From: Alphaproteobacteria bacterium UBA6062 | Lineage (GTDB): Bacteria; Pseudomonadota; Alphaproteobacteria; Sneathiellales; Sneathiellaceae | Length of the DNA: 61,387 nucleotides | Assembly (NCBI GenBank): GCA_002428885.1 | Contig: DIYE01000338.1 | Coordinates: forward strand, 1 to 61,387 | Direction: 5' to 3' | Translations under genes and position numbers: made by a program | Part shown: one piece after another, positions 1 through 61,387 of the stretch | Layout of the letters: every line of letters starts with the position of its first letter | Numbering within the stretch: position 1 is the first letter of the stretch | The notes under the pieces: generated by a model | What the model was told of the DNA's origin: nothing | Seen by the model: the letters and a program-made list of their open reading frames with translations, nothing else | Database searches by the model: none

Positions 1-1
1 A

Positions 2-496
2 GAAGCCGCGACGGCCGTCGCCCGGCAGATCCGCCTTCGGAATTTCAGCGGTATTATCCTGATCGATTTTATTTCCATGAACCGCAAAGGCGCTGCGCAA
101 GAACTGAAACAGCTGCTTCAAAAGACAACCCGGACTGACCCCAATCCGGTCCAAGTGGTTGGCATGACCGAGCTTGGCCTGATGCAGATGACCCGGCGGC
201 GAAAGCAGGCTGCGCTTCAAGAGCTCCTGGATCGCCCTGCCCTTCCCGAAAACAACACTCCTTCTTTCGCCCTCGCGTCGCGCATCCTCCGGGACCTGGT
301 CCGCTACCGGGCGGATCACAAACAGGCCTCCCTTGTTCTGGCTCATGGGGAAGACCTTGCGTCTTTCCTGAAAGCCGAATGCCGAGCCATCGCCACCTTT
401 CTCGGAATAACCCTTTCTCTCCGGCAGGAGCTTGCATTCGCTCCAGAGGCCTATAGGATTGAAAGTTCCAATGACACGGCCAGAGACACGGTATGA
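2..496 (+). CDS. Ribonuclease E/G family protein, C-terminal part (5'-truncated by window)
   Basis: Frame 2 is open from the window start: EAATAVARQIRLRNFSGIILIDFISM...GMTELGLMQMTRRR, the RNase E/G catalytic motifs; lies upstream of yacG. Confidence 0.9.
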   Translation, partial: EAATAVARQIRLRNFSGIILIDFISMNRKGAAQELKQLLQKTTRTDPNPVQVVGMTELGLMQMTRRRKQAALQELLDRPALPENNTPSFALASRILRDLVRYRADHKQASLVLAHGEDLASFLKAECRAIATFLGITLSLRQELAFAPEAYRIESSNDTARDTV

Positions 497-506
497 GTAG
501 CGCCCC

Positions 507-689
507 ATGACAGCAACAGAAACACCCAAACGAAAATGCCCTCATTGCGGCAAGCTAGCAGACCCGACCTTCCGGCCTTTCTGCTCCAAACGGTGTCAGC
601 AGGTCGACCTTGGCAAGTGGCTCAATGAAAGCTATGTGATTCCGGGTGAAGAGACCATTCCCGCCAATGATGAAGACCTGGATTATTGA
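507..689 (+). CDS. yacG: DNA gyrase inhibitor YacG
   Basis: CPHCGK...[25 protein letters not shown] zinc-finger signature. Confidence 0.95.
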
Positions 690-768
690 GGCAAACCACC
701 GGAAGCCGCTGAATTCAGACGTAAAAACCGCAATTGCCGCCTTTTTGAATTTTTTCTGGAAAGGGGTA

Positions 769-797
769 TGGACAGCCCCCGGAAATTCTTCTATAAC
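769..797 (+). promoter_or_regulatory. Sigma70-type promoter for tRNA-Phe
   Basis: TGGACA (769-774), 17 nt spacer, TATAAC (792-797), ~40 nt upstream of the tRNA. Confidence 0.7.
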
Positions 798-838
798 CCA
801 GCTTCCTCGCGGGCGGACTACCGCCCCGAACACGGTAT

Positions 839-914
<76 letters not shown>

Positions 915-1120
915 CTTTTCACCCCATCCTCTCAGACTCCTCTAAAAGCAAGAATGGCTGAGCAATTGAAGCAGTTCGAAACCCTTCATTTCATACATAA
1001 CCCAATCTGTCGGCAAAACTTGACCCATTTTGGAGTTAGTGCTTTTGTTAATTTAACGGAAGCACTTTAAAAGCCTATGAAAAAGCGATACGGAAGTTTC
1101 CGGAGTACGTATAAAGGCTT

Positions 1121-1681
1121 TTAAATAGCTGCTTCAATAATCCCTTGTTGCTGTGCCCAACTAAACCAATCTTTCTCTTTAGAGCAGGTCACATCCAGCT
1201 TGTGCTCAAGCTCATGATTATCAGTATAGAGCATCAGATTATCACACTCCCACCTCGCAGATGGGGCGATCAGACCATCGAATCCCAAGAAGTTGAGAGC
1301 AGCACCAATTTTTTGAGTGGTCAAATATTCTCTTTCTTGATAATGCTCCATATCCACACCAAGCGCGCATAAATCAACTTCTAACAATTTCAAAGAATTT
1401 GATGTACTTACCTCTATAGTGTGCAGCATTAGTTGCTTCTGAGGAATTGGAGTAAGCAGGGCCAAGTAAGAAGCCACCTCAGCCAAAGCACCCTCAGGTT
1501 CCAAACTTGTATATAGTATCGGAATAGTCAACCCGTCCCTCTCAGGGAGTGCCCAACGCCCTCCATTGGAAGACGCAGCGCACGGTTCAGCATTATTTGC
1601 TGTTACTCTATATACAAATCCACTGAACTCTATTGACGAGTACGACGAAAGTTTGTCTGTCAGTACTGGGTCATGAAGCAT
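1121..1681 (-). CDS. RES domain toxin (NAD+ phosphorylase / ADP-ribosyltransferase-like)
   Basis: VYR...GGRW...LYTSLEPEGALAEV...GLIAPSAR...NLMLY; the R, E and S signature residues are all present. Confidence 0.88.
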   Translation of the reverse strand: MLHDPVLTDKLSSYSSIEFSGFVYRVTANNAEPCAASSNGGRWALPERDGLTIPILYTSLEPEGALAEVASYLALLTPIPQKQLMLHTIEVSTSNSLKLLEVDLCALGVDMEHYQEREYLTTQKIGAALNFLGFDGLIAPSARWECDNLMLYTDNHELEHKLDVTCSKEKDWFSWAQQQGIIEAAI

Positions 1682-1693
1682 TAATTAATTCCC

Positions 1694-2032
1694 TTACATG
1701 TGAACAGCATCTCTAATCTGGTTCACTAGTAGAATAACTTTTTCTATCTCTCCTTTTTGGATCATCGAAGCAGGGGAAACGTCACCTAATAGTTTCTGCC
1801 TTGAAAAAATCCACTGACGCGCTTCATTGGGGGTATAAAAACCAGATAACTTATCAACGATATATTCAAGCTCAAGTAAAGCAGTCTCTTTGCTAGACTG
1901 CGGATAGGCCTTTCCTTGGTTCCAGCGAGAAACTGTTTCTGGACGAGTTCCCAATAAATTAGCTACATCTACATTGCGCATTGCAGCCTTACTTCTTATT
2001 AAGTCCAGGTTTCTTGCAACAACAGAACTCAT
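1694..2032 (-). CDS. Xre-HTH + MbcA/ParS-type antitoxin
   Basis: N-terminal Cro/C1 HTH (DVANLLGTRPETVSRW); C-terminal EARQWIFSRQKLLGDVSPASMI toxin-binding motif; 12 bp upstream of the RES gene. Confidence 0.85.
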   Translation of the reverse strand: MSSVVARNLDLIRSKAAMRNVDVANLLGTRPETVSRWNQGKAYPQSSKETALLELEYIVDKLSGFYTPNEARQWIFSRQKLLGDVSPASMIQKGEIEKVILLVNQIRDAVHM

Positions 2033-2061
2033 ATCATTGCTCCTTTCCTATAGTACATAAA

Positions 2062-3363
2062 TCACTTCTTTTGCTTTCTTGCCGTAGAGGACAAAGGCTT
2101 CTTCGGTGCTTCAATAGCATGTTCTTTATAGTTATCAACCAAATGACTCATTGTCCGGCGAAACTTACTAACAACACTCTGCTTTTTCTCAACTTTCCCC
2201 TTGAAAACATCAGACACCGATTTCAGTGAAGCTGCAGCAGCAATATCATCAGATACTTTTCGAATCCGCTCATCCAAGAATCTCTGTGGCCTAATTGAAG
2301 GAGGCATATGAATGAGCGACTTCACTTCTTCACTTCTCTGATGAATAAAATGTCGTACGGGGCGAGCAACCATATCTTTGATACCATTTGGGCAACAATG
2401 AGTGTCCTTACATCCATACCGGCTCTTTACACGCGTCGAGCTAGAAAACAGCCCTTGAGCTTCATTTGGCTTCAACAGCATATCTAATTCAGGAAGATAG
2501 ACGCGAGTGGGTTGCGTCCATACATTACTTTCTTGTTGCGGCTTCTTCCAACCGGCAATGCGAAAATGCTCCTTTTCGGCAATTCCATGAGCAATACCAC
2601 CTACAGCTCCAAACGCCAAAAGACTGGTTCCGACCAAACCTCCTACATGATCGGCTACTAAGGGGACGCCAAAAGACTTCAATTCTTCACACGCAGCAAT
2701 ATAAGCCTTTGTTTTTTCGCCTGTCGCGTCTGAACCAAAATTCTCAATTCTAAGCCATATAGCGTCAAATGGAGCATCAGAGATTGCACCGATTATTGCT
2801 CTAAATTGGTGCGTATCACGCATCACTTTCATTGGAAGAGCAAGTGGATAAATCAGCTCCACATCCTGCGGCAACTCTTCAAGTTCATCTTGAACAAACT
2901 TCATCATCTCAATATCAGCGCGCAACCATTGATCATTTGCGGAGTTTAGCAAGTGAGTTGGTCCAAGAATTTGATTAAACTGTGCCTCGACAGCAAACTC
3001 AACCATCTGCTGAGCACGACCCATACCAGCTGCTCCGATGAAGTCATCTACTTTGTGATGCCTCTCTAAACCCCAAGGCAACTTTGCTAGGCTTGCATTG
3101 TGACCACCAATCGTAGCCGATGCATGTGTCTTAGTGTCTAAAATCAGATCAATGCCTTTCTTCGCCGTCTCGATTCTTAGTTCTTTGTGACGCTCAACAC
3201 TCTGGGCATCGATAACAACTCCAATGAACCCATCTTCCCCCTCCGCCATCACATCCATTACTGCTCGGTGTTGATTCCAACCGACTCTCAAATACCATCC
3301 CAATGAATCATCATTTTCACGCAAGCCTTCTGGACGAGGCAAATGAATAACATTACTTGCCAT
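2062..3363 (-). CDS. Hypothetical ~433-aa protein, probable alpha/beta (TIM-barrel-like) fold with C-terminal Cys/His cluster
   Basis: Long ORF; ATG 3363 preceded by AAGGTGA; 29 bp upstream of the antitoxin; CKDTHCC...RHFIH. The fold is inference. Confidence 0.75.
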   Translation of the reverse strand: MASNVIHLPRPEGLRENDDSLGWYLRVGWNQHRAVMDVMAEGEDGFIGVVIDAQSVERHKELRIETAKKGIDLILDTKTHASATIGGHNASLAKLPWGLERHHKVDDFIGAAGMGRAQQMVEFAVEAQFNQILGPTHLLNSANDQWLRADIEMMKFVQDELEELPQDVELIYPLALPMKVMRDTHQFRAIIGAISDAPFDAIWLRIENFGSDATGEKTKAYIAACEELKSFGVPLVADHVGGLVGTSLLAFGAVGGIAHGIAEKEHFRIAGWKKPQQESNVWTQPTRVYLPELDMLLKPNEAQGLFSSSTRVKSRYGCKDTHCCPNGIKDMVARPVRHFIHQRSEEVKSLIHMPPSIRPQRFLDERIRKVSDDIAAAASLKSVSDVFKGKVEKKQSVVSKFRRTMSHLVDNYKEHAIEAPKKPLSSTARKQKK

Positions 3364-3433
3364 TTTCAAAATCACCTTTCAAGCATCTCGCACAATACAA
3401 ATTGACATATTAGATGCGTTTTTTAATGATTTT

Positions 3434-3461
3434 AATGTAGTGTTTATAGTTGACATTTCAA
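3434..3461 (-). promoter_or_regulatory. Candidate promoter/operator of the islet operon
   Basis: Minus strand TTGAAA-N16-TACATT; TTGACATTTCAA imperfect palindrome (3450-3461) overlaps the -35; TTGACAT recurs at 3402-3408. The region is AT-rich, so a chance match is possible. Confidence 0.35.
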
Positions 3462-3959
3462 TTGTTTTTTTAGAATTTTGTCACATTAATATTCGCCGCA
3501 AATTTCTGAGCGGGTAATGATACGCGAGGGAAGAAGCTTATAGCCCCTTACTCTTACCACCGTTGAGATCCTCCCGCTCGCAGCATGGAGGTCCGACCTT
3601 CCCGGCCACTGAAGTTAGTCGGTATAGCCCCAATGATTACCCCAACCTCTAACACCTCACCATAGCCTGTTCAGAGGCGCACCCACTTGAGTGTTCATAA
3701 AACCCTATCGATATTCATCAAACTGACCTCGAGGAAACTACGGTGTCTGGAAGTGTGCAATTAATGTTCACTATATACTGCTCGATTAACAACTGACTGC
3801 ATAAACGCGGCAAACATCTTACGGTACATTAAAAAGCGGTAATCAGATTATTCAGCGTTCTGAATTCAAGGTTTCAGTCAAGGACCGTTGAATTTATGCC
3901 TCATCCATGCTCTTATAAGAAAAAAGCGAACTAACAAAAAATAAGAATAAGAGGGAAAA

Positions 3960-5690
3960 ATGTTAGATCTCAAAATCATCAATGCACGAATTGTCGATGG
4001 TACCGGCGCGCCCGCTTATAGGGGGGAGATTGGCGTTAAAGACGGAAGAATAACTACCGTTGGAAATGTCAGTGAAGAAGCCGCAGAAATTGTGGATGCC
4101 GAGGGCCGTGTCGTTTCTCCCGGCTTTATCGATGTTCACACGCATTATGACGCGCAAGTTTTCTGGGATCCCAAAATCTCCCCGTCCTGTTATCACGGTG
4201 TCACGACAATTCTCGGCGGCTTTTGCGGGTTTTCAATCGCGCCGCTTTCTGCAGATGCCGCGCCTTATTTATTGAACATGCTCTCCCGCGTGGAAGGCAT
4301 GCCGGTTACGTCTCTTAAAGAAGGAGTTCCCTGGGACTGGGAAAGTTTTGGGGACTATCTGAGCCGCCTGGATGGCAACGTGGGTCTCAATATGGGATTT
4401 CTTGCAGGTCATAGTGCCATTCGCCGCGTTGTTATGGGGGAGCGCGCTGTTGGTGAGCAAGCAACGGAAGAGGAGCTAAGCACCATGTGCGCGCTGCTTA
4501 AAGAAAGCCTTGAAGAAGGGGCTCTTGGCTTTTCCTCAACGGTTTCCACCACCCATAATGATGCTGACGGTATGCCTGTTCCGTCCCGCCATGCCTCCAA
4601 TGAAGAGCTTATCGCCCTTGCAGGTGTCTGTAAGGATCACGAAGGGACGTTCCTCGAATTTCTGCCAGGCGTCGGATACTTTTCCGATGAAACCATACAG
4701 CTGATGACGGATCTGACCGTGGCCGCCCAAAGGCCTTTGAACTGGAACATGATTACCGCAGGTAACCAGAAACTCGCTGCAAACCAGCTTTCAGCAACGG
4801 ATCATGCCCGCGAGCAGGGCGGCGAAGTTCTTGCTTTGACAGTGCCCCAACCCCTGACCTTGCGTATCAATATGCATGCCGGCTTCATCTTCGACTCCTT
4901 TGAAGGCTGGGCCCCTCTCTTTCAGATGCCGGTTAGCGAGCGTATGGAAAAACTGAAAGACAAAGAGCTTAGAAAAGAACTGGATACCCTCGGGCGCACC
5001 AAAGGTCCGATGCGCAACATGGCGCAGTTTGAAAAACTCACCGTGGATGCAACCTTCAACGCAGAAAACAAGAAATATGAGGAACGCACCATTGGTGGGA
5101 TTGCCGAAGAGCTCGGTAAAGAACCCATTGATGCCATGCTCGACCTCGCTCTTTCCGAAGATTTACGAACTTCCTTCAGAACACCTGCTGTCGGAGGGGA
5201 TCCCAGTTTGTGGAAGGACAGGGCAGACCTTTGGGAAGATGACAGAACGCTCATCGGTGCTTCCGATGCCGGTGCCCATCTCGATATGATTGATACTTTT
5301 GCCTTCTCCACAAATGTTCTAGGAAAAGGTGTTCGTGAGCATGGCGTCATTTCTCTTGAACGGGCCGTTCATGAAATGACGCAGGTGCCGGCCGAAGCGT
5401 TTGGCATTGTGGATCGCGGGCTCCTTAAATCCGGCTATTACGCGGATATTGTGATTTTCGATCCTGAAACCGTGGGATGCGCGGACGTTTACATGAAGTC
5501 TGACCTTCCCTGCGATGAACCCAGACTCTACGCGGAATCCATCGGCATTGATCATGTGTTCGTCAACGGAACGCCCATCGTCCGAAATGCCGAGCATACC
5601 GGCAACCTTCCCGGCACCGTATTCCGCTCCGGCAAAGATACGAAAACACCAGAGTTAAAGCGCGAAAACAGATCCCGCAGCGCCGCGTAA
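3960..5690 (+). CDS. N-acyl-D-amino-acid deacylase family amidohydrolase
   Basis: IVDGTG...PGFIDVHTHYD...HGVTT...SDAGAH...GYYADIVIFDP. Confidence 0.9.
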   Translation: MLDLKIINARIVDGTGAPAYRGEIGVKDGRITTVGNVSEEAAEIVDAEGRVVSPGFIDVHTHYDAQVFWDPKISPSCYHGVTTILGGFCGFSIAPLSADAAPYLLNMLSRVEGMPVTSLKEGVPWDWESFGDYLSRLDGNVGLNMGFLAGHSAIRRVVMGERAVGEQATEEELSTMCALLKESLEEGALGFSSTVSTTHNDADGMPVPSRHASNEELIALAGVCKDHEGTFLEFLPGVGYFSDETIQLMTDLTVAAQRPLNWNMITAGNQKLAANQLSATDHAREQGGEVLALTVPQPLTLRINMHAGFIFDSFEGWAPLFQMPVSERMEKLKDKELRKELDTLGRTKGPMRNMAQFEKLTVDATFNAENKKYEERTIGGIAEELGKEPIDAMLDLALSEDLRTSFRTPAVGGDPSLWKDRADLWEDDRTLIGASDAGAHLDMIDTFAFSTNVLGKGVREHGVISLERAVHEMTQVPAEAFGIVDRGLLKSGYYADIVIFDPETVGCADVYMKSDLPCDEPRLYAESIGIDHVFVNGTPIVRNAEHTGNLPGTVFRSGKDTKTPELKRENRSRSAA

Positions 5691-5760
5691 GCGGATTTAA
5701 TAAATATTACGAAAAGGAAGAAGGTCCTCACAGAGGGTCGAACTTCCGTGGAAAAACATC

Positions 5761-6678
5761 ATGACCTTACCCTCCATTTTTCAGGGAAAACTAAAAATTC
5801 CCGTTATTGCTGCCCCGATGTTCCTGGTGTCAGGAACCGATCTTGTCATCAACGCCTGCAAGGCAGGTGTGGTCGGGACTTTTCCCGCCTTGAATGCACG
5901 CTCTACGGATGAGTTTGCAGATTGGCTGGACCAGATTAAAGGTGCGCTGCAAGAGGAGGATGCGCCTTACGGAGTGAATGTACCGCTTAGCGCCCATCGT
6001 CGCGCCCGGCTAGCTGAAGATTTGGCTATCATGAAATCCCGTGAGGTTCCGCTTGTGATCACCTCCATCGGTAATCCCAAAGAGATCGTTGAAGAGATTC
6101 ACAGCTATGGTGGCCTGGTCTTTCATGATGTCACCACCCTGCGACATGCCCGAAAAGCGGCTCAAGCAGGCGTTGATGGTCTGATATTGGTCTGCGCCGG
6201 TGCCGGCGGGCATGGCGGGACCTTAAACCCTTTCGCCTTCGTTGAGCAGGTCCGTCCGTTTTTTGACGGAACCATCGTCCTTGCCGGCAGCATCGGCACG
6301 GGCCGGGCTGTCCGCGCAGCCGTCACCATGGGCGCGGACCTCGCTTATGTCGGCACACGCTTTATCGCCACAAAAGAAGCCCTTGGTCCCGAAGGCTATA
6401 AAGATATGCTGGTCAGTGAAGCAACGGATGACGTGGTTTATACCGATGCCATTTCAGGTCTGAACGCCAATTTCATGGCGTCCTCCCTGATGGAAAACGG
6501 GCTGGACCCCAAAAATCTTCCAAAACCAAAAGCACAATTCCAACCGGATCTACCGGACGGCCTGACAGCCTGGCGGGATATCTGGTCGGCCGGACAGGGG
6601 GTCGGCCTTATTAATGACATCCCGCCCGTCAGAACTCTGGTTGAGCGCATGGCAGCTGATTATAACGCAGCCGAATAA
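5761..6678 (+). CDS. Nitronate monooxygenase family flavoprotein
   Basis: PVIAAPMF, GAGGHGG, GADLAYVGTRFIAT, WSAGQG. Confidence 0.9.
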   Translation: MTLPSIFQGKLKIPVIAAPMFLVSGTDLVINACKAGVVGTFPALNARSTDEFADWLDQIKGALQEEDAPYGVNVPLSAHRRARLAEDLAIMKSREVPLVITSIGNPKEIVEEIHSYGGLVFHDVTTLRHARKAAQAGVDGLILVCAGAGGHGGTLNPFAFVEQVRPFFDGTIVLAGSIGTGRAVRAAVTMGADLAYVGTRFIATKEALGPEGYKDMLVSEATDDVVYTDAISGLNANFMASSLMENGLDPKNLPKPKAQFQPDLPDGLTAWRDIWSAGQGVGLINDIPPVRTLVERMAADYNAAE

Positions 6679-6689
6679 TCGGCCCCTAA

Positions 6690-7148
6690 TCAGTCGTTAT
6701 ACCAGTCAAAAATGACCCGCTGGCCGGCGAAGTCAGTGGCATTGAATTTGTAATAGCCGACCCGCTTCATTTTGATTCCTTTCGTTTTCCAGAAGCGCCA
6801 GGTGACCGTATTCGGACCTGCGGGATGTTCGGCGCAGCTCATCTGGCCTTTTTTCTTGATCACATAGCGCGGCTTGGCGGTTTTCTTGAAATGCAGGCCT
6901 TTGTTTTTCCCGCTCGCCGAGTTTTTCAGGCAAACCTGCACTTTATTGGGATCGTCAGACCGCCCACTGGAATAAATCCGGATGCTGTCCTTCTTATCCG
7001 ATGTTCTGAATATCTTGTCGATGGACGCCTGTACTCTTTTGTTGCTTGTTCCGGAAGATCCTGATCCACCCGTTGTCGCAACAACGCAACCACTCAAAGC
7101 AAAAAGGCCGGCTGCCGCTATCATAAAACCCGCTGATTTCTTCATCAC
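6690..7148 (-). CDS. Basic hypothetical lipoprotein
   Basis: MKK + hydrophobic stretch + LSGC lipobox; Lys-rich; CxxxxxxxxxxxxxxxxxxxxxxxxxxxxxxxC pair in the mature part. Confidence 0.65.
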   Translation of the reverse strand: MMKKSAGFMIAAAGLFALSGCVVATTGGSGSSGTSNKRVQASIDKIFRTSDKKDSIRIYSSGRSDDPNKVQVCLKNSASGKNKGLHFKKTAKPRYVIKKKGQMSCAEHPAGPNTVTWRFWKTKGIKMKRVGYYKFNATDFAGQRVIFDWYND

Positions 7149-7211
7149 ACTCTCACCTGTTAAAATTCCATAGTGTCCCGGAATGATAAATCGAGGCTAA
7201 GAGAGAGAGCT

Positions 7212-7229
7212 ATCAGGTGATCACCCCAT
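7212..7229. promoter_or_regulatory. Palindromic operator, probably for the NarL-type regulator
   Basis: ATCAGGTGATCACCCCAT with perfect core GGTGATCACC (7216-7225), between the regulator and the lipoprotein gene. Confidence 0.45.
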
Positions 7230-7289
7230 TTCCGGGGGAGCTGTCTTCGTTTATGATTCTGACTTAGAGCAGAATTTTCAGGGGTACCT

Positions 7290-7961
7290 TTATTGATGAT
7301 CGCCTTCGCTGACAAAACCGTCCTGCAACGCCCTGGTCAACAGCTCTGCGACAGAATGGACCTTCATTTTTGTCATCAGGTTCGTTCGGTGGCTGTCCAC
7401 GGTTTTCGGGCTTATGCCCAGATTATCGGCGATGATGTTATTCGTCTCACCGCGGGCGATCGCCTGCAACACCTGCAATTCCCGTCTTGTCAATTCCGGA
7501 CTGGGATCCTGGCCAAGAACCGCCTGGGCGTCAGGCTGAATAACCCGCTCTCCGGCGGCAACCCGACGAATACCATTCATCAGTTCTTCAGGGGCGCAGC
7601 TTTTCAGGAACAATCCGTCAATACCGTTATCGACCATGGATCGAAACATGGCCGCCGCCGCCAGACCGGTCAGGATAATAACCCGCGTCTCGGGAGACCA
7701 TCTGCGCAGTTCAACAAAGACCTCAGCACCACTGACCGTCGGCATCTTCAAATCAATCAGCGCAAGATCGGGCTTCAGGCGTTTGGCCAGGCTGATCGCC
7801 TCCAGACCGTCCCCGGCTTCCCCAAGACAGTTGAACTCCGCCATATCATCAATCAGGGCACGCACCCCCTTGCGCGTGATCTGATGATCGTCAACAATAA
7901 TCACCGTGTAGTTTTCGATAGTACCCCCCAATCTACTCACAGAAACAACACTCAAAAACAA
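7290..7961 (-). CDS. NarL/FixJ family response regulator (true start uncertain, probably ~7907-7931)
   Basis: IIVDDH receiver, DLKMP phospho-Asp, LTRRELQVL...ISPKTVDSHR LuxR HTH. Confidence 0.92.
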   Translation of the reverse strand: MFLSVVSVSRLGGTIENYTVIIVDDHQITRKGVRALIDDMAEFNCLGEAGDGLEAISLAKRLKPDLALIDLKMPTVSGAEVFVELRRWSPETRVIILTGLAAAAMFRSMVDNGIDGLFLKSCAPEELMNGIRRVAAGERVIQPDAQAVLGQDPSPELTRRELQVLQAIARGETNNIIADNLGISPKTVDSHRTNLMTKMKVHSVAELLTRALQDGFVSEGDHQ

Positions 7962-9958
7962 TGACGCTACAAAACGAGCCGATAACGAGAGTTCTGTCTT
8001 ATTTTTTTGCCCTGATTATCGGGGCTTTCTCTCTTGTCTTTGCCCAGGACGGCTCCGCACGAACACTGATAACATTGGGCCAGTCCAGCCAGTATAAGGT
8101 TGAGGGCCGCAATATCGAGTTTTTTCGGGATCCGACAGGCAAAATGACGATCCAGGAAGTTCTGGCTGCCGGCGATTTTAAGCCCTTTCATAAGAAGGAG
8201 ATCGGGTTTGGCTATACCACAGATCGCCTCTGGGTCTGTTTCGATGTCCTGAATAACAGTGACCTCGGCGATAGCTGGCTGATTGATTTTAACCTGAATT
8301 TTGCCAACGGACTGGATATCTATCGCCTCGACGAGGCCGAACCGCCGAAGCATCACTATCGATATCGTATTGATATGCCCTTTGCCGAACGGGATATTCA
8401 AAGCCATCTATTGGCAACGGAGTTCAGCCTCAAGAAAGGAGAACAAACCAGATTTTGCCTCCGCTACTGGATGGACGGTCATTCAGGTATGCCGCTCACA
8501 ATCGAAACGCCGGACAATTTCTTTGCCGCCGATCGCGATAAAGCGGCCAAGGCCTTTTTGTTTACCGGGATGATGACCCTTCTGGTGGCCGTTAGCCTGA
8601 TAACCTACTTTGTTGTCCGCAGTTTCACGGTTTTTGCTTACAGCATGTATGTTGCGGCAACCGCTATTTTTGTTTTCCACCGGGACGGTTTCTCTTTTCA
8701 GTTCCTATGGCCTGACGCGACTGCCTTCAACCTCTACGCGTCAATCCCGATAGGCGCCTGCATGGTCATTGCCGGGACGATCTATGCCCGCAGTTTCCTT
8801 AAAACTCCGAAACTGCATCCGATCTATGACAAGTTTCTGGTTGTAAACATCCTTATGGCTCTGGCACTGGTCGTTGGCTCTATCTGGTTCCACCATGGTG
8901 ACGTAAAGCGCCTGATGGTTATGTGTGTGAGTTACAGCACGCTTACTTTCTTTGTCGGAGGTCTCGTTGCCTCTTACAAGCGGTTCCGGGAAGTTCGCTT
9001 TTTTGTCCTCGGCTGGTGCGGCGTTTTGGTCGCCGCGGTTCTCATGTCCGGACGCCACTTGCTTGGCCTGAATATTACCCGTGAAATGACCATCGACAGT
9101 GTCCGCTATATCATCATCTTTGATGGCTTGATGATGGGTCTTGCGATGATCGACCGATATCTGCAAACCCGGCGAACCCAAAGGAAAACACTGGAAGAAA
9201 ATCTCCGTATCGCCAAGCAGAACCTGGACTTCCGTGGGCGGCTGGACCGGCTGGAAGAGCGTTATGCCATCGCCAGTAATCAGGCTGAAGCCCGGCAGAG
9301 GCAACTCAGCGATACCAGTCATGATCTGCAGCAACCCATACAGTCGCTACGCCTTTCCGTTCATCAGATGGCTCAGTCGGAAACGTTCGATCCGGAGCTC
9401 AATAATCGTATCCATGACAGCTTTCAATATCTTGAGAATCTGATCAGCACTTACCTGAAGGATGAGAATCCTCCTGAACTCCAAACAGAGGACATCTCAG
9501 ATCCGGTACATTTGTCCGGCTTTCTCGAGAATTTATCCAATATGTTTGAGGAAGATGCGAAAGCCAAAGGCCTCAAGCTGTCCGTTGTCCCAACCTCCCT
9601 TCAGGTGGACGCTCCGGCCCTTGATCTGATGCGCATTGTCGCAAATTTACTCAGCAACGCGATCAAATATAATCCGGACGGGCGGGTCCTGCTGGGCTGC
9701 CGAAGGTCTTCGGACAGGATTTCCATAGAAGTTCATGACGATGGCCCCGGGATCACAAAACAGGATATGAGCGAAGCCAGCCGCCGGTCGGTTCGCCTGG
9801 CGCGAGATGCCAACCGGGAAGAAGGGCACGGCCTTGGGCTCGCCATTGTCCATGACTTATGCAAGCGGCATGATTTTAAATTTTCCTGGCACTCTGTTCC
9901 CGGACGCGGCACCATGTTTGCTGTCGAGGTTCCTCTTGCAAATACTCTATCGCGCTAG
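7961..9958 (+). CDS. 7TM-DISM sensor histidine kinase
   Basis: Periplasmic DISMED2-like region (GFGYTTDRLWV), ~7 TM helices, SHDLQQP H-box, NLLSNAIKY, DDGPG, GLGLAIV. Confidence 0.9.
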   Translation: MTLQNEPITRVLSYFFALIIGAFSLVFAQDGSARTLITLGQSSQYKVEGRNIEFFRDPTGKMTIQEVLAAGDFKPFHKKEIGFGYTTDRLWVCFDVLNNSDLGDSWLIDFNLNFANGLDIYRLDEAEPPKHHYRYRIDMPFAERDIQSHLLATEFSLKKGEQTRFCLRYWMDGHSGMPLTIETPDNFFAADRDKAAKAFLFTGMMTLLVAVSLITYFVVRSFTVFAYSMYVAATAIFVFHRDGFSFQFLWPDATAFNLYASIPIGACMVIAGTIYARSFLKTPKLHPIYDKFLVVNILMALALVVGSIWFHHGDVKRLMVMCVSYSTLTFFVGGLVASYKRFREVRFFVLGWCGVLVAAVLMSGRHLLGLNITREMTIDSVRYIIIFDGLMMGLAMIDRYLQTRRTQRKTLEENLRIAKQNLDFRGRLDRLEERYAIASNQAEARQRQLSDTSHDLQQPIQSLRLSVHQMAQSETFDPELNNRIHDSFQYLENLISTYLKDENPPELQTEDISDPVHLSGFLENLSNMFEEDAKAKGLKLSVVPTSLQVDAPALDLMRIVANLLSNAIKYNPDGRVLLGCRRSSDRISIEVHDDGPGITKQDMSEASRRSVRLARDANREEGHGLGLAIVHDLCKRHDFKFSWHSVPGRGTMFAVEVPLANTLSR

Positions 9959-9982
9959 AGGCAGGGCTGATGAATGCTGCCC

Positions 9983-10264
9983 CTAACAGCGATAAACATT
10001 TGCTCTGGCAGATCCGATGATAAAGTCCGTTATATAGATGGCATTGCCCCCAAGAGCTCCGGCCTTGTTTTTTAGGATCGTGCGGGAGTCATTAAGAGCG
10101 GTTAGGGAGGAAGGCGCCTCCACTTCCCCGAGCCGGGTACACTGGCTCACCAGATCTTCCGAACTGGCTTCTTTCACCTTTTTACCTGCAAGGGTCAAAC
10201 TTACGCAGGCTCCGAGCAGGAAGAGAGATCCGGTCAACAGCAGAGACGAGGCAATGAGGCGCAT
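9983..10264 (-). CDS. Small lipoprotein (DUF4156-like)
   Basis: LGAC lipobox; CTRLGEV...LKNKAGALGGNAI...VYRC. Confidence 0.7.
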   Translation of the reverse strand: MRLIASSLLLTGSLFLLGACVSLTLAGKKVKEASSEDLVSQCTRLGEVEAPSSLTALNDSRTILKNKAGALGGNAIYITDFIIGSARANVYRC

Positions 10265-10317
10265 CTTTTAAAATCTTTCCATCAAGAATAGCGAAACCCT
10301 ATATTCTTCGACCGCTA

Positions 10318-10881
10318 TCAGTTTTGACCTGCAGCCTTAACGCAAAGAGTTCGTAAAGTACCGAGTAACCGCAGCAAATGCTCCCGGTCATTAGCGGCGC
10401 GTTTGGCCGCGGAGGCGGAGCGTTGGGCAAAATCCGCAAGATCAGCAGCCGACAAGCCTGACTGCCGCAGGTTCGCATCATACGGCATCAGGATCTGCTC
10501 CAGGACAGTCCGAAAACTCTCCGCAGCCTTTTGAAGTTCCTCCCGGCTGCTGGCATCGATACCGTCAATAAGGTCCTGCACATTAGGCGCCGCAATCATC
10601 ATATCGAAACCAACGACGACCATTTGTTCAAACACCAGATCAAGCTGAGGGCCAAGCTCATCCATGGTTTCTCTTCCCATATTGATCTCGGCGATGGCAT
10701 TTTCGGCATAGCGCCGGATCTGGGCGCGTAAGATCTCTCCTTTATTTTTGAAGACATTATAAAGGGTCTGCCGGGAAACCTCAGCCTCTTTGGCAACATC
10801 CCCCATGCTCGTACGCTTGACCCCATAGCGCATAAACAGGCGCATGGAGGCATCCAGAATAATACTCTCTCTCTCATTCAT
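10318..10881 (-). CDS. TetR/AcrR family regulator
   Basis: ILDASMRLFMRYGVKRTSMGDVAKEAEVSRQTLYNVFKNK; second Met (10881) preferred as start. Confidence 0.92.
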   Translation of the reverse strand: MNERESIILDASMRLFMRYGVKRTSMGDVAKEAEVSRQTLYNVFKNKGEILRAQIRRYAENAIAEINMGRETMDELGPQLDLVFEQMVVVGFDMMIAAPNVQDLIDGIDASSREELQKAAESFRTVLEQILMPYDANLRQSGLSAADLADFAQRSASAAKRAANDREHLLRLLGTLRTLCVKAAGQN

Positions 10882-10891
10882 CGTTGAAGTA

Positions 10892-10944
10892 TTGACATTT
10901 TCGTCCATATGTCAAAATATGGACAATCATACGAATAATGTCTA
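10892..10944. promoter_or_regulatory. TetR operator region
   Basis: TTGACAT-N10-ATGTCAA (10892-10915), overlapping GTCCATAT-N6-ATATGGAC (10903-10924) and a degenerate TGGACA...TGTCTA copy, between divergent genes. Confidence 0.6.
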
Positions 10945-10960
10945 ATTGATTGGAATTGAA

Positions 10961-11623
10961 ATGCAACGGAACGTCCTGATCACCGGCGCTACGGGAATGA
11001 TTGGCGGATTAGTGCTTGAGCACTGCCTTGCTGAACCAACCATTAAGCAAGTCACGTCCCTTGTTCGCAGATCTTCCGGTATTTCCCATGACACATTACA
11101 GGAAATCATCGTTCCGAATTTTATGGACTTAAGTGCCTTTCAGGGTGTTCTGTCAAAAATCGATCTGGTCTTTTACTGCCTTGGAACCTATACGGGGAGT
11201 GTTTCCGCTGACGACATGCGACGAACGACTGTCGACATGCCGGCACATCTGGCAAAACTGCTGGAACAAGCCGGTGCACGACCCCGCTTTTGCCTTCTCA
11301 GCGGTGCCGGTGCTGATCGCCGGGAAAAGAGCCGTGCGGCTTTTGCCCGCGATAAAGGAGCGATCGAGAACATTCTAACGAAAGCCGACTTTTCGAGCTT
11401 TCATACCTTCAGACCATCCTACATCTATCCGGTTACGCCGCGCCAGGAACCCAACTTGTCCTAACGTCTGATGCGCACTGCCTGGCCTCTGATCCGCTTG
11501 TTTGGGGACGGCATGAGCATCCCATCTACGGAGCTGGCGAAGGCAATGGTCCATGTGGGGCTCAACGGTCATGATAAAGAAATTCTGGAAAACAAGGATA
11601 TTCGCCGATGTCTTCCCCGCTGA
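10961..11623 (+). pseudogene. NAD(P)-binding Rossmann protein (TIP30/YraR-like) interrupted by in-frame TAA at 11462-11464
   Basis: LITGATGMIG...FRPSYIYP...EPNLS*RLMRTAWPLIRLFG...TELAKAMVHVG...ILENKDI; the family-like C-terminus continues in frame past the stop to TGA 11621-11623. Confidence 0.75.
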
Positions 11624-12717
11624 AAGTTACCACATTCCTCCTGCTTTGCCTTGTGATCGCCTCCTGCTCCTCCTGGGGCAGCGACCCGACCGACGAAGAA
11701 GTCGCGCGATATACCCAGTCGCCAAACTACCGACCGTCGGAAAACAGGTTTGTCAATCGCAACCAGGCGGTTGTAGACGCCATGTGGGACAAAGTATGGA
11801 CATGGGAAAATGTATGGAAACAGCTCTTTTCCGACATTCAGAAAGCACCGCCTGCCCCGCTCCCCGAAGTAAAGCCCGACTTTGACCTGATGGCGAAAGC
11901 GGAGGATGACCTGAATGTTATCTGGTTTGGCCATTCCAGCTTTTTGCTGGATATCGGTGGCCGACTTGTTCTTGTGGATCCCCTTTTTGGCAATGCCGGT
12001 CCCTTCTCTCTCCTTGGAAAGCGGTTCCAGCAATCGGCGATAAAAGCCACAGATTTACCGAAGGTGGACGTGATCCTGATTTCCCATGATCACTATGACC
12101 ATCTGGAGATGAACACGGTTCGCCACTATGCCGACACAGACATCAAATTTGTTGTTCCTCTCGGCGTTGGCCGCCATCTGGTTAATTGGGGCGTTAATCC
12201 GTCCCGCATCACGGAACTGGACTGGTGGCAGGACGCAAAAGTCGACGGACTGCAATTTGTCGCGACCCCATCCCAACATTACTCCGGGCGACGGGGCTTT
12301 GCCAATAACGATACTCTATGGGCTTCCTGGGTGGTTAAATCTGAAGATCATGCTGTCTTTTTCAGTGGCGATTCCGCTTATGACACCCATTTTACCCGTA
12401 TTGGCGAAAAGCATGGCCCGTTTGACATAGCCTTCCTGGAAAATGGCCAATATAATACCGTCTCCCGCCAGGTTCATATGTTTCCGGAAGATGCGATCCA
12501 GGCTTTTGAGGATCTGGGAGCTGAAAAACTGTTCCCCGTCCATTGGGGAATGTTCGCCCTCGCAAACCACGCCTGGGACGAACCGATCCGAGAGATTGAC
12601 CGCCTGGCTGCCAAAAAAAACATCCCCCTCATCGCCCCGAAAATCGGTCAGATCATCAATATAGACAAACCGTTTTTCCTAAAACGCTGGTGGGAAGCGA
12701 TAAAGGCTGAGAGCTGA
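11608..12717 (+). CDS. MBL-fold metallo-hydrolase (NAPE-PLD/RomA-like), lipoprotein
   Basis: IASC lipobox; WFGHSS, SHDHYDHL, PSQHYSGR, FSGDS, PVHWGMF. Confidence 0.9.
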   Translation: MSSPLKVTTFLLLCLVIASCSSWGSDPTDEEVARYTQSPNYRPSENRFVNRNQAVVDAMWDKVWTWENVWKQLFSDIQKAPPAPLPEVKPDFDLMAKAEDDLNVIWFGHSSFLLDIGGRLVLVDPLFGNAGPFSLLGKRFQQSAIKATDLPKVDVILISHDHYDHLEMNTVRHYADTDIKFVVPLGVGRHLVNWGVNPSRITELDWWQDAKVDGLQFVATPSQHYSGRRGFANNDTLWASWVVKSEDHAVFFSGDSAYDTHFTRIGEKHGPFDIAFLENGQYNTVSRQVHMFPEDAIQAFEDLGAEKLFPVHWGMFALANHAWDEPIREIDRLAAKKNIPLIAPKIGQIINIDKPFFLKRWWEAIKAES

Positions 12718-12752
12718 AAAATCCTTCCAAGGATTGACATAGGATGGGAATC

Positions 12753-13310
12753 TTACTGGTGCCTGACGCGTTTCCGGGTGATCCAAATATAGCCAACACC
12801 AGACAGAAAGCCTAATAAATGGCTTTCGACGGATATTCCTGATGCAATCGGCAGCAAACCGAAAACCAGGCCACCATACAGGAGTATGGTTATCAACGCT
12901 GCTAGCAGGGACTTCATATTCCGGTCAACAAAGGCGGCCATCAGCAATGCGCCGAAATATCCGAAAACCAACCCGCTGGCGCCGACATGATACACCCCCC
13001 GCCCGACAAGCCAGACACCTATCCCGGTGAACAGGATAATAATCACCGTCATGGAAATAAATCTTGAGCCCTGGGAAACAGAAGCCAGCAGCCCCAAAAT
13101 CAGTAACGGCACCGTATTGGATATAGCGTGCCATAAGCTGCCATGGATAAAGGGGGCGAATACGATACCAATTAATCCAGACATATCCCTAGGCAAAATC
13201 CCCCAATGGAACAAACCGTGCCCCGAAAACAGATTGACAACCTCAACCAACCAGATGATGGTCAGAAGAACAATCACCGGCTGGATTCGCGACCTATAGA
13301 AGCCTTGCAC
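12753..13310 (-). CDS. Rhomboid family intramembrane serine protease
   Basis: PFIHGSLWHAISN, HVGASGLVFG (catalytic Ser), ESHLLG (catalytic His). Confidence 0.92.
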   Translation of the reverse strand: MQGFYRSRIQPVIVLLTIIWLVEVVNLFSGHGLFHWGILPRDMSGLIGIVFAPFIHGSLWHAISNTVPLLILGLLASVSQGSRFISMTVIIILFTGIGVWLVGRGVYHVGASGLVFGYFGALLMAAFVDRNMKSLLAALITILLYGGLVFGLLPIASGISVESHLLGFLSGVGYIWITRKRVRHQ

Positions 13311-13313
13311 GTG

Positions 13314-14378
13314 TCAGGATCCAAGCAGGAACACCGCGTCAGCCTGAACCTGCTCATGCGCGGATGGTGCCGTTATTATGGTATCTGTATTGCGCCGCCG
13401 GTAGGCAATTGCTATGCCTAGGTCAGCCTCTAAATATTCGGTGACAACCTCTTTCCAGGAGCCTGAAAAGTCTCGGTCTTCTCGGCGGATACGCTCACCT
13501 TCCATGGTGAACAGATTCTCCAGGATGATCGTAGCTCCGGGACTGGCGATCCCACTGACAATCATTTCCGGATAAGCCCTTATCGGCCGCAAGACGAGAG
13601 ATGCTCCGGCATTTTTAAGCCTTTGCCGGTTAGTGTCTTCCACACATTCAGAAACGATCGTTACTTGACTATTCAGGTCTGTTATCCGGTTGATCACATC
13701 AAACGCCACCCCGTCGGAACGGGCATCCTGTCCGTCCCAGGCAAGCAGGATAACAATCGCTGCCGTTTCCAACCCTGCTCTTTTGAGCGAATCCGGGTCA
13801 CTGCCATAGCCGTTGACAAAATGAATATTGAACCCATCCCATGAAGCCGGCAACCCGTCCGGAAAGCCGCATGAAATAAGGACGATCTCTTTGTCGGCCG
13901 TCACTTCGTTTCGTACGCATTCCGCAATCAACCGCTCCAGATGCTGGCGCTGATCCTGCTTCGAGCCAATAATCACAATATGGTTTTTCATTTTATTCCA
14001 GTTCCAATTGCCCTGACGAATACTTTCGCGCCGCATACTGCGATAATCGAAGAAATCCCCGGCGGCTTTCCCGAGTACAAAGATCCCTCCGACATAAAGG
14101 ATCAGGATTGTAGAAAGACGGCCTGGTAGCGTAGAGGCGGACAGGTCTCCATATCCGACAGTCGTAATACTGGTTGCAGTGAGCCAAACACTATCCTGGA
14201 GACCAAGATTTTCAAACTGCATCATGGCAGCCGTGTGGGCCACCATAATTGTTAGAATAATGCCGATTGATCTCAGGCCCGGCAGCCAGGTGTGCCTCAG
14301 TGCCCCGGTCGCTGAAGAATGCCCGCCATTTCTTTTATTGGCTCGCTTGCGGAGGTAAATCTTGAGGAAATGAAGCAT
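13314..14378 (-). CDS. Potassium channel protein with RCK/TrkA-N domain
   Basis: TTVGYGD selectivity filter between two TM helices; NHIVIIG Rossmann start, LKRAGLETA. Confidence 0.92.
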   Translation of the reverse strand: MLHFLKIYLRKRANKRNGGHSSATGALRHTWLPGLRSIGIILTIMVAHTAAMMQFENLGLQDSVWLTATSITTVGYGDLSASTLPGRLSTILILYVGGIFVLGKAAGDFFDYRSMRRESIRQGNWNWNKMKNHIVIIGSKQDQRQHLERLIAECVRNEVTADKEIVLISCGFPDGLPASWDGFNIHFVNGYGSDPDSLKRAGLETAAIVILLAWDGQDARSDGVAFDVINRITDLNSQVTIVSECVEDTNRQRLKNAGASLVLRPIRAYPEMIVSGIASPGATIILENLFTMEGERIRREDRDFSGSWKEVVTEYLEADLGIAIAYRRRNTDTIITAPSAHEQVQADAVFLLGS

Positions 14379-15043
14379 TAGCCGATCGAACCATTTTTCG
14401 CGGGCATCAACTCTTCAATCTTGTAAAGAGGCAGATGCTTAACGAAATAGACATCCGTTTTTCCGCCATCGAATATGAAGACTTCAATGGCTGCATTGCC
14501 GTCCGCGCTGCTTAGCCGGAAATAATCACATGCCTGTTCATCATTGGACAGAGTATCTCCAGCCTGTTTCTGCAACGGATCAGCATCAAGCCAATACACT
14601 TCCGATGCCTGATCCTGAACATAGTGCCCTGCCAGCCAGGGGTTTTCAGGCATGGCCAGTGGCAGAGCGTCAACGACCACCAGATGGTTTCGTTGCGGAT
14701 CGAAAAGCTCAACAAACTGATCCATGTTCAATTGGCTCTCGACATGGGGCTGATCGGCACCATATGCGAAAGCCAAACGTTCTTCTCCCTTCTCCTTGTC
14801 CACCCAAAGAACAAGCGGAAAGCCAGACTTTGTCTGACCGAGATGGAAAATCCGCCGTTCAAATCCGCTTTTCGCTGAGAGATCCAGACCAGTCACCTTT
14901 TGAACAACAAAATCAGTGTCGGAGAGGTCGGTATGTTCATCAAGTCCGGTTTTAAACATATCCCCGATCCTGAGATCCCGAGGATGCTCCAGAGATCTGG
15001 ATCCGGCTTGATCGCCCCCAATACCGAACAGTTTTCTGAACAT
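14378..15043 (-). CDS. Hypothetical protein (YjfK/DUF4178-like position in operon)
   Basis: MFRKLFG amphipathic start, PRDLRIGD; directly after pspA, overlaps the channel start by 1 nt. Confidence 0.65.
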   Translation of the reverse strand: MFRKLFGIGGDQAGSRSLEHPRDLRIGDMFKTGLDEHTDLSDTDFVVQKVTGLDLSAKSGFERRIFHLGQTKSGFPLVLWVDKEKGEERLAFAYGADQPHVESQLNMDQFVELFDPQRNHLVVVDALPLAMPENPWLAGHYVQDQASEVYWLDADPLQKQAGDTLSNDEQACDYFRLSSADGNAAIEVFIFDGGKTDVYFVKHLPLYKIEELMPAKNGSIG

Positions 15044-15088
15044 ACTGACCTCCGATTTTCTTGCCTCTTTGACAGAGGCTGTTATCCG

Positions 15089-15772
15089 TTATTTCTTCGC
15101 CTTAATACGGGCCAGTATGTCGTCTGTTTTGGCGACATCTTCACCAATCCCGGCATTCCGCATCCGGCGATCCAGATCGTCTCCGCTGACTTCGTTGGCC
15201 AGCTCTTCTGCGGACGCGAAACGGTCGGCGCGCTCCTGCTGCCGCTTTTTAATCCGATCCAGCGAATCCATCGCATTCCCCATCCTGGAAGAGGAGCCGG
15301 AAAAGCGGCTGGCAACGGAATTTTGTACTTTTTGCACAGCTTCAGTTGCCTTCAGGACATCCTGCTGCTGCTTTAGCTGCTTTAAACGGCTTTCCGCCTT
15401 TTTCAGGTTAGCCTTGAGCATTTGTTCACTCTGCTGAAAATTCTCGAAGATCGTCTGTTCAGCAGCAAGCTCCTGTTCAAAATTTCCAATCCGGTCGCAA
15501 ATATCCCTGGCCAGATCCTCGTCGCCCTTGTTAAGGGCAGCCGCGGCATAACCTTCATGCTCTTCAATTTTCTTTTTGATATCCGACAGTTTGCGTTCAG
15601 ACCCTTTTCTTTTTGCCATAATGCCGGTCAGTTCCGTCTTGCCGTTATTCAGTTCGGCTTCCGCTTCGCGCAATTCCTGATCCATAATCCGCACCGCCTG
15701 ATGGTCAGCAACTTTCTCGCCGGTTTCGGACACCATTCCTTTAAAGGCCGTAAAAACTTTGCTCCAAGACAT
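15089..15772 (-). CDS. PspA/IM30 family protein (YjfJ-like)
   Basis: MSWSKVFTAFKG amphipathic helix, long coiled coil, DDILARIK C-terminus; RBS AGGAAAGGG before ATG 15772. Confidence 0.93.
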   Translation of the reverse strand: MSWSKVFTAFKGMVSETGEKVADHQAVRIMDQELREAEAELNNGKTELTGIMAKRKGSERKLSDIKKKIEEHEGYAAAALNKGDEDLARDICDRIGNFEQELAAEQTIFENFQQSEQMLKANLKKAESRLKQLKQQQDVLKATEAVQKVQNSVASRFSGSSSRMGNAMDSLDRIKKRQQERADRFASAEELANEVSGDDLDRRMRNAGIGEDVAKTDDILARIKAKK

Positions 15773-15816
15773 CTCTGTTATCCCTTTCCTAAATTCCAGT
15801 GATCCGCGTCGGCCCG

Positions 15817-16419
15817 TCAGGGGCGCAGAAACTCTCCGCAATATTCGATGGCGTCGACAACATTATTCGACAGTGTGACGATTTCTTCGATAATTTCAGT
15901 GATATCGGAATTGATGCTCAGCGCACCAAAAATCACATAACGGTCACCGACAATGGAAAAAGCCGATAGCGGGACCGGAAGATTGGCGCGCAGCAATACC
16001 GCATTCAATTCATCCGCTTTACCATCCTGCACGTCATCAACACCCCACAGATCGGTCATCGCCAGGATCTGCTCCTCGCCAACACTGAGCATCACCGGAA
16101 ATTCATCAATATCCTGAACTGTTGCCCGGATGATTGGAGTTTCTCCGTCCATTTTTACAACGGATATTTCACCGTTTTTCACATCATCCGTTTCTTCAAG
16201 CTGCGTGAGCAGCATTTCCGATGTCATTTTGCCCATAATATTCATTCCCCTTCCATTAATTGCAGAAGCCGTATTACAAAGAGTGTCTTCCAGATCACGA
16301 ATTGCCTTTCGCCCCCAGGGCGGCACCCAGACTTGCAGAGATACCAGACCCATGGAGCGTTTTTTATCTCGCGCCCTTTTCTGACGCTCTGCGCCTGTTA
16401 GATCCTTTACCATTTCCAT
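15817..16419 (-). CDS. YjfI (DUF2170) family protein with N-terminal RHH-like extension
   Basis: C-terminal LNAVLLRANLPVPLSAFS...YVIFGALS...EEIVTLSNN; N-terminal AERQKRARDKKRSMGLVSLQVWVP; start uncertain (16413-16434). Confidence 0.85.
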   Translation of the reverse strand: MEMVKDLTGAERQKRARDKKRSMGLVSLQVWVPPWGRKAIRDLEDTLCNTASAINGRGMNIMGKMTSEMLLTQLEETDDVKNGEISVVKMDGETPIIRATVQDIDEFPVMLSVGEEQILAMTDLWGVDDVQDGKADELNAVLLRANLPVPLSAFSIVGDRYVIFGALSINSDITEIIEEIVTLSNNVVDAIEYCGEFLRP

Positions 16420-16437
16420 TCTCGGCCACATCAATAG

Positions 16438-16473
16438 TTGTTACACATCACACTTAAGCGTGACACGTAACAA
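16438..16473. promoter_or_regulatory. 36-bp imperfect palindrome upstream of yjfI-pspA
   Basis: TTGTTACACATCACACTTAAGCGTGACACGTAACAA; 28 of 36 positions symmetric. Confidence 0.65.
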
Positions 16474-16494
16474 TTTCAAGGCGTGACGTGGAAC

Positions 16495-18189
16495 TTAATT
16501 TGTCACATCATTCCAGTCCTGCTGATGATAACGGTAGACAACGCCGGAACGGGGTTTGTTGACTTTGATTTCATCCATTCCAGCGAAGAAATCCCGACCA
16601 AAAACGAACGAGGCCCGGATAACATCGACAGTTGCCCAGGCCGGCGGCAAATCAGGGCCGGAATATGCACCAATCCGCTCACGCGCAGCTTTCCCCTGAA
16701 CCGTCGCTATGCTCCATCCCCATTCCCCGAAACTGGGCACATTGGTATGGTATTGGTCAACATGTTGAAAACCGGCCGCTGATATGGTTTTGCCAATACT
16801 CAGAAAAGTTCGCCGGGCATGATAGGGGGATGTAGATTGCACAGCCAGAGCCCCATCTGCCGCAAGCAAGTTTCTTAATTTGGTATAGAAGGCGGTCGAA
16901 TACAGCTTGTTGAGATCCGGGTGACTTGGATCGGGAAGATCCACAATGATAACATCAAACCGCTTCCCATGATTGATCAGCTGGTCCGTCGTCAGCCAGG
17001 CGTCTCCATAGCTGATCGCCACCCTGGGATCCTCAAACGCCTGCTTATTCATCTCGATAAACGGCGCATTGGATCTGTCCGCCCTCATCGTCTGAAAAAA
17101 GCGAACCAGTTCTTCATCCAGATCCAGCAGATGAACGGCTTGCGGATTCCATTTCAGCACATCCCGAAGTGCAAGGCCATCTCCGCCCCCCACAATAAGA
17201 ACCCTTTCCCGCCTGGCGCTCGCCATCATCGCCGGCACCACGAGCATGCTGTGATAAATCGCCTCATCATGACTTGTGAACTGAACACGGCCATTGATAT
17301 GAAAGGTATAGAGTGGCCGCCCTTCCGGCCCTCGGTCCCTTTTGGTAACGACCAGCCGCTGATAGGAAGTATCATGCTGGTGGACGACCTTGTCCTCATA
17401 CATCACCCCTTCTGCTATTGCCTGCCAGTTCGTGCCGTGATAGGCGATGATGAAAGCAAGCACAAAGAATAGTCCATGTGCAGCCAGAAGGATCTCTCGA
17501 TAGCGGATGTGAGTGTAAAACCTGCAGATAAAGACGAAACCGATCAGCAGATTCATCATCGCCGTGAGCGCTCCCGCCAACGCGGGATCGATGGACAGCA
17601 TCCAGCCAACCCAGACGATAGCACCTATCCCCGCCCCAATATAATCCGCGCCATATATGGTACCAATATTATGACGCAAATGGCGGGCATGCAGAAATTC
17701 ACGAACCCGGGCGATCAAGGGGATCTCCATCCCGATCAGAACTCCCAGCAAACAGGCCATCACATAGGGAGAGTATCCCGCCAGTGTCTCAATCTGGGCA
17801 AAAACACCTCCCTGGACAGGCAGGCCGCCGGGCAGATTTAATGTATCGCTCAGCACTTGCGGCAGGATAAATGCACCAGCCATCAATCCACTGCAGATGA
17901 GGACAGCTCCGCTCCCCGCAAGTGCCATCAGGAGTTCTAACGTCACAAAACCAAGAAAGGGGTCCTTGACGCGGGCAGACAGAAAAGAACCAACGCCCAT
18001 ACTGACAATCATCAAACTGATGATCGTGAAAATAACCGTTTCGACCGCCCCTAAAACACGTGCCGCATAGTGAGACAACAGATATTCATAGATCAGGCCG
18101 CACCCGGCCAGAATGCCTGTTATAAGCACCAGCGTGACGTCTATCCGCAGGCGTGACACCCACTCTTTTCTATCGGCGACTTCCGACAT
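16495..18189 (-). CDS. speE: Polyamine aminopropyltransferase (spermidine synthase) with N-terminal membrane domain
   Basis: CGLIYE, GMEIPL, ADYIGA TM region; LIVGGGDGLALR, IIVDLPDP, KLYS, VPSFGEWG. Confidence 0.9.
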   Translation of the reverse strand: MSEVADRKEWVSRLRIDVTLVLITGILAGCGLIYEYLLSHYAARVLGAVETVIFTIISLMIVSMGVGSFLSARVKDPFLGFVTLELLMALAGSGAVLICSGLMAGAFILPQVLSDTLNLPGGLPVQGGVFAQIETLAGYSPYVMACLLGVLIGMEIPLIARVREFLHARHLRHNIGTIYGADYIGAGIGAIVWVGWMLSIDPALAGALTAMMNLLIGFVFICRFYTHIRYREILLAAHGLFFVLAFIIAYHGTNWQAIAEGVMYEDKVVHQHDTSYQRLVVTKRDRGPEGRPLYTFHINGRVQFTSHDEAIYHSMLVVPAMMASARRERVLIVGGGDGLALRDVLKWNPQAVHLLDLDEELVRFFQTMRADRSNAPFIEMNKQAFEDPRVAISYGDAWLTTDQLINHGKRFDVIIVDLPDPSHPDLNKLYSTAFYTKLRNLLAADGALAVQSTSPYHARRTFLSIGKTISAAGFQHVDQYHTNVPSFGEWGWSIATVQGKAARERIGAYSGPDLPPAWATVDVIRASFVFGRDFFAGMDEIKVNKPRSGVVYRYHQQDWNDVTN

Positions 18190-18216
18190 CTCAGCACCTC
18201 GTAGAGGGCAGAATCA

Positions 18217-19128
18217 TTAGCTTAGCAAGCTAACCAGAAGCAACCCCAGACCAATATAAGCTCCGGCCTCAACCGTCGCCACCCCCATATTGTTTTCCTG
18301 ATCCACTTCCTGGGACACTGGAATTCCGTATAGAACCACCTTTTCCAGAAGGGTCGTCAGTAGGATAATGACCAGCAGCAGGACAAAAGCAACAGCAGCC
18401 CAGACCAGTATGGACATTAGCAAGCCACCCCCTTCATCAAAAACAACAAGATTACCGGCCATTGAAAGGGATAGGGCGACACCGATCTGAAACCCCGCGA
18501 AGCGGACAGCAAGTGCCGCATTCCCTTCCGCGATAGCATCCCCGAATGCTTTGTTATCATTGCGGCGCCTGAACAATCCCACCCTGTATCGGGAGGCAAA
18601 AACCAGTATAGCCTGGGTTACAGCATACATGGCAATGACAACCCCGAGAGATGTCAACCAGTCTCCGCTCACCCAGGAGAAAACACCAAATATGACAACG
18701 GATGTTGCCACCATGTTGCCTGCATCCAGAATCCCCGCAGCAATATGCCCGCCATTGATTAATGCCTTCAGATCAATGCTTGGGAAGGTAATTCTATCGA
18801 AAATCCAGCGGGTACACAGCATCATAATGATACCGAGAATACCATAGCCCAGGACAAAGCCGCCTTCGTATAACAGACTGGTCGCGATATCGCCGGAGGC
18901 AACACCGGCAAAAACAACAGCCAGTGCTGCCGTGGCTCCTCCCAGGGAAATTCCGAATGCGTGATTATCTTTTTCGGCAAGTTCAGCTGTTGAATTCCCG
19001 CCGCCGATGACCCGCCCGAACAGCTGCCTGACAACCACCAACAAAGCAAACAGCAAGACGAAATCGACAACCAGGGCCGCATAATAATAAGGATCATCCG
19101 AGACAGTCAGATAGTTCAATATGGTCAT
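18217..19128 (-). CDS. DUF350 domain membrane protein (tandem repeats)
   Basis: Repeated TM hairpins with ELAEKDNHAFGI, LINGGHIAAGI, IAEGNAALAV, EVDQENNMGVA. Confidence 0.88.
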   Translation of the reverse strand: MTILNYLTVSDDPYYYAALVVDFVLLFALLVVVRQLFGRVIGGGNSTAELAEKDNHAFGISLGGATAALAVVFAGVASGDIATSLLYEGGFVLGYGILGIIMMLCTRWIFDRITFPSIDLKALINGGHIAAGILDAGNMVATSVVIFGVFSWVSGDWLTSLGVVIAMYAVTQAILVFASRYRVGLFRRRNDNKAFGDAIAEGNAALAVRFAGFQIGVALSLSMAGNLVVFDEGGGLLMSILVWAAVAFVLLLVIILLTTLLEKVVLYGIPVSQEVDQENNMGVATVEAGAYIGLGLLLVSLLS

Positions 19129-19146
19129 GATGGAGCCTCTTGTTCG

Positions 19147-20145
19147 TTATTTGCCCAGGCTGCGGCTTCGAAAGCCACTACGACTTGATGGTGCTGTTCT
19201 ACTGTTTGAATAGGAACTCACACGTTTCGGGCTGTATGTAGATTTGATTGCTTTCGGGGCATTTGCGGTCTTTGGAGCATAGCTTGAAAGCCTGTTGGAG
19301 CTTTTGAATTTTTTGACCGTAGCGGCTGGCACCTTGTTTTTGGCAGCCCCGGGATTTACCCGTCCCGCATTCGCCCAAACGCGATTGTTTCGGTCCGTTC
19401 CGTAATAGTGACGACCAACATCCCCGTAATAGGAAGCACTGCGGTTCCGATACCACCGATCCCGGTTAAACTGGTACCCTGTCCCCCATCCAGCAATATC
19501 GGAAAACAATCGGTATTGACCATACCATTGCCAAAAGCTGCTGCCACCACTGTTTGACCAATACCCGTATGTCGGGTTCCCCACGAGGTGCTGAGAGGGC
19601 GGCATGTTTTGATCTTCGGTCTTCGCGAATTTCAGCTTCGGCAGTTTGCCCTTGCTCATATCCGCCAGGACATTAATCACATCCACCAATGAATCATTGA
19701 ACACAGTTGGATCGGCGGCACCAGAAACAGAGGCCGCCTCCGAGGCCACGTCTGATACAGCGATTCTGGATTTCTTCCCGTCATTCGCGAAAGTGTTTTG
19801 TGCATTCGTCAGACGTTTGCGGAGAAACGTAAAACTGCCGCCCCTGACGGTCCCTTCCGCTTCAAGTGTCGCAATCAGGTTGCTCAAATCGGGATCGGAT
19901 TGCTTCAGGATATGGGCATATTCTTTCAAATACTTGATATTGGGCAACTCAAAGGGAGTTGTGCTTTTATATCCCCGGGCCTCATCGGCTTTCAAAAGCG
20001 TTTCCAGCCTTGAAATGTCTTTACCCGCCTTTTCAAGCAGCTGGCTGGCATTATCATACTCCGGATCCGAGCAACCTGTTACGAACACCAGCACACTGGC
20101 CAGCAGGAGGAAGGGAATAAGTATGTTCCTTCTCACTGTGCCCAT
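19147..20145 (-). CDS. Hypothetical lipoprotein with Tyr/Gly/Trp-rich region and Ser/Arg-rich tail
   Basis: VTGC lipobox; LVGNPTYGYW...SFWQWYGQY...YYGDVGR; ends SSRSGFRSRSLGK. Confidence 0.75.
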   Translation of the reverse strand: MGTVRRNILIPFLLLASVLVFVTGCSDPEYDNASQLLEKAGKDISRLETLLKADEARGYKSTTPFELPNIKYLKEYAHILKQSDPDLSNLIATLEAEGTVRGGSFTFLRKRLTNAQNTFANDGKKSRIAVSDVASEAASVSGAADPTVFNDSLVDVINVLADMSKGKLPKLKFAKTEDQNMPPSQHLVGNPTYGYWSNSGGSSFWQWYGQYRLFSDIAGWGTGYQFNRDRWYRNRSASYYGDVGRHYYGTDRNNRVWANAGRVNPGAAKNKVPAATVKKFKSSNRLSSYAPKTANAPKAIKSTYSPKRVSSYSNSRTAPSSRSGFRSRSLGK

Positions 20146-20381
20146 TCAGCACCCCCTTCAACTAATGGTAATATAAATTATTATTTTCTCTATTAATGTG
20201 AAAGAAATACGACAAGTCTCCAGATACCGCAACTACTTTTAAAGATCCGAGACACTGGCCGATATCACATCATCGGTTCCATACAATCCCCGTTAAACCA
20301 CCGACTACATTAGCTCCCTTTACTAAATCTCCCACTGCTTTTAAGCTTTTAGCTGATGGGTGGGTTTCTGAGGGTGAAACC

Positions 20382-21263
20382 ATGATGAAGAAAGAAAAAA
20401 TAACGCCGGCGAACGGTAGAAATATATCAGAAGGCCAGCATCCGAAAACGGCTGTCTTTCTGATCAAGGAAATGGCTCTCGTCACATCTGTCAGTACTGA
20501 AGATGTTTGGCGCTGGCTGGCCGCCGGCTGGGCGGACCTTAAAGCGAACAGCGGCGTCAGCATGAGCTATGCAGCCCTGTTTATTATTTCAGGGTTGATC
20601 CTGTCCTTCGGCTTTTATTTTATGGGCTGGCTCTATCTGATCCTGCCCGGCCTGACCGGATTCCTTCTGGTCGGTCCTGCGGTCGGCATTGGTTTTTACG
20701 AAATAAGCCGCCGCTCAGCAGCCGGTGAAAAGGTCACTCTATGGGCCGCTTTAACAGCCGCAAAGCGCAACAAGCTCGGGATTTTTGGTTTCGGCGTGGC
20801 GCTTGCCTTTATTTTCCAGATGTGGATCCGCCTGTCCTTTACGGTCTTTGCCCTGAACTTCCCCGGGATCATGCCCGAATGGGACATCATTCTATTCCGA
20901 GCGATCAGCCTGGAAGGGATCTATTTCGGACTGTCCATTGCCATTGTCGGGGCTGTCTTTGCAACGGGTATCTTCTTTATCGGTGCCTTTTCCATGCCCA
21001 TGATGCTCGACCGAAAATCCATGTTCGTTCCATCCTTGCTGACCAGCGCCTATGCGGTAATCCATAACCGAAACGCCATGATCCTCTGGGCGGCCATGAT
21101 CGTGATCTTTACCGGGATCGGCCTTGCAACACTGGGCGTCGGACTGATTGTCACCCTGCCGCTTATCGGCCACGCCACCTGGTACGCTTACAAGCAGACC
21201 ATGTCCGGCGACCTCCCACAAGGTCAGTCCCATCCGACGGACCGGTTTACCGAGGCAGAATAA
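20382..21263 (+). CDS. DUF2189 family integral membrane protein (start may be later)
   Basis: WLAAGWADL, GFLLVGP..GFYEISRR, PLIGHATWYAY. Confidence 0.85.
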   Translation: MMKKEKITPANGRNISEGQHPKTAVFLIKEMALVTSVSTEDVWRWLAAGWADLKANSGVSMSYAALFIISGLILSFGFYFMGWLYLILPGLTGFLLVGPAVGIGFYEISRRSAAGEKVTLWAALTAAKRNKLGIFGFGVALAFIFQMWIRLSFTVFALNFPGIMPEWDIILFRAISLEGIYFGLSIAIVGAVFATGIFFIGAFSMPMMLDRKSMFVPSLLTSAYAVIHNRNAMILWAAMIVIFTGIGLATLGVGLIVTLPLIGHATWYAYKQTMSGDLPQGQSHPTDRFTEAE

Positions 21264-21274
21264 AGAAGAAAGCG

Positions 21275-22111
21275 CTAGATCATCCCGGCAATGGTATCGG
21301 CGGCTGAGCGGGCGTCGGTTTCAGAGTCTCGGACGAGCTGGTCGAAATGATCTGTGAGGGCCTGGATCTGCCGGGTTTCGCGGAGGACCATATAGTAGCG
21401 GCCCACATAGACAACAGCGAGCAAGGGGCCGAAAATTGTTACCGGCGCGGAGAAAACCGTCCGGGCATCATAGAGATAAATCCGTAAAGACGGGTACAAA
21501 TCACGGCAGCAGTCGGCCATATAGGCTATCTGCTCCCGCCGGGCTGCCTCCGGTAATCCTGTCCAGTAGCCTTCGCCCAGCGCCAAGGATTCAACCAGGT
21601 GTCTGGGGACGCAAATTTCATAATCAGAGCCGGGATTGCGGAGCCATTTGGTTGTATCAAGAATGGCAAGGCCCGCCTGCTCCGGGGTTTTTTCGACAAA
21701 AGCGGAATATTCGAACTCAAGAACCGCATCGGTCTTTAAGATATCCGGCAGGGTTGCCGGCACATGCCGGATCTTGTAGCCCGCAGCTTCCCTGTGCCAT
21801 TCGCCAATCTGCGCATCTGCCGGTGTGCGTTTGGCTTCTGTCAGCCGGAAGGAGGTATCCAGCAAGGCCGCTGTTGTCTCACTCCGTTCCGTTAGCGCCA
21901 GCAACCAGTCGACACTCACCCCGAGCGCTGAAGCGCACTCCGCCGCCACATGAGCGTTGGGCAGTCTCACTTCAGCTTCATTCAATAGTTGAGCAATGGT
22001 CGACCGATCCACCCCACATGTCCGGGCCAATGCACTTCGACTCATGGCGGCGCGGCTCATAGCTTCCTCAAGTCGGGTTCTGAAAATCCGGGATCGTTCC
22101 AGTTTATCCAT
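21275..22111 (-). CDS. XRE family HTH transcriptional regulator with large C-terminal domain
   Basis: SRSALARTCGVDRSTIAQLL...ALGVSVDWLL; GYKIRHVPATLPD. Confidence 0.85.
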   Translation of the reverse strand: MDKLERSRIFRTRLEEAMSRAAMSRSALARTCGVDRSTIAQLLNEAEVRLPNAHVAAECASALGVSVDWLLALTERSETTAALLDTSFRLTEAKRTPADAQIGEWHREAAGYKIRHVPATLPDILKTDAVLEFEYSAFVEKTPEQAGLAILDTTKWLRNPGSDYEICVPRHLVESLALGEGYWTGLPEAARREQIAYMADCCRDLYPSLRIYLYDARTVFSAPVTIFGPLLAVVYVGRYYMVLRETRQIQALTDHFDQLVRDSETDARSAADTIAGMI

Positions 22112-22126
22112 GCCAGCAATTTACAC

Positions 22127-22150
22127 CATTGTTTATAATTATCAACAATG
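22127..22150. promoter_or_regulatory. 24-bp near-perfect palindromic operator
   Basis: CATTGTTTATAATTATCAACAATG, one mismatched pair, between the XRE regulator and divergent DUF2061 gene. Confidence 0.65.
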
Positions 22151-22226
22151 CGCATAAATATATGCATAAACGCCCAATTCCCGCGATTTACAACGTCTGA
22201 TATAGTTTCCTTATCCAGAAAGGAAA

Positions 22227-22436
22227 ATGATTTTTATGGAAACGGCGCAGCGTACTCTTTTAAAAACAATAACATGGCAGGTGATCGGGATCGCAACCAT
22301 GATGATTATCGCCTACCCGCATACTGAGTCGCTTTTTGACGCCTTCACCCTCTCCCTCACCTCTTCAACCAGCGGCCTGATCCTCTTTATGGTCCACGAG
22401 CGGATCTGGAACGCTGTCCGTTGGGGTCGGCGATGA
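22227..22436 (+). CDS. DUF2061 family small membrane protein
   Basis: METAQRTLLKTITWQ...HERIWNAVRWGR; RBS AAGGA. Confidence 0.85.
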   Translation: MIFMETAQRTLLKTITWQVIGIATMMIIAYPHTESLFDAFTLSLTSSTSGLILFMVHERIWNAVRWGRR

Positions 22437-23135
22437 CAACGAAAATGTCTCAATCGCCTCGGCATTTTCCGTTAAACTTAACTTCCCCGCTTCCGTCAAT
22501 GCGTAAACACCGCGCGAAACCCTCTCGAACCAGCCGTAATGGTTTTTCTGCAAGATTGACGCAGCATTGGAGACGCCGGCTTTTTTCCTGATCTCGGCAG
22601 CTTTCATCTCACCTTCCGGCGACAGAAGGAGGGCACAGCGCAGGGCATTTTGCCTGTACGCCGTCATAATCGTTGTTTTGCTCACGCCTCCCTTGTTGGG
22701 ATCACCGGTGCGGTTTTTAAACTCTGTTATCAGACGGCTCTGCTTCACCTTGCTTTTGCGAGGTGCATAGGGTTTGGGATCCAGCAGGACCAGTACGGAT
22801 CCGGGCTGATCGGATGGTGGCGTTACCTGCATCAGGCCAAGCCCCAGTTTGCGGCACAGCTTCAGATAGTCTTTCTGCTTCAAACGCCAGTTTTTGCGTT
22901 TTCGGGGTGTTTCAGGAGCAAGGATAGCCAGATACACATCATCTGAAAGGGCCTGACGGCTAATGCCCTGCAAGACCAGATCCAGTGAAAAGATAAGTTT
23001 CAGCTCAACAATAACAGTCGGCTCGCCATCCTTTACGGCCACGACATCACAGCCTTTTACCTCCGACTTGACGTCATAGCCTTTGCTTTCAAGCAGCGCT
23101 TTTACCGGTTCGTATAAGTCTGTTTCTTTGGTCAT
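22365..23135 (-). CDS. DUF2161 family putative PD-(D/E)XK protein
   Basis: ETDLYEPVK..GYDVKSEVKGCDVVA..IVELK; GDPNKGG, MTAYRQ, NHYGWFER. Confidence 0.88.
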   Translation of the reverse strand: MTKETDLYEPVKALLESKGYDVKSEVKGCDVVAVKDGEPTVIVELKLIFSLDLVLQGISRQALSDDVYLAILAPETPRKRKNWRLKQKDYLKLCRKLGLGLMQVTPPSDQPGSVLVLLDPKPYAPRKSKVKQSRLITEFKNRTGDPNKGGVSKTTIMTAYRQNALRCALLLSPEGEMKAAEIRKKAGVSNAASILQKNHYGWFERVSRGVYALTEAGKLSLTENAEAIETFSLSSPTPTDSVPDPLVDHKEDQAAG

Positions 23136-23274
23136 TCTTCCCTGATACAGCAAACACGGCCGCGATAGAAGAACCCGATCACTTATCTACATGGATTTAT
23201 AATATATTGATCCGGGCCGTCTTTTTATGTTTACTGAAAGCGATCCAAACAAACGAACTCGGGGGGGTTTACGT

Positions 23275-24969
23275 ATGGTGAAGTTTCTAACGACACTATC
23301 AGTGTGTCTTTTTTTGACCATTGGGGCTGCCGTTGCGGCCTCTGATATAGACCGAAATGTCAGCAGTGCGCTGACGGATATCACGAAATATGAAGAACAG
23401 TTTGCCGGACAGACATCTGTCTCCAAAACAACGGCCCGGCGAACCTTAAAACTGCTCACACTGACCCGGCAACGGCTGGACAGCGCGGCAGATCACAGTC
23501 ACCCGGCCTGGGTCGAGGCAGACGAGCGGCATAAGAGGCTTGTAGAGTTCCTTAACAACGTCATCACGCCCGGCCAAACGACAACGACTGCTCCGGCACC
23601 TGAACCAAAAACACCCAAAGAGACAGCCTCCAAACCGATGCCCAGCGCATCCCAGGCGTCCAAACCTGCTCAGCCCGCCGCCCGGAAACAGGCGCCTGCA
23701 AAGCGGATGATTTCGCAGCAGCGGGTTCGGGTTAAAAAGCTGCAGCGGGATATTGCAAGCGCCTCTGACACTCTGAACAAGGCCGGTCCAAAACCGTTTC
23801 AGGATGCCAGATATGTGGCGAAAGCGGAACAGCGCCTGAATAACTTCAGTGTCTCATTAGGTAAATATAACGACTTTGCCGGTGATCCGGACGTTGTCGC
23901 CGCCGGGAATGCTCTTGCCAATTACGGTAACATGATTGCTTTTGGCAAAGATCATGCAGCGAAGGAACTGGAAGTACTCGGAGACGTTCAGAAGAAGCTG
24001 GCGGCTATCGAGCAGTCCATCCGCAAATTAACGGCTCCGGAAACACCGTCTCATCCCTATCAACAGGGTGAACTCAAGACCTGGCTGATCCAGCTTGCGA
24101 AAACCAGAAAGGCGGCCATTGCCATCCACAAACCGCTGCCGGAAATAAAAAAACGGGCCTGGCTTCCCGATACCCGACAAACCGTCAGTCAGGGCGGCGC
24201 CTATGATCTGAAGGATGTGGACAGGCTGGACCGATCCCTTCGCGGCATCGTCGGCAAGATGGAGCAGGATGTTAAGACATTCTCCGCCAATCTGGCCCTT
24301 GCCGTAAAGCATGCGTCGGAAACACTTCCTTTCTTTGATGCTTTTGATCCAACGGATTCCCTTCAACAGACAAAACACTTTCTGTCCGAGGGTCGGGCAG
24401 ATGAGGTTCGCAAATCCCTGGCGGATACGGAACTGCTATTCAGTGAAGCTGCTGAATACTCCAAGCTTCTCAAACACAAGGATTATGAACAACGGCTGAC
24501 CCTGCTCGAAAAAGCCAGAAAGAGCAGCGACCTTTACGAAGACAATTACCGTAAAGCCATGGAGCTGGTGCGCCTACCGGAAGCCGCGTCAACCGATTCC
24601 GATCTGCTTGAGATTGCCGAGGAAACTCTGGGTAATCCCAGATACGACTATGTCGGAGATATCAAACGGCTGGTTATCAACACGGACAAGACCACCCGCT
24701 CCAAGGAAACCAGCCAATCCAAGTTTGATAAACTGGATATCAGCTTAAGCGGTGACATCACCTTGTCGGGGACCAAAACGACTTACTTCTATGAGTGGGA
24801 GGAATTTCAGGTCGCCACCGCTGAGCCGGTTAAAGACAAGTTCTTTATTTTCTATACGACTTTGAAGAAATTCACCAAAGGCTCAAACACAACACCGCTG
24901 AACAGATGGGTGATTGCATCCCGTTTGCAGGGAAGTGAAATTCCCGAAGACAATATCGATCTGGATTAA
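23275..24969 (+). CDS. Secreted hypothetical protein with Pro/Ala/Thr linker
   Basis: Signal peptide MVKFLTT...AAVAA; G-rich RBS; long ORF. Confidence 0.75.
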   Translation: MVKFLTTLSVCLFLTIGAAVAASDIDRNVSSALTDITKYEEQFAGQTSVSKTTARRTLKLLTLTRQRLDSAADHSHPAWVEADERHKRLVEFLNNVITPGQTTTTAPAPEPKTPKETASKPMPSASQASKPAQPAARKQAPAKRMISQQRVRVKKLQRDIASASDTLNKAGPKPFQDARYVAKAEQRLNNFSVSLGKYNDFAGDPDVVAAGNALANYGNMIAFGKDHAAKELEVLGDVQKKLAAIEQSIRKLTAPETPSHPYQQGELKTWLIQLAKTRKAAIAIHKPLPEIKKRAWLPDTRQTVSQGGAYDLKDVDRLDRSLRGIVGKMEQDVKTFSANLALAVKHASETLPFFDAFDPTDSLQQTKHFLSEGRADEVRKSLADTELLFSEAAEYSKLLKHKDYEQRLTLLEKARKSSDLYEDNYRKAMELVRLPEAASTDSDLLEIAEETLGNPRYDYVGDIKRLVINTDKTTRSKETSQSKFDKLDISLSGDITLSGTKTTYFYEWEEFQVATAEPVKDKFFIFYTTLKKFTKGSNTTPLNRWVIASRLQGSEIPEDNIDLD

Positions 24970-24979
24970 GATCAAGAGC

Positions 24980-25002
24980 AGCCGGGCGGCGTCCGCCCGG
25001 CT
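24980..25002. terminator. GC-rich hairpin between convergent genes
   Basis: AGCCGGGCGG-CGT-CCGCCCGGCT, 10-bp stem; no strong U-tract. Confidence 0.55.
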
Positions 25003-26326
25003 ACCTTTCGAGTATATCGCTCAATCGCATCAATGCGTTTCGCAACCGACCCAGTGTTGAGGAGGCCAGGGCAATCCGGACAGACGGCGGTGCATAAGCC
25101 GGGTCTGCCGCAAAAGCCGCTCCCGGAACCAGGGCAATGCCTTCCCGAGCTGCTTTCGCAACAAAGCTCTCAGCTCGATGCTCCTTCGGTAGCCTTAACC
25201 AGGCATGATAGGCGGAAGGATGACTGATAATATCAAAAGAAGAGAGGCAATCCTGCAGGACTTTCTGTCGCTTTCTAGCATCCCGTCGCTTGGCAGTTTC
25301 CAAATCCACCACCAAACCGCTATCCAGCCAGGCCCTGCAGGCCTGCAGGGCAAAACTTGTCGCCGACCAGCCGCCTTGCAGCAAAGCGTCCTGAACATCT
25401 TGCCTATATCCTTCGGGAACAGCCAATAAACCCAGATTAAGGCCCGGCGACAAGCGCTTCGAAAAACTATCCAGCACAATGACATGGTCCGGCGCATATT
25501 GCGCCACGGGCGAAAAAGTGCGGGGAATAAGAAATCTGTAAACACAATCTTCAATACCGGCCATTCCGGTTTTCTCCAGAACCCGTCCCAACGCCTGACG
25601 CCTCTCCCGCCCCATCACCGTTCCGATCGGATTGTGAATAGCAGACTGGAAATAGACGGCTTTTACGTTCTGCCTCCTTTGAGCCGCCTCCAGAGCTGCG
25701 GGAATTAGTCCTTCCTGATCCATCTCAACCGGTAGCAACCGAATACCCAATCGCGATGCCAGAGCCTTCACAATCGGATATGTCAGTTTCTCGACCGCCA
25801 ATGTTCCTCCCGCCGGTACAAGGGCAGAGAGGGCTGCGGCAATCGCCTGACGGCCACCAGCAGCAAATTGCAGGGAGGACGGATCCGGTCGCCAGGGGCC
25901 TGTCGCCAGGAAATCAGCAAAAGCCCTCTTTAATCTCCGGTCTCCTTCATCAAATCGACCGCGTGGTCGAAACAGACATTCTCCGGCTTCAGCCTCCAGT
26001 AATGTCTGCAACCCCTCCATCATCCGATGTTCCTGCCCGTCCAGGGTTGGGAAATTCACTTCAAGATCTACGGGCAGGTCATCCCTCGACGCTGATAAAG
26101 CCAGAGCCTGACCGGATCCGGCATCCAGAATATAGGTTCCGCGACCAACCTCGCCGCCGGCAAATCCTCGCCGGGCAAGCTCCCCATAGGCTCTGGTTAT
26201 CGTGGAGGCGGCAATGCCTCGCTCATAGGCAAAGGTCCGTTGAGGCGGTAACCGGTCCCCCGGCTGCAGATCTCCCGCCTTTATCCGATTTTCAAGTTCA
26301 TCCGCAATGTGGAGATAGGTTTTCAT
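25001..26326 (-). CDS. MocR/GabR family regulator (GntR HTH + PLP aminotransferase domain)
   Basis: LQPGDRLPPQR...GEVGRGTYI; HNPIG, IED, SFSKRLSPGL. Confidence 0.92.
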   Translation of the reverse strand: MKTYLHIADELENRIKAGDLQPGDRLPPQRTFAYERGIAASTITRAYGELARRGFAGGEVGRGTYILDAGSGQALALSASRDDLPVDLEVNFPTLDGQEHRMMEGLQTLLEAEAGECLFRPRGRFDEGDRRLKRAFADFLATGPWRPDPSSLQFAAGGRQAIAAALSALVPAGGTLAVEKLTYPIVKALASRLGIRLLPVEMDQEGLIPAALEAAQRRQNVKAVYFQSAIHNPIGTVMGRERRQALGRVLEKTGMAGIEDCVYRFLIPRTFSPVAQYAPDHVIVLDSFSKRLSPGLNLGLLAVPEGYRQDVQDALLQGGWSATSFALQACRAWLDSGLVVDLETAKRRDARKRQKVLQDCLSSFDIISHPSAYHAWLRLPKEHRAESFVAKAAREGIALVPGAAFAADPAYAPPSVRIALASSTLGRLRNALMRLSDILER

Positions 26327-26359
26327 TATATTGCACCGAGCTCAATATATATATTGCAC
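26327..26359. promoter_or_regulatory. MocR-type operator (direct + inverted repeats)
   Basis: TATATTGCAC at 26327 and 26350 with inverted CAATATA at 26343; abuts the MocR ATG, which lacks an SD. Confidence 0.6.
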
Positions 26360-26421
26360 TGATAATTGTTTCTTTTTAGATCTGTCATCAGCATCTGTCA
26401 CTCACTTTTCAGGTCGAATTT

Positions 26422-26754
26422 ATGGAACTCCGTCTTTCACCTTTTACCCTGACGGACTGGTCTATGGTGCCAGAGATCAGGTACCCCGGAACAAATGGTC
26501 ATGCGCTTTGGAAAACGGTAGAGTTGGGGGACATCCGCATCCGGAAGGTGGAATATTCAGCGGGCTACCTGGCCGATCATTGGTGTGACAGAGGCCATAT
26601 TCTGCTGGTTCTTGACGGGCAGCTGATATCGGAGCTTAAAGATGGCCGCCGATACGAATTGACACCCGGCATGAGTTATCAGGTATCCAATTTTGGGGAT
26701 CCAGCGCACCGATCCTCTACGGAAACAGGTGCTCGCCTTTTTATTATCGATTAA
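26422..26754 (+). CDS. DHCW motif cupin-fold protein
   Basis: YPGTNGHALW...YLADHWCDRGH...GMSYQVS. Confidence 0.9.
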   Translation: MELRLSPFTLTDWSMVPEIRYPGTNGHALWKTVELGDIRIRKVEYSAGYLADHWCDRGHILLVLDGQLISELKDGRRYELTPGMSYQVSNFGDPAHRSSTETGARLFIID

Positions 26755-26766
26755 CAGGAGCAAAAA

Positions 26767-27111
26767 ATGAGTGACATCAAACGCTACCCCGGTAACGCCA
26801 AAGGCCGCTGCCGGGCTGTGGAACATAATGGCTATATATGGGTCGTAGGGGTTGGCGCCGGGGACACTGTAACAGAGCAAACGCATAATATGCTGGCGCT
26901 GGTGGAAAAACATCTGAACGAAGCCGGCAGCAATAAACACCGGATTCTGGAAACCACGATCTATCTGACGGATATGTCCAAAAAAGACGACATGGATGCT
27001 ATCTGGTGCGACTGGATTCCCGACGATGGTTGGCCCTGCCGAGCCTGCGTCGGAACAGACCTCGCCCCAGGCGATCTAGTTGAAATCAAACTGATAGCAG
27101 CAAAAGTCTGA
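26767..27111 (+). CDS. RidA family protein (YoaB-like)
   Basis: LNEAGSNK..IL..TIYL.DM...MDAIW..W....PCRACV..L...LVEI. Confidence 0.88.
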   Translation: MSDIKRYPGNAKGRCRAVEHNGYIWVVGVGAGDTVTEQTHNMLALVEKHLNEAGSNKHRILETTIYLTDMSKKDDMDAIWCDWIPDDGWPCRACVGTDLAPGDLVEIKLIAAKV

Positions 27112-27193
27112 ACCGGGTCAGTTTTTCTCTTGTTTCCCCAGTATCCGGAAGCGGTTTGTTTCCGGATACCATTCTTACCTTCCCTAATACCTC

Positions 27194-27694
27194 TCAACGC
27201 CACAGCTTGCGATATTTCCGCAAAAGGCCATCCCGTTTTACACGGGATAGATGATCCAGAAAGGTCCGCCCTTCCAGATAATCCATTTCATGCTGTATCA
27301 CCGCCGAAAGAAAGCCTTCCGCGTCCAATTCACGCTGTTCCCCTTGCTCATCCAGGAAACGAACCGTGACACGGCTGGGCCGCTCAATCTTCGCCGAGAT
27401 ACCGGGGAAGCTTAAAGAAGCCTCTTCGAAAATCTGCGTTTCGGTCGACGCTTGTAAAATTTCGGGATTGATCATCGCAAGCGGCTGCTTTTCACCGCCC
27501 TCTTTCAAATCGATAACAATGATCCGTTTCAGAACCCCAACCATGTTTGCACCAATCCCGGCGCCCTGTTCCTGATAAAGGGTTTCAAACATATCGGCGA
27601 TGAGTTCCCGGATATTATCATCGACAGTCTCAACGCTCTTCGCTTTCTTTCGAAAGACCGGATCCGGTCCAAAAACGAGGGGCAATGCTGACAT
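27194..27694 (-). CDS. Peptide deformylase-like protein with degenerate active site
   Basis: PDF-like sequence, but motifs read GAGIGANM, EASLS and HEMDY instead of GxGxAAxQ, EGCLS and HExDH. Confidence 0.85.
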   Translation of the reverse strand: MSALPLVFGPDPVFRKKAKSVETVDDNIRELIADMFETLYQEQGAGIGANMVGVLKRIIVIDLKEGGEKQPLAMINPEILQASTETQIFEEASLSFPGISAKIERPSRVTVRFLDEQGEQRELDAEGFLSAVIQHEMDYLEGRTFLDHLSRVKRDGLLRKYRKLWR

Positions 27695-27757
27695 GGTATT
27701 CATTCCTGACACAAGACATCAAACAACGTCAGAATAGGTCATTGACGAAAAGATACC

Positions 27758-27797
27758 AAAGCAAAACCGGCGCTTGCCTCCCAACAAGCGCCGGTTT
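27758..27797 (-). terminator. Intrinsic terminator of ppk2
   Basis: AAACCGGCGCTTG-N8-CAAGCGCCGGTTT, 13-bp stem with T-rich tail on the minus strand. Confidence 0.75.
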
Positions 27798-27816
27798 CAG
27801 CCTCCCTAGCAACTCC

Positions 27817-28767
27817 CTATGACCGGCGTGTTTCCGGATGCAGGCTCCGTCCCAGGATATGTTCGTTATTGCCGATGACATGATGCCCGTATCCAACAAT
27901 CAGCGGATCCGGCTCGCGAACCACCTCAGGATCCTTACCTGAATAAGGCAGAGAATTGAGAAAGTGGCGCATACATTCAAGACGAGCTCGCTTCTTATCG
28001 TTGGATTTAATAATCGCCCAGGGCGCATCCGCAGTATCCGTATAGAAGAACATCGCCTCCTTTGCTTCCGTATAATCATCCCACTTATCAAGGGATTGAC
28101 GATCAATGGGAGACAATTTCCACTTCTTTAGCGGTTCCACTTCACGGGATTTGAAGCGCCGATGCTGCTCTTCCTGGGTCACGGAGAACCAGTATTTGTA
28201 GAGCCGGATACCGCTCCGGACAATCATCTGTTCAAGATCCGGGGTTTGCCGCATAAATTCCAGATATTCCTGTGGTTTGCAGAAACCCATAACCCGCTCG
28301 ACGCCGGCCCGATTATACCAGGACCGATCAAAGAACGTCATTTCACCGCCTGCCGGCAGATGATGGATATAGCGCTGAAAAAACCACTGGGTTTTCTCCC
28401 GCTCCGTCGGCTTATCCAATGCCACAACGCGGGCACCACGGGGATTCAAATGTTCCGTAAAACGTTTGATCGTTCCCCCTTTACCAGCGGCATCCCGTCC
28501 TTCAAAAAGCAGGACGACCTTCTCGCTATTCTCTTTAACCCATTCCTGAACCTTAAGAAGCTCAATCTGTAGCAGCGCTTTTTCCTTTTCATAGTCACTG
28601 CGGGCAATCTTGGTTTTGTAGGGATATTCACCCGTTTCAAAAATGCGGCGAATTTCATCAGGGTTCTGGGTAATGGCAGGTTTCTCCACGGTATTCTCCT
28701 GCACCGTTACCGGCTCTTTCTCCATCGCCCCTTTTTCGGTTTGCGAAGCTGTATTTTGTCTGACCAT
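27817..28767 (-). CDS. ppk2: Polyphosphate kinase 2
   Basis: FEGRDAAGKGG Walker A, FDRSWYNRAGVE, KWKLSPID; RBS GGAAGGAG before ATG 28767. Confidence 0.95.
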   Translation of the reverse strand: MVRQNTASQTEKGAMEKEPVTVQENTVEKPAITQNPDEIRRIFETGEYPYKTKIARSDYEKEKALLQIELLKVQEWVKENSEKVVLLFEGRDAAGKGGTIKRFTEHLNPRGARVVALDKPTEREKTQWFFQRYIHHLPAGGEMTFFDRSWYNRAGVERVMGFCKPQEYLEFMRQTPDLEQMIVRSGIRLYKYWFSVTQEEQHRRFKSREVEPLKKWKLSPIDRQSLDKWDDYTEAKEAMFFYTDTADAPWAIIKSNDKKRARLECMRHFLNSLPYSGKDPEVVREPDPLIVGYGHHVIGNNEHILGRSLHPETRRS

Positions 28768-28953
28768 CGCCACTCCTTCCGTCCGTCTCTTTTCGATCAA
28801 CACCTTCAGGCTATCATTCTTTGAAAAGCCTAAACTTGATGCAGATCAAAAAGAGGCGTTTCATCAGTGTCTTCATACTCGTAAAGTACGGTATGGCGGG
28901 ACATCGATAATCGGCGCTATACTGAAGAGAAACAAAACAAAAAAGGATAAGGC

Positions 28954-30078
28954 ATGCCGAAAACCGCCTCTCAAGAAGCGGATATTCTGGATCAACTGGA
29001 AAGTTTCGCAAACACTCGTATCGCGCCGCAACGGGAGAGACTGATTTCATCAGGAAAACTACCCGACGACGTCTGGCAGGCCTTTGCAGAAAGCGGCCTC
29101 TCCGGTCTGACCACCCCACCTGAAGACGGCGGATTTGGCGCAGATTATCCTCTGCTGTCGGAAGCCATATACCGCCTTAACAGACAAGGTGGCGTTCCCG
29201 GCCTTACGATGGTCTTCAGCTCGCACTGGCTTATCACAAAACTACATGTTCTTGCCGCCGCTCCCGAAGCTTTACAAAAGATGCTGCTTCCCAAGCTGAA
29301 GGCAGGCGAGACAACTCTCTCCATCGCCATTTCAGAGCCTGGCGCGGGTGCTCATCCCAAAAAGCTGGCGACGCGTGCAGAGCAGGACGGTGATCACTAT
29401 ATCCTGAACGGAGAGAAAGCCTTTCTGACCAATGGTCCGATCGCAGGCTATTATATTACGCTGGCCATTACAGATGAGAAGAATAATCGCAAGGCCTTCA
29501 GTGCCTTTCTGGTACCGGCCGATACACCTGGCCTGGAACGCACAACAGGCGTGCCGCTGGATTTCCTCCACCCATGCCCCCACGGGGGCATAAAGCTCAA
29601 AAATTGCCGCATCCCTGTGCAAAATCTGATTGGACCGGAGGGAAAGGCCTTCGAACATATATCCCTTAAAATGCGCGCCGTTGAGGATGCAATCGGCGCA
29701 GCGGGCCAGGTTGGCAGCCTCGAGAGACTCCTGGATGACGTAACGCCCCTGACGAAAGAGACAGAAGCTCGCCAGATAGGTGCTCTAAAAACCCAACTCA
29801 TGTCTCTCAAGATCGTTGCTGATCATCTGGCAGAAGCAGCCGCCGATACCACTGACGATACAACACTGCTTCTGGAATTACATTTAGGTTTCCGGCAACA
29901 GAGTGGATATTGCCTCAAGGGTTTCGAGAGCCTTATAGAAACCATACCCGGTCCGCTGCCACCAGCCACGGGACTCCTTGCCCGGGATATAGCAAAAACC
30001 CATGCTATCGCTCACGCCGCTCATAGCTCGCGGCTTGTTAAAATTGGGGAGGATTTGCAAAAAACAGGGACCGTTTAG
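28954..30078 (+). CDS. Acyl-CoA dehydrogenase family protein
   Basis: GL.GL..P...GGFG, AISEPGAG, YILNGEKAFLTNG; divergent C-terminus. Confidence 0.85.
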   Translation: MPKTASQEADILDQLESFANTRIAPQRERLISSGKLPDDVWQAFAESGLSGLTTPPEDGGFGADYPLLSEAIYRLNRQGGVPGLTMVFSSHWLITKLHVLAAAPEALQKMLLPKLKAGETTLSIAISEPGAGAHPKKLATRAEQDGDHYILNGEKAFLTNGPIAGYYITLAITDEKNNRKAFSAFLVPADTPGLERTTGVPLDFLHPCPHGGIKLKNCRIPVQNLIGPEGKAFEHISLKMRAVEDAIGAAGQVGSLERLLDDVTPLTKETEARQIGALKTQLMSLKIVADHLAEAAADTTDDTTLLLELHLGFRQQSGYCLKGFESLIETIPGPLPPATGLLARDIAKTHAIAHAAHSSRLVKIGEDLQKTGTV

Positions 30079-30098
30079 AGCCGTTTTTCATACGCTGT

Positions 30099-30116
30099 TT
30101 CATCAAATTTGATGAA
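30099..30116. promoter_or_regulatory. Perfect 18-bp palindromic operator
   Basis: TTCATCAAATTTGATGAA, 47 bp upstream of the LuxR-hydrolase gene. Confidence 0.65.
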
Positions 30117-30163
30117 GAAAGAGCAATCCGTACAGGTAATACTGCGCTTATCAGGGAGGGGAT

Positions 30164-31894
30164 ATGAGCCAGTCTGATGATTTTCACCAGCTGATTGACA
30201 GCGCCTATCGTGTCATATTGGAACCGGACCGATATGACAGCATGATGGAATTATGGGAGTCCTTTGTCTCCACCGACATTGATGAAGAGCAACGCACGAT
30301 CCTGCAAATGCACTTCTCTCGGGCGGAACAGATGATGGACGCCGTTAGTACGGCTGACCATAAAACAAGACCTCTTCATGCATTGCTGAACGGATTTGCC
30401 GGTCCGAGCCTTGTTTTCGACAAGCAGTTCAAGATCGTCATGGCTAACCAGGCTGCCAACGATATAGCGGACGATTCGGAAAATCGCTCTCTGGAAGAAA
30501 CGCCTATCCTTAATCCGGATATCCTCGATGATCTGAAAGAATGGTGCCTTGGCAAGCCGTCCCAGCTCGGCAGCGTCTTCTTTGCCCGCGACAGCTTTAT
30601 GTCAAAAGGTCAGAAATCGGGGTATATGATTGTTACCCGCATCACTTTCCCACAATTTGACTTTCGGCAAAACCGACAGGAACCGCAACCACATTTCCTG
30701 CTCACCAGCGGCGGCCTCCACTTCGACAAGCGCACCACGGAAGCTCTAAAAAATGCATTTTCTCTCAGCGATGCGGAAGTTGCGATTGTTGAAGGGCTGG
30801 CCAAAGGCAAAAGCCCCAACGAAGTCGCAGAAGACAGAAGCGCCAGCATCAATACTATTCGGACCCAGGTCAGAAGTGCACTTGCAAAATTTGATGTCAA
30901 AAATATTGCGGAACTGGTGGGGCAGGTCACTGGCTTTGTCGCCAATTTCAATGCCAGCATCAGCATTGCCCGACATCTGGACGACTCGCTCGTTCCTGCG
31001 CAACTCTTTAGGGAAGGAGAAATCCTGCTCCCCTCCGGTCGCCGACTGTCTTATGTAGATCAGGGTTCTCTACACGGAAAACCGGTCCTGTTTATTCATG
31101 GCATGCTATTCGGAAGACGCCTCACGACGGATGCCGCCGAGGCCGCCTCCAATAAAGGATGGCGGGTTATTGCGCCTTCGAGGCCCGGCTTTGGAGAATC
31201 CGATATCAGGCAACTGGATACCCCTGAAGGTCTGTTGGACGGTGTTGCCCGGGATATCGTTCATCTGCTGGATCATCTGGGATTGGACTCTGTCTTTGCT
31301 GCTGGTCTCATGGGAGGTAGCTGTTATGCCATCCGTCTGGCGCAAAGGGCGCCGCAACGGGTCAAAGGTGTCTTGCTGCTAAATCATATTCCCATCTGGA
31401 AACCTGAATATGCGAACAGCTTGCCCATACGCCAGCGGATTATTGCCCAGACATCCATCAGAACACCTCCTTTGTTCCGGTTTATCTGTCAGTCCGGTGC
31501 GACCATGATTAAATCGGGCTTCGCCAATCAATTTCTGGAAGCTCTGACCAGATCCAGTCCGGCAGATAGCCTCGCCCTTCAGAACGGTCAGGTGCGGGAC
31601 GTCATTATGGAAGGGTTGCAACATACGGTCTTGCAGGGTGTAGAAGGTTTCTGCAGGGACGCACCCTACACGGTAACCGACTGGTCAGACATGATCCGCA
31701 AGCTCCAACATCCGACAACCGTTCTGGTCGGTGGAAAAGACCAGGTCAATCCGGCGGAACGCATCCAGGACCATATGGATCTGTTCCAGAATGCCCGCTT
31801 TGACAAAATCGACGATGCCGGCCAGTTCTTGATCTGGAGTCACTGGCCCCGTTTCTTCAACGCATTGGAAGCTCTTGAAGTCCGGACCGGTTAA
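30164..31894 (+). CDS. PAS-like + LuxR HTH + alpha/beta-hydrolase-fold regulator
   Basis: FSLSDAEVAIV..LAKG....EVA..R..SINTIRTQV HTH; GRRLSY..G...PVLFIHG, APSRPGFGES hydrolase fold. Confidence 0.88.
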   Translation: MSQSDDFHQLIDSAYRVILEPDRYDSMMELWESFVSTDIDEEQRTILQMHFSRAEQMMDAVSTADHKTRPLHALLNGFAGPSLVFDKQFKIVMANQAANDIADDSENRSLEETPILNPDILDDLKEWCLGKPSQLGSVFFARDSFMSKGQKSGYMIVTRITFPQFDFRQNRQEPQPHFLLTSGGLHFDKRTTEALKNAFSLSDAEVAIVEGLAKGKSPNEVAEDRSASINTIRTQVRSALAKFDVKNIAELVGQVTGFVANFNASISIARHLDDSLVPAQLFREGEILLPSGRRLSYVDQGSLHGKPVLFIHGMLFGRRLTTDAAEAASNKGWRVIAPSRPGFGESDIRQLDTPEGLLDGVARDIVHLLDHLGLDSVFAAGLMGGSCYAIRLAQRAPQRVKGVLLLNHIPIWKPEYANSLPIRQRIIAQTSIRTPPLFRFICQSGATMIKSGFANQFLEALTRSSPADSLALQNGQVRDVIMEGLQHTVLQGVEGFCRDAPYTVTDWSDMIRKLQHPTTVLVGGKDQVNPAERIQDHMDLFQNARFDKIDDAGQFLIWSHWPRFFNALEALEVRTG

Positions 31895-33579
31895 AGGATG
31901 TTTCCGCCTGACAAGTCCGGCTTTTCAGTTTTCTTTGACGCAAATTGTATAGCAGGTTTAGTGCCCGCTCCGCCGAACTGCACTGTTGGCTGGTACCCGC
32001 CATAACTGGTTGCACCGCCCAAGCCCGGCAGTTTAGGCGGTTCTCCCCGGAAATGTTCCAGAAGATCGAAATGGCTCGGTAATTTGGCGAGGATATCAGC
32101 CTCGTAGGCCGCAAATTGCTGCATGCGTTTATCCCAGTCGACCTTTGAAATAAACCGCTCAGCAGGAAAGCGGACATCCTTGAAGAAGCCTTTCGCAAAG
32201 AGCACCGTCAGATAGCTCATATGATTGAACAAAAAGGTCTGATCAAATGCCGTTTGCACCGGCAATGTATGCCGATATTCCTCCAGCAATGCCGAGACGC
32301 TATCCGGGATCTCCATTTCCTCTCGGGCAACCCGCCAGTAGTCGCTATCCTGCCGGTTGTTGGTGCAATAATGTAGAATGATAAAATCCCGAATATCCTG
32401 GACCATCTTTCCGGTAACGTCATTGAAGCGATCCGCCAAGGCATCCGGATAGCTTTTATCCGGAAAGTTCAACATCAGGAGTTTCACAAAATTCTCGATC
32501 ATATAAATGGCGGTGGATTCCAGTGGTTCGATAAAGCCGGACGACAGACCGATCGCGATACAGTTCTTTTCCCAGGCCTTCTCCATACGCCCGACACGGA
32601 TGGGGATGGCACGCGGTTCGGCGTCTTTTCCATCCTCTCCCAAATGAGCTAAAAACTCATCGACGGCCTCGTCATCTGTTCGAAAATGACTGGAAAAGAC
32701 ATACCCCGTTCCAATCCGGCTATAAAGAGGTACTTTCCAGACCCACCCGGCCCCTAAAGCCGTGGAATTGGTGCAAGGCTCGATAGCCTCCAGATCTGTA
32801 TGCGGTATCTGGACAGCAAGCGCCCGATTATTGAGGAGATATCGACTGTAATCTTCGAACTTAATTCCCAGAACCTCCTTAATAATCACCCCTTTAAATC
32901 CGGTGCAGTCGATGACGAGTTCTACCGGATGATCGCCGTTTCGCTGAAGTTTTAGGTTCGAAATATACTCTTTCTCATCCTGTTCGACAGCTTCCACATC
33001 ATCCAGGATATGGTTGACGCCTCTTTCAACGGAGATATCCCTCAAAAACTCCGCAAAAAGGCCTGCATCCAGATGATAGGCATAGTTCAGGTGTTTTTCA
33101 TAATCGCCGTGTTCAAGCCCTTTCGGGCCTTTGCGGTTTCGAATGGCAGCGACACTGACGGACAGGCAAGCATCCAGATTATCCCGTCCGTCCGGGCCAC
33201 CATATTTATGAAAATGATACGCCGGGTTCTGCCCTCCCAACTGCGTTCCGATACCATCAAAGGGATGAACAAAAGACAGGGAATTCCCCTGTTCGTCATG
33301 GTTCCAGTTATTAAAACGAACTCCCAGCTTGAAAGACGCATTGCACCGCCGGAAAAACTCCTTTTCGGAAACCCCCAGGCTTCTTAAAAGGTCGGGCATG
33401 CTGGGAATGGTCGCTTCACCAACCCCGATTGTCGGCACATTGGGCGATTCAATCAGGGTAATCTTTGTATTCTTTTCCTTATCCGCCCTGAAATTCAAAT
33501 AGCGGATCAAGAACGCCGCCGTTAACCAGCCTGCAGTTCCGCCGCCTACGATTGTAATTTCACTGATCTGATCAGTCAC
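31891..33579 (-). CDS. Tryptophan halogenase family flavin-dependent halogenase
   Basis: VGGGTAGW, IGVGEAT, ASFKLG (catalytic Lys), GWVWKVPL, SGFIEPLEST. Confidence 0.93.
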   Translation of the reverse strand: MTDQISEITIVGGGTAGWLTAAFLIRYLNFRADKEKNTKITLIESPNVPTIGVGEATIPSMPDLLRSLGVSEKEFFRRCNASFKLGVRFNNWNHDEQGNSLSFVHPFDGIGTQLGGQNPAYHFHKYGGPDGRDNLDACLSVSVAAIRNRKGPKGLEHGDYEKHLNYAYHLDAGLFAEFLRDISVERGVNHILDDVEAVEQDEKEYISNLKLQRNGDHPVELVIDCTGFKGVIIKEVLGIKFEDYSRYLLNNRALAVQIPHTDLEAIEPCTNSTALGAGWVWKVPLYSRIGTGYVFSSHFRTDDEAVDEFLAHLGEDGKDAEPRAIPIRVGRMEKAWEKNCIAIGLSSGFIEPLESTAIYMIENFVKLLMLNFPDKSYPDALADRFNDVTGKMVQDIRDFIILHYCTNNRQDSDYWRVAREEMEIPDSVSALLEEYRHTLPVQTAFDQTFLFNHMSYLTVLFAKGFFKDVRFPAERFISKVDWDKRMQQFAAYEADILAKLPSHFDLLEHFRGEPPKLPGLGGATSYGGYQPTVQFGGAGTKPAIQFASKKTEKPDLSGGNIL

Positions 33580-33736
33580 ATGCCCCTCCCATCTTTCCCG
33601 AACAGAAATATAATCATACCCTCATATATTACTTCACAGGAATGAAATATTTTAAAAAAAATTGTCCGCCACTACCAATTGCACCCGGCGACATGAAGCG
33701 GCATAATAGTCTCGTCATTTCCTTGAAAGTGGATCC

Positions 33737-34774
33737 ATGAACAAAAACAATAAGATCCTTATTCCATCTTCAGGCTCTATCCCTTTTGGTTTTCACAAGG
33801 CTCCGGTTGGCCGGATCAATTACCTGGATGCTCCCTTGCGCTCACCGTTTCGGGAAATGCTGCCTGCGGAAGAACGGGAAAAACGGTTTGTACATTTTCA
33901 TTTTATGGGCTTTGCCTCTTCACGCTTTATTGCCGGTTGTTCTCTCGCCCGGGCGAACCGACAGACAACCGTCTTTTTCTACCTCTTCGACCGAGAAAAA
34001 GGGACGATGATCAAGCGCGGTTGCAGGGCGCGCTCCAAAGAGCATGTGAGACTTTCCCTGGACCCTGATGACGGTGAAACCTGGATTTCGGGGAATGGCA
34101 TGGACATCCGGTTCACTTCAAACCTGCCGTCCCTCGAAAAGCAACTTCTGGTAAAACTGGATGATCAGGAGATTTTGAACTTACGCTTTTCTGAAACGCG
34201 CAACCGGTTTGAGACACTACGCCTTTGCACACCCACCGGACCAAACGGATGGACCTATTGTCAGAAAGTGGCCGGCCTGCCGGCGGAAGGCACCCTAATC
34301 TATGAAGGTGACATCTATGATCTGGGAATATCAGGCGCTTCTGCCCATCACGATTTCACGGCCGGGCATCTCAGGCAGGATACTTTCTGGAATTGGGCTT
34401 GCCTGACAGGTTCTCTTGAGGATGGCCGGTCCATTGGCCTCAACCTTTCAAATGGTGTTAATGAGACAGGCCATTCTGAAAATGCTCTGTGGATAGACGG
34501 AAAACAGGAATCTGCCGGACTGATTCAATTCATCTATGACCTTGATGACCTTCAGAAACCCTGGACAGTAACCTCTGACACCGGAAGGATTAAACTAACC
34601 TTCTATCCTGAAGGAGCTTACGTCGCTCATGATACAACAGGCGATACTCCTTTTGACTTCACACAGCTATTCGGGAAATTTGCCGGATCCCTTACAACAG
34701 AATCCGGACAACACCTTAATATTAAAGATATTCCCGGATTCTGCGAACGGCAATATGCGGTTTGGTGGCACTGA
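33737..34774 (+). CDS. DUF2804 family protein
   Basis: GWTYCQK, DFTAG..R.DTFWNWA, GLNLS.GVNETG.SENALWIDG, F.QLFG.F.G. Confidence 0.82.
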   Translation: MNKNNKILIPSSGSIPFGFHKAPVGRINYLDAPLRSPFREMLPAEEREKRFVHFHFMGFASSRFIAGCSLARANRQTTVFFYLFDREKGTMIKRGCRARSKEHVRLSLDPDDGETWISGNGMDIRFTSNLPSLEKQLLVKLDDQEILNLRFSETRNRFETLRLCTPTGPNGWTYCQKVAGLPAEGTLIYEGDIYDLGISGASAHHDFTAGHLRQDTFWNWACLTGSLEDGRSIGLNLSNGVNETGHSENALWIDGKQESAGLIQFIYDLDDLQKPWTVTSDTGRIKLTFYPEGAYVAHDTTGDTPFDFTQLFGKFAGSLTTESGQHLNIKDIPGFCERQYAVWWH

Positions 34775-34844
34775 AGCTCTGCTATTTTTCTGGACAGTTT
34801 ACACCGCTTGAGGGATCATAAGATTACTCAATAAAGGAACGCCA

Positions 34845-35762
34845 GTGTCCCTGATAACAATAATACGGGCAAACCGTACCCTCCAAGGGGTCTGCTGGAT
34901 GGTCATCACCAGCTTTCTGTTCGTTGCAATGACAGGCATTGTCCGGCATCTCGGGTCCGATGTGCCGGCTATGCAAGCCGCTTTTATCCGCTACCTGTTC
35001 GGCTGCCTGCTGATCGCTCCCATGGTCTGGCACGCCTGGCCAGGACGCATCAAGCGCTCGACCCTCGGTCTCTATGCAGGGCGCGGTCTGGTTCACGGGA
35101 TCGGTGTCATTCTCTGGTTCTATGCCATGGCCCGTATTCCCATCGCGGAAGTAACAGCGATCGGTTATGTAGCCCCAATTTTCGTGACCATTGGCGCTGC
35201 GATTTTTCTGGGGGAAAAACTCAGGGTCCGCCGAATTCTCGGCGTCGTTTGCGGTTTTATGGGGGCCCTTATTATCTTGAGACCCGGCTTTCAGGAGATT
35301 AACCTCGGACAACTGGCACAGCTCTGTGCAACGCCTTTATTCGCGATTTCTTTTCTGATTGCCAAGAAACTGACGGATACAGAAAACCCGTCCTTTATCG
35401 TCGGGATGCTGTCACTGGGCTGCACCATTACACTGCTGCCCGGTGCCATTCTTCAGTGGCGAACGCCAACAATGGAGGAACTGGGCTGGCTGGCCCTGAC
35501 AGCGGCCTTCGCGACCATCGGGCATGTAACACTGACAAAAGCTTTCCAAGCGGCCCCCATCACTGTTACGCAGCCTCTGGGCTTCCTGCAGCTCGTCTGG
35601 GCAGCCATCCTGGGCATGCTCGTCTTTGGTGAAGCTCTGGACCCTTATGTTTTCGCTGGCGGCGGACTGATTATCGCCGCGACAACCTATATTTCCCACC
35701 GAGAGCTTCAGGCGAGCCGAAAAGCCGCCAAACTGAAAGCGGGGAGTGCGTCTCTCAGTTGA
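34845..35762 (+). CDS. DMT/EamA family transporter
   Basis: ~10 TM segments; FLGEKL, ILRPG, LVFGE; GTG start. Confidence 0.9.
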   Translation: MSLITIIRANRTLQGVCWMVITSFLFVAMTGIVRHLGSDVPAMQAAFIRYLFGCLLIAPMVWHAWPGRIKRSTLGLYAGRGLVHGIGVILWFYAMARIPIAEVTAIGYVAPIFVTIGAAIFLGEKLRVRRILGVVCGFMGALIILRPGFQEINLGQLAQLCATPLFAISFLIAKKLTDTENPSFIVGMLSLGCTITLLPGAILQWRTPTMEELGWLALTAAFATIGHVTLTKAFQAAPITVTQPLGFLQLVWAAILGMLVFGEALDPYVFAGGGLIIAATTYISHRELQASRKAAKLKAGSASLS

Positions 35763-35766
35763 GATT

Positions 35767-36678
35767 TCATGTCCACCCCTCCCTATCCTGTTGCCCGCTT
35801 CCTTCGTATAGGGGCCGCATTTTCATAATAGCGCGGGTAATATGATCTCTGAATATCCTGAGCCTGGCGGTCTCCCGCAGATCGGGATGAGAAAGGATCC
35901 ACAAATCAAAATAAGGGCTGCTGATACTCCCGGGCAGCCGCACGAGATCCGGCTCGAGATCAGCGGCAAAGCAAGGTAGCGATGCAATCCCCAAGCCTGC
36001 TTTAACCGCCTGTAACTGCATCATACCATTAGCGAGGTTGTTTCGTCCTGGTATCTCCGGATATAGGCTCTCCTTTATCCACTTGGGGAAACGGTCCCTT
36101 TCATCCCAGCGAATCCAGCTAACGGTCGGTGGTTCGGCTGCAAAGTTGTTTTCTTCCAGGAATACCCGGGAAGCATAATGCGCATAGTGGACTGTCGCCA
36201 GTTTGCGACCAATCAGATGTGGTGGCGGTTCCGAACTGCGCCTCATATAGCGAAGCGCAATATCCGCCTCACGCTTGGACAGATCAAACGCCCGATAGGA
36301 TAAGACCAGCTCAAGATCTATGTCAGGGAAATTCCGGGTAAATTCGGTAATATCCGGCATTAGAATGCCGGAGGTCAGCGAATCCGGAAAGGTGATACAA
36401 ATATCGCCTTCAAGGCGGGCATCCTGACCCAGCAACCGCCTTTCCAGGCTGTTCATATCCTGTTCCATCTGGATAGCACTGCCCATCATATCGTCCCCGG
36501 CAAGGGTCGTCACATAGCCGCCCGGCGTGCGATCAAACAGCCTGACACCAATCTGCTGCTCAAACTGTTCAATACGACGGGCAACGGTAGAGTGACTAAC
36601 GCCGAGGGTCTTTCCAGCCGTCCGGATTGATCCGGCCCTTGCCAAAGCCAGAAAATACCTGACGTCATCCCAATCCAT
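35767..36678 (-). CDS. LysR family regulator
   Basis: MDWDDVRYFLALARAGS...HSTVARRI...LFDR; READIALR. Confidence 0.93.
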   Translation of the reverse strand: MDWDDVRYFLALARAGSIRTAGKTLGVSHSTVARRIEQFEQQIGVRLFDRTPGGYVTTLAGDDMMGSAIQMEQDMNSLERRLLGQDARLEGDICITFPDSLTSGILMPDITEFTRNFPDIDLELVLSYRAFDLSKREADIALRYMRRSSEPPPHLIGRKLATVHYAHYASRVFLEENNFAAEPPTVSWIRWDERDRFPKWIKESLYPEIPGRNNLANGMMQLQAVKAGLGIASLPCFAADLEPDLVRLPGSISSPYFDLWILSHPDLRETARLRIFRDHITRAIMKMRPLYEGSGQQDREGWT

Positions 36679-36845
36679 GATCTTCTCCCGTCACATATAC
36701 GAACCAACTGGTTCCAATAATCGTCCATGCCGGACCAAAGTTGCAACACTATATTTCTAATACACAGGGGGAGTTTTCCACGATAGCCAGAGTCACACGG
36801 CATCGGGAAAGTCCCGTCATCCTGGCACTGAAACAGGAGCGGAAC

Positions 36846-37799
36846 ATGCAGGGAATACTGAAAGATTTTCACGATTTTGAACCGGAGCAGGAGAGCTTTT
36901 TAAGCGCTGTCCTGAACGGCCTCCGTAAACAGCAGAAATCCATACCCAGTAAATTTTTTTATGACGAGAGAGGATCCGGGCTCTTTGATCAAATTTGCGA
37001 GCTCGACGAATATTACCCGACCCGGACCGAACTGCAGATTCTGAAAGACCATTCTGCAGACATTTCAGCCGTCCTGGGAAGCCGCGCCCATCTGATTGAA
37101 TTCGGTAGCGGTTCCAGCACTAAAATCAGGACCCTGCTGGATGCTATGGAACAACCGTTAAGTTATGTCCCCATGGATATCTCACGGGATCACCTGCTGA
37201 TCGCCGCCAAAAGACTGGCCGGTTCATTTCCTGATCTTCCGGTGATTGCAATCTGTGCAGACTATACATCTGATTTTCCTTTCCCCAATCTGGGAGGAGG
37301 TCGGAAAACGGGATTTTTCCCGGGCTCCACAATCGGAAATTTCACCCCTCGAGAAGCCACGGAGTTCCTTAAAAAGGCTCGAAATCTACTGGAGGGCGGA
37401 GGTATGCTCATCGGTGTCGATCTTCTTAAGGACGAGAAGATCCTGCATGCTGCCTATAATGATACCCTGGGGGTCACCGCCGACTTTAATCTCAATCTGC
37501 TGAAACGCTGCAACCAGGAACTAAAAGGCGGATTTGATATCTCTAAGTTTGAGCATAGAGCTTTCCTGAACAGGGAAAAGAGCCGGATTGAAATGCACTT
37601 GATCAGCCTCTGTGATCAGATTGTCCCGCTTGACGGTGAGCGTATTGCTTTTCGGGAAGGCGAAACAATCCATACGGAAAACTCCTATAAATATAGCGTC
37701 GAGAGTTTTCAGGCATTGGCGGAAGAGGCCGGTTTCTCCCCCCAGGCTGTCTGGACTGACTCTGCGTCTTTATTCAGCGTTCATTATCTCAAATCCTGA
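36846..37799 (+). CDS. egtD: L-histidine N-alpha-trimethyltransferase EgtD
   Basis: PSKFFYDERGS.LF..I..L.EYYPTRTE, IEFGSGSS.K, FPGSTIGN, IHTENSYKY; RBS CAGGAG. Confidence 0.93.
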   Translation: MQGILKDFHDFEPEQESFLSAVLNGLRKQQKSIPSKFFYDERGSGLFDQICELDEYYPTRTELQILKDHSADISAVLGSRAHLIEFGSGSSTKIRTLLDAMEQPLSYVPMDISRDHLLIAAKRLAGSFPDLPVIAICADYTSDFPFPNLGGGRKTGFFPGSTIGNFTPREATEFLKKARNLLEGGGMLIGVDLLKDEKILHAAYNDTLGVTADFNLNLLKRCNQELKGGFDISKFEHRAFLNREKSRIEMHLISLCDQIVPLDGERIAFREGETIHTENSYKYSVESFQALAEEAGFSPQAVWTDSASLFSVHYLKS

Positions 37800-37812
37800 A
37801 GGAGGCTCCACG

Positions 37813-39102
37813 ATGACCATAACGCCATTACCGGTAACCGCCCCTTCCGAGACTGTTGAGAGACTCAAACAGGAATATTCCTCCGTTCGCCAACGCTCCC
37901 TGGATCTTATTGCTGATCTTTCTGATGCAGATGCAACGGTTCAGTCAATGCCGGATGCCAGTCCTGCGAAGTGGCATATGGCACACACATCCTGGTTTTT
38001 TGAAACCGTTATTCTCGGGAGTTTTCTGGATCATTATACAGTTTTCAATGAGCGCTTTGCCTTCCTGTTTAATTCCTATTATGAACAGCTCGGTCCTAGA
38101 CAACCAAGACCGAGCAGAGGCATGTTGACCCGCCCTTCCCTGGAAGAGGTCACCCAATATAGAGATCATGTTGATCAACATATGCACCGCTTTTTCCGCT
38201 CGTCAGACTGTACAGAGAAAGCCGCTGGCCTGATCGAACTGGGTTTGCACCATGAAATGCAACATCAGGAGCTCCTCCTCACTGACATCCTGCATCTGTT
38301 TTCTCAAAATCCTCTAAAACCGGCCTTTCGTATTCCGGAACCTCTCGCTATTCCGAATACGCCACCGGCTTCTCAAACCTGGCAAAGCTTTGAAGGCGGT
38401 ATCGTGAAAATCGGCCATTCAGGGCCTGATTTTGCATTTGATTGCGAGGGCCCGAGCCATGAACAGATTATCAGACCCTTCCGTCTTGCAAGCCATCCTG
38501 TGACCAACAGGGAGTGGACAACCTTTATAGAAGACGGCGGCTATCAAGACCCGCTTCATTGGCTGTCAGACGGTTGGGCAATTGTCCAAGCGGACAACTG
38601 GAACGCTCCGCTCTATTGGGGAGAAGAAACGGATGGATGGTGGAGCATGACCCTCCGCGGCTATCAGCCTGTGGATATGGACGCTCCTGTTACTCATATC
38701 AGCTATTTCGAAGCTGATGCCTATGCTCGGTGGGCCGGCAAGCGGCTCCCCACCGAATTTGAATGGGAGTTCGCCGCCAAAGATACAGTCATAGCCGGGA
38801 ATTTTTCGGAAACAGATCACCTGAGGCCCCGCCGTCCTTCAGAGGACGGAATAGCATCTCATCAGCTATTTGGTGATGTCTGGGAATGGACCTCCAGCCC
38901 CTATATCGCGTATCCCGGTTTTAAACCCGCCGACGGGGCTGTGTCGGAATATAATGGCAAGTTCATGTCCGGACAGCTGGTTCTGCGCGGCGGTTCCTGC
39001 GCAACACCTCTCAAGCAAGTACGATCCAGTTATCGGAATTTCTTCTACCCTCATCAGCGATGGCAGTTTTCAGGACTACGTCTGGCAGAAGATATACCCT
39101 GA
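37813..39102 (+). CDS. egtB: Ergothioneine sulfoxide synthase EgtB
   Basis: QSMPDASPAKWHMAH, FNSYY, HEMQHQELL, RLPTEFEWE, RNFF...RWQFSG; RBS GAAGGAGG. Confidence 0.93.
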   Translation: MTITPLPVTAPSETVERLKQEYSSVRQRSLDLIADLSDADATVQSMPDASPAKWHMAHTSWFFETVILGSFLDHYTVFNERFAFLFNSYYEQLGPRQPRPSRGMLTRPSLEEVTQYRDHVDQHMHRFFRSSDCTEKAAGLIELGLHHEMQHQELLLTDILHLFSQNPLKPAFRIPEPLAIPNTPPASQTWQSFEGGIVKIGHSGPDFAFDCEGPSHEQIIRPFRLASHPVTNREWTTFIEDGGYQDPLHWLSDGWAIVQADNWNAPLYWGEETDGWWSMTLRGYQPVDMDAPVTHISYFEADAYARWAGKRLPTEFEWEFAAKDTVIAGNFSETDHLRPRRPSEDGIASHQLFGDVWEWTSSPYIAYPGFKPADGAVSEYNGKFMSGQLVLRGGSCATPLKQVRSSYRNFFYPHQRWQFSGLRLAEDIP

Positions 39103-39113
39103 TCAGATCTTTT

Positions 39114-39485
39114 TCAGCCCGTCATTTTTTCCCGCTGGGCATCCTGCTGGAGTTTGACTTTATGACCGACAGCCGCAATCGCCTCAATGGCCGGTAGTAA
39201 CTCCTGACCAAACTCTGTCAGGGAATATTCGACGGAAGGCGGAGAGGTTGGCTTGACTTCCCGTATCAAAATCAGTCTTTCCTCCATCTCCCGAAGGCGG
39301 GTTGTCAGCATTTTTGCGGATACAAGCGGTATGTCCACCCGGAGTTCACTAAACCGCCTGGGTCCTGCTTTTAAGGACCACAGAATATTGGGTGTCCAGG
39401 CTCCGCCTATAATCTCCATGCAATTTGTAAGAGGACAATTATGAGGAAGAGCAGGGCTTTTGTTTTTTCTGACTTTCAGTGCCAT
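39114..39485 (-). CDS. HxlR family winged-helix regulator
   Basis: CPL...IIGGAW..IL..L..GPRRFSEL...KML..RLREME...PPSVEYSLT. Confidence 0.92.
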   Translation of the reverse strand: MALKVRKNKSPALPHNCPLTNCMEIIGGAWTPNILWSLKAGPRRFSELRVDIPLVSAKMLTTRLREMEERLILIREVKPTSPPSVEYSLTEFGQELLPAIEAIAAVGHKVKLQQDAQREKMTG

Positions 39486-39486
39486 G

Positions 39487-39512
39487 GTTACCGCCAGTTA
39501 CCATTAGTTACC
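39487..39512. repeat. Three GTTACC direct repeats at 10-bp period (probable HxlR operator)
   Basis: GTTACC at 39487, 39497 and 39507; related inverted GTAACC at 39562. Confidence 0.6.
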
Positions 39513-39851
39513 TTTTAGAAACACCATAATGTAATATCATATTGTTTTATAGTTTACAAATGTAACCACAAACTCCAGATCTCAGACACTGAAAATATTG
39601 GAACCTGCTTCACAGGAGATCCGGAACGAAACTCTATTACAAACCAGATGCCTGCTCACTAGCCGTATACTCATAAAGGACGCGTTTCTGACGCCACAGA
39701 GGAGAAAATTAATACTGTCCGGAGGATACAAAAACAGCTTCACTACCGCGTCACACCTCAACAAAACTGGGTAAGCATTCCCCCTTTCAAGATAAAACTA
39801 TATGCGATACACATAGCACAAGCGGCATAAAAACAAGAAAAGGCGAGATCA

Positions 39852-40553
39852 ATGGAACTGGCTAAAGCGCATCTGGATATCGGGCTCTATACCAACAATA
39901 AAGACGCCATGCTCGACTTCTGGCAACGCGAAATCGGCCTTGCATATGATCATCTTGGTAAACTTGGAGGGGGCATTCACCAGCATCGACATTTTCTGGG
40001 TGACGGTCCCAATGGCCCCATACTGAAAATCAATCATGCGCGGGATCCACTAGAAAACGGCTTCCCCTCCGGTATATCAACCTTACTGCTTGCCCGGAAG
40101 GACCTGTCGTCTCCAAGCACCCTGTCCGATCCGGAGGGAAATCGGATCTGCCTCGTCCCTGTCGGCTATCAGGGTATCACTGACACAGCCGTTGAGATAA
40201 AAACACCGGACCTGGATCAGTTCCAGAGATTTTATGGTAATATATTGAACCTGGCTCCGTTGACCACCGAAAACGGCCCGGCATTTCAATGCGGGAAAAC
40301 CGTGATTCTGGGAAGAGAAGATAAAAGCCAGCCTTTATCGGGTCACCATGTTGCAAATGGCTACCGCTATCTGACAGTGCAAATACAAGATGCCGACCAG
40401 GAACATGCTCATGTTCTTTCAGAAGGAGGAGCAGAGGGCATGGCACCCAAAACACTGGGAACGACGGTTCGCTATAGCTTTGTCCGTGATTTTGACGGCA
40501 ACTGGCTTGAATTGTCGCAACGCGCCAGCCTCACGGGAGATGATTTCTCTTAA
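39852..40553 (+). CDS. VOC/glyoxalase family protein (two-domain)
   Basis: LDIGL...MLDFW, DPEGNRI, FVRDFDGNWLEL. Confidence 0.85.
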   Translation: MELAKAHLDIGLYTNNKDAMLDFWQREIGLAYDHLGKLGGGIHQHRHFLGDGPNGPILKINHARDPLENGFPSGISTLLLARKDLSSPSTLSDPEGNRICLVPVGYQGITDTAVEIKTPDLDQFQRFYGNILNLAPLTTENGPAFQCGKTVILGREDKSQPLSGHHVANGYRYLTVQIQDADQEHAHVLSEGGAEGMAPKTLGTTVRYSFVRDFDGNWLELSQRASLTGDDFS

Positions 40554-42307
40554 CGGCCCGACAGTTTGGCTTTGATAAGATCCCAGGCCAACGATAGATG
40601 CGTTCCGGAAAAATAGCGATTATCTACACGCCGACCTTCCTTCCAGACATCCAGAATACGAATATTCTGCAAACTGCCGACGGGAACCTCAAGCGGATTG
40701 TCAGACAAGACCGTGAAGTCTGCCCGTTTCCCTTCTTCGATAGAGCCAAGTTCGTCCCCTTCCCCCAGTTGAATGGCCGCGTTCAACGTCATGGCTCTTA
40801 GCGCGTTCTGTCGAGATATTTTCTCGTTCGGTGCACTGACTGTTTTCCCGGTAAATGACGTCCTTTCAATTGCCGTTTTCAATGTTCTGAAAGGATCAAT
40901 AGAAGTGGCCGGATGATCTCCATGAACCGTAATCTCAAGACCGGCTTCCAGGGCAGACTGAAGCGGCATATACCGTTTCATCCGTTTCTCACCCATCAAA
41001 GAGGGCAAAACATCTCCGTAATAATAGAGATGATCAACAAAGAAACCCGTCGTAACCCCCAGCTTCGCGGCTCTCGCCATCTGTGAAACCGTTATCAGGG
41101 CATTATGTTCAAGCCTGTGCCTGAGAGCCGGTGCAGGCTTAGCGGTCTGCGCCATCTCAATAGCATCAAGCGCCGCATCGATAGCCCGCTCCCCCTGAAC
41201 GTGAATGGCAATCTGATAGCCTTTGTTGTGATATGCGAGGATCTGTCTTTCGAACTCTGCCCTGGTATAGTTCAAAGATCCACTATGATTATGAGCAAGC
41301 CCGAGTCGCTCGATCACGACATCGGAATTTTCATAACTGCCTTCCAGGGCGGCACCTCCGGTGAAAGGGGATCCATCCATCCAGAATTTTATCCCCTTGA
41401 TACGGAAGTCAGCTGATCCGGCCAAGGGCAGGTTCTTGTCCTGATGTGGCAGAAGATACAGATATGTTCTGAGAGGGCTCTCAGGATCGTCCGCCACTTT
41501 TCGGATCAACTCAACAGGATCTTTATGCCGTCCCACAGCCCCGGCAACACCAATCGTTGTATAGCCCGCTTTCGAGTAGCGAATATACTGAAAACGCAAA
41601 AGCAATTCCGTCGCCTGATCCGGTGCAAGGGGGATGCGGCTGATCAGCCGGTCAATTGCCTCGACCTCCCGCACAGTGCCAGTCAGATTTCCAGCGTCGT
41701 CCCGAATGAAACCCTCTACGATATCACCAGGGCTCTTCACATTGATACCCGCCGCTTTAAGAGCTGCGCTATTGACATAGGCCTCATGTAACATCTGCGT
41801 CAGAATAACCAACGGCTTTTTCGGCGACAGGGCATCCAGCTCCGCCAGGGTCGGCGGCTCCAGATCCGCAACGAGAAGCGGATCCCAACCATAGGCAACG
41901 ATCCAGGGGGTCAGGGTAAAGCCACTCGACGCATCTTCAAGCACCTCCATGATGGCGGCCCGGCTGTTATACCGAAACCCACTGATATCCACCGCCGTTC
42001 CCAACAAGGCTGAAGCGACCGGATGTGTATGCGGCTCGATGAGTCCAGGCAGCACAATGGCTCCGTCCAGGTCAACAGTCTCGACAAATCCCGCTCTGGC
42101 TTCAATGCCGCGCTGGGTCCCGACAGCACGAATACGACCATCTTCAACCAAAACGGCTGATGCCACCGGGTTGTCTGGATCCATCGTGAGGATCGTGCCG
42201 CCAATCAGGATAAATTTATCAGGCGCTGCTGATCGATACATCAACAGAAACAAACCAAGTCCACCGACCAGAAAAACAAACAGCGTCGCTTTGAAAAATG
42301 CTTTCAT
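40550..42307 (-). CDS. Amidohydrolase-3 (YtcJ-like), N-terminally anchored
   Basis: PGLIEPHTH, KFWMDGS, HVQGE, HRLEH, HGDHP, GSIEEGKRADF; N-terminal TM segment. Confidence 0.9.
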   Translation of the reverse strand: MKAFFKATLFVFLVGGLGLFLLMYRSAAPDKFILIGGTILTMDPDNPVASAVLVEDGRIRAVGTQRGIEARAGFVETVDLDGAIVLPGLIEPHTHPVASALLGTAVDISGFRYNSRAAIMEVLEDASSGFTLTPWIVAYGWDPLLVADLEPPTLAELDALSPKKPLVILTQMLHEAYVNSAALKAAGINVKSPGDIVEGFIRDDAGNLTGTVREVEAIDRLISRIPLAPDQATELLLRFQYIRYSKAGYTTIGVAGAVGRHKDPVELIRKVADDPESPLRTYLYLLPHQDKNLPLAGSADFRIKGIKFWMDGSPFTGGAALEGSYENSDVVIERLGLAHNHSGSLNYTRAEFERQILAYHNKGYQIAIHVQGERAIDAALDAIEMAQTAKPAPALRHRLEHNALITVSQMARAAKLGVTTGFFVDHLYYYGDVLPSLMGEKRMKRYMPLQSALEAGLEITVHGDHPATSIDPFRTLKTAIERTSFTGKTVSAPNEKISRQNALRAMTLNAAIQLGEGDELGSIEEGKRADFTVLSDNPLEVPVGSLQNIRILDVWKEGRRVDNRYFSGTHLSLAWDLIKAKLSGR

Positions 42308-42324
42308 ACCCCCTCCGGAAAACA

Positions 42325-43632
42325 CTATTTCTTAGGCAGGAACTCCAACCGCAACCCCTTTGCAGTTCGGTTTTGAAAGCCTTTCCAATAGGTGTGTTCA
42401 AGCTTCAGTGTTCCATCCTTTTCCGCAGCAAAAACCCCTTTATCCGAGTCTTCAACCAGGTCAAGATAGGCTTTCATTTTAGCATTCTGTTTCAGATGCT
42501 GACCGAAATAAGCCGTAGCGAAATGCTGGGTAATATTGTTCATTCTGACACTATCCCAAACAGCATCCGCATAATGCTCAAAAGGAACAAAATCCAGATG
42601 TGGTGAGGGTTTCCAGGCCTCGGCAGGTGCCGGTATAGGAGCCGCAGCATTGTGATTGGCGTGATTAAAGGTCAAAAGGTACCTGTCTATATTAACGGTG
42701 TTTTCGAAAAGAGCGCGCACCCCCTTCTCATATCCGGAAACATCGTCAGCGCTACCGGCGACAAAGAGGATAGGGATCCTCACACCCGACAGTCCCTTGG
42801 CATCCCAAAAACCGGTATTCATCCCCCAGGGTGCGATTGAAATCACCGCTTTAAAGCGATCATCCATAAGAGCTTCATGCTCTTTACTGCCTGACATCAT
42901 CCGCTTCAACGTACCGGCCGGCGCCCCCCAGCTATACTCCGTGCTGGCTTTAGTGACACCGCCGCCTGCCGTGATGACAGATCCGTAACCGCCCATGGAA
43001 TATCCGATAAGCCCAGTACGGGAGGCGTCTATCATACCTGACAAAAAGTGATCTTTCTGCTGACTGAACCGGGCCATTTCATTCAGCACAAAATTCTGAT
43101 CCAGCGCCCTGTTCACCAGGGTGCTGCCAAAAGCGGCCTTGTCGTGATACATGCTGTCCGTGTGGTCAATAGACGCAACGATATATCCTTTGCTCGCCAG
43201 ATTTTCTCCCAGATGACTCATGAGGAAGCGATTGCCGGGATAACCATGAGAAATAAGGATAAGAGGATAGGCTTTATCCGTCGCCCGGGGTTCGGCATCC
43301 CGAACGGCCCGACCGCTCAGCGTAACTTTGGTAACGCCGTCCCGGATATAAACATCCGGGTATTCCCCGCCGGACACTTTTCCTTTAGCCGGATACCAGA
43401 TTTCCAGTGTCAGAGCTCTGTCATATCTGGGAAAATCCTGGTCTTTCTTGACATTGAGAATATCAATCTGTCCCTTATGGACGACATTCAGACTTCGGAC
43501 ACCAACCGACAGATCACCGGGAGCTGCCAGTTCTGGAGCATCAGGCCGCAGACCATCGACCCTGTTCTCTGTCGCCTGTCCTGTTCCCAGCATCGCAAAC
43601 CCCACAATCAGCCCACAGATTATTCTTCTCAT
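42325..43632 (-). CDS. Secreted alpha/beta hydrolase (PAF-acetylhydrolase/dienelactone hydrolase-like)
   Basis: Signal peptide; SHGYPG, IGYSMGG nucleophile, GSADD, ANHN. Confidence 0.88.
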   Translation of the reverse strand: MRRIICGLIVGFAMLGTGQATENRVDGLRPDAPELAAPGDLSVGVRSLNVVHKGQIDILNVKKDQDFPRYDRALTLEIWYPAKGKVSGGEYPDVYIRDGVTKVTLSGRAVRDAEPRATDKAYPLILISHGYPGNRFLMSHLGENLASKGYIVASIDHTDSMYHDKAAFGSTLVNRALDQNFVLNEMARFSQQKDHFLSGMIDASRTGLIGYSMGGYGSVITAGGGVTKASTEYSWGAPAGTLKRMMSGSKEHEALMDDRFKAVISIAPWGMNTGFWDAKGLSGVRIPILFVAGSADDVSGYEKGVRALFENTVNIDRYLLTFNHANHNAAAPIPAPAEAWKPSPHLDFVPFEHYADAVWDSVRMNNITQHFATAYFGQHLKQNAKMKAYLDLVEDSDKGVFAAEKDGTLKLEHTYWKGFQNRTAKGLRLEFLPKK

Positions 43633-43671
43633 TGGTCTTCCCCTGAATGTTTGCTTATGTCCGCCTCTCAC

Positions 43672-44274
43672 TTATGAGGCCAATTCGCTATCCTTTGCTT
43701 TGTAAATAGACTGCTTCGGACGTGTCAGAACACGCCTGACCATAGGCTCAAAAAAACTCAACGGTTCTGACTGATACTCTTTGTCAAAAGCATTCTGATC
43801 ATATTTCGCACAGAATTCGGCGCAGGCATCAAAATAAGGATGATCCTTGAACCGATCCCTCATATTGCGGTCAAGACCGATATGCTGGAAAAAATAATAT
43901 CCTTGGAAAACGCCATGATGTTTGACAATCCAGTGCAGCTCGTCTGACAGGAAAGGCTGCAGGATTGACGCAGCAATGTCCGCGTGATTATAGGTCCCCA
44001 GCGTATCTCCGATATCGTGCAACAATGCCATCACGACATATTCTTCGCTGCGTCCGTCCCGATGAGCCCGCGTCGCGGATTGCAGGGAATGCTGCAACCG
44101 GTCAATCGGGAAACCGCCAAAATCCCCGTCCAGCAGACGAAGATGATCCAGGACACGGTCCGCCAGTCCTTTAGAATAATCGCGAAAATTGTCCGAAATA
44201 ATCACATAATCATCGGCCGTTGCCGCAGCCATTTCGCTGAAGTCAGCCTTTTCCTCTCTTAGTCCGCTCATCAC
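43672..44274 (-). CDS. HD domain protein
   Basis: HSLQSAT, ALLHDIGD, NH, KHHG, YDQ. Confidence 0.88.
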   Translation of the reverse strand: MMSGLREEKADFSEMAAATADDYVIISDNFRDYSKGLADRVLDHLRLLDGDFGGFPIDRLQHSLQSATRAHRDGRSEEYVVMALLHDIGDTLGTYNHADIAASILQPFLSDELHWIVKHHGVFQGYYFFQHIGLDRNMRDRFKDHPYFDACAEFCAKYDQNAFDKEYQSEPLSFFEPMVRRVLTRPKQSIYKAKDSELAS

Positions 44275-44298
44275 ATCACCTTTATCTTATTATTATTG

Positions 44299-44314
44299 GA
44301 CTGACCGGTCGGCC
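44299..44314. promoter_or_regulatory. Possible TetR-type operator upstream of the HD gene
   Basis: GACTGACCGGTCGGCC with perfect core GACCGGTC. Confidence 0.35.
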
Positions 44315-44457
44315 AGCAGAGCCCCTTACAACCATTAGTGTCCTGTATTTTTTTAAAAAGGTCTAGGGGGCAGGGTCTATTTTTGATGGAGGTCAATGAA
44401 GCCGCCTGCAAGCCGTTTCTAAAATAGGACATCAACAAAACAGAAACGGATGGAAAC

Positions 44458-44697
44458 ATGTCTCACGTAGCCCATGAACTTGCTGAAGAATTTCCGGGAG
44501 AAAAAGATAAAATCCAGGAACTCAATCAGACAAACAATCACTTCGCCAAACTGACAGAGGAATATCACTCTGTAAATCGCGAGATACACCGGATCGAAAC
44601 CAATGTCGCGCCGGCGGACGAAGGGTATGAAAAACAGTTACGGCGTCAGCGTCTCGCCCTGAAGGACGAGATCAATCTTATGCTGAAACAAGCCTGA
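44458..44697 (+). CDS. YdcH/DUF465 family coiled-coil protein
   Basis: HELAEEFP...HFAKL.EEYH.VNREI.R.E...LR.QRL.LKDEI. Confidence 0.9.
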   Translation: MSHVAHELAEEFPGEKDKIQELNQTNNHFAKLTEEYHSVNREIHRIETNVAPADEGYEKQLRRQRLALKDEINLMLKQA

Positions 44698-44698
44698 T

Positions 44699-45409
44699 TC
44701 AGGAAATCAGCTTCATTCCCGCCTTACCCGGGTGAGGCGGGATTCCTATGCTTTCTTCTTTACTTCTTGGAGGCAGCTCTGCTTCGTTTATATTCCAGGC
44801 CAATGTGATTCTGGGACGTTCCCCGCGATAGGGGGTGACCATATGAACAATGGAAGACGGAAAAACAATCATCGAGCCTGCCTTGAAATCGGGCACGTAG
44901 CTGTTGCTCATATACGTTCCATCAGCCTGACAGCATAAAGGCAGTCGCGGATCAGATATCAGAAACTTACCTGACATCGGGTCTTGCCGATCCTCATCTC
45001 CCATGGAAACCACATATACGACAGATCCCTGAGACCGGGAGTGCGCATGAGGCATGATATAGTCGCCCTTGTGGTAGATATTCGCCCAACTCAGATCAAC
45101 AACCGATGTTTTAAATCCGGTGATTTCCCGGAAGAATGCCTTTGCTCTTTCATCAATAAATTGAGCCGCCGGAATATCCCAGGCGTCGACGTGATGTATT
45201 TTGACGCTTTTTGAAAAAGACTGCTTTCCTTCCTGCTGAAGACGTTCGGCTGCCTTTTTAACCAGGAAATCTTCAAGCTCCCGGTTCATACCTGCCATAT
45301 CCGGAAAATCCGTCGTCGCAATGTGTTTTTCCGGAGTAGTAACATGTTGTCCCCGCGGAAGCAGGCTCATGCCCATAAACTTCTGCGCAGAAGGATCTTT
45401 GACAGCCAT
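44699..45409 (-). CDS. Putative 2OG-Fe(II) oxygenase
   Basis: WANIY..GD...PHAH, DPR, G.MIVFPS...H.V.P, RITLAWN; start chosen by AGGA RBS. Confidence 0.82.
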   Translation of the reverse strand: MAVKDPSAQKFMGMSLLPRGQHVTTPEKHIATTDFPDMAGMNRELEDFLVKKAAERLQQEGKQSFSKSVKIHHVDAWDIPAAQFIDERAKAFFREITGFKTSVVDLSWANIYHKGDYIMPHAHSRSQGSVVYVVSMGDEDRQDPMSGKFLISDPRLPLCCQADGTYMSNSYVPDFKAGSMIVFPSSIVHMVTPYRGERPRITLAWNINEAELPPRSKEESIGIPPHPGKAGMKLIS

Positions 45410-45525
45410 AACATTCCTGACCAGTTTTTGAAGAAGCCCTTTTACGCTACTCTGTTTATAGATTGATGACAGATCATTCAAGATTGCTCATACTGCTCGA
45501 AATAAAAGAAAAAACAGGTACAGCC

Positions 45526-46932
45526 ATGTCAGTCAATTCCCTCAATGCTTCGGAAATCACCCAACAGTATGCGAAGAAAGAAATTTCGCCCGTCGACGTC
45601 ACCTCCGACATTCTGAAAAGAGCAGAAAACCTAAACGGTTCCCTCAACGCATTTCGGCTTATTGATTCTGATGCAGCACTTGCCCAAGCGAAAGAATCAG
45701 AAGCGCGGTGGAGCGCTGGCAAGCAGATCGGTCCGTTTGACGGTATCCCCATCAGTGTCAAAGATATTGTGCAGGTTAAAGGACACGCCTGCCTGAGCGG
45801 CTCGACGACAACAGACCCCAAGGCCATAGCCCGTCAGGATTGTCCATCCGTGGCCCGCTTGAGGGAGGCCGGCGCTGTTTTTATCGGCCTTACCCATACG
45901 CCGGAATTCGGCTGGAAAGGTATAACTGATTCTCCGCTTCACGGCTTTACCCGCAATCCCTGGAACACCGATCACTCACCGGGAGGATCGAGCGGAGGTG
46001 CAGGCTCGGCCGTCGCTGCCGGGCTCGGACCGCTGGCTCTCGGAACCGATGCCGGAGGCTCTATCCGTATCCCCGCCAGCTATTGCGGTATTACCGGCAT
46101 CAAACCGACCTTCGGACGCGTCCCGCACGCTCCCAACGAAAGCCCTTATGCAACCCTCGCATCGGTAGGCCCCATGGGAAGAACCGTCACGGATATCGCC
46201 CATATGCTGACGGTTATGAGCAAACCAGATGCCCGGGACTGGTATGCCGCCCCGGACCAGAAACTGGATTTCGCCGCTGATCTGGATCAGGGCATCAAAG
46301 GTCTGAAAATTGCCTATAGCCCAAATCTTGGTGGTGCTTCTCCTAACCCTGATATCCTGAAGCTGACACATCAGGCTGCGCAGCATTATGAGGAGCTGGG
46401 CGCCACCGTAGAAGAGGTCGGCCCTGTTTTTGATCCGCTTCGCCCCATCTTTGAAGATTACTGGAAAGCCGGCTTTGGTTATATCCTGAGACAAGTCCCG
46501 GAAGAAAAGAGGGAAAATCTGGATCCAGGCTTCCGCTCTCTGGCGGAAGAAGGCCTGGGTGTCGATATCGAAACCTATTACAAGGCCGCCTCTGCCCGTG
46601 TTGCCCTGGGATCAAAAGTGGAGCAGTTTTTTGATCAATATGATCTTCTGATAACACCCACCATGCCCTCGACCGCCCCGAGAGCGGATATCACCTACCA
46701 TTCACCCGAGTTTGACAGATGGCAAGACGCGACAGCTTATACAGTGCCGTTCAACTTGACCGGCCATCCCGGCGCTTCAATTCCTGTGGGCTTTGGAAAG
46801 AACGGATTGCCTGTCGGGCTGCAGATTGTCGGTAAACGCTTTAATGAAAAGCTGATCCTGCAAGCGGCTTACGCCTATGAAACGGCTTTTGGTGATTCAG
46901 ATCCTCTCCATGAATTGATTGAAGGCCTCTAA
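45526..46932 (+). CDS. Amidase signature family enzyme
   Basis: ISVKD (Lys), PGGSSGG, GTDAGGSIRIPAS triad. Confidence 0.93.
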   Translation: MSVNSLNASEITQQYAKKEISPVDVTSDILKRAENLNGSLNAFRLIDSDAALAQAKESEARWSAGKQIGPFDGIPISVKDIVQVKGHACLSGSTTTDPKAIARQDCPSVARLREAGAVFIGLTHTPEFGWKGITDSPLHGFTRNPWNTDHSPGGSSGGAGSAVAAGLGPLALGTDAGGSIRIPASYCGITGIKPTFGRVPHAPNESPYATLASVGPMGRTVTDIAHMLTVMSKPDARDWYAAPDQKLDFAADLDQGIKGLKIAYSPNLGGASPNPDILKLTHQAAQHYEELGATVEEVGPVFDPLRPIFEDYWKAGFGYILRQVPEEKRENLDPGFRSLAEEGLGVDIETYYKAASARVALGSKVEQFFDQYDLLITPTMPSTAPRADITYHSPEFDRWQDATAYTVPFNLTGHPGASIPVGFGKNGLPVGLQIVGKRFNEKLILQAAYAYETAFGDSDPLHELIEGL

Positions 46933-47859
46933 ATGAGAACCGAACGAGAGGGACTGTTCATCCCGCCCCTGACCTTTGCCCGCCTACCCTATTCGCGGGA
47001 TTTCAGTGGCTCCGATGCCGCTATTATCGGACTGCCTTTCGATTGCGGAAGTCACCCCACAAGACTGGGCGCCCGTCTCGGCCCCAATGCCATCCGGGAG
47101 CAGTCCGTCCTCACACTGGAACTGGTGGAAGATGCCGAACATGATCCGCTACAGTCCCTCACCGTCATTGATGCTGGCGATGTTAATTTTCCGGGCGGCG
47201 GCCTGGCTGCTATCCAGACTTTCTATCAAAGAACCGAAGAGGCAATACAGACTGTTCTGGAACAGGATTGCCTGCCGGTAACGCTGGGCGGTGACGGTGC
47301 CGTTATGTTACCGCAGCTTCGCGCAGTGCATAAAAAATATCCGGACGTGGCTGTTCTTCATTTTGACGCCCATACAGACTGCTATCCGTTGAGAAGCAAC
47401 AACCATTTTGACAATGCCACTCCCTTTACCCATGCAGCCAATGAAGGCATTCTGGATGTCGCGAACTCGGTTCATGTGGGAACGCGGGCACCGGTGGATG
47501 CCGGTGACAGCATCCGATTCACCAGGAAAACCGGTTACCGGGTATTGCCCTGGCGGGAACTGGCCGGACGCGCCGTTTCGGAGGTCGCGGAAGACATCCG
47601 GAGCTCTTTGAACGGAAAGCCGGTTTATCTTTGTTTCGATATGGATTTCTTTGATCCCTCCGTCGCTCCGGGTGTTGCAACCCCGACACCGGGAGGCCCA
47701 ACAAGCTTTGAAGGGCTCGAAATCCTGAAAGCCATGCAAGGCCTCAATATTGTGGCCTGCGACATCAACACGGTCAGTCCGCCCTACGACGTGAACGGGA
47801 TCACAGCGCAGCTGGCTGCCACGGTGGCCCTTGAATGCCTGAGCCTGACGAGCTCCTAG
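46933..47859 (+). CDS. Agmatinase/arginase-family ureohydrolase (GGDG variant)
   Basis: GARLGP.AIR, DAGD, LGGDG, FDAHTD, DMDFFDP..APG..TP.PGG. Confidence 0.88.
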   Translation: MRTEREGLFIPPLTFARLPYSRDFSGSDAAIIGLPFDCGSHPTRLGARLGPNAIREQSVLTLELVEDAEHDPLQSLTVIDAGDVNFPGGGLAAIQTFYQRTEEAIQTVLEQDCLPVTLGGDGAVMLPQLRAVHKKYPDVAVLHFDAHTDCYPLRSNNHFDNATPFTHAANEGILDVANSVHVGTRAPVDAGDSIRFTRKTGYRVLPWRELAGRAVSEVAEDIRSSLNGKPVYLCFDMDFFDPSVAPGVATPTPGGPTSFEGLEILKAMQGLNIVACDINTVSPPYDVNGITAQLAATVALECLSLTSS

Positions 47860-48557
47860 ACAGCCAGGTAGGCATCCCTAATTTCAGGATGCTCTTCAAG
47901 CTCCCGGATAGTACCCTGATAGCGGACACTACCTTTCTCAACAATGACGGCACGATCTGACACCAATTTCGCAAAATGCAGATTTTGCTCCGATAAGAGA
48001 ACCGCCAGCCCTTCTTTTTTTAAGGCCGAGATCGTAAAGGCCATCTGTTCGACGATCACCGGGGCGATCCCCTCAGACGGCTCATCCAGCAGGATGGCTG
48101 ACGGGTTCCCCATCAGGGTTCGGGCAATGGACAGCATCTGCTGCTCACCGCCACTCATCTGACCGCCCGGCCGGTTTTTCATTTCCCCGAGATTGGGGAA
48201 AAGCTCAAACAGTTTTTCAGGCGTCCAGAGGGGAGCGCCGTCTCTTTCATCCTGTTTACCGACTTCGAGATTCTCCATCACCGTCAGTTCGGTGAAAATG
48301 CGCCTTTCTTCCGGGACATATCCAAGACCCTTCTGGCAGATCGTGTGGCTTGGAAGATTTTTTATGGAACTTCCCATAAATGTCACGTCGCCCGCAGTGG
48401 ATTTCACCATCCCCATCATGGTTTTCATCGTTGTGGACTTGCCCGCGCCGTTTCTGCCAAGCAACGCAACCACCTCACCAGCCTGAACGGAGAAAGACAC
48501 ATCATCCAGAATCTGGGCCTGGCCGTAGAACGCATTAATTCCGGAAACATCAAGCAT
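47856..48557 (-). CDS. ABC ATP-binding protein (LivF-like)
   Basis: GRNGAGKST, MSGGEQQM, LLDEPSEG. Confidence 0.93.
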   Translation of the reverse strand: MLDVSGINAFYGQAQILDDVSFSVQAGEVVALLGRNGAGKSTTMKTMMGMVKSTAGDVTFMGSSIKNLPSHTICQKGLGYVPEERRIFTELTVMENLEVGKQDERDGAPLWTPEKLFELFPNLGEMKNRPGGQMSGGEQQMLSIARTLMGNPSAILLDEPSEGIAPVIVEQMAFTISALKKEGLAVLLSEQNLHFAKLVSDRAVIVEKGSVRYQGTIRELEEHPEIRDAYLAV

Positions 48558-49329
48558 GGACTGCACCCTTTTCACCGGCATCAAAGGTTGATCCGCCGCC
48601 AAGATAGACTTCCTTCACAAGATCATTATTGCGGATCTCATCCGCTGTTCCCGCCGCGATAATTTCTCCGCGGTTCAGGACCATCAATCGGTCCGAATGA
48701 GCAAAAACCACATCCATGTCATGTTCTGTAAAGAGCACACTGATATCTGTATTTTTGACGATAGAAGATACCAGTTCCATCAGGGTGATGCGCTCCTGAG
48801 GGGCCATGCCAGCTGTAGGCTCATCCATCAGGAGAAGCTTCGGCCCATGGGCCAGTGCGATACTGAGCTCCAACCGCTTCAGGTCTCCATAGGCCAGAAT
48901 ACCGCAGGCACGGTCCGCCTGATGCAGCATACCCACCTGATCCAGCAAACCATCCGCCTCCTCTTTGAAGCTATCCGCCGCGCGGGGCCAGAGGGAGAAA
49001 ACCTTTCGGTGATGAGACAGCAGCGCCATCTGCACATTTTCCCGCACGGTCATGGACGCGAAGGTCGCCGTAATCTGGAAAGTCCGGCCAATACCCAGGC
49101 GCCAGATTGTCCGGGGATTGAGGCCAATGAGCTCTTTTCCGTCAAAAAGAACGGTTCCTGTATCGGCTTTAAGTTGACCATTCAGCATATTGAAGCACGT
49201 GGTTTTACCGGCGCCATTTGGTCCGATCAGGGCGAGCATCTCTCCCGCAGCCAGTTCAAAAGACACGTCTTTAACGGCCTGAACACCACCGAAGGATTTA
49301 CTGAGAGTATGAACGGCAAGCAGGCTCAT
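48550..49329 (-). CDS. ABC ATP-binding protein (LivG-like)
   Basis: GPNGAGKTT, RTFQ, MDEPTAG, EHDM, V.EVYLG. Confidence 0.93.
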   Translation of the reverse strand: MSLLAVHTLSKSFGGVQAVKDVSFELAAGEMLALIGPNGAGKTTCFNMLNGQLKADTGTVLFDGKELIGLNPRTIWRLGIGRTFQITATFASMTVRENVQMALLSHHRKVFSLWPRAADSFKEEADGLLDQVGMLHQADRACGILAYGDLKRLELSIALAHGPKLLLMDEPTAGMAPQERITLMELVSSIVKNTDISVLFTEHDMDVVFAHSDRLMVLNRGEIIAAGTADEIRNNDLVKEVYLGGGSTFDAGEKGAVHA

Positions 49330-51191
49330 GACCGGGCCTCCTCTTCCGTCTTACCGGTCAGCCTGTCCGGCAGGAGCTTCCTCGCAAAACCTGCCAACCC
49401 TTCCGGGGCAATGACCACGATGAACAGGATAACCCCGCCAAAGATGATCCGCCAGTAGTCGAGACGGGTCACCAGATCCTCCAGCAAAGTAAAACTGAGA
49501 GCCCCGATAATCGGCCCGAGCAGCGACTGGATCCCACCCAGCAGAACCATCACAAGCCCGTCAACCGATCGGGAAATTGCCAGTTCATCGGGGAAAATAC
49601 TGCCTTTCGAATATACATAGAGGCCGCCCGCAATACCGGCAAAAACACCGGCGAGGACAAAAGCCATCCATTGTTGTGTTTTCAGGTTGATGCCGATCGC
49701 TTCAACCCGAAGGGCAGAATCCCGCCCTGCCCTCAAGGCAAATCCGAAGGGCGCATAAACCACCCGGCGGATAAAATAAATCCCGCCGAAAACCAGAAGA
49801 AGCGTCAGATAGTAATAGGTCATCTTGTCAGAAGCCCATTCTGCCGGCCAGATCCCTAAAATCCCGTCATCTCCGCCGGTGACATCCTGCCACTGGAAAG
49901 CAATGGACCAGGTAATCTGCGCCGCCGCCAATGTCAGCATGGCGAGATAGACACCGCTCAAACGAACGCAGAACCATCCGAAGATGAGCGCACCGATACC
50001 GGCAACAACCGGCGCAACGACGAGGCCGCTGATCATCCCGATACCGAGATATTTGACCATCAGCGCGGCTCCATAGGCGCCCAGCCCAAAATAGGCGGCA
50101 TGTCCGAAGGAAACCAACCCTCCCGGTCCCATGATGAAATGCAGACTTACGGCAAAAAGCGTAAAAATCAGAATATCCGTCAGGAGAACAACGGTGAATT
50201 CATCGGCGATAAACGGAGCAACAATCAGAAGTCCGACAAGGCCCAGAATCAAATTGCGAGATAACGGCGTGAAAAGCCGAAGCGGCTCTTCCGGCGGTCC
50301 GGACGCTCCTCGCAAAACGGCGTCGGGACGTCCCAATAATCCCCAGGGACGCACAATCAGCACCACCGCCATCACCAGAAAGGCCAGCACCAGGGTGATT
50401 TCAGGGAAGACAAGGATACCGAAAGCATTTAGCTCGCCGATCAGCACCGAGGCCAGGAAGGCTCCCGGTACACTTCCCATCCCGCCAATCACAACCACAA
50501 CAAAAGCTTCACCGATAACATTGAGATCCATGAGAAGGCTGGCCGCTTCCCTCGGAAGCTGTACGGCACCGCCCAGCCCGGCCAGCGTCGAACCAACAAA
50601 GAAAACGCTGGTAAAGAGACGACTCTGGTTGACGCCGAGGGCGCTGACCATCTCCCGGTCCTGCGTTGCTGCCCTTACAAGGGTGCCCCATCGTGTCTTG
50701 TTGAACAGCAGCCAAACACCCAGCAAAACGGCAGGCCCCAGAACAATAAGGGCCAGGTCATATTGAGGAATGGGTTCGCCCAGAATGCGGACCGCCCCTT
50801 CCAGCCCGGGTGCCCGGGGACCAAACAGATCCTCTGCCCCCCAGATCCAGAGCGCCAGATCCTGAATGACCAGCACAACCCCGAATGTGGCCACCAGCTG
50901 AAACAATTCAGGGGCCTTGTAAATCCTGCGAAACAACGTGATTTCGAGAAGGACACCAATCAGGCCCACGGCAAGCGAGGCCGCGATCACCGATCCCCAG
51001 AAACCAAGGATCCCATGCGGCATCAGCTCTACAAATGTATAGGCCAGATAGGCTCCCAGCATGAAGAAGGAACCATGAGCAAAATTAACGATGCGGGTAA
51101 CACCAAAAATAATCGACAGGCCGGACGCCACCAGGAACAAAGACGACGCGCTCGCCAGCCCTGTCAGAAACTGAGCCAGGTAAAACCCCAT
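49326..51191 (-). CDS. Fused LivH/LivM-type ABC permease
   Basis: VNFAHG and VSFGHA halves; IGGMGS, LGG. Confidence 0.92.
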   Translation of the reverse strand: MGFYLAQFLTGLASASSLFLVASGLSIIFGVTRIVNFAHGSFFMLGAYLAYTFVELMPHGILGFWGSVIAASLAVGLIGVLLEITLFRRIYKAPELFQLVATFGVVLVIQDLALWIWGAEDLFGPRAPGLEGAVRILGEPIPQYDLALIVLGPAVLLGVWLLFNKTRWGTLVRAATQDREMVSALGVNQSRLFTSVFFVGSTLAGLGGAVQLPREAASLLMDLNVIGEAFVVVVIGGMGSVPGAFLASVLIGELNAFGILVFPEITLVLAFLVMAVVLIVRPWGLLGRPDAVLRGASGPPEEPLRLFTPLSRNLILGLVGLLIVAPFIADEFTVVLLTDILIFTLFAVSLHFIMGPGGLVSFGHAAYFGLGAYGAALMVKYLGIGMISGLVVAPVVAGIGALIFGWFCVRLSGVYLAMLTLAAAQITWSIAFQWQDVTGGDDGILGIWPAEWASDKMTYYYLTLLLVFGGIYFIRRVVYAPFGFALRAGRDSALRVEAIGINLKTQQWMAFVLAGVFAGIAGGLYVYSKGSIFPDELAISRSVDGLVMVLLGGIQSLLGPIIGALSFTLLEDLVTRLDYWRIIFGGVILFIVVIAPEGLAGFARKLLPDRLTGKTEEEARS

Positions 51192-51226
51192 GGATCTCTC
51201 CTAAGGCAGGGACATTAAACAAAGAT

Positions 51227-51253
51227 ATCCCGGCGATCGGAAGCCGCCGGGAT
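51227..51253 (-). terminator. Hairpin after the substrate-binding protein gene
   Basis: ATCCCGGCG-N9-CGCCGGGAT between the SBP and permease genes. Confidence 0.55.
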
Positions 51254-51265
51254 TAGATAGACGGA

Positions 51266-52480
51266 CTACTTGGCGCGCAGCGCTTTGGTTTTTTCCGGGC
51301 TCGGCAGATAGTCATTACCATCCGCATAGAACCAGTCTACCATGATACCCTTACCGTCTTTCACAGCCGTACGACCAACCCACGCGCCCATGGTGGACTG
51401 ATGGTCAACCGGCCGGTAGGTAACATTTCCTGACGGGCTGTCGAAAGAAAGACCTTTCATGGCAGCCAGCATTTTATCCCGGTCAGTGCTGCCGGCTTTT
51501 TCAATGGCGGCGGCAATGGTCAGGATCGTATTATATCCTACCAGAGATCCGGTTTTCGGCAACTCACCGAACTTGGCCTGATAAGCGGCGACATAGTCTT
51601 TGTGCCCCTGATCCTCGATAAAGTCACGGGGATAACCGGTGACAATCCAGCCTTCCGGCGCTTCGGCTTTCAACGGATCCAGATATTCCGGTTCACCGGT
51701 CAGCAGGCTGGCAACTTCACGACCTTCAAACAAACCGCGAATGGAACCCTCGCGAACCAGTTTGGCCAGATCACCACCGAAGGTCACATTGAATATCCCG
51801 TCCGGCTTGGCGGCTTCCAACGCCCGAACCGTTGCGCCCGCATCGATTTTAAACAGGGCAGGCCACTGTTCTTCCACGAATTCCACGTCGGGTTTCAGCT
51901 CTTTCAACACGCTCTTAAAAGCCTTCACCGCATCCTTGCCGTAAGCATAGTTTGGTGCAACGGTTGCCCAGCGCTTAGCCGGTAGCTTCGCGGCTTCTTT
52001 TGCCAGCATGGCAGACTGCATATAGGTGGAAGGACGCAGTCGGAATGTATAATCGTTGCCTTTTGACCAGACAATCGCATCGCTGAGCGGTTCAGATGCG
52101 ATAAAGAGGACTTTGCGCTGTTTCGCAAAATCCGTCACGGCCAATCCGATATGAGAAAAGAAAGTACCGGCCAGCAGGGAAACCTTCTCTTTTGAAACCA
52201 GCTCTTCAGCAATTTTGACGGCGTTGCCGGGCTTACCAGCATCATCACGGGAAATAATCTCCAGCTTTTTACCGAGAACACCACCCTTTTTGTTAATCTG
52301 CTCAACAGCCAGTTCCCAACCTTTTTTGTAAGGCTCAGTAAAGGCCGGCAGTCTTGTATAGCTGTTAATTTCACCGATTTTGATCGTGTCTGCGGCACTT
52401 GCCGGCAGAACCGATCCCATGGCAGCGGCAAAAACGGCACCCGCAATGACTTTAGAAAATACACCTCTTCTGGAAAACAT
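51266..52480 (-). CDS. Liv-type (PBP1) ABC substrate-binding protein
   Basis: SRR signal peptide, IKIGEINSY, GGVLGKKLE..RDD, YTFRLRP, PNYAYG. Confidence 0.92.
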   Translation of the reverse strand: MFSRRGVFSKVIAGAVFAAAMGSVLPASAADTIKIGEINSYTRLPAFTEPYKKGWELAVEQINKKGGVLGKKLEIISRDDAGKPGNAVKIAEELVSKEKVSLLAGTFFSHIGLAVTDFAKQRKVLFIASEPLSDAIVWSKGNDYTFRLRPSTYMQSAMLAKEAAKLPAKRWATVAPNYAYGKDAVKAFKSVLKELKPDVEFVEEQWPALFKIDAGATVRALEAAKPDGIFNVTFGGDLAKLVREGSIRGLFEGREVASLLTGEPEYLDPLKAEAPEGWIVTGYPRDFIEDQGHKDYVAAYQAKFGELPKTGSLVGYNTILTIAAAIEKAGSTDRDKMLAAMKGLSFDSPSGNVTYRPVDHQSTMGAWVGRTAVKDGKGIMVDWFYADGNDYLPSPEKTKALRAK

Positions 52481-52624
52481 GTCTTACGCTCCCTTCAGCT
52501 CTGATTTAAGCGCTTGCGCGCTTCTCCCGTTGAATAGCAGCATATCCGGATTTCTTATTATTACGATATGCCTCTGTTAGCAGTGCTGAAAAAATCATGC
52601 CTTCATATTTCATATTTCTCAAGC

Positions 52625-52648
52625 ATTTTATTTGTATACAAATGAAAT
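52625..52648. promoter_or_regulatory. GntR-family-like operator
   Basis: Perfect ATTTGTATACAAAT (52630-52643), extending to 24 bp with one mismatched pair, upstream of the ABC operon. Confidence 0.6.
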
Positions 52649-52679
52649 AAACAAAACGAACACCCGTCTTTTTTGAAAT

Positions 52680-53741
52680 TCACTCCTCCAGAGAGCGAAT
52701 AAAGTCCTCAATCAGGGAAATCCCTTCCTTATGGACTACAGCCCGCCCGAGTTCCGGCATCATGACACCCGGATCGGTACTTTTCATCCGATATAACAAG
52801 ATGGATCGATCCGGTTTCCCCGGTGCTATATCAACGGAAAAGCCCCCTGAACCACGCCCTGCAGCAACGGGAGGCTTATTAAGCCCCCAATGCACCGGCC
52901 TCGTTTCCGTGTAATCCAGATAGAGACCACTTGTATCTGCAGGCAGGCCCGGAGAGTGACAGTGAGCGCAGTTACCATCAAGGTAGGACCTCGCCCGTTC
53001 TGCGAGACTTCCGCTTGTCGCCAGAAAGGGCTCGGGCACCTTCGGAAGCTCAGCGGGCTTCTTTTCTCCTCGCTCGAGATATCCCAATTCCTGCAGATAG
53101 GTGATCTGATTCAAACCGGTTTCTTCATGAGATCTGTTCAGGTTTCGGATTTTCGGTCCGATGGGCGCCAGCTTCTTTTCGGCACTGACATGACACCCTT
53201 TGCACTGATTCATATTCGGAACAGCATACGGGATGATGGCTTTTTCACCATTTGCCCACTGAACAGGTATTTCCAGCCTTTTACCGGCAACTTTCAGATA
53301 GGCTTCCGTCTGATCTTCATTCCAGACATACGGGTAACCCTTCCAGCCGTTTTTCTTATGAATAAGCAGTCGTGTTTCAATAAAACGGATTGCCTTTGCC
53401 GGCTCACGAAAGCTTTCCGGATAAGCGAAACTTTTGATCAGCACAGTTCCCACGGGAAAGGACAACGGCTTTGCTGTCTCCAGAGGAGCCGGTTCAGCGC
53501 CTTCCGGCAGATACAGAAATCTGTATTTGATCGCATAATCGGTAAAAAGCGGATTGTTCAGGGTATAGGGCGTCACTCTCCCGGCAGGCATGCCATCCAA
53601 ACCTGGTGAGAAGAGCCGATAGTCAGACAGCTTCTTTGCCGGCTTACTTCCCATCAAAAGCGCGTCGTCAACGTCCAGAGCAATCGTCATTTGCAAGGTG
53701 CAGACCAGAAAAATCAAGGCCAGCAAAAACCGTAATATCAT
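52680..53741 (-). CDS. Diheme c-type cytochrome (SO2930/HNE_0200-like)
   Basis: PLFTDYA.KYR, FPVGT..IKSF, IETRLL, CKGCH and CAHCH, MPELGR. Confidence 0.88.
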   Translation of the reverse strand: MILRFLLALIFLVCTLQMTIALDVDDALLMGSKPAKKLSDYRLFSPGLDGMPAGRVTPYTLNNPLFTDYAIKYRFLYLPEGAEPAPLETAKPLSFPVGTVLIKSFAYPESFREPAKAIRFIETRLLIHKKNGWKGYPYVWNEDQTEAYLKVAGKRLEIPVQWANGEKAIIPYAVPNMNQCKGCHVSAEKKLAPIGPKIRNLNRSHEETGLNQITYLQELGYLERGEKKPAELPKVPEPFLATSGSLAERARSYLDGNCAHCHSPGLPADTSGLYLDYTETRPVHWGLNKPPVAAGRGSGGFSVDIAPGKPDRSILLYRMKSTDPGVMMPELGRAVVHKEGISLIEDFIRSLEE

Positions 53742-55025
53742 CTAATTAACCAGCTCCTCCGCAGGCCTTCCTCTAATCACAACCTTGACCGGCGGCAGGG
53801 ACGGATAGGATTTCTGATAAGGTGCCATATCAAAATCGGCCTTGTGAAGGAAGGGCGCGATAACATGCATAATCATGTTCGCATTACCAAATGGCCGAAC
53901 GCCTTCGGCATGCTTATTATCATGGATGGCAAGGCGTTCTGCTTCCTTTTGGCCAAAGAACAGATAATCCATCAGAGGCAAAACACCGTCCCAGACGATA
54001 TCGGGGACCGGTGTACCCACGGTTTCCCGCACAATGGTTCCGAACTCGCCAGGATCAGGATTGGTGCCTGACTTTCCAAAAACATTATTCCTGATATGAA
54101 TTTTTTTGGGCGTCGGCTGATAGTTCTCATCATCAAAATCATCAACGTAGCTGGCAACGGCGATATTCATGGTATCATTGTCGTAGAATTCGTTTTCAAA
54201 GATTTCCACATTCTCATTGGCCATAACAATCATACCGGTTCCGCGAGGAACAATACCGACGATATTACCTTCCGGTGCAAAATTATCGGTATCATTCCGG
54301 AAGGACTTATTACGGAAAAAGCGGACATTATGACCGCCCTGCATGGGAAGATTGGGAAGATCAAAGACCAATAGTCCGCCGGTATTCCGGGTCATGACAT
54401 TATCATAAACGTCGGCGTTATAGCTGTTTTCGATTTCAAGCCCGGCTACATTAAACTCACCGCGACTGTTTCGAACGATGATATTTTCACTCTGCCCGAC
54501 ATAAATCCCGGCATCTGACGCACCGATTGCCACTGAACCATGAATAAAAACGTTCTTCGACTGAACAGGATAAAGCCCATAAGCCCCGTTTGTTGGTTTC
54601 GGTCCACCCGTCCATTCGGTTCGGATCCGGATCATGGCGATCCCGTCAACCCCCTTGACCTTAATGGCGTCACCTTTTGCATCCTCTACAGCGAAATCCT
54701 TGAGAACCACCTGGCTGGAGGTTACCAACAACCCTTCAGAACCGCCCTTCTGTTGGCGGAATGATAAAACCGATTTATCCATTCCCTGTCCCTGCAATGT
54801 CACATTTTCCACATCCAGAGACAGTCCGTCCGTCAGTTTAAAAACACCTTCCGACAGTTCGATCACCTGGCCGGGTTCCGCAAGGATCAAAGCCTCCTGC
54901 AACTTCTCCTGGGCGTCTGGTCCCGGCTGAATGAGAAAATCCGACGCTGCATGGACCGACCCGGCGCTCACCAAAAAAACAGCCAGTATAAATCTGAACA
55001 AAGTTGACTTTAATGCCATTCCCAT
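53742..55025 (-). CDS. Parallel beta-helix repeat protein
   Basis: Signal peptide; NGAYGLYPV, GASDAGIYVGQS, NVAGLEIENS, NTGG.LVFDLP. Confidence 0.88.
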   Translation of the reverse strand: MGMALKSTLFRFILAVFLVSAGSVHAASDFLIQPGPDAQEKLQEALILAEPGQVIELSEGVFKLTDGLSLDVENVTLQGQGMDKSVLSFRQQKGGSEGLLVTSSQVVLKDFAVEDAKGDAIKVKGVDGIAMIRIRTEWTGGPKPTNGAYGLYPVQSKNVFIHGSVAIGASDAGIYVGQSENIIVRNSRGEFNVAGLEIENSYNADVYDNVMTRNTGGLLVFDLPNLPMQGGHNVRFFRNKSFRNDTDNFAPEGNIVGIVPRGTGMIVMANENVEIFENEFYDNDTMNIAVASYVDDFDDENYQPTPKKIHIRNNVFGKSGTNPDPGEFGTIVRETVGTPVPDIVWDGVLPLMDYLFFGQKEAERLAIHDNKHAEGVRPFGNANMIMHVIAPFLHKADFDMAPYQKSYPSLPPVKVVIRGRPAEELVN

Positions 55026-55194
55026 TGTGGCTTTCCCCTCCTGTACACAGAAAAAAATGCAGACAGATATTACTTTTGATCTTGTGTTTCGATAAAAGCT
55101 GTCTATGAGCTTATGCCATGTTTCGTATTTATGATCTTTTGGTCAAGTGGAAACATGAAATAATTTCACATTGGGTACTGTGAGATATCGGAAC

Positions 55195-55821
55195 ATGAAA
55201 CAAGTAAAAATGACCAGTCGCAAGACCCCCTTGCAGACAAGATCAAGAGAACGGGTGGAACTGATCATTACTTCTGCAGAAAAGCTGCTGAAGGAAACAG
55301 ATCTCTCTAAAGTGACCACCAGCCGGATTGCAGAAGAAGCGTCCATTCCGGTCGGATCCATTTACCAGTATTTCAAAGACCGGGATGAAATCCTCTTGGC
55401 TCTGGGTGAAAAAGTTCTGGCGGATGAGGATCGGAAAATCGCAGAAACCCTGACAGCTCTTCAACCAGGAACTCACTGGCGGGATGTGGTTCGCGGTGTG
55501 CTCGATTTTTTTGTGGATCAGGTCTCAAACGACGATATCCACTATAAACTGGATACGGCACTTTCAAACTGTCCGGCATGGCAGAAAGCCAATATGGTCT
55601 CCGAAATGAGGATGATCGAGATTTTCGCAGCCTTTCCGCTGTTTGAGGAAAGAGGCTTTTCTCATCCCGAAGCGATTTCCGTATCCCGTGTCATTGTTGT
55701 GATCGTCACAGCCATCGTGACCCGCAGCAAAAGGCCTTATTCACAAGGAGATCTTGGCGATATCCTTGTGCAGACCGAAAAAATGGTCATCGCTTATCTG
55801 GCGACCGTTTTCGGCGAATAG
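55195..55821 (+). CDS. TetR/AcrR family regulator
   Basis: P.Q.RSRERV..I...TT..IAEEA.IPVGSIYQYF; TGAAAT-A-ATTTCA palindrome at 55156-55168 upstream. Confidence 0.9.
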   Translation: MKQVKMTSRKTPLQTRSRERVELIITSAEKLLKETDLSKVTTSRIAEEASIPVGSIYQYFKDRDEILLALGEKVLADEDRKIAETLTALQPGTHWRDVVRGVLDFFVDQVSNDDIHYKLDTALSNCPAWQKANMVSEMRMIEIFAAFPLFEERGFSHPEAISVSRVIVVIVTAIVTRSKRPYSQGDLGDILVQTEKMVIAYLATVFGE

Positions 55822-55844
55822 TTAAAGCTCCAGGGTCCTGAACC

Positions 55845-56594
55845 TTAGCCGCGACCGATAAAGGGCATGGCTGTCGCCATAACCGTCATAAACTGCACAT
55901 TGGCGTCCAGGCTGAGGCTGTCCATGTAAAGGACGGCGGACGCTACATTCTCCACATCCATCACCGGCTCCGGCTTGATCTCCAGATTGGCTTGCGGAAC
56001 GCCCTGCTGCATCACCTCAGTCATATCCGTTGCGGCATTTCCGATATCAATCTGACCACAGGCAATATTATAGGGTCGCCCATCCAGAGAAAGACATTTG
56101 GTCAGGCCGGTAATAGCATGTTTCGTCGATGTGTAAGGAGAGCTGAAGGGGCGCGGGGCATGAGCCGATATGGAACCGTTATTAATGATCCGTCCGCCCA
56201 TAGGGTCCTGCTTTCTCATCATGCCGAACGCAGCCCTGGCACAATAATAGGAGCCGTTGAGATTGGTATTCACGGCAGCATGCCAGGCATCCAGCGGCAA
56301 TTCATCCACCAGAACCGGCGCTGCCCCCACACCGGCATTGTTAAACAGAAGATCCAGCCTTCCATACTGTTCTTGTGTTTTTACGAACAGGTTTTCAACA
56401 CTGTCAGGATCACAAACATCCGCCGGAATACAGAGAGCATTCCCTGCAGATGAACCGGCAAGCTCCCGGGTTTCTTCGAGTTTGTCAGCCCGCCGTCCTG
56501 TCAGAACCACAGTGTAATCATTCTCAAGCAGCTTAAGGGCGACAGCCCGGCCGATACCGGCACTGGCGCCGGTTACAAGTGCAATCTTGCTCAT
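55845..56594 (-). CDS. SDR family oxidoreductase
   Basis: [23 protein letters not shown]. Confidence 0.93.
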
Positions 56595-56630
56595 GAGCTC
56601 TTCCTCAGTAAATCGTTCAGGGTCCTGCCC

Positions 56631-57992
56631 CTAGTTTTTCGCCAGCAATGCCGCCCGCTTTTCCGCTTGCCCGGCCACCAGCCGTCTTTTACGGGGAGCA
56701 GTCATCCAGACGGACATGATGGAAATCAGGCAAACGCCGAAAGCCAGCCAGAAGGCGATACGATAGTTGCCGTAAATGTCATACAGATATCCCGTGACCC
56801 AGGGTCCAATGCCACCGCCCATAAGAGCAATCAGACTGACAACACCCAGGATCTCGCCATATCGGCGCCCCTGGAAAAGGTCGGCCGGCATGGATCCAAA
56901 AACGGCGGCCAACGCATAACCCAGTGCGCCTTGCACAATGACCATGCCATAGAGGATAACCGGGTTATTTTCATATTCCATCACCAGCAGAAGCAGGTAA
57001 CAGATCGCAAACCCTGCTGAGGAAAGCGTCCAGATCCATTCCCGTCCGATACGATCAGACAGATGCCCGAAATAGATTTGTCCGACAATGCCTGCAAATC
57101 CCACCAGCCCCAGTGCAAAAGAGGCCTCAATCGGGGAAATCCCGGTTTCCAGCAGATATTTTGTCTGGTGAACCTGCACGGCATACCAGACATAAAGACC
57201 GCTGCTGCAAGTGATACAAAGCCACCAGAAAGATCCGGTTTTGACAGCTTTTCCAAGGGACCAGTCGGTATTTACCCAGTCTTTATCGACAACCGGATCG
57301 GCAATCGGTTTCTGCAGATTGCTACCGCCCTCCTCTGTATGTACATGCCCATCCGGCAGCAATCCCAGTTCCTGAGGGTTTTTACGCTGCAACACCAGAT
57401 TGAGGGGTACGACAACAATCACCAGCAATGTCGCCATCAGCCAGCAGGCGGCCCGCCAGCCTTCTTCTGTAATGGTCGACTGGATAAGCGGCATCAAGAA
57501 GATGGAACCGATCCCCACACCGGAGAAAGCGAGACCAATCGCAAGACCTCGTTTCTGTTCGAACCAGGCGGGCAAAAACATGGAATGCCCCACATAGGTC
57601 ATGACAACCCCGGTGCCGATCATCATCACACCCAGGGTCATATAAATGTGCCAGGGTTCCGACGCATAGGTGGAGAGAACCAGGCCAGCGCTGACGAATA
57701 ACGCCGATGCGGAGAGAAGATAACGCGGCGCAGACAAATCCATAAGCCGTCCAACGATCGGGGAGAAAAGTCCCCCACAGATAAATCCGATGGAAAAAGC
57801 AGCAGCGGTAGTCGCCCGGTCCCAGCCATATTCCTGTAAAATAGACGGATACAGCAAGGAGAAAGACGTTCTGACATTAACACCGATTCCCATGGTTATG
57901 AACACAACAGCGACAACAATCCAGCCATAGAAGACAGGCAGCCCTGCAAGCTTTGCGTTCAGTCCGCTTACCTGTTTTCCTGATAATGACAT
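56631..57992 (-). CDS. MFS transporter
   Basis: FYGW start, GRLMD, WF..KRGLA.G, GHLSDRIGR; ~12 TM segments. Confidence 0.92.
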   Translation of the reverse strand: MSLSGKQVSGLNAKLAGLPVFYGWIVVAVVFITMGIGVNVRTSFSLLYPSILQEYGWDRATTAAAFSIGFICGGLFSPIVGRLMDLSAPRYLLSASALFVSAGLVLSTYASEPWHIYMTLGVMMIGTGVVMTYVGHSMFLPAWFEQKRGLAIGLAFSGVGIGSIFLMPLIQSTITEEGWRAACWLMATLLVIVVVPLNLVLQRKNPQELGLLPDGHVHTEEGGSNLQKPIADPVVDKDWVNTDWSLGKAVKTGSFWWLCITCSSGLYVWYAVQVHQTKYLLETGISPIEASFALGLVGFAGIVGQIYFGHLSDRIGREWIWTLSSAGFAICYLLLLVMEYENNPVILYGMVIVQGALGYALAAVFGSMPADLFQGRRYGEILGVVSLIALMGGGIGPWVTGYLYDIYGNYRIAFWLAFGVCLISIMSVWMTAPRKRRLVAGQAEKRAALLAKN

Positions 57993-58077
57993 GAAATCTC
58001 CGCTATTTTCGGCTGGGGACACCGGCTTGTTATTTTCAAAAAAGGATAAACCGGAATATCCGCAATAGAAAGAGCAA

Positions 58078-58105
58078 TTGACGAATTTCATTCTTCGCCT
58101 ATTAT
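58078..58105 (+). promoter_or_regulatory. Sigma70-type promoter
   Basis: TTGACG (58078-58083), 16 nt spacer, TATTAT (58100-58105). Confidence 0.65.
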
Positions 58106-58110
58106 CGCCG

Positions 58111-58214
58111 ACGGCTTACAGGGACGCCGACCCGCTCAAGATGACATCACCCTGATAGACTTGATTTGAATTTTCCGGATCGTGATCTGACCGGTCAGCC
58201 AGGCGGGAGGCTGT
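58111..58214 (+). ncRNA. Candidate structured 5' leader RNA
   Basis: Nested complementary segments beginning at the predicted TSS (see findings); matches no family I can name. Confidence 0.45.
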
Positions 58215-58236
58215 GTACCGAGATAAGGATCTGACG

Positions 58237-58734
58237 ATGGAAAAACAGGCCCCCAAAGCCCTTAATGAACTGCGGATCAGAGCCAGGCGTTCCCTTAAGT
58301 GGAACCGGCTTTTCAATCCCGATTTGCAATTGAAATCCTCCCTCAAAGCCTTTGCCGTCAAAGCAGGCTTTTCCAATTGGCAACATGCCAGATACTATCT
58401 AGGAGGCACTTGGTCGGACGGCCAGGATGCCGGTAGTTTCTGGTATGCACCTCGCTGCACGACCCTGCTAAACCTGTGGTGCCGTAACCTGGAGGAAGCC
58501 AGGGAGTTGCAACCGGATCATCCTGATTGCCTGTTGCTTCCCTATAAGCGGCAATATGTCCTTGCAAGCCCGGAATATCTGGAGGCTCTTGGCCTTCCTT
58601 CTAAAGTGAGTAACCTTCCAGGAACCAGCAAGCCAGATATGGTAACAGGCTACGGAGGCGTCGAGTGGGATGCTCTATCAATGATGCGCATAAACGCAAT
58701 CTTTGGAACGGAGAAGGTTCGCCTCAACGGCTGA
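58237..58734 (+). CDS. Hypothetical protein with N-terminal helical GFxxW domain
   Basis: RBS AAGGA; LNELRIRAR...AVKAGFSNWQH...FWY...LN.W...LLPYKRQY. Confidence 0.75.
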   Translation: MEKQAPKALNELRIRARRSLKWNRLFNPDLQLKSSLKAFAVKAGFSNWQHARYYLGGTWSDGQDAGSFWYAPRCTTLLNLWCRNLEEARELQPDHPDCLLLPYKRQYVLASPEYLEALGLPSKVSNLPGTSKPDMVTGYGGVEWDALSMMRINAIFGTEKVRLNG

Positions 58735-59452
58735 CTTTCAGGTTACCGGAAACCCGGATTCTCGGGCCTGGCAGGATCAGGCCCGGGCAATTGTGGATAT
58801 AGGAAGTTGCCTGTTTGCGCTCCCCATCCTCTGTATGCCGGGCCTCAACAAAGGCCAAACAATGCGCAATGTCAGGGTGACGGGCGTTTATCTCGTTGAA
58901 TAAACGCCCCCACCACTGTCGTGACTTGCGGGTGATGCGGGCATTTTCTCCGCTTGGAAGGGAGAAAGGCGCCGGAAAATCTGCCACATTACAAAAGACG
59001 AATTTCCGAGCTCTTGAGAAAAGCGTCTCAACGACCCAGCCAAGATCCTCTTCCGGGATATAGTCCACGACATTGGAGGCGATCACACCATCGAACCGGT
59101 ATTTTGCCGATAGAAAGGTCCTGTTAATGGCCGGATCGTAACAGGTGATTTCCCGCACTTTCCAGAAATCATGCAAAGAAGCAGCGATCAGCTTGTCACC
59201 GCGCCGGAATTCTTCTGAATACTGCTTTCCCTTGCCGCTGCCGTAATCCAGCAATGAGACGGATTTCGTCGCCCTGACCAAGCCTCTGATTGAATAGGCA
59301 TATCTGGTCAGGTCGCGGCCAGTAAAGGCTTCCTCAGGGGAAACACGAATAACCTCACCACCGACGCGCCTGCTAAAACCGTTTCGGTGCATCAGACGAT
59401 AATAGTCCAGTATCTGCCGGTATCGGGGGCTCGGATTGTCAGCGGAATACAT
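58724..59452 (-). CDS. Class I SAM-dependent methyltransferase-like protein
   Basis: SLLDYGSGKG, YDPA, FDGVI..V..YIPEED. Confidence 0.8.
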   Translation of the reverse strand: MYSADNPSPRYRQILDYYRLMHRNGFSRRVGGEVIRVSPEEAFTGRDLTRYAYSIRGLVRATKSVSLLDYGSGKGKQYSEEFRRGDKLIAASLHDFWKVREITCYDPAINRTFLSAKYRFDGVIASNVVDYIPEEDLGWVVETLFSRARKFVFCNVADFPAPFSLPSGENARITRKSRQWWGRLFNEINARHPDIAHCLAFVEARHTEDGERKQATSYIHNCPGLILPGPRIRVSGNLKVSR

Positions 59453-59621
59453 AATCTTGATTAAAGCAACTTATTGAAGCGATTGTCAAATTTTCCAACT
59501 CTTGAAGCTTCTTGCAAATCAGTTCCATCCCTTCATTATGTGGCTGGACAGAGTTACCGGGCCTGAGGCAGTATAAACGGCCCGGCGCGTCTTTCACGCC
59601 CCCTAATTCTGGAGTCTTTCC

Positions 59622-60836
59622 GTGTCATCCCCGTCCCGATCCCCCTCAATCGGATATGTTGAACAGGTCATTCTTCTGGCGCTCGTCACATCGCTGATCG
59701 CTTTGTCCATCGACGCCATGTTACCGGCCCTCTCCCATATCGAAAAAGACCTGGCGATACAGGATCCTAATGGACGGCAGTATATCATCGGTATGCTTTT
59801 TGCCGGCATGGCCACCGGGATGTTGATTTACGGCCCTGTCTCAGACAGTACAGGCCGAAAAATACCAATTTATGTTGGTTTTACGATTTTTCTGATCGGT
59901 TGCCTCCTGTCTATATTTGCTACTGATGTTAATACCATGCTGGTGGGACGTTTCCTGCAGGGCCTCGGGGCGGCTGGTCCCAGGGTCGTCTCCATGGCGC
60001 TGATCCGGGATGAATATACGGGCCGGGCGATGGCTCGCTTCATGTCCCTTGTGATGACCGTTTTCATTCTGGTACCGGTTCTCGCGCCGGGACTTGGACA
60101 ACTGATCCTGTTTGTTGCGGACTGGGAGGCCATCTTCGGTGCCATGTTCCTGCTGGGCCTGACAGCCTTCATCTGGTTTTTCTTCCGGCAGCGCGAAACA
60201 CTGCCCAAACCGGATCGCGTAAAGTTTTCCAGCGACAGATTATGGCTGGCTTCCAAAGAAGTTCTTACGACGCCAACCTCTCTCGGATATATGATCCTTT
60301 CCGGCTTCGTTTTCAGCGGCTTTCTGAGCTACCTCTCCATGTCCCAGCAGATTTTCCAGGATCAATATGGCGTCGGCGATATGTTCGCTGTCTATTTCGG
60401 AATTCTGGCAGTGGCTATCGGAGGGGCGTCCCTGGCTAATTCTGCATTGGTCATGAAACTTGGCATGAAGACGCTGATTAACCGAGCTCTCTGGTCCCTT
60501 ACTGTGCTGTCCGCACTCTATCTGGGGGTTACCCTCTTTACCGATGGTTCCCCTCCCTTCTGGAGTCTGATGGTCTTCCTGCTGCTGTCATTCTTCTGCT
60601 TTGGTATTTTATTCGGTAATATCAACGCTATGGCCATGGAACCGCTCGGTCACATTGCCGGGGTTGGATCCGCTATTATTTCTTCAGTTTCAACTTTGAT
60701 GGCAGCCTGTCTGGGGACGCTGATTGCACAGACTTATAACGGTACCATTATGCCCCTCGTTATCAGTTTTACGGGCTTTGGCTTTATTTCCCTTATTGTT
60801 CTGTACATCACAAACACCAAGACACAGGACAACTAA
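59622..60836 (+). CDS. Bcr/CflA family multidrug efflux MFS transporter
   Basis: SIDAMLPAL, GPVSD..GRK, GRFLQG, RD.Y.G..MAR.MS, RETL. Confidence 0.92.
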   Translation: MSSPSRSPSIGYVEQVILLALVTSLIALSIDAMLPALSHIEKDLAIQDPNGRQYIIGMLFAGMATGMLIYGPVSDSTGRKIPIYVGFTIFLIGCLLSIFATDVNTMLVGRFLQGLGAAGPRVVSMALIRDEYTGRAMARFMSLVMTVFILVPVLAPGLGQLILFVADWEAIFGAMFLLGLTAFIWFFFRQRETLPKPDRVKFSSDRLWLASKEVLTTPTSLGYMILSGFVFSGFLSYLSMSQQIFQDQYGVGDMFAVYFGILAVAIGGASLANSALVMKLGMKTLINRALWSLTVLSALYLGVTLFTDGSPPFWSLMVFLLLSFFCFGILFGNINAMAMEPLGHIAGVGSAIISSVSTLMAACLGTLIAQTYNGTIMPLVISFTGFGFISLIVLYITNTKTQDN

Positions 60837-60837
60837 C

Positions 60838-61387
60838 ATGTGGGGAACGATCCGGACAGTTGCCTCCCTGCTGCTGAGTTACGGCCTTCTGCTGCTGGCT
60901 AACGGTATGTTCAGTACGCTTCTTGGCCTGCGCAGCCGCCTGGAGGATTTCTCAACGGAAATAACCGGGATCATCATGGCGGCTTATTTCGTCGGCATGC
61001 TATTCGGCGCTCTCAACGCTGCCAAGGTCGTTGCGAGGGCAGGCCATATCCGGTCCTTTGCCGCCTTTGCCTCCATTATGTCCGTCGCTGTCCTTGCCCA
61101 TATCCTGGTGATCGAACCCGTTGTCTGGGTTTTCCTCAGGGCAATATGCGGTTTCTGTATGGCGGGCATGGTTATGATTGTTGAAAGCTGGCTGAATGAG
61201 CGGTCAACCAATGATAACCGGGGACGGGTCCTCTCTCTTTATATGATGACAAGTTATTTGGGCGGCGGGCTTGGTCAGTTTCTGCTGCCTCTTGCCGACC
61301 CGGCCTCGTTCGAGCTGTTTTCAGTTGCCTCCATTATCTTCTCTCTTGCCCTGGTTCCCATCCTGCTTACCCGGGCGGCGGCTCCCA
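60838..61387 (+). CDS. MFS transporter (YcaD-like), 3'-truncated by window
   Basis: MWGTIRTVASLLL...ANG...GHIRSFAAF...VESWLNE...RGRVLS.YM; open to the window end. Confidence 0.88.
   Translation, partial: MWGTIRTVASLLLSYGLLLLANGMFSTLLGLRSRLEDFSTEITGIIMAAYFVGMLFGALNAAKVVARAGHIRSFAAFASIMSVAVLAHILVIEPVVWVFLRAICGFCMAGMVMIVESWLNERSTNDNRGRVLSLYMMTSYLGGGLGQFLLPLADPASFELFSVASIIFSLALVPILLTRAAAP

What the first reader, a model, noticed from the sequence alone, without database searches (positions are those of the whole stretch)
1121..3363. Tripartite islet at tRNA-Phe: unknown enzyme + Xre/MbcA antitoxin + RES toxin (candidate defence system)
Seen: three co-oriented genes separated by 29 and 12 bp, directly behind tRNA-Phe, in AT-richer DNA. 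Two 60-nt lines I counted were 43% GC, against 52% and 73% for two lines in the downstream genes. The RES protein keeps its R, E and S residues. Known: RES-Xre modules (MbcTA, ParST) are normally two-gene NAD+-targeting type II TA systems, and tRNA-adjacent islets often carry anti-phage genes. Inference: the large third gene leading the operon is a dedicated partner (sensor, modifier or second effector), making a three-component system I cannot assign to a named family.
Basis: partly seen in the sequence, partly recalled or inferred. Interest (0 to 1): 0.8.

Follow-up and report, generated by a model that had tools for sequence, protein, structure and literature searches.

The report
TGT-fold third gene of MbcTA toxins
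A three-gene cassette couples an MbcTA-type NAD+-destroying toxin-antitoxin pair to an unclassified protein predicted to fold like tRNA-guanine transglycosylase, and that protein likely acts as the trigger that releases the toxin, possibly against phage.

Summary
The triad is real and conserved. Gene A (433 aa, no library family) is followed by the antitoxin in 54 of 56 and by the RES toxin in 53 of 55 GTDB loci. The three co-diverge, and the link survives a switch to head-to-head order in Actinomycetota. A's confident model (pLDDT 94) matches tRNA-guanine transglycosylases best (Z 20), keeps a zinc site and one pocket aspartate, and apparently lacks the TGT nucleophile. The pair's closest solved relative is M. 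tuberculosis MbcTA, and all six plasmid pairs nearly identical to an MbcTA orthologue carry an A homologue. Dependence is one-way: A almost never lacks the pair, but 25 of 72 pairs lack A, through about 13 apparent separate losses. The same domain is fused to Ser/Thr kinases in Bacillota. Best reading: A senses a nucleobase-bearing cue and frees the toxin. Anti-phage function is unproven: neighbours show no raw defence-gene enrichment (18 of 231 against 11 of 148), though the nearest relative fills the same slot with a nuclease-like gene. A 2026 preprint describes parallel TIM-B/RES systems; A is not detectably TIM-B. New variant of a known kind.

The parts
839..914 (+). tRNA-Phe(GAA); its 3' end marks the left edge of a variable slot
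   Evidence: homology to the nearest relative ends at 919
920..3886 (.). 2967-bp AT-rich cassette slot with no integrase ORF and no att-like repeat; G005:C498 holds a 342-aa Mrr_cat-like nuclease gene here, G005:C236 a YdjM hydrolase gene
1121..1681 (-). Gene C: MbcT-like RES toxin, 186 aa, predicted NAD+ phosphorylase with the catalytic residues kept
1694..2032 (-). Gene B: MbcA-like antitoxin, 112 aa, HTH plus Xre/MbcA/ParS C-terminal domain
2062..3363 (-). Gene A: 433-aa TGT-superfamily TIM barrel with a predicted zinc site (C318, C323, C324, H338) and conserved R26, D76, P135, H137, D150, D/E238, G260, F267; no family in Pfam, NCBIfam, PADLOC or PHROGs
3364..3461 (-). Promoter-like leader with two ATGTCAA boxes (3456-3450, 3408-3402); a similar box recurs upstream of A in relatives and may be the antitoxin operator (inferred)

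Best explanation
Genes B and C form an MbcTA-type toxin-antitoxin pair, and gene A, inherited with them, encodes a predicted TGT-fold protein that likely serves as the sensor releasing the toxin when the cell is invaded. Shown: linkage, co-divergence, one-way dependence, kept RES catalytic residues, placement in a swappable slot. By homology to MbcTA: B's C-terminus blocks C, and freed C turns NAD+ and phosphate into nicotinamide and ADP-ribose-1''-phosphate, arresting or killing the cell. Inferred: A's barrel pocket binds a nucleobase-bearing cue (a nucleotide, a modified base, or phage nucleic acid) without doing canonical base exchange; A then displaces, modifies or destabilises B; the result is abortive infection or exclusion of a mobile element. 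Pairs that lose A stay behind as silent addiction modules.
For: A with B 54 of 56 and with C 53 of 55; 22 of 22 non-kinase plasmid A hits have B adjacent. The pair lacks A in 25 of 72 metagenome loci; 16 A-less pairs fall in about 13 places nested among A-bearing ones, two with A remnants, so A is not needed for neutralisation. MbcA alone neutralises MbcT (PMC6436930 passages). RES is broken in 4 of 16 A-less against 3 of 41 A-bearing loci (p 0.09). The A domain is joined to a different effector, an intact-looking Ser/Thr kinase, in Priestia and two Atlas clusters, as a portable regulator would be. Best fold matches are TGTs (Z 20.1, 19.8, 18.4; first unrelated barrel 14.8). D76 is kept in 168 of 172 sequences while the last barrel strand has no conserved aspartate. 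The nearest relative has a nuclease-like gene in the slot.
Against: No phenotype, ligand or complex was tested. PADLOC hits among neighbours are not enriched: 18 of 231 against 11 of 148 controls; only after dropping generic models post hoc is it 12 against 2, p 0.09. The nuclease hit is below the Pfam cut-off (20.1 against 21 bits) and other genus members carry non-defence genes at this tRNA. One-way dependence fits a downstream effector or a second toxin equally well. The active-site mapping rests on strand order, not a residue-level superposition; profile alignment to TGT was not significant. The related TIM-B proteins are proposed to be negative regulators. A-less pairs come from contigs, so A could lie elsewhere in those genomes.
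Confidence: 0.42

Rival explanations
1. A acts downstream of the toxin: it binds or processes ADP-ribose-1''-phosphate made by C, as a receptor-effector or as a clean-up enzyme that permits recovery.
For: Explains why A needs the pair and not the reverse. RES enzymes are listed among signal-generating enzymes (PMC9503650 passage). Conserved R26, H137, R/K205 and D/E238 could bind a phosphorylated nucleotide (inference).
Against: The Priestia kinase fusion has no RES gene among 11 annotated neighbours. MbcT kills with no partner.
Confidence: 0.15
2. A is a second toxin, for example a base-excising enzyme on tRNA or DNA, held in check by B or by the BC complex.
For: TGT fold with a retained zinc subdomain, which in TGTs supports nucleic-acid binding. 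A is almost never without B. A Gordonia plasmid lists A and B but no RES (pseudogenes are not listed there and I did not check).
Against: No conserved aspartate on the last strand (strand-order inference). Kinase fusions lack B. B is the same size as MbcA, with no extra domain.
Confidence: 0.13
3. A is a constitutive brake on the toxin, as proposed for TIM-B, and a phage product that disables A unleashes C.
For: The TIM-B model covers a TGT-related barrel coupled to a RES toxin (bioRxiv 10.64898/2026.10.19.760177 section 33). The Priestia fusion has a convergent overlapping gene, as TIM-B loci do.
Against: A was lost about 13 times with RES usually intact (12 of 16). A dedicated antitoxin is already present. 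A is not detectably TIM-B.
Confidence: 0.12
4. The three genes act together in stress response, persistence or mobile-element maintenance and not in phage defence; A tunes the pair to a metabolic cue.
For: No raw defence enrichment. Carried on plasmids and beside TniQ transposon, integrase and IS genes. A 2024 paper states no RES TA system had been implicated in immunity (PMC11535050 passage).
Against: Patchy spread and replacement by a nuclease-like gene; real RM, HEPN, TIR and CapP neighbours in some loci.
Confidence: 0.15
5. A is unrelated cargo that the addiction pair merely stabilises.
For: The pair survives without A in a third of loci.
Against: Co-divergence down to about 20% identity across phyla, kept through a change of gene orientation; no other gene recurs.
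Confidence: 0.03

Closest known systems
MbcTA (Rv1989c-Rv1990c), RES-Xre type II TA; PDB 6FKG; PMC6436930
   Same: Best solved relative of both B (E 5.4e-21) and C (E 1.8e-8); antitoxin-then-toxin order; R27, R47, Y58, E69 equivalents kept. Plasmid orthologues about 92% (B) and 84% (C) identical to it, counted from the printed alignments, carry gene A.
   Different: Described as two genes; no third gene in the passages I saw. Here a co-evolving TGT-fold gene leads the operon. MbcT S126 and Y28 positions are not kept.
TIM-B systems (PF14350 Beta_protein, sce7725; phage P4 gop-beta); bioRxiv 10.64898/2026.10.19.760177
   Same: A TGT-related barrel coupled to a toxin, RES among them.
   Different: A has no PF14350 or NF033831 hit; hhalign 0.2% and 2.1% while sce7725 against PF14350 gives 92.7%. 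The sce7725 loci have a nuclease-like gene and a 360-aa RES-like protein with no Xre detected (L219, L220). That section names no MbcA/Xre antitoxin. Its figure and supplement were not seen.
tRNA-guanine transglycosylases (bacterial TGT, arcTGT, QTRT2) and DpdA
   Same: Best structural matches, Z 20.1-15.4 over 274-297 residues, rmsd 3.5-3.8; Cys/His zinc site after the barrel.
   Different: 8-11% identity; no PF01702 hit; zinc motif is C-x4-C-C...H; nucleophile apparently absent; the host has its own intact tgt.
Cap10 of type IV CBASS (bioRxiv 10.1101/2025.04.06.647259)
   Same: A TGT-family protein remodelled to bind a partner protein in anti-phage defence (Z 15.4).
   Different: Cap10 keeps a catalytic aspartate, lacks the zinc site, and needs QueC-like Cap9 and a Gly-rich N-terminus on its partner; none of these is found here.
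Toxin-antitoxin-chaperone systems (TAC; CmdTAC, recalled)
   Same: A third gene tied to a TA pair; recalled as the phage-sensing layer.
   Different: A is not SecB-like and the pair survives its loss.

Membership tests
MbcTA-type RES-Xre type II TA (genes B, C) | HTH plus Xre/MbcA/ParS C-terminal antitoxin directly upstream of a RES toxin | tested here: met
   RES follows B in 76 of 77 metagenome loci
MbcTA-type RES-Xre type II TA (genes B, C) | Residues essential in MbcT (R27, R47, Y58) | tested here: met
   R25, R42, Y57 align to them and are kept in 53, 53, 52 of 53; essentiality
MbcTA-type RES-Xre type II TA (genes B, C) | NAD+ phosphorolysis and active-site block by the antitoxin C-terminus | not testable with these tools
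   inferred from homology only
MbcTA-type RES-Xre type II TA (genes B, C) | Two-gene operon | tested here: not met
   three-gene unit here and in 53 of 55 A loci; two-gene forms look derived
ParST subfamily (NF049844/NF049845) | Score above curated cut-offs | tested here: not met
   17.3 against 110 and 27.8 against 90 bits
TGT superfamily (gene A) | TIM barrel with TGT-type C-terminal subdomain | tested here: met
   top five of 48,161 chains are TGT-family; Z 20.1, rmsd 3.5, 297 aligned
TGT family proper (PF01702) | Profile match | tested here: not met
   no hit at E<=1; hhalign <=1%
TGT family proper (PF01702) | Base-binding aspartate on strand 3 and nucleophilic aspartate on strand 8 | tested here: inconclusive
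   by strand order D76 kept (168 of 172); strand 8 has A/E/S at 258, H/S at 259; no residue-level superposition available
TIM-B / Beta_protein (PF14350, NF033831) | Profile match | tested here: not met
   with positive control 92.7%
TIM-B / Beta_protein (PF14350, NF033831) | TGT-related barrel coupled to a toxin gene | tested here: met
TIM-B / Beta_protein (PF14350, NF033831) | Linked REase or metallopeptidase gene | tested here: inconclusive
   a six-sequence REase profile found nothing in the A/B loci; no fourth conserved gene; profile is thin
Type IV CBASS Cap10 / Dpd | Linked QueC-like or other deazaguanine genes; Gly-rich acceptor N-terminus | tested here: not met
   no recurring fourth gene in 57 loci; motif scan and N-termini
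TAC / CmdTAC (recalled) | SecB-like chaperone required by the antitoxin | tested here: not met
   A is a 433-aa barrel; pair intact without A in 12 of 16
Catalogued anti-phage system (PADLOC 2.0) | Match to a system's protein models | tested here: not met
   no hit for A or C; only generic HTH hits for B; DefenseFinder not available

The most novel reading that the evidence does not exclude
MbcTA-type toxins are the effector arm of a three-part immune system whose sensor is a repurposed tRNA-guanine transglycosylase that reads a phage-specific nucleobase or nucleotide; the two-gene forms studied so far are remnants that lost the sensor, and the same sensor drives Ser/Thr kinases in Bacillota.
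Probability: 0.25. Interest if true: 0.9.

Novelty: new variant of a known kind. Interest (0 to 1): 0.7.

Why it matters
The physiological role of RES toxin-antitoxin systems was called unresolved in 2024 (PMC11535050). Finding that the MbcTA clade ancestrally travels with a third, TGT-fold gene supplies a concrete candidate for what switches these toxins on, testable with three small genes in a laboratory strain. It also adds an unclassified branch (980 clusters at 50% identity) to the TGT-fold proteins recruited into conflict systems, beside DpdA, Cap10 and TIM-B, and one that has been paired with two unrelated effectors.

Tried and rejected
Sequence searches of A against Pfam, NCBIfam, PADLOC, PHROGs and PDB gave nothing usable. 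Foldseek on PDB mixed GH20 and TGT hits at TM below 0.5; viral structures gave only generic barrels. No A homologue in 50,697 phage records or IMG/VR. No longer fusions found, weak evidence. Atlas named-cluster search gave no usable hit. hhalign to TGT was uninformative. No att-like repeats; promoter and terminator counts are at chance level. No fourth conserved gene, and no substitute partner in A-less loci. Raw defence enrichment negative; the Fisher test used 19 where the recount is 18, which does not change the result. A 400-genome draw around G453 found no further antitoxin. No RNA holder listed; the one DNA run may be the source. Earlier findings: none. Ten literature searches listed no description of this triad. 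Whether M. tuberculosis itself has gene A near mbcA was not tested; I recall no room for it in the H37Rv annotation.

Full report
Observation. The three minus-strand genes, their 29- and 12-bp gaps and tRNA-Phe at 839-914 are as described. The operon points towards the tRNA and ends 206 bp from it. GC is 0.431 in 920-3886 against 0.515 for the rest of the window.

The slot. Among 30 relatives no listed DNA match covered the triad (54 weak matches were not listed). In G005:C498 the flanks are 96% and 93% identical, stop at window 919 and resume at 3887; between them lies one 342-aa AT-rich gene with a weak restriction-endonuclease hit (Mrr_cat E 7e-4, below cut-off). A second copy, G005:C236 (81%), holds a YdjM hydrolase. 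Other genus members carry assorted genes there, including AlkZ-like, DUF1826 and integrase-like ones. So this is a swappable cassette site, without integrase or att repeat, and not a defence-only site.

Genes B and C. C is a RES domain. Profiles of 47 antitoxins and 43 toxins from related loci hit M. tuberculosis MbcA (E 5.4e-21) and MbcT (E 1.8e-8) as best solved relatives. R25, R42, Y57 and E68 align with MbcT R27, R47, Y58 and E69; the first three are essential for toxicity, MbcT makes ADP-ribose-1''-phosphate, and MbcA's C-terminus blocks it (PMC6436930, passages seen). These residues are near-invariant in 53 homologues.

Gene A. No family library or PDB sequence matches it, yet it has 379 homologues in one search and 980 clusters at 50% identity in another. 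The AlphaFold2 model (pLDDT 94.2, pTM 0.91) is a TIM barrel whose five best matches among 48,161 chains are arcTGT (Z 20.1, rmsd 3.5, 297 residues), bacterial TGT (19.8), QTRT2 (18.4), DpdA and Cap10 (15.4 each); the first unrelated barrel scores 14.8. In 172 homologues D76, P135, H137, D150, G260 and C318/C323/C324/H338 are kept at 90% or more; the zinc residues are lost in some roseobacter copies. By strand order D76 matches TGT's base-binding aspartate and the last strand lacks the nucleophile (TGT motif positions read from the host's own tgt; their roles are recalled or). This mapping is an inference, since profile alignment to TGT was not significant.

Linkage. Of 57 GTDB loci (several are near-duplicates), B follows A in 54 of 56 with room and C in 53 of 55; the misses are two degraded copies and one with C displaced 2.4 kb. 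No fourth gene recurs. Pairwise identities of A, B and C correlate at 0.85-0.89 over 44 loci (kin are not independent). On plasmids, 22 of 23 records with A have B adjacent; the exception is a Priestia Ser/Thr kinase with A as its C-terminal domain and no RES nearby, an architecture seen in two Atlas clusters of 78 and 85 members. In Clavibacter, Rhodococcus, Gordonia bronchialis and mycobacterial plasmids A lies head-to-head with B. Of 36 plasmid records with B, 32 have A adjacent by coordinates; two Pannonibacter records (one inspected) and Gordonia terrae lack it and M. rufum is unresolved.

MbcTA connection. The M. poriferae plasmid pair is about 92% (B) and 84% (C) identical to the 6FKG chains (counted). 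It and the five other plasmid pairs at 97% or more to it all have an A homologue within about 90 bp (6 of 6); homology to A is E 3.6e-14 and 2.2e-14 over residues 18-360 with a profile holding no actinobacterial sequence. I could not inspect the M. tuberculosis chromosome.

Reverse test. Querying metagenomes with the antitoxin (best 80 of 483 relatives kept), RES follows in 76 of 77 but A precedes in only 47 of 72, with no substitute gene. On a FastTree tree of B+C (111 rows, rooted on Clavibacter, sample biased towards A-bearing loci) the 16 A-less rows fall in 13 places, several as well-supported sisters of A-bearing rows; L153 and L154 keep a remnant of A, and RES is broken in 4 of 16 A-less against 3 of 41 A-bearing loci (p 0.09). 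Repeated loss of A is the simplest reading. A is therefore not needed to hold the toxin, which argues against a chaperone or essential brake.

Defence context. Up to six nearest genes from 47 of the 57 loci (10 near-duplicates left out) gave 18 PADLOC hits in 231 proteins against 11 in 148 controls from this window and genus: no enrichment. Dropping generic ATPase, methyltransferase, HTH, kinase and RecD models afterwards leaves 12 against 2 (p 0.09). Plasmid copies sit by TniQ transposons, IS elements, a restriction endonuclease and a UvrD/ATPase pair. None was found in phages. Defence is plausible (about 0.6) but not shown.

Literature. Cap10 shows a TGT fold remodelled for protein partners in defence (bioRxiv 10.1101/2025.04.06.647259, parts 1-2 of 5 read). 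A 2026 preprint defines TIM-B (PF14350) as TGT-related and coupled to many effectors including a RES toxin, as a proposed negative regulator (10.64898/2026.10.19.760177, section 33 and passages; figure and supplements not seen and could bear on novelty). A is not detectably TIM-B: hhalign gives 0.2% and 2.1% where sce7725 against PF14350 gives 92.7%, and the sce7725 loci pair with a 360-aa RES-like protein and no Xre. PMC11535050 and PMC9503650 were seen as passages, PMC13069673 as a term search with no relevant hit, PMC7291234 as a listing. Ten searches listed no account of the triad; subscription journals are not covered.

Mechanism and verdict. A functional three-gene unit: about 0.9. A as trigger of an MbcTA-type toxin: 0.42; rivals are a downstream receptor (0.15), a non-defence stress role (0.15), a second toxin (0.13), a brake (0.12) and cargo (0.03). 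It works like an MbcTA pair with an added TGT-fold regulator; B and C meet the family tests, A belongs to no named family tested. New variant of a known kind, interest 0.7.

Noticed in passing
L074:674-1699 (-), G005:C498: A 342-aa AT-rich gene with a weak Mrr_cat nuclease N-terminus and an unassigned C-terminal part fills the same slot; no PADLOC hit. Candidate single-gene defence factor.
   Followed up: partly
L098:5077-7746: Priestia plasmid: Ser/Thr kinase fused to the A domain, overlapped by a convergent 223-aa gene with a PD-(D/E)xK-like look and no Pfam hit; resembles the TIM-B convergent nuclease layout.
   Followed up: partly
window 3364-3461; L001-L048 leaders: Conserved leader upstream of A: TTGCGCA in 11 of 14 relatives and [AT]GTCAA[TC] in 11 of 14; the window has two ATGTCAA boxes 48 bp apart. 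Possible antitoxin operator.
   Followed up: partly
L095, L097, L099: Roseobacter plasmid copies of A have lost the zinc cysteines while keeping the triad.
   Followed up: no
L210:2590-4300: Gordonia bronchialis plasmid lists A and the antitoxin head-to-head but no RES gene, beside a nucleotidyltransferase-like and a phosphotransferase gene.
   Followed up: no
L091: The triad is cargo between two TniB/TniQ transposon modules on a Chelativorans plasmid.
   Followed up: no
L082, L087, L088, L090: Several genus members carry repeated tRNA-Phe 3' fragments downstream, marking tandem integrations at this tRNA.
   Followed up: no
window 3462-3886: About 425 bp of AT-rich DNA inside the slot, upstream of A, with no ORF of 70 aa or more; unexplained.
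   Followed up: no
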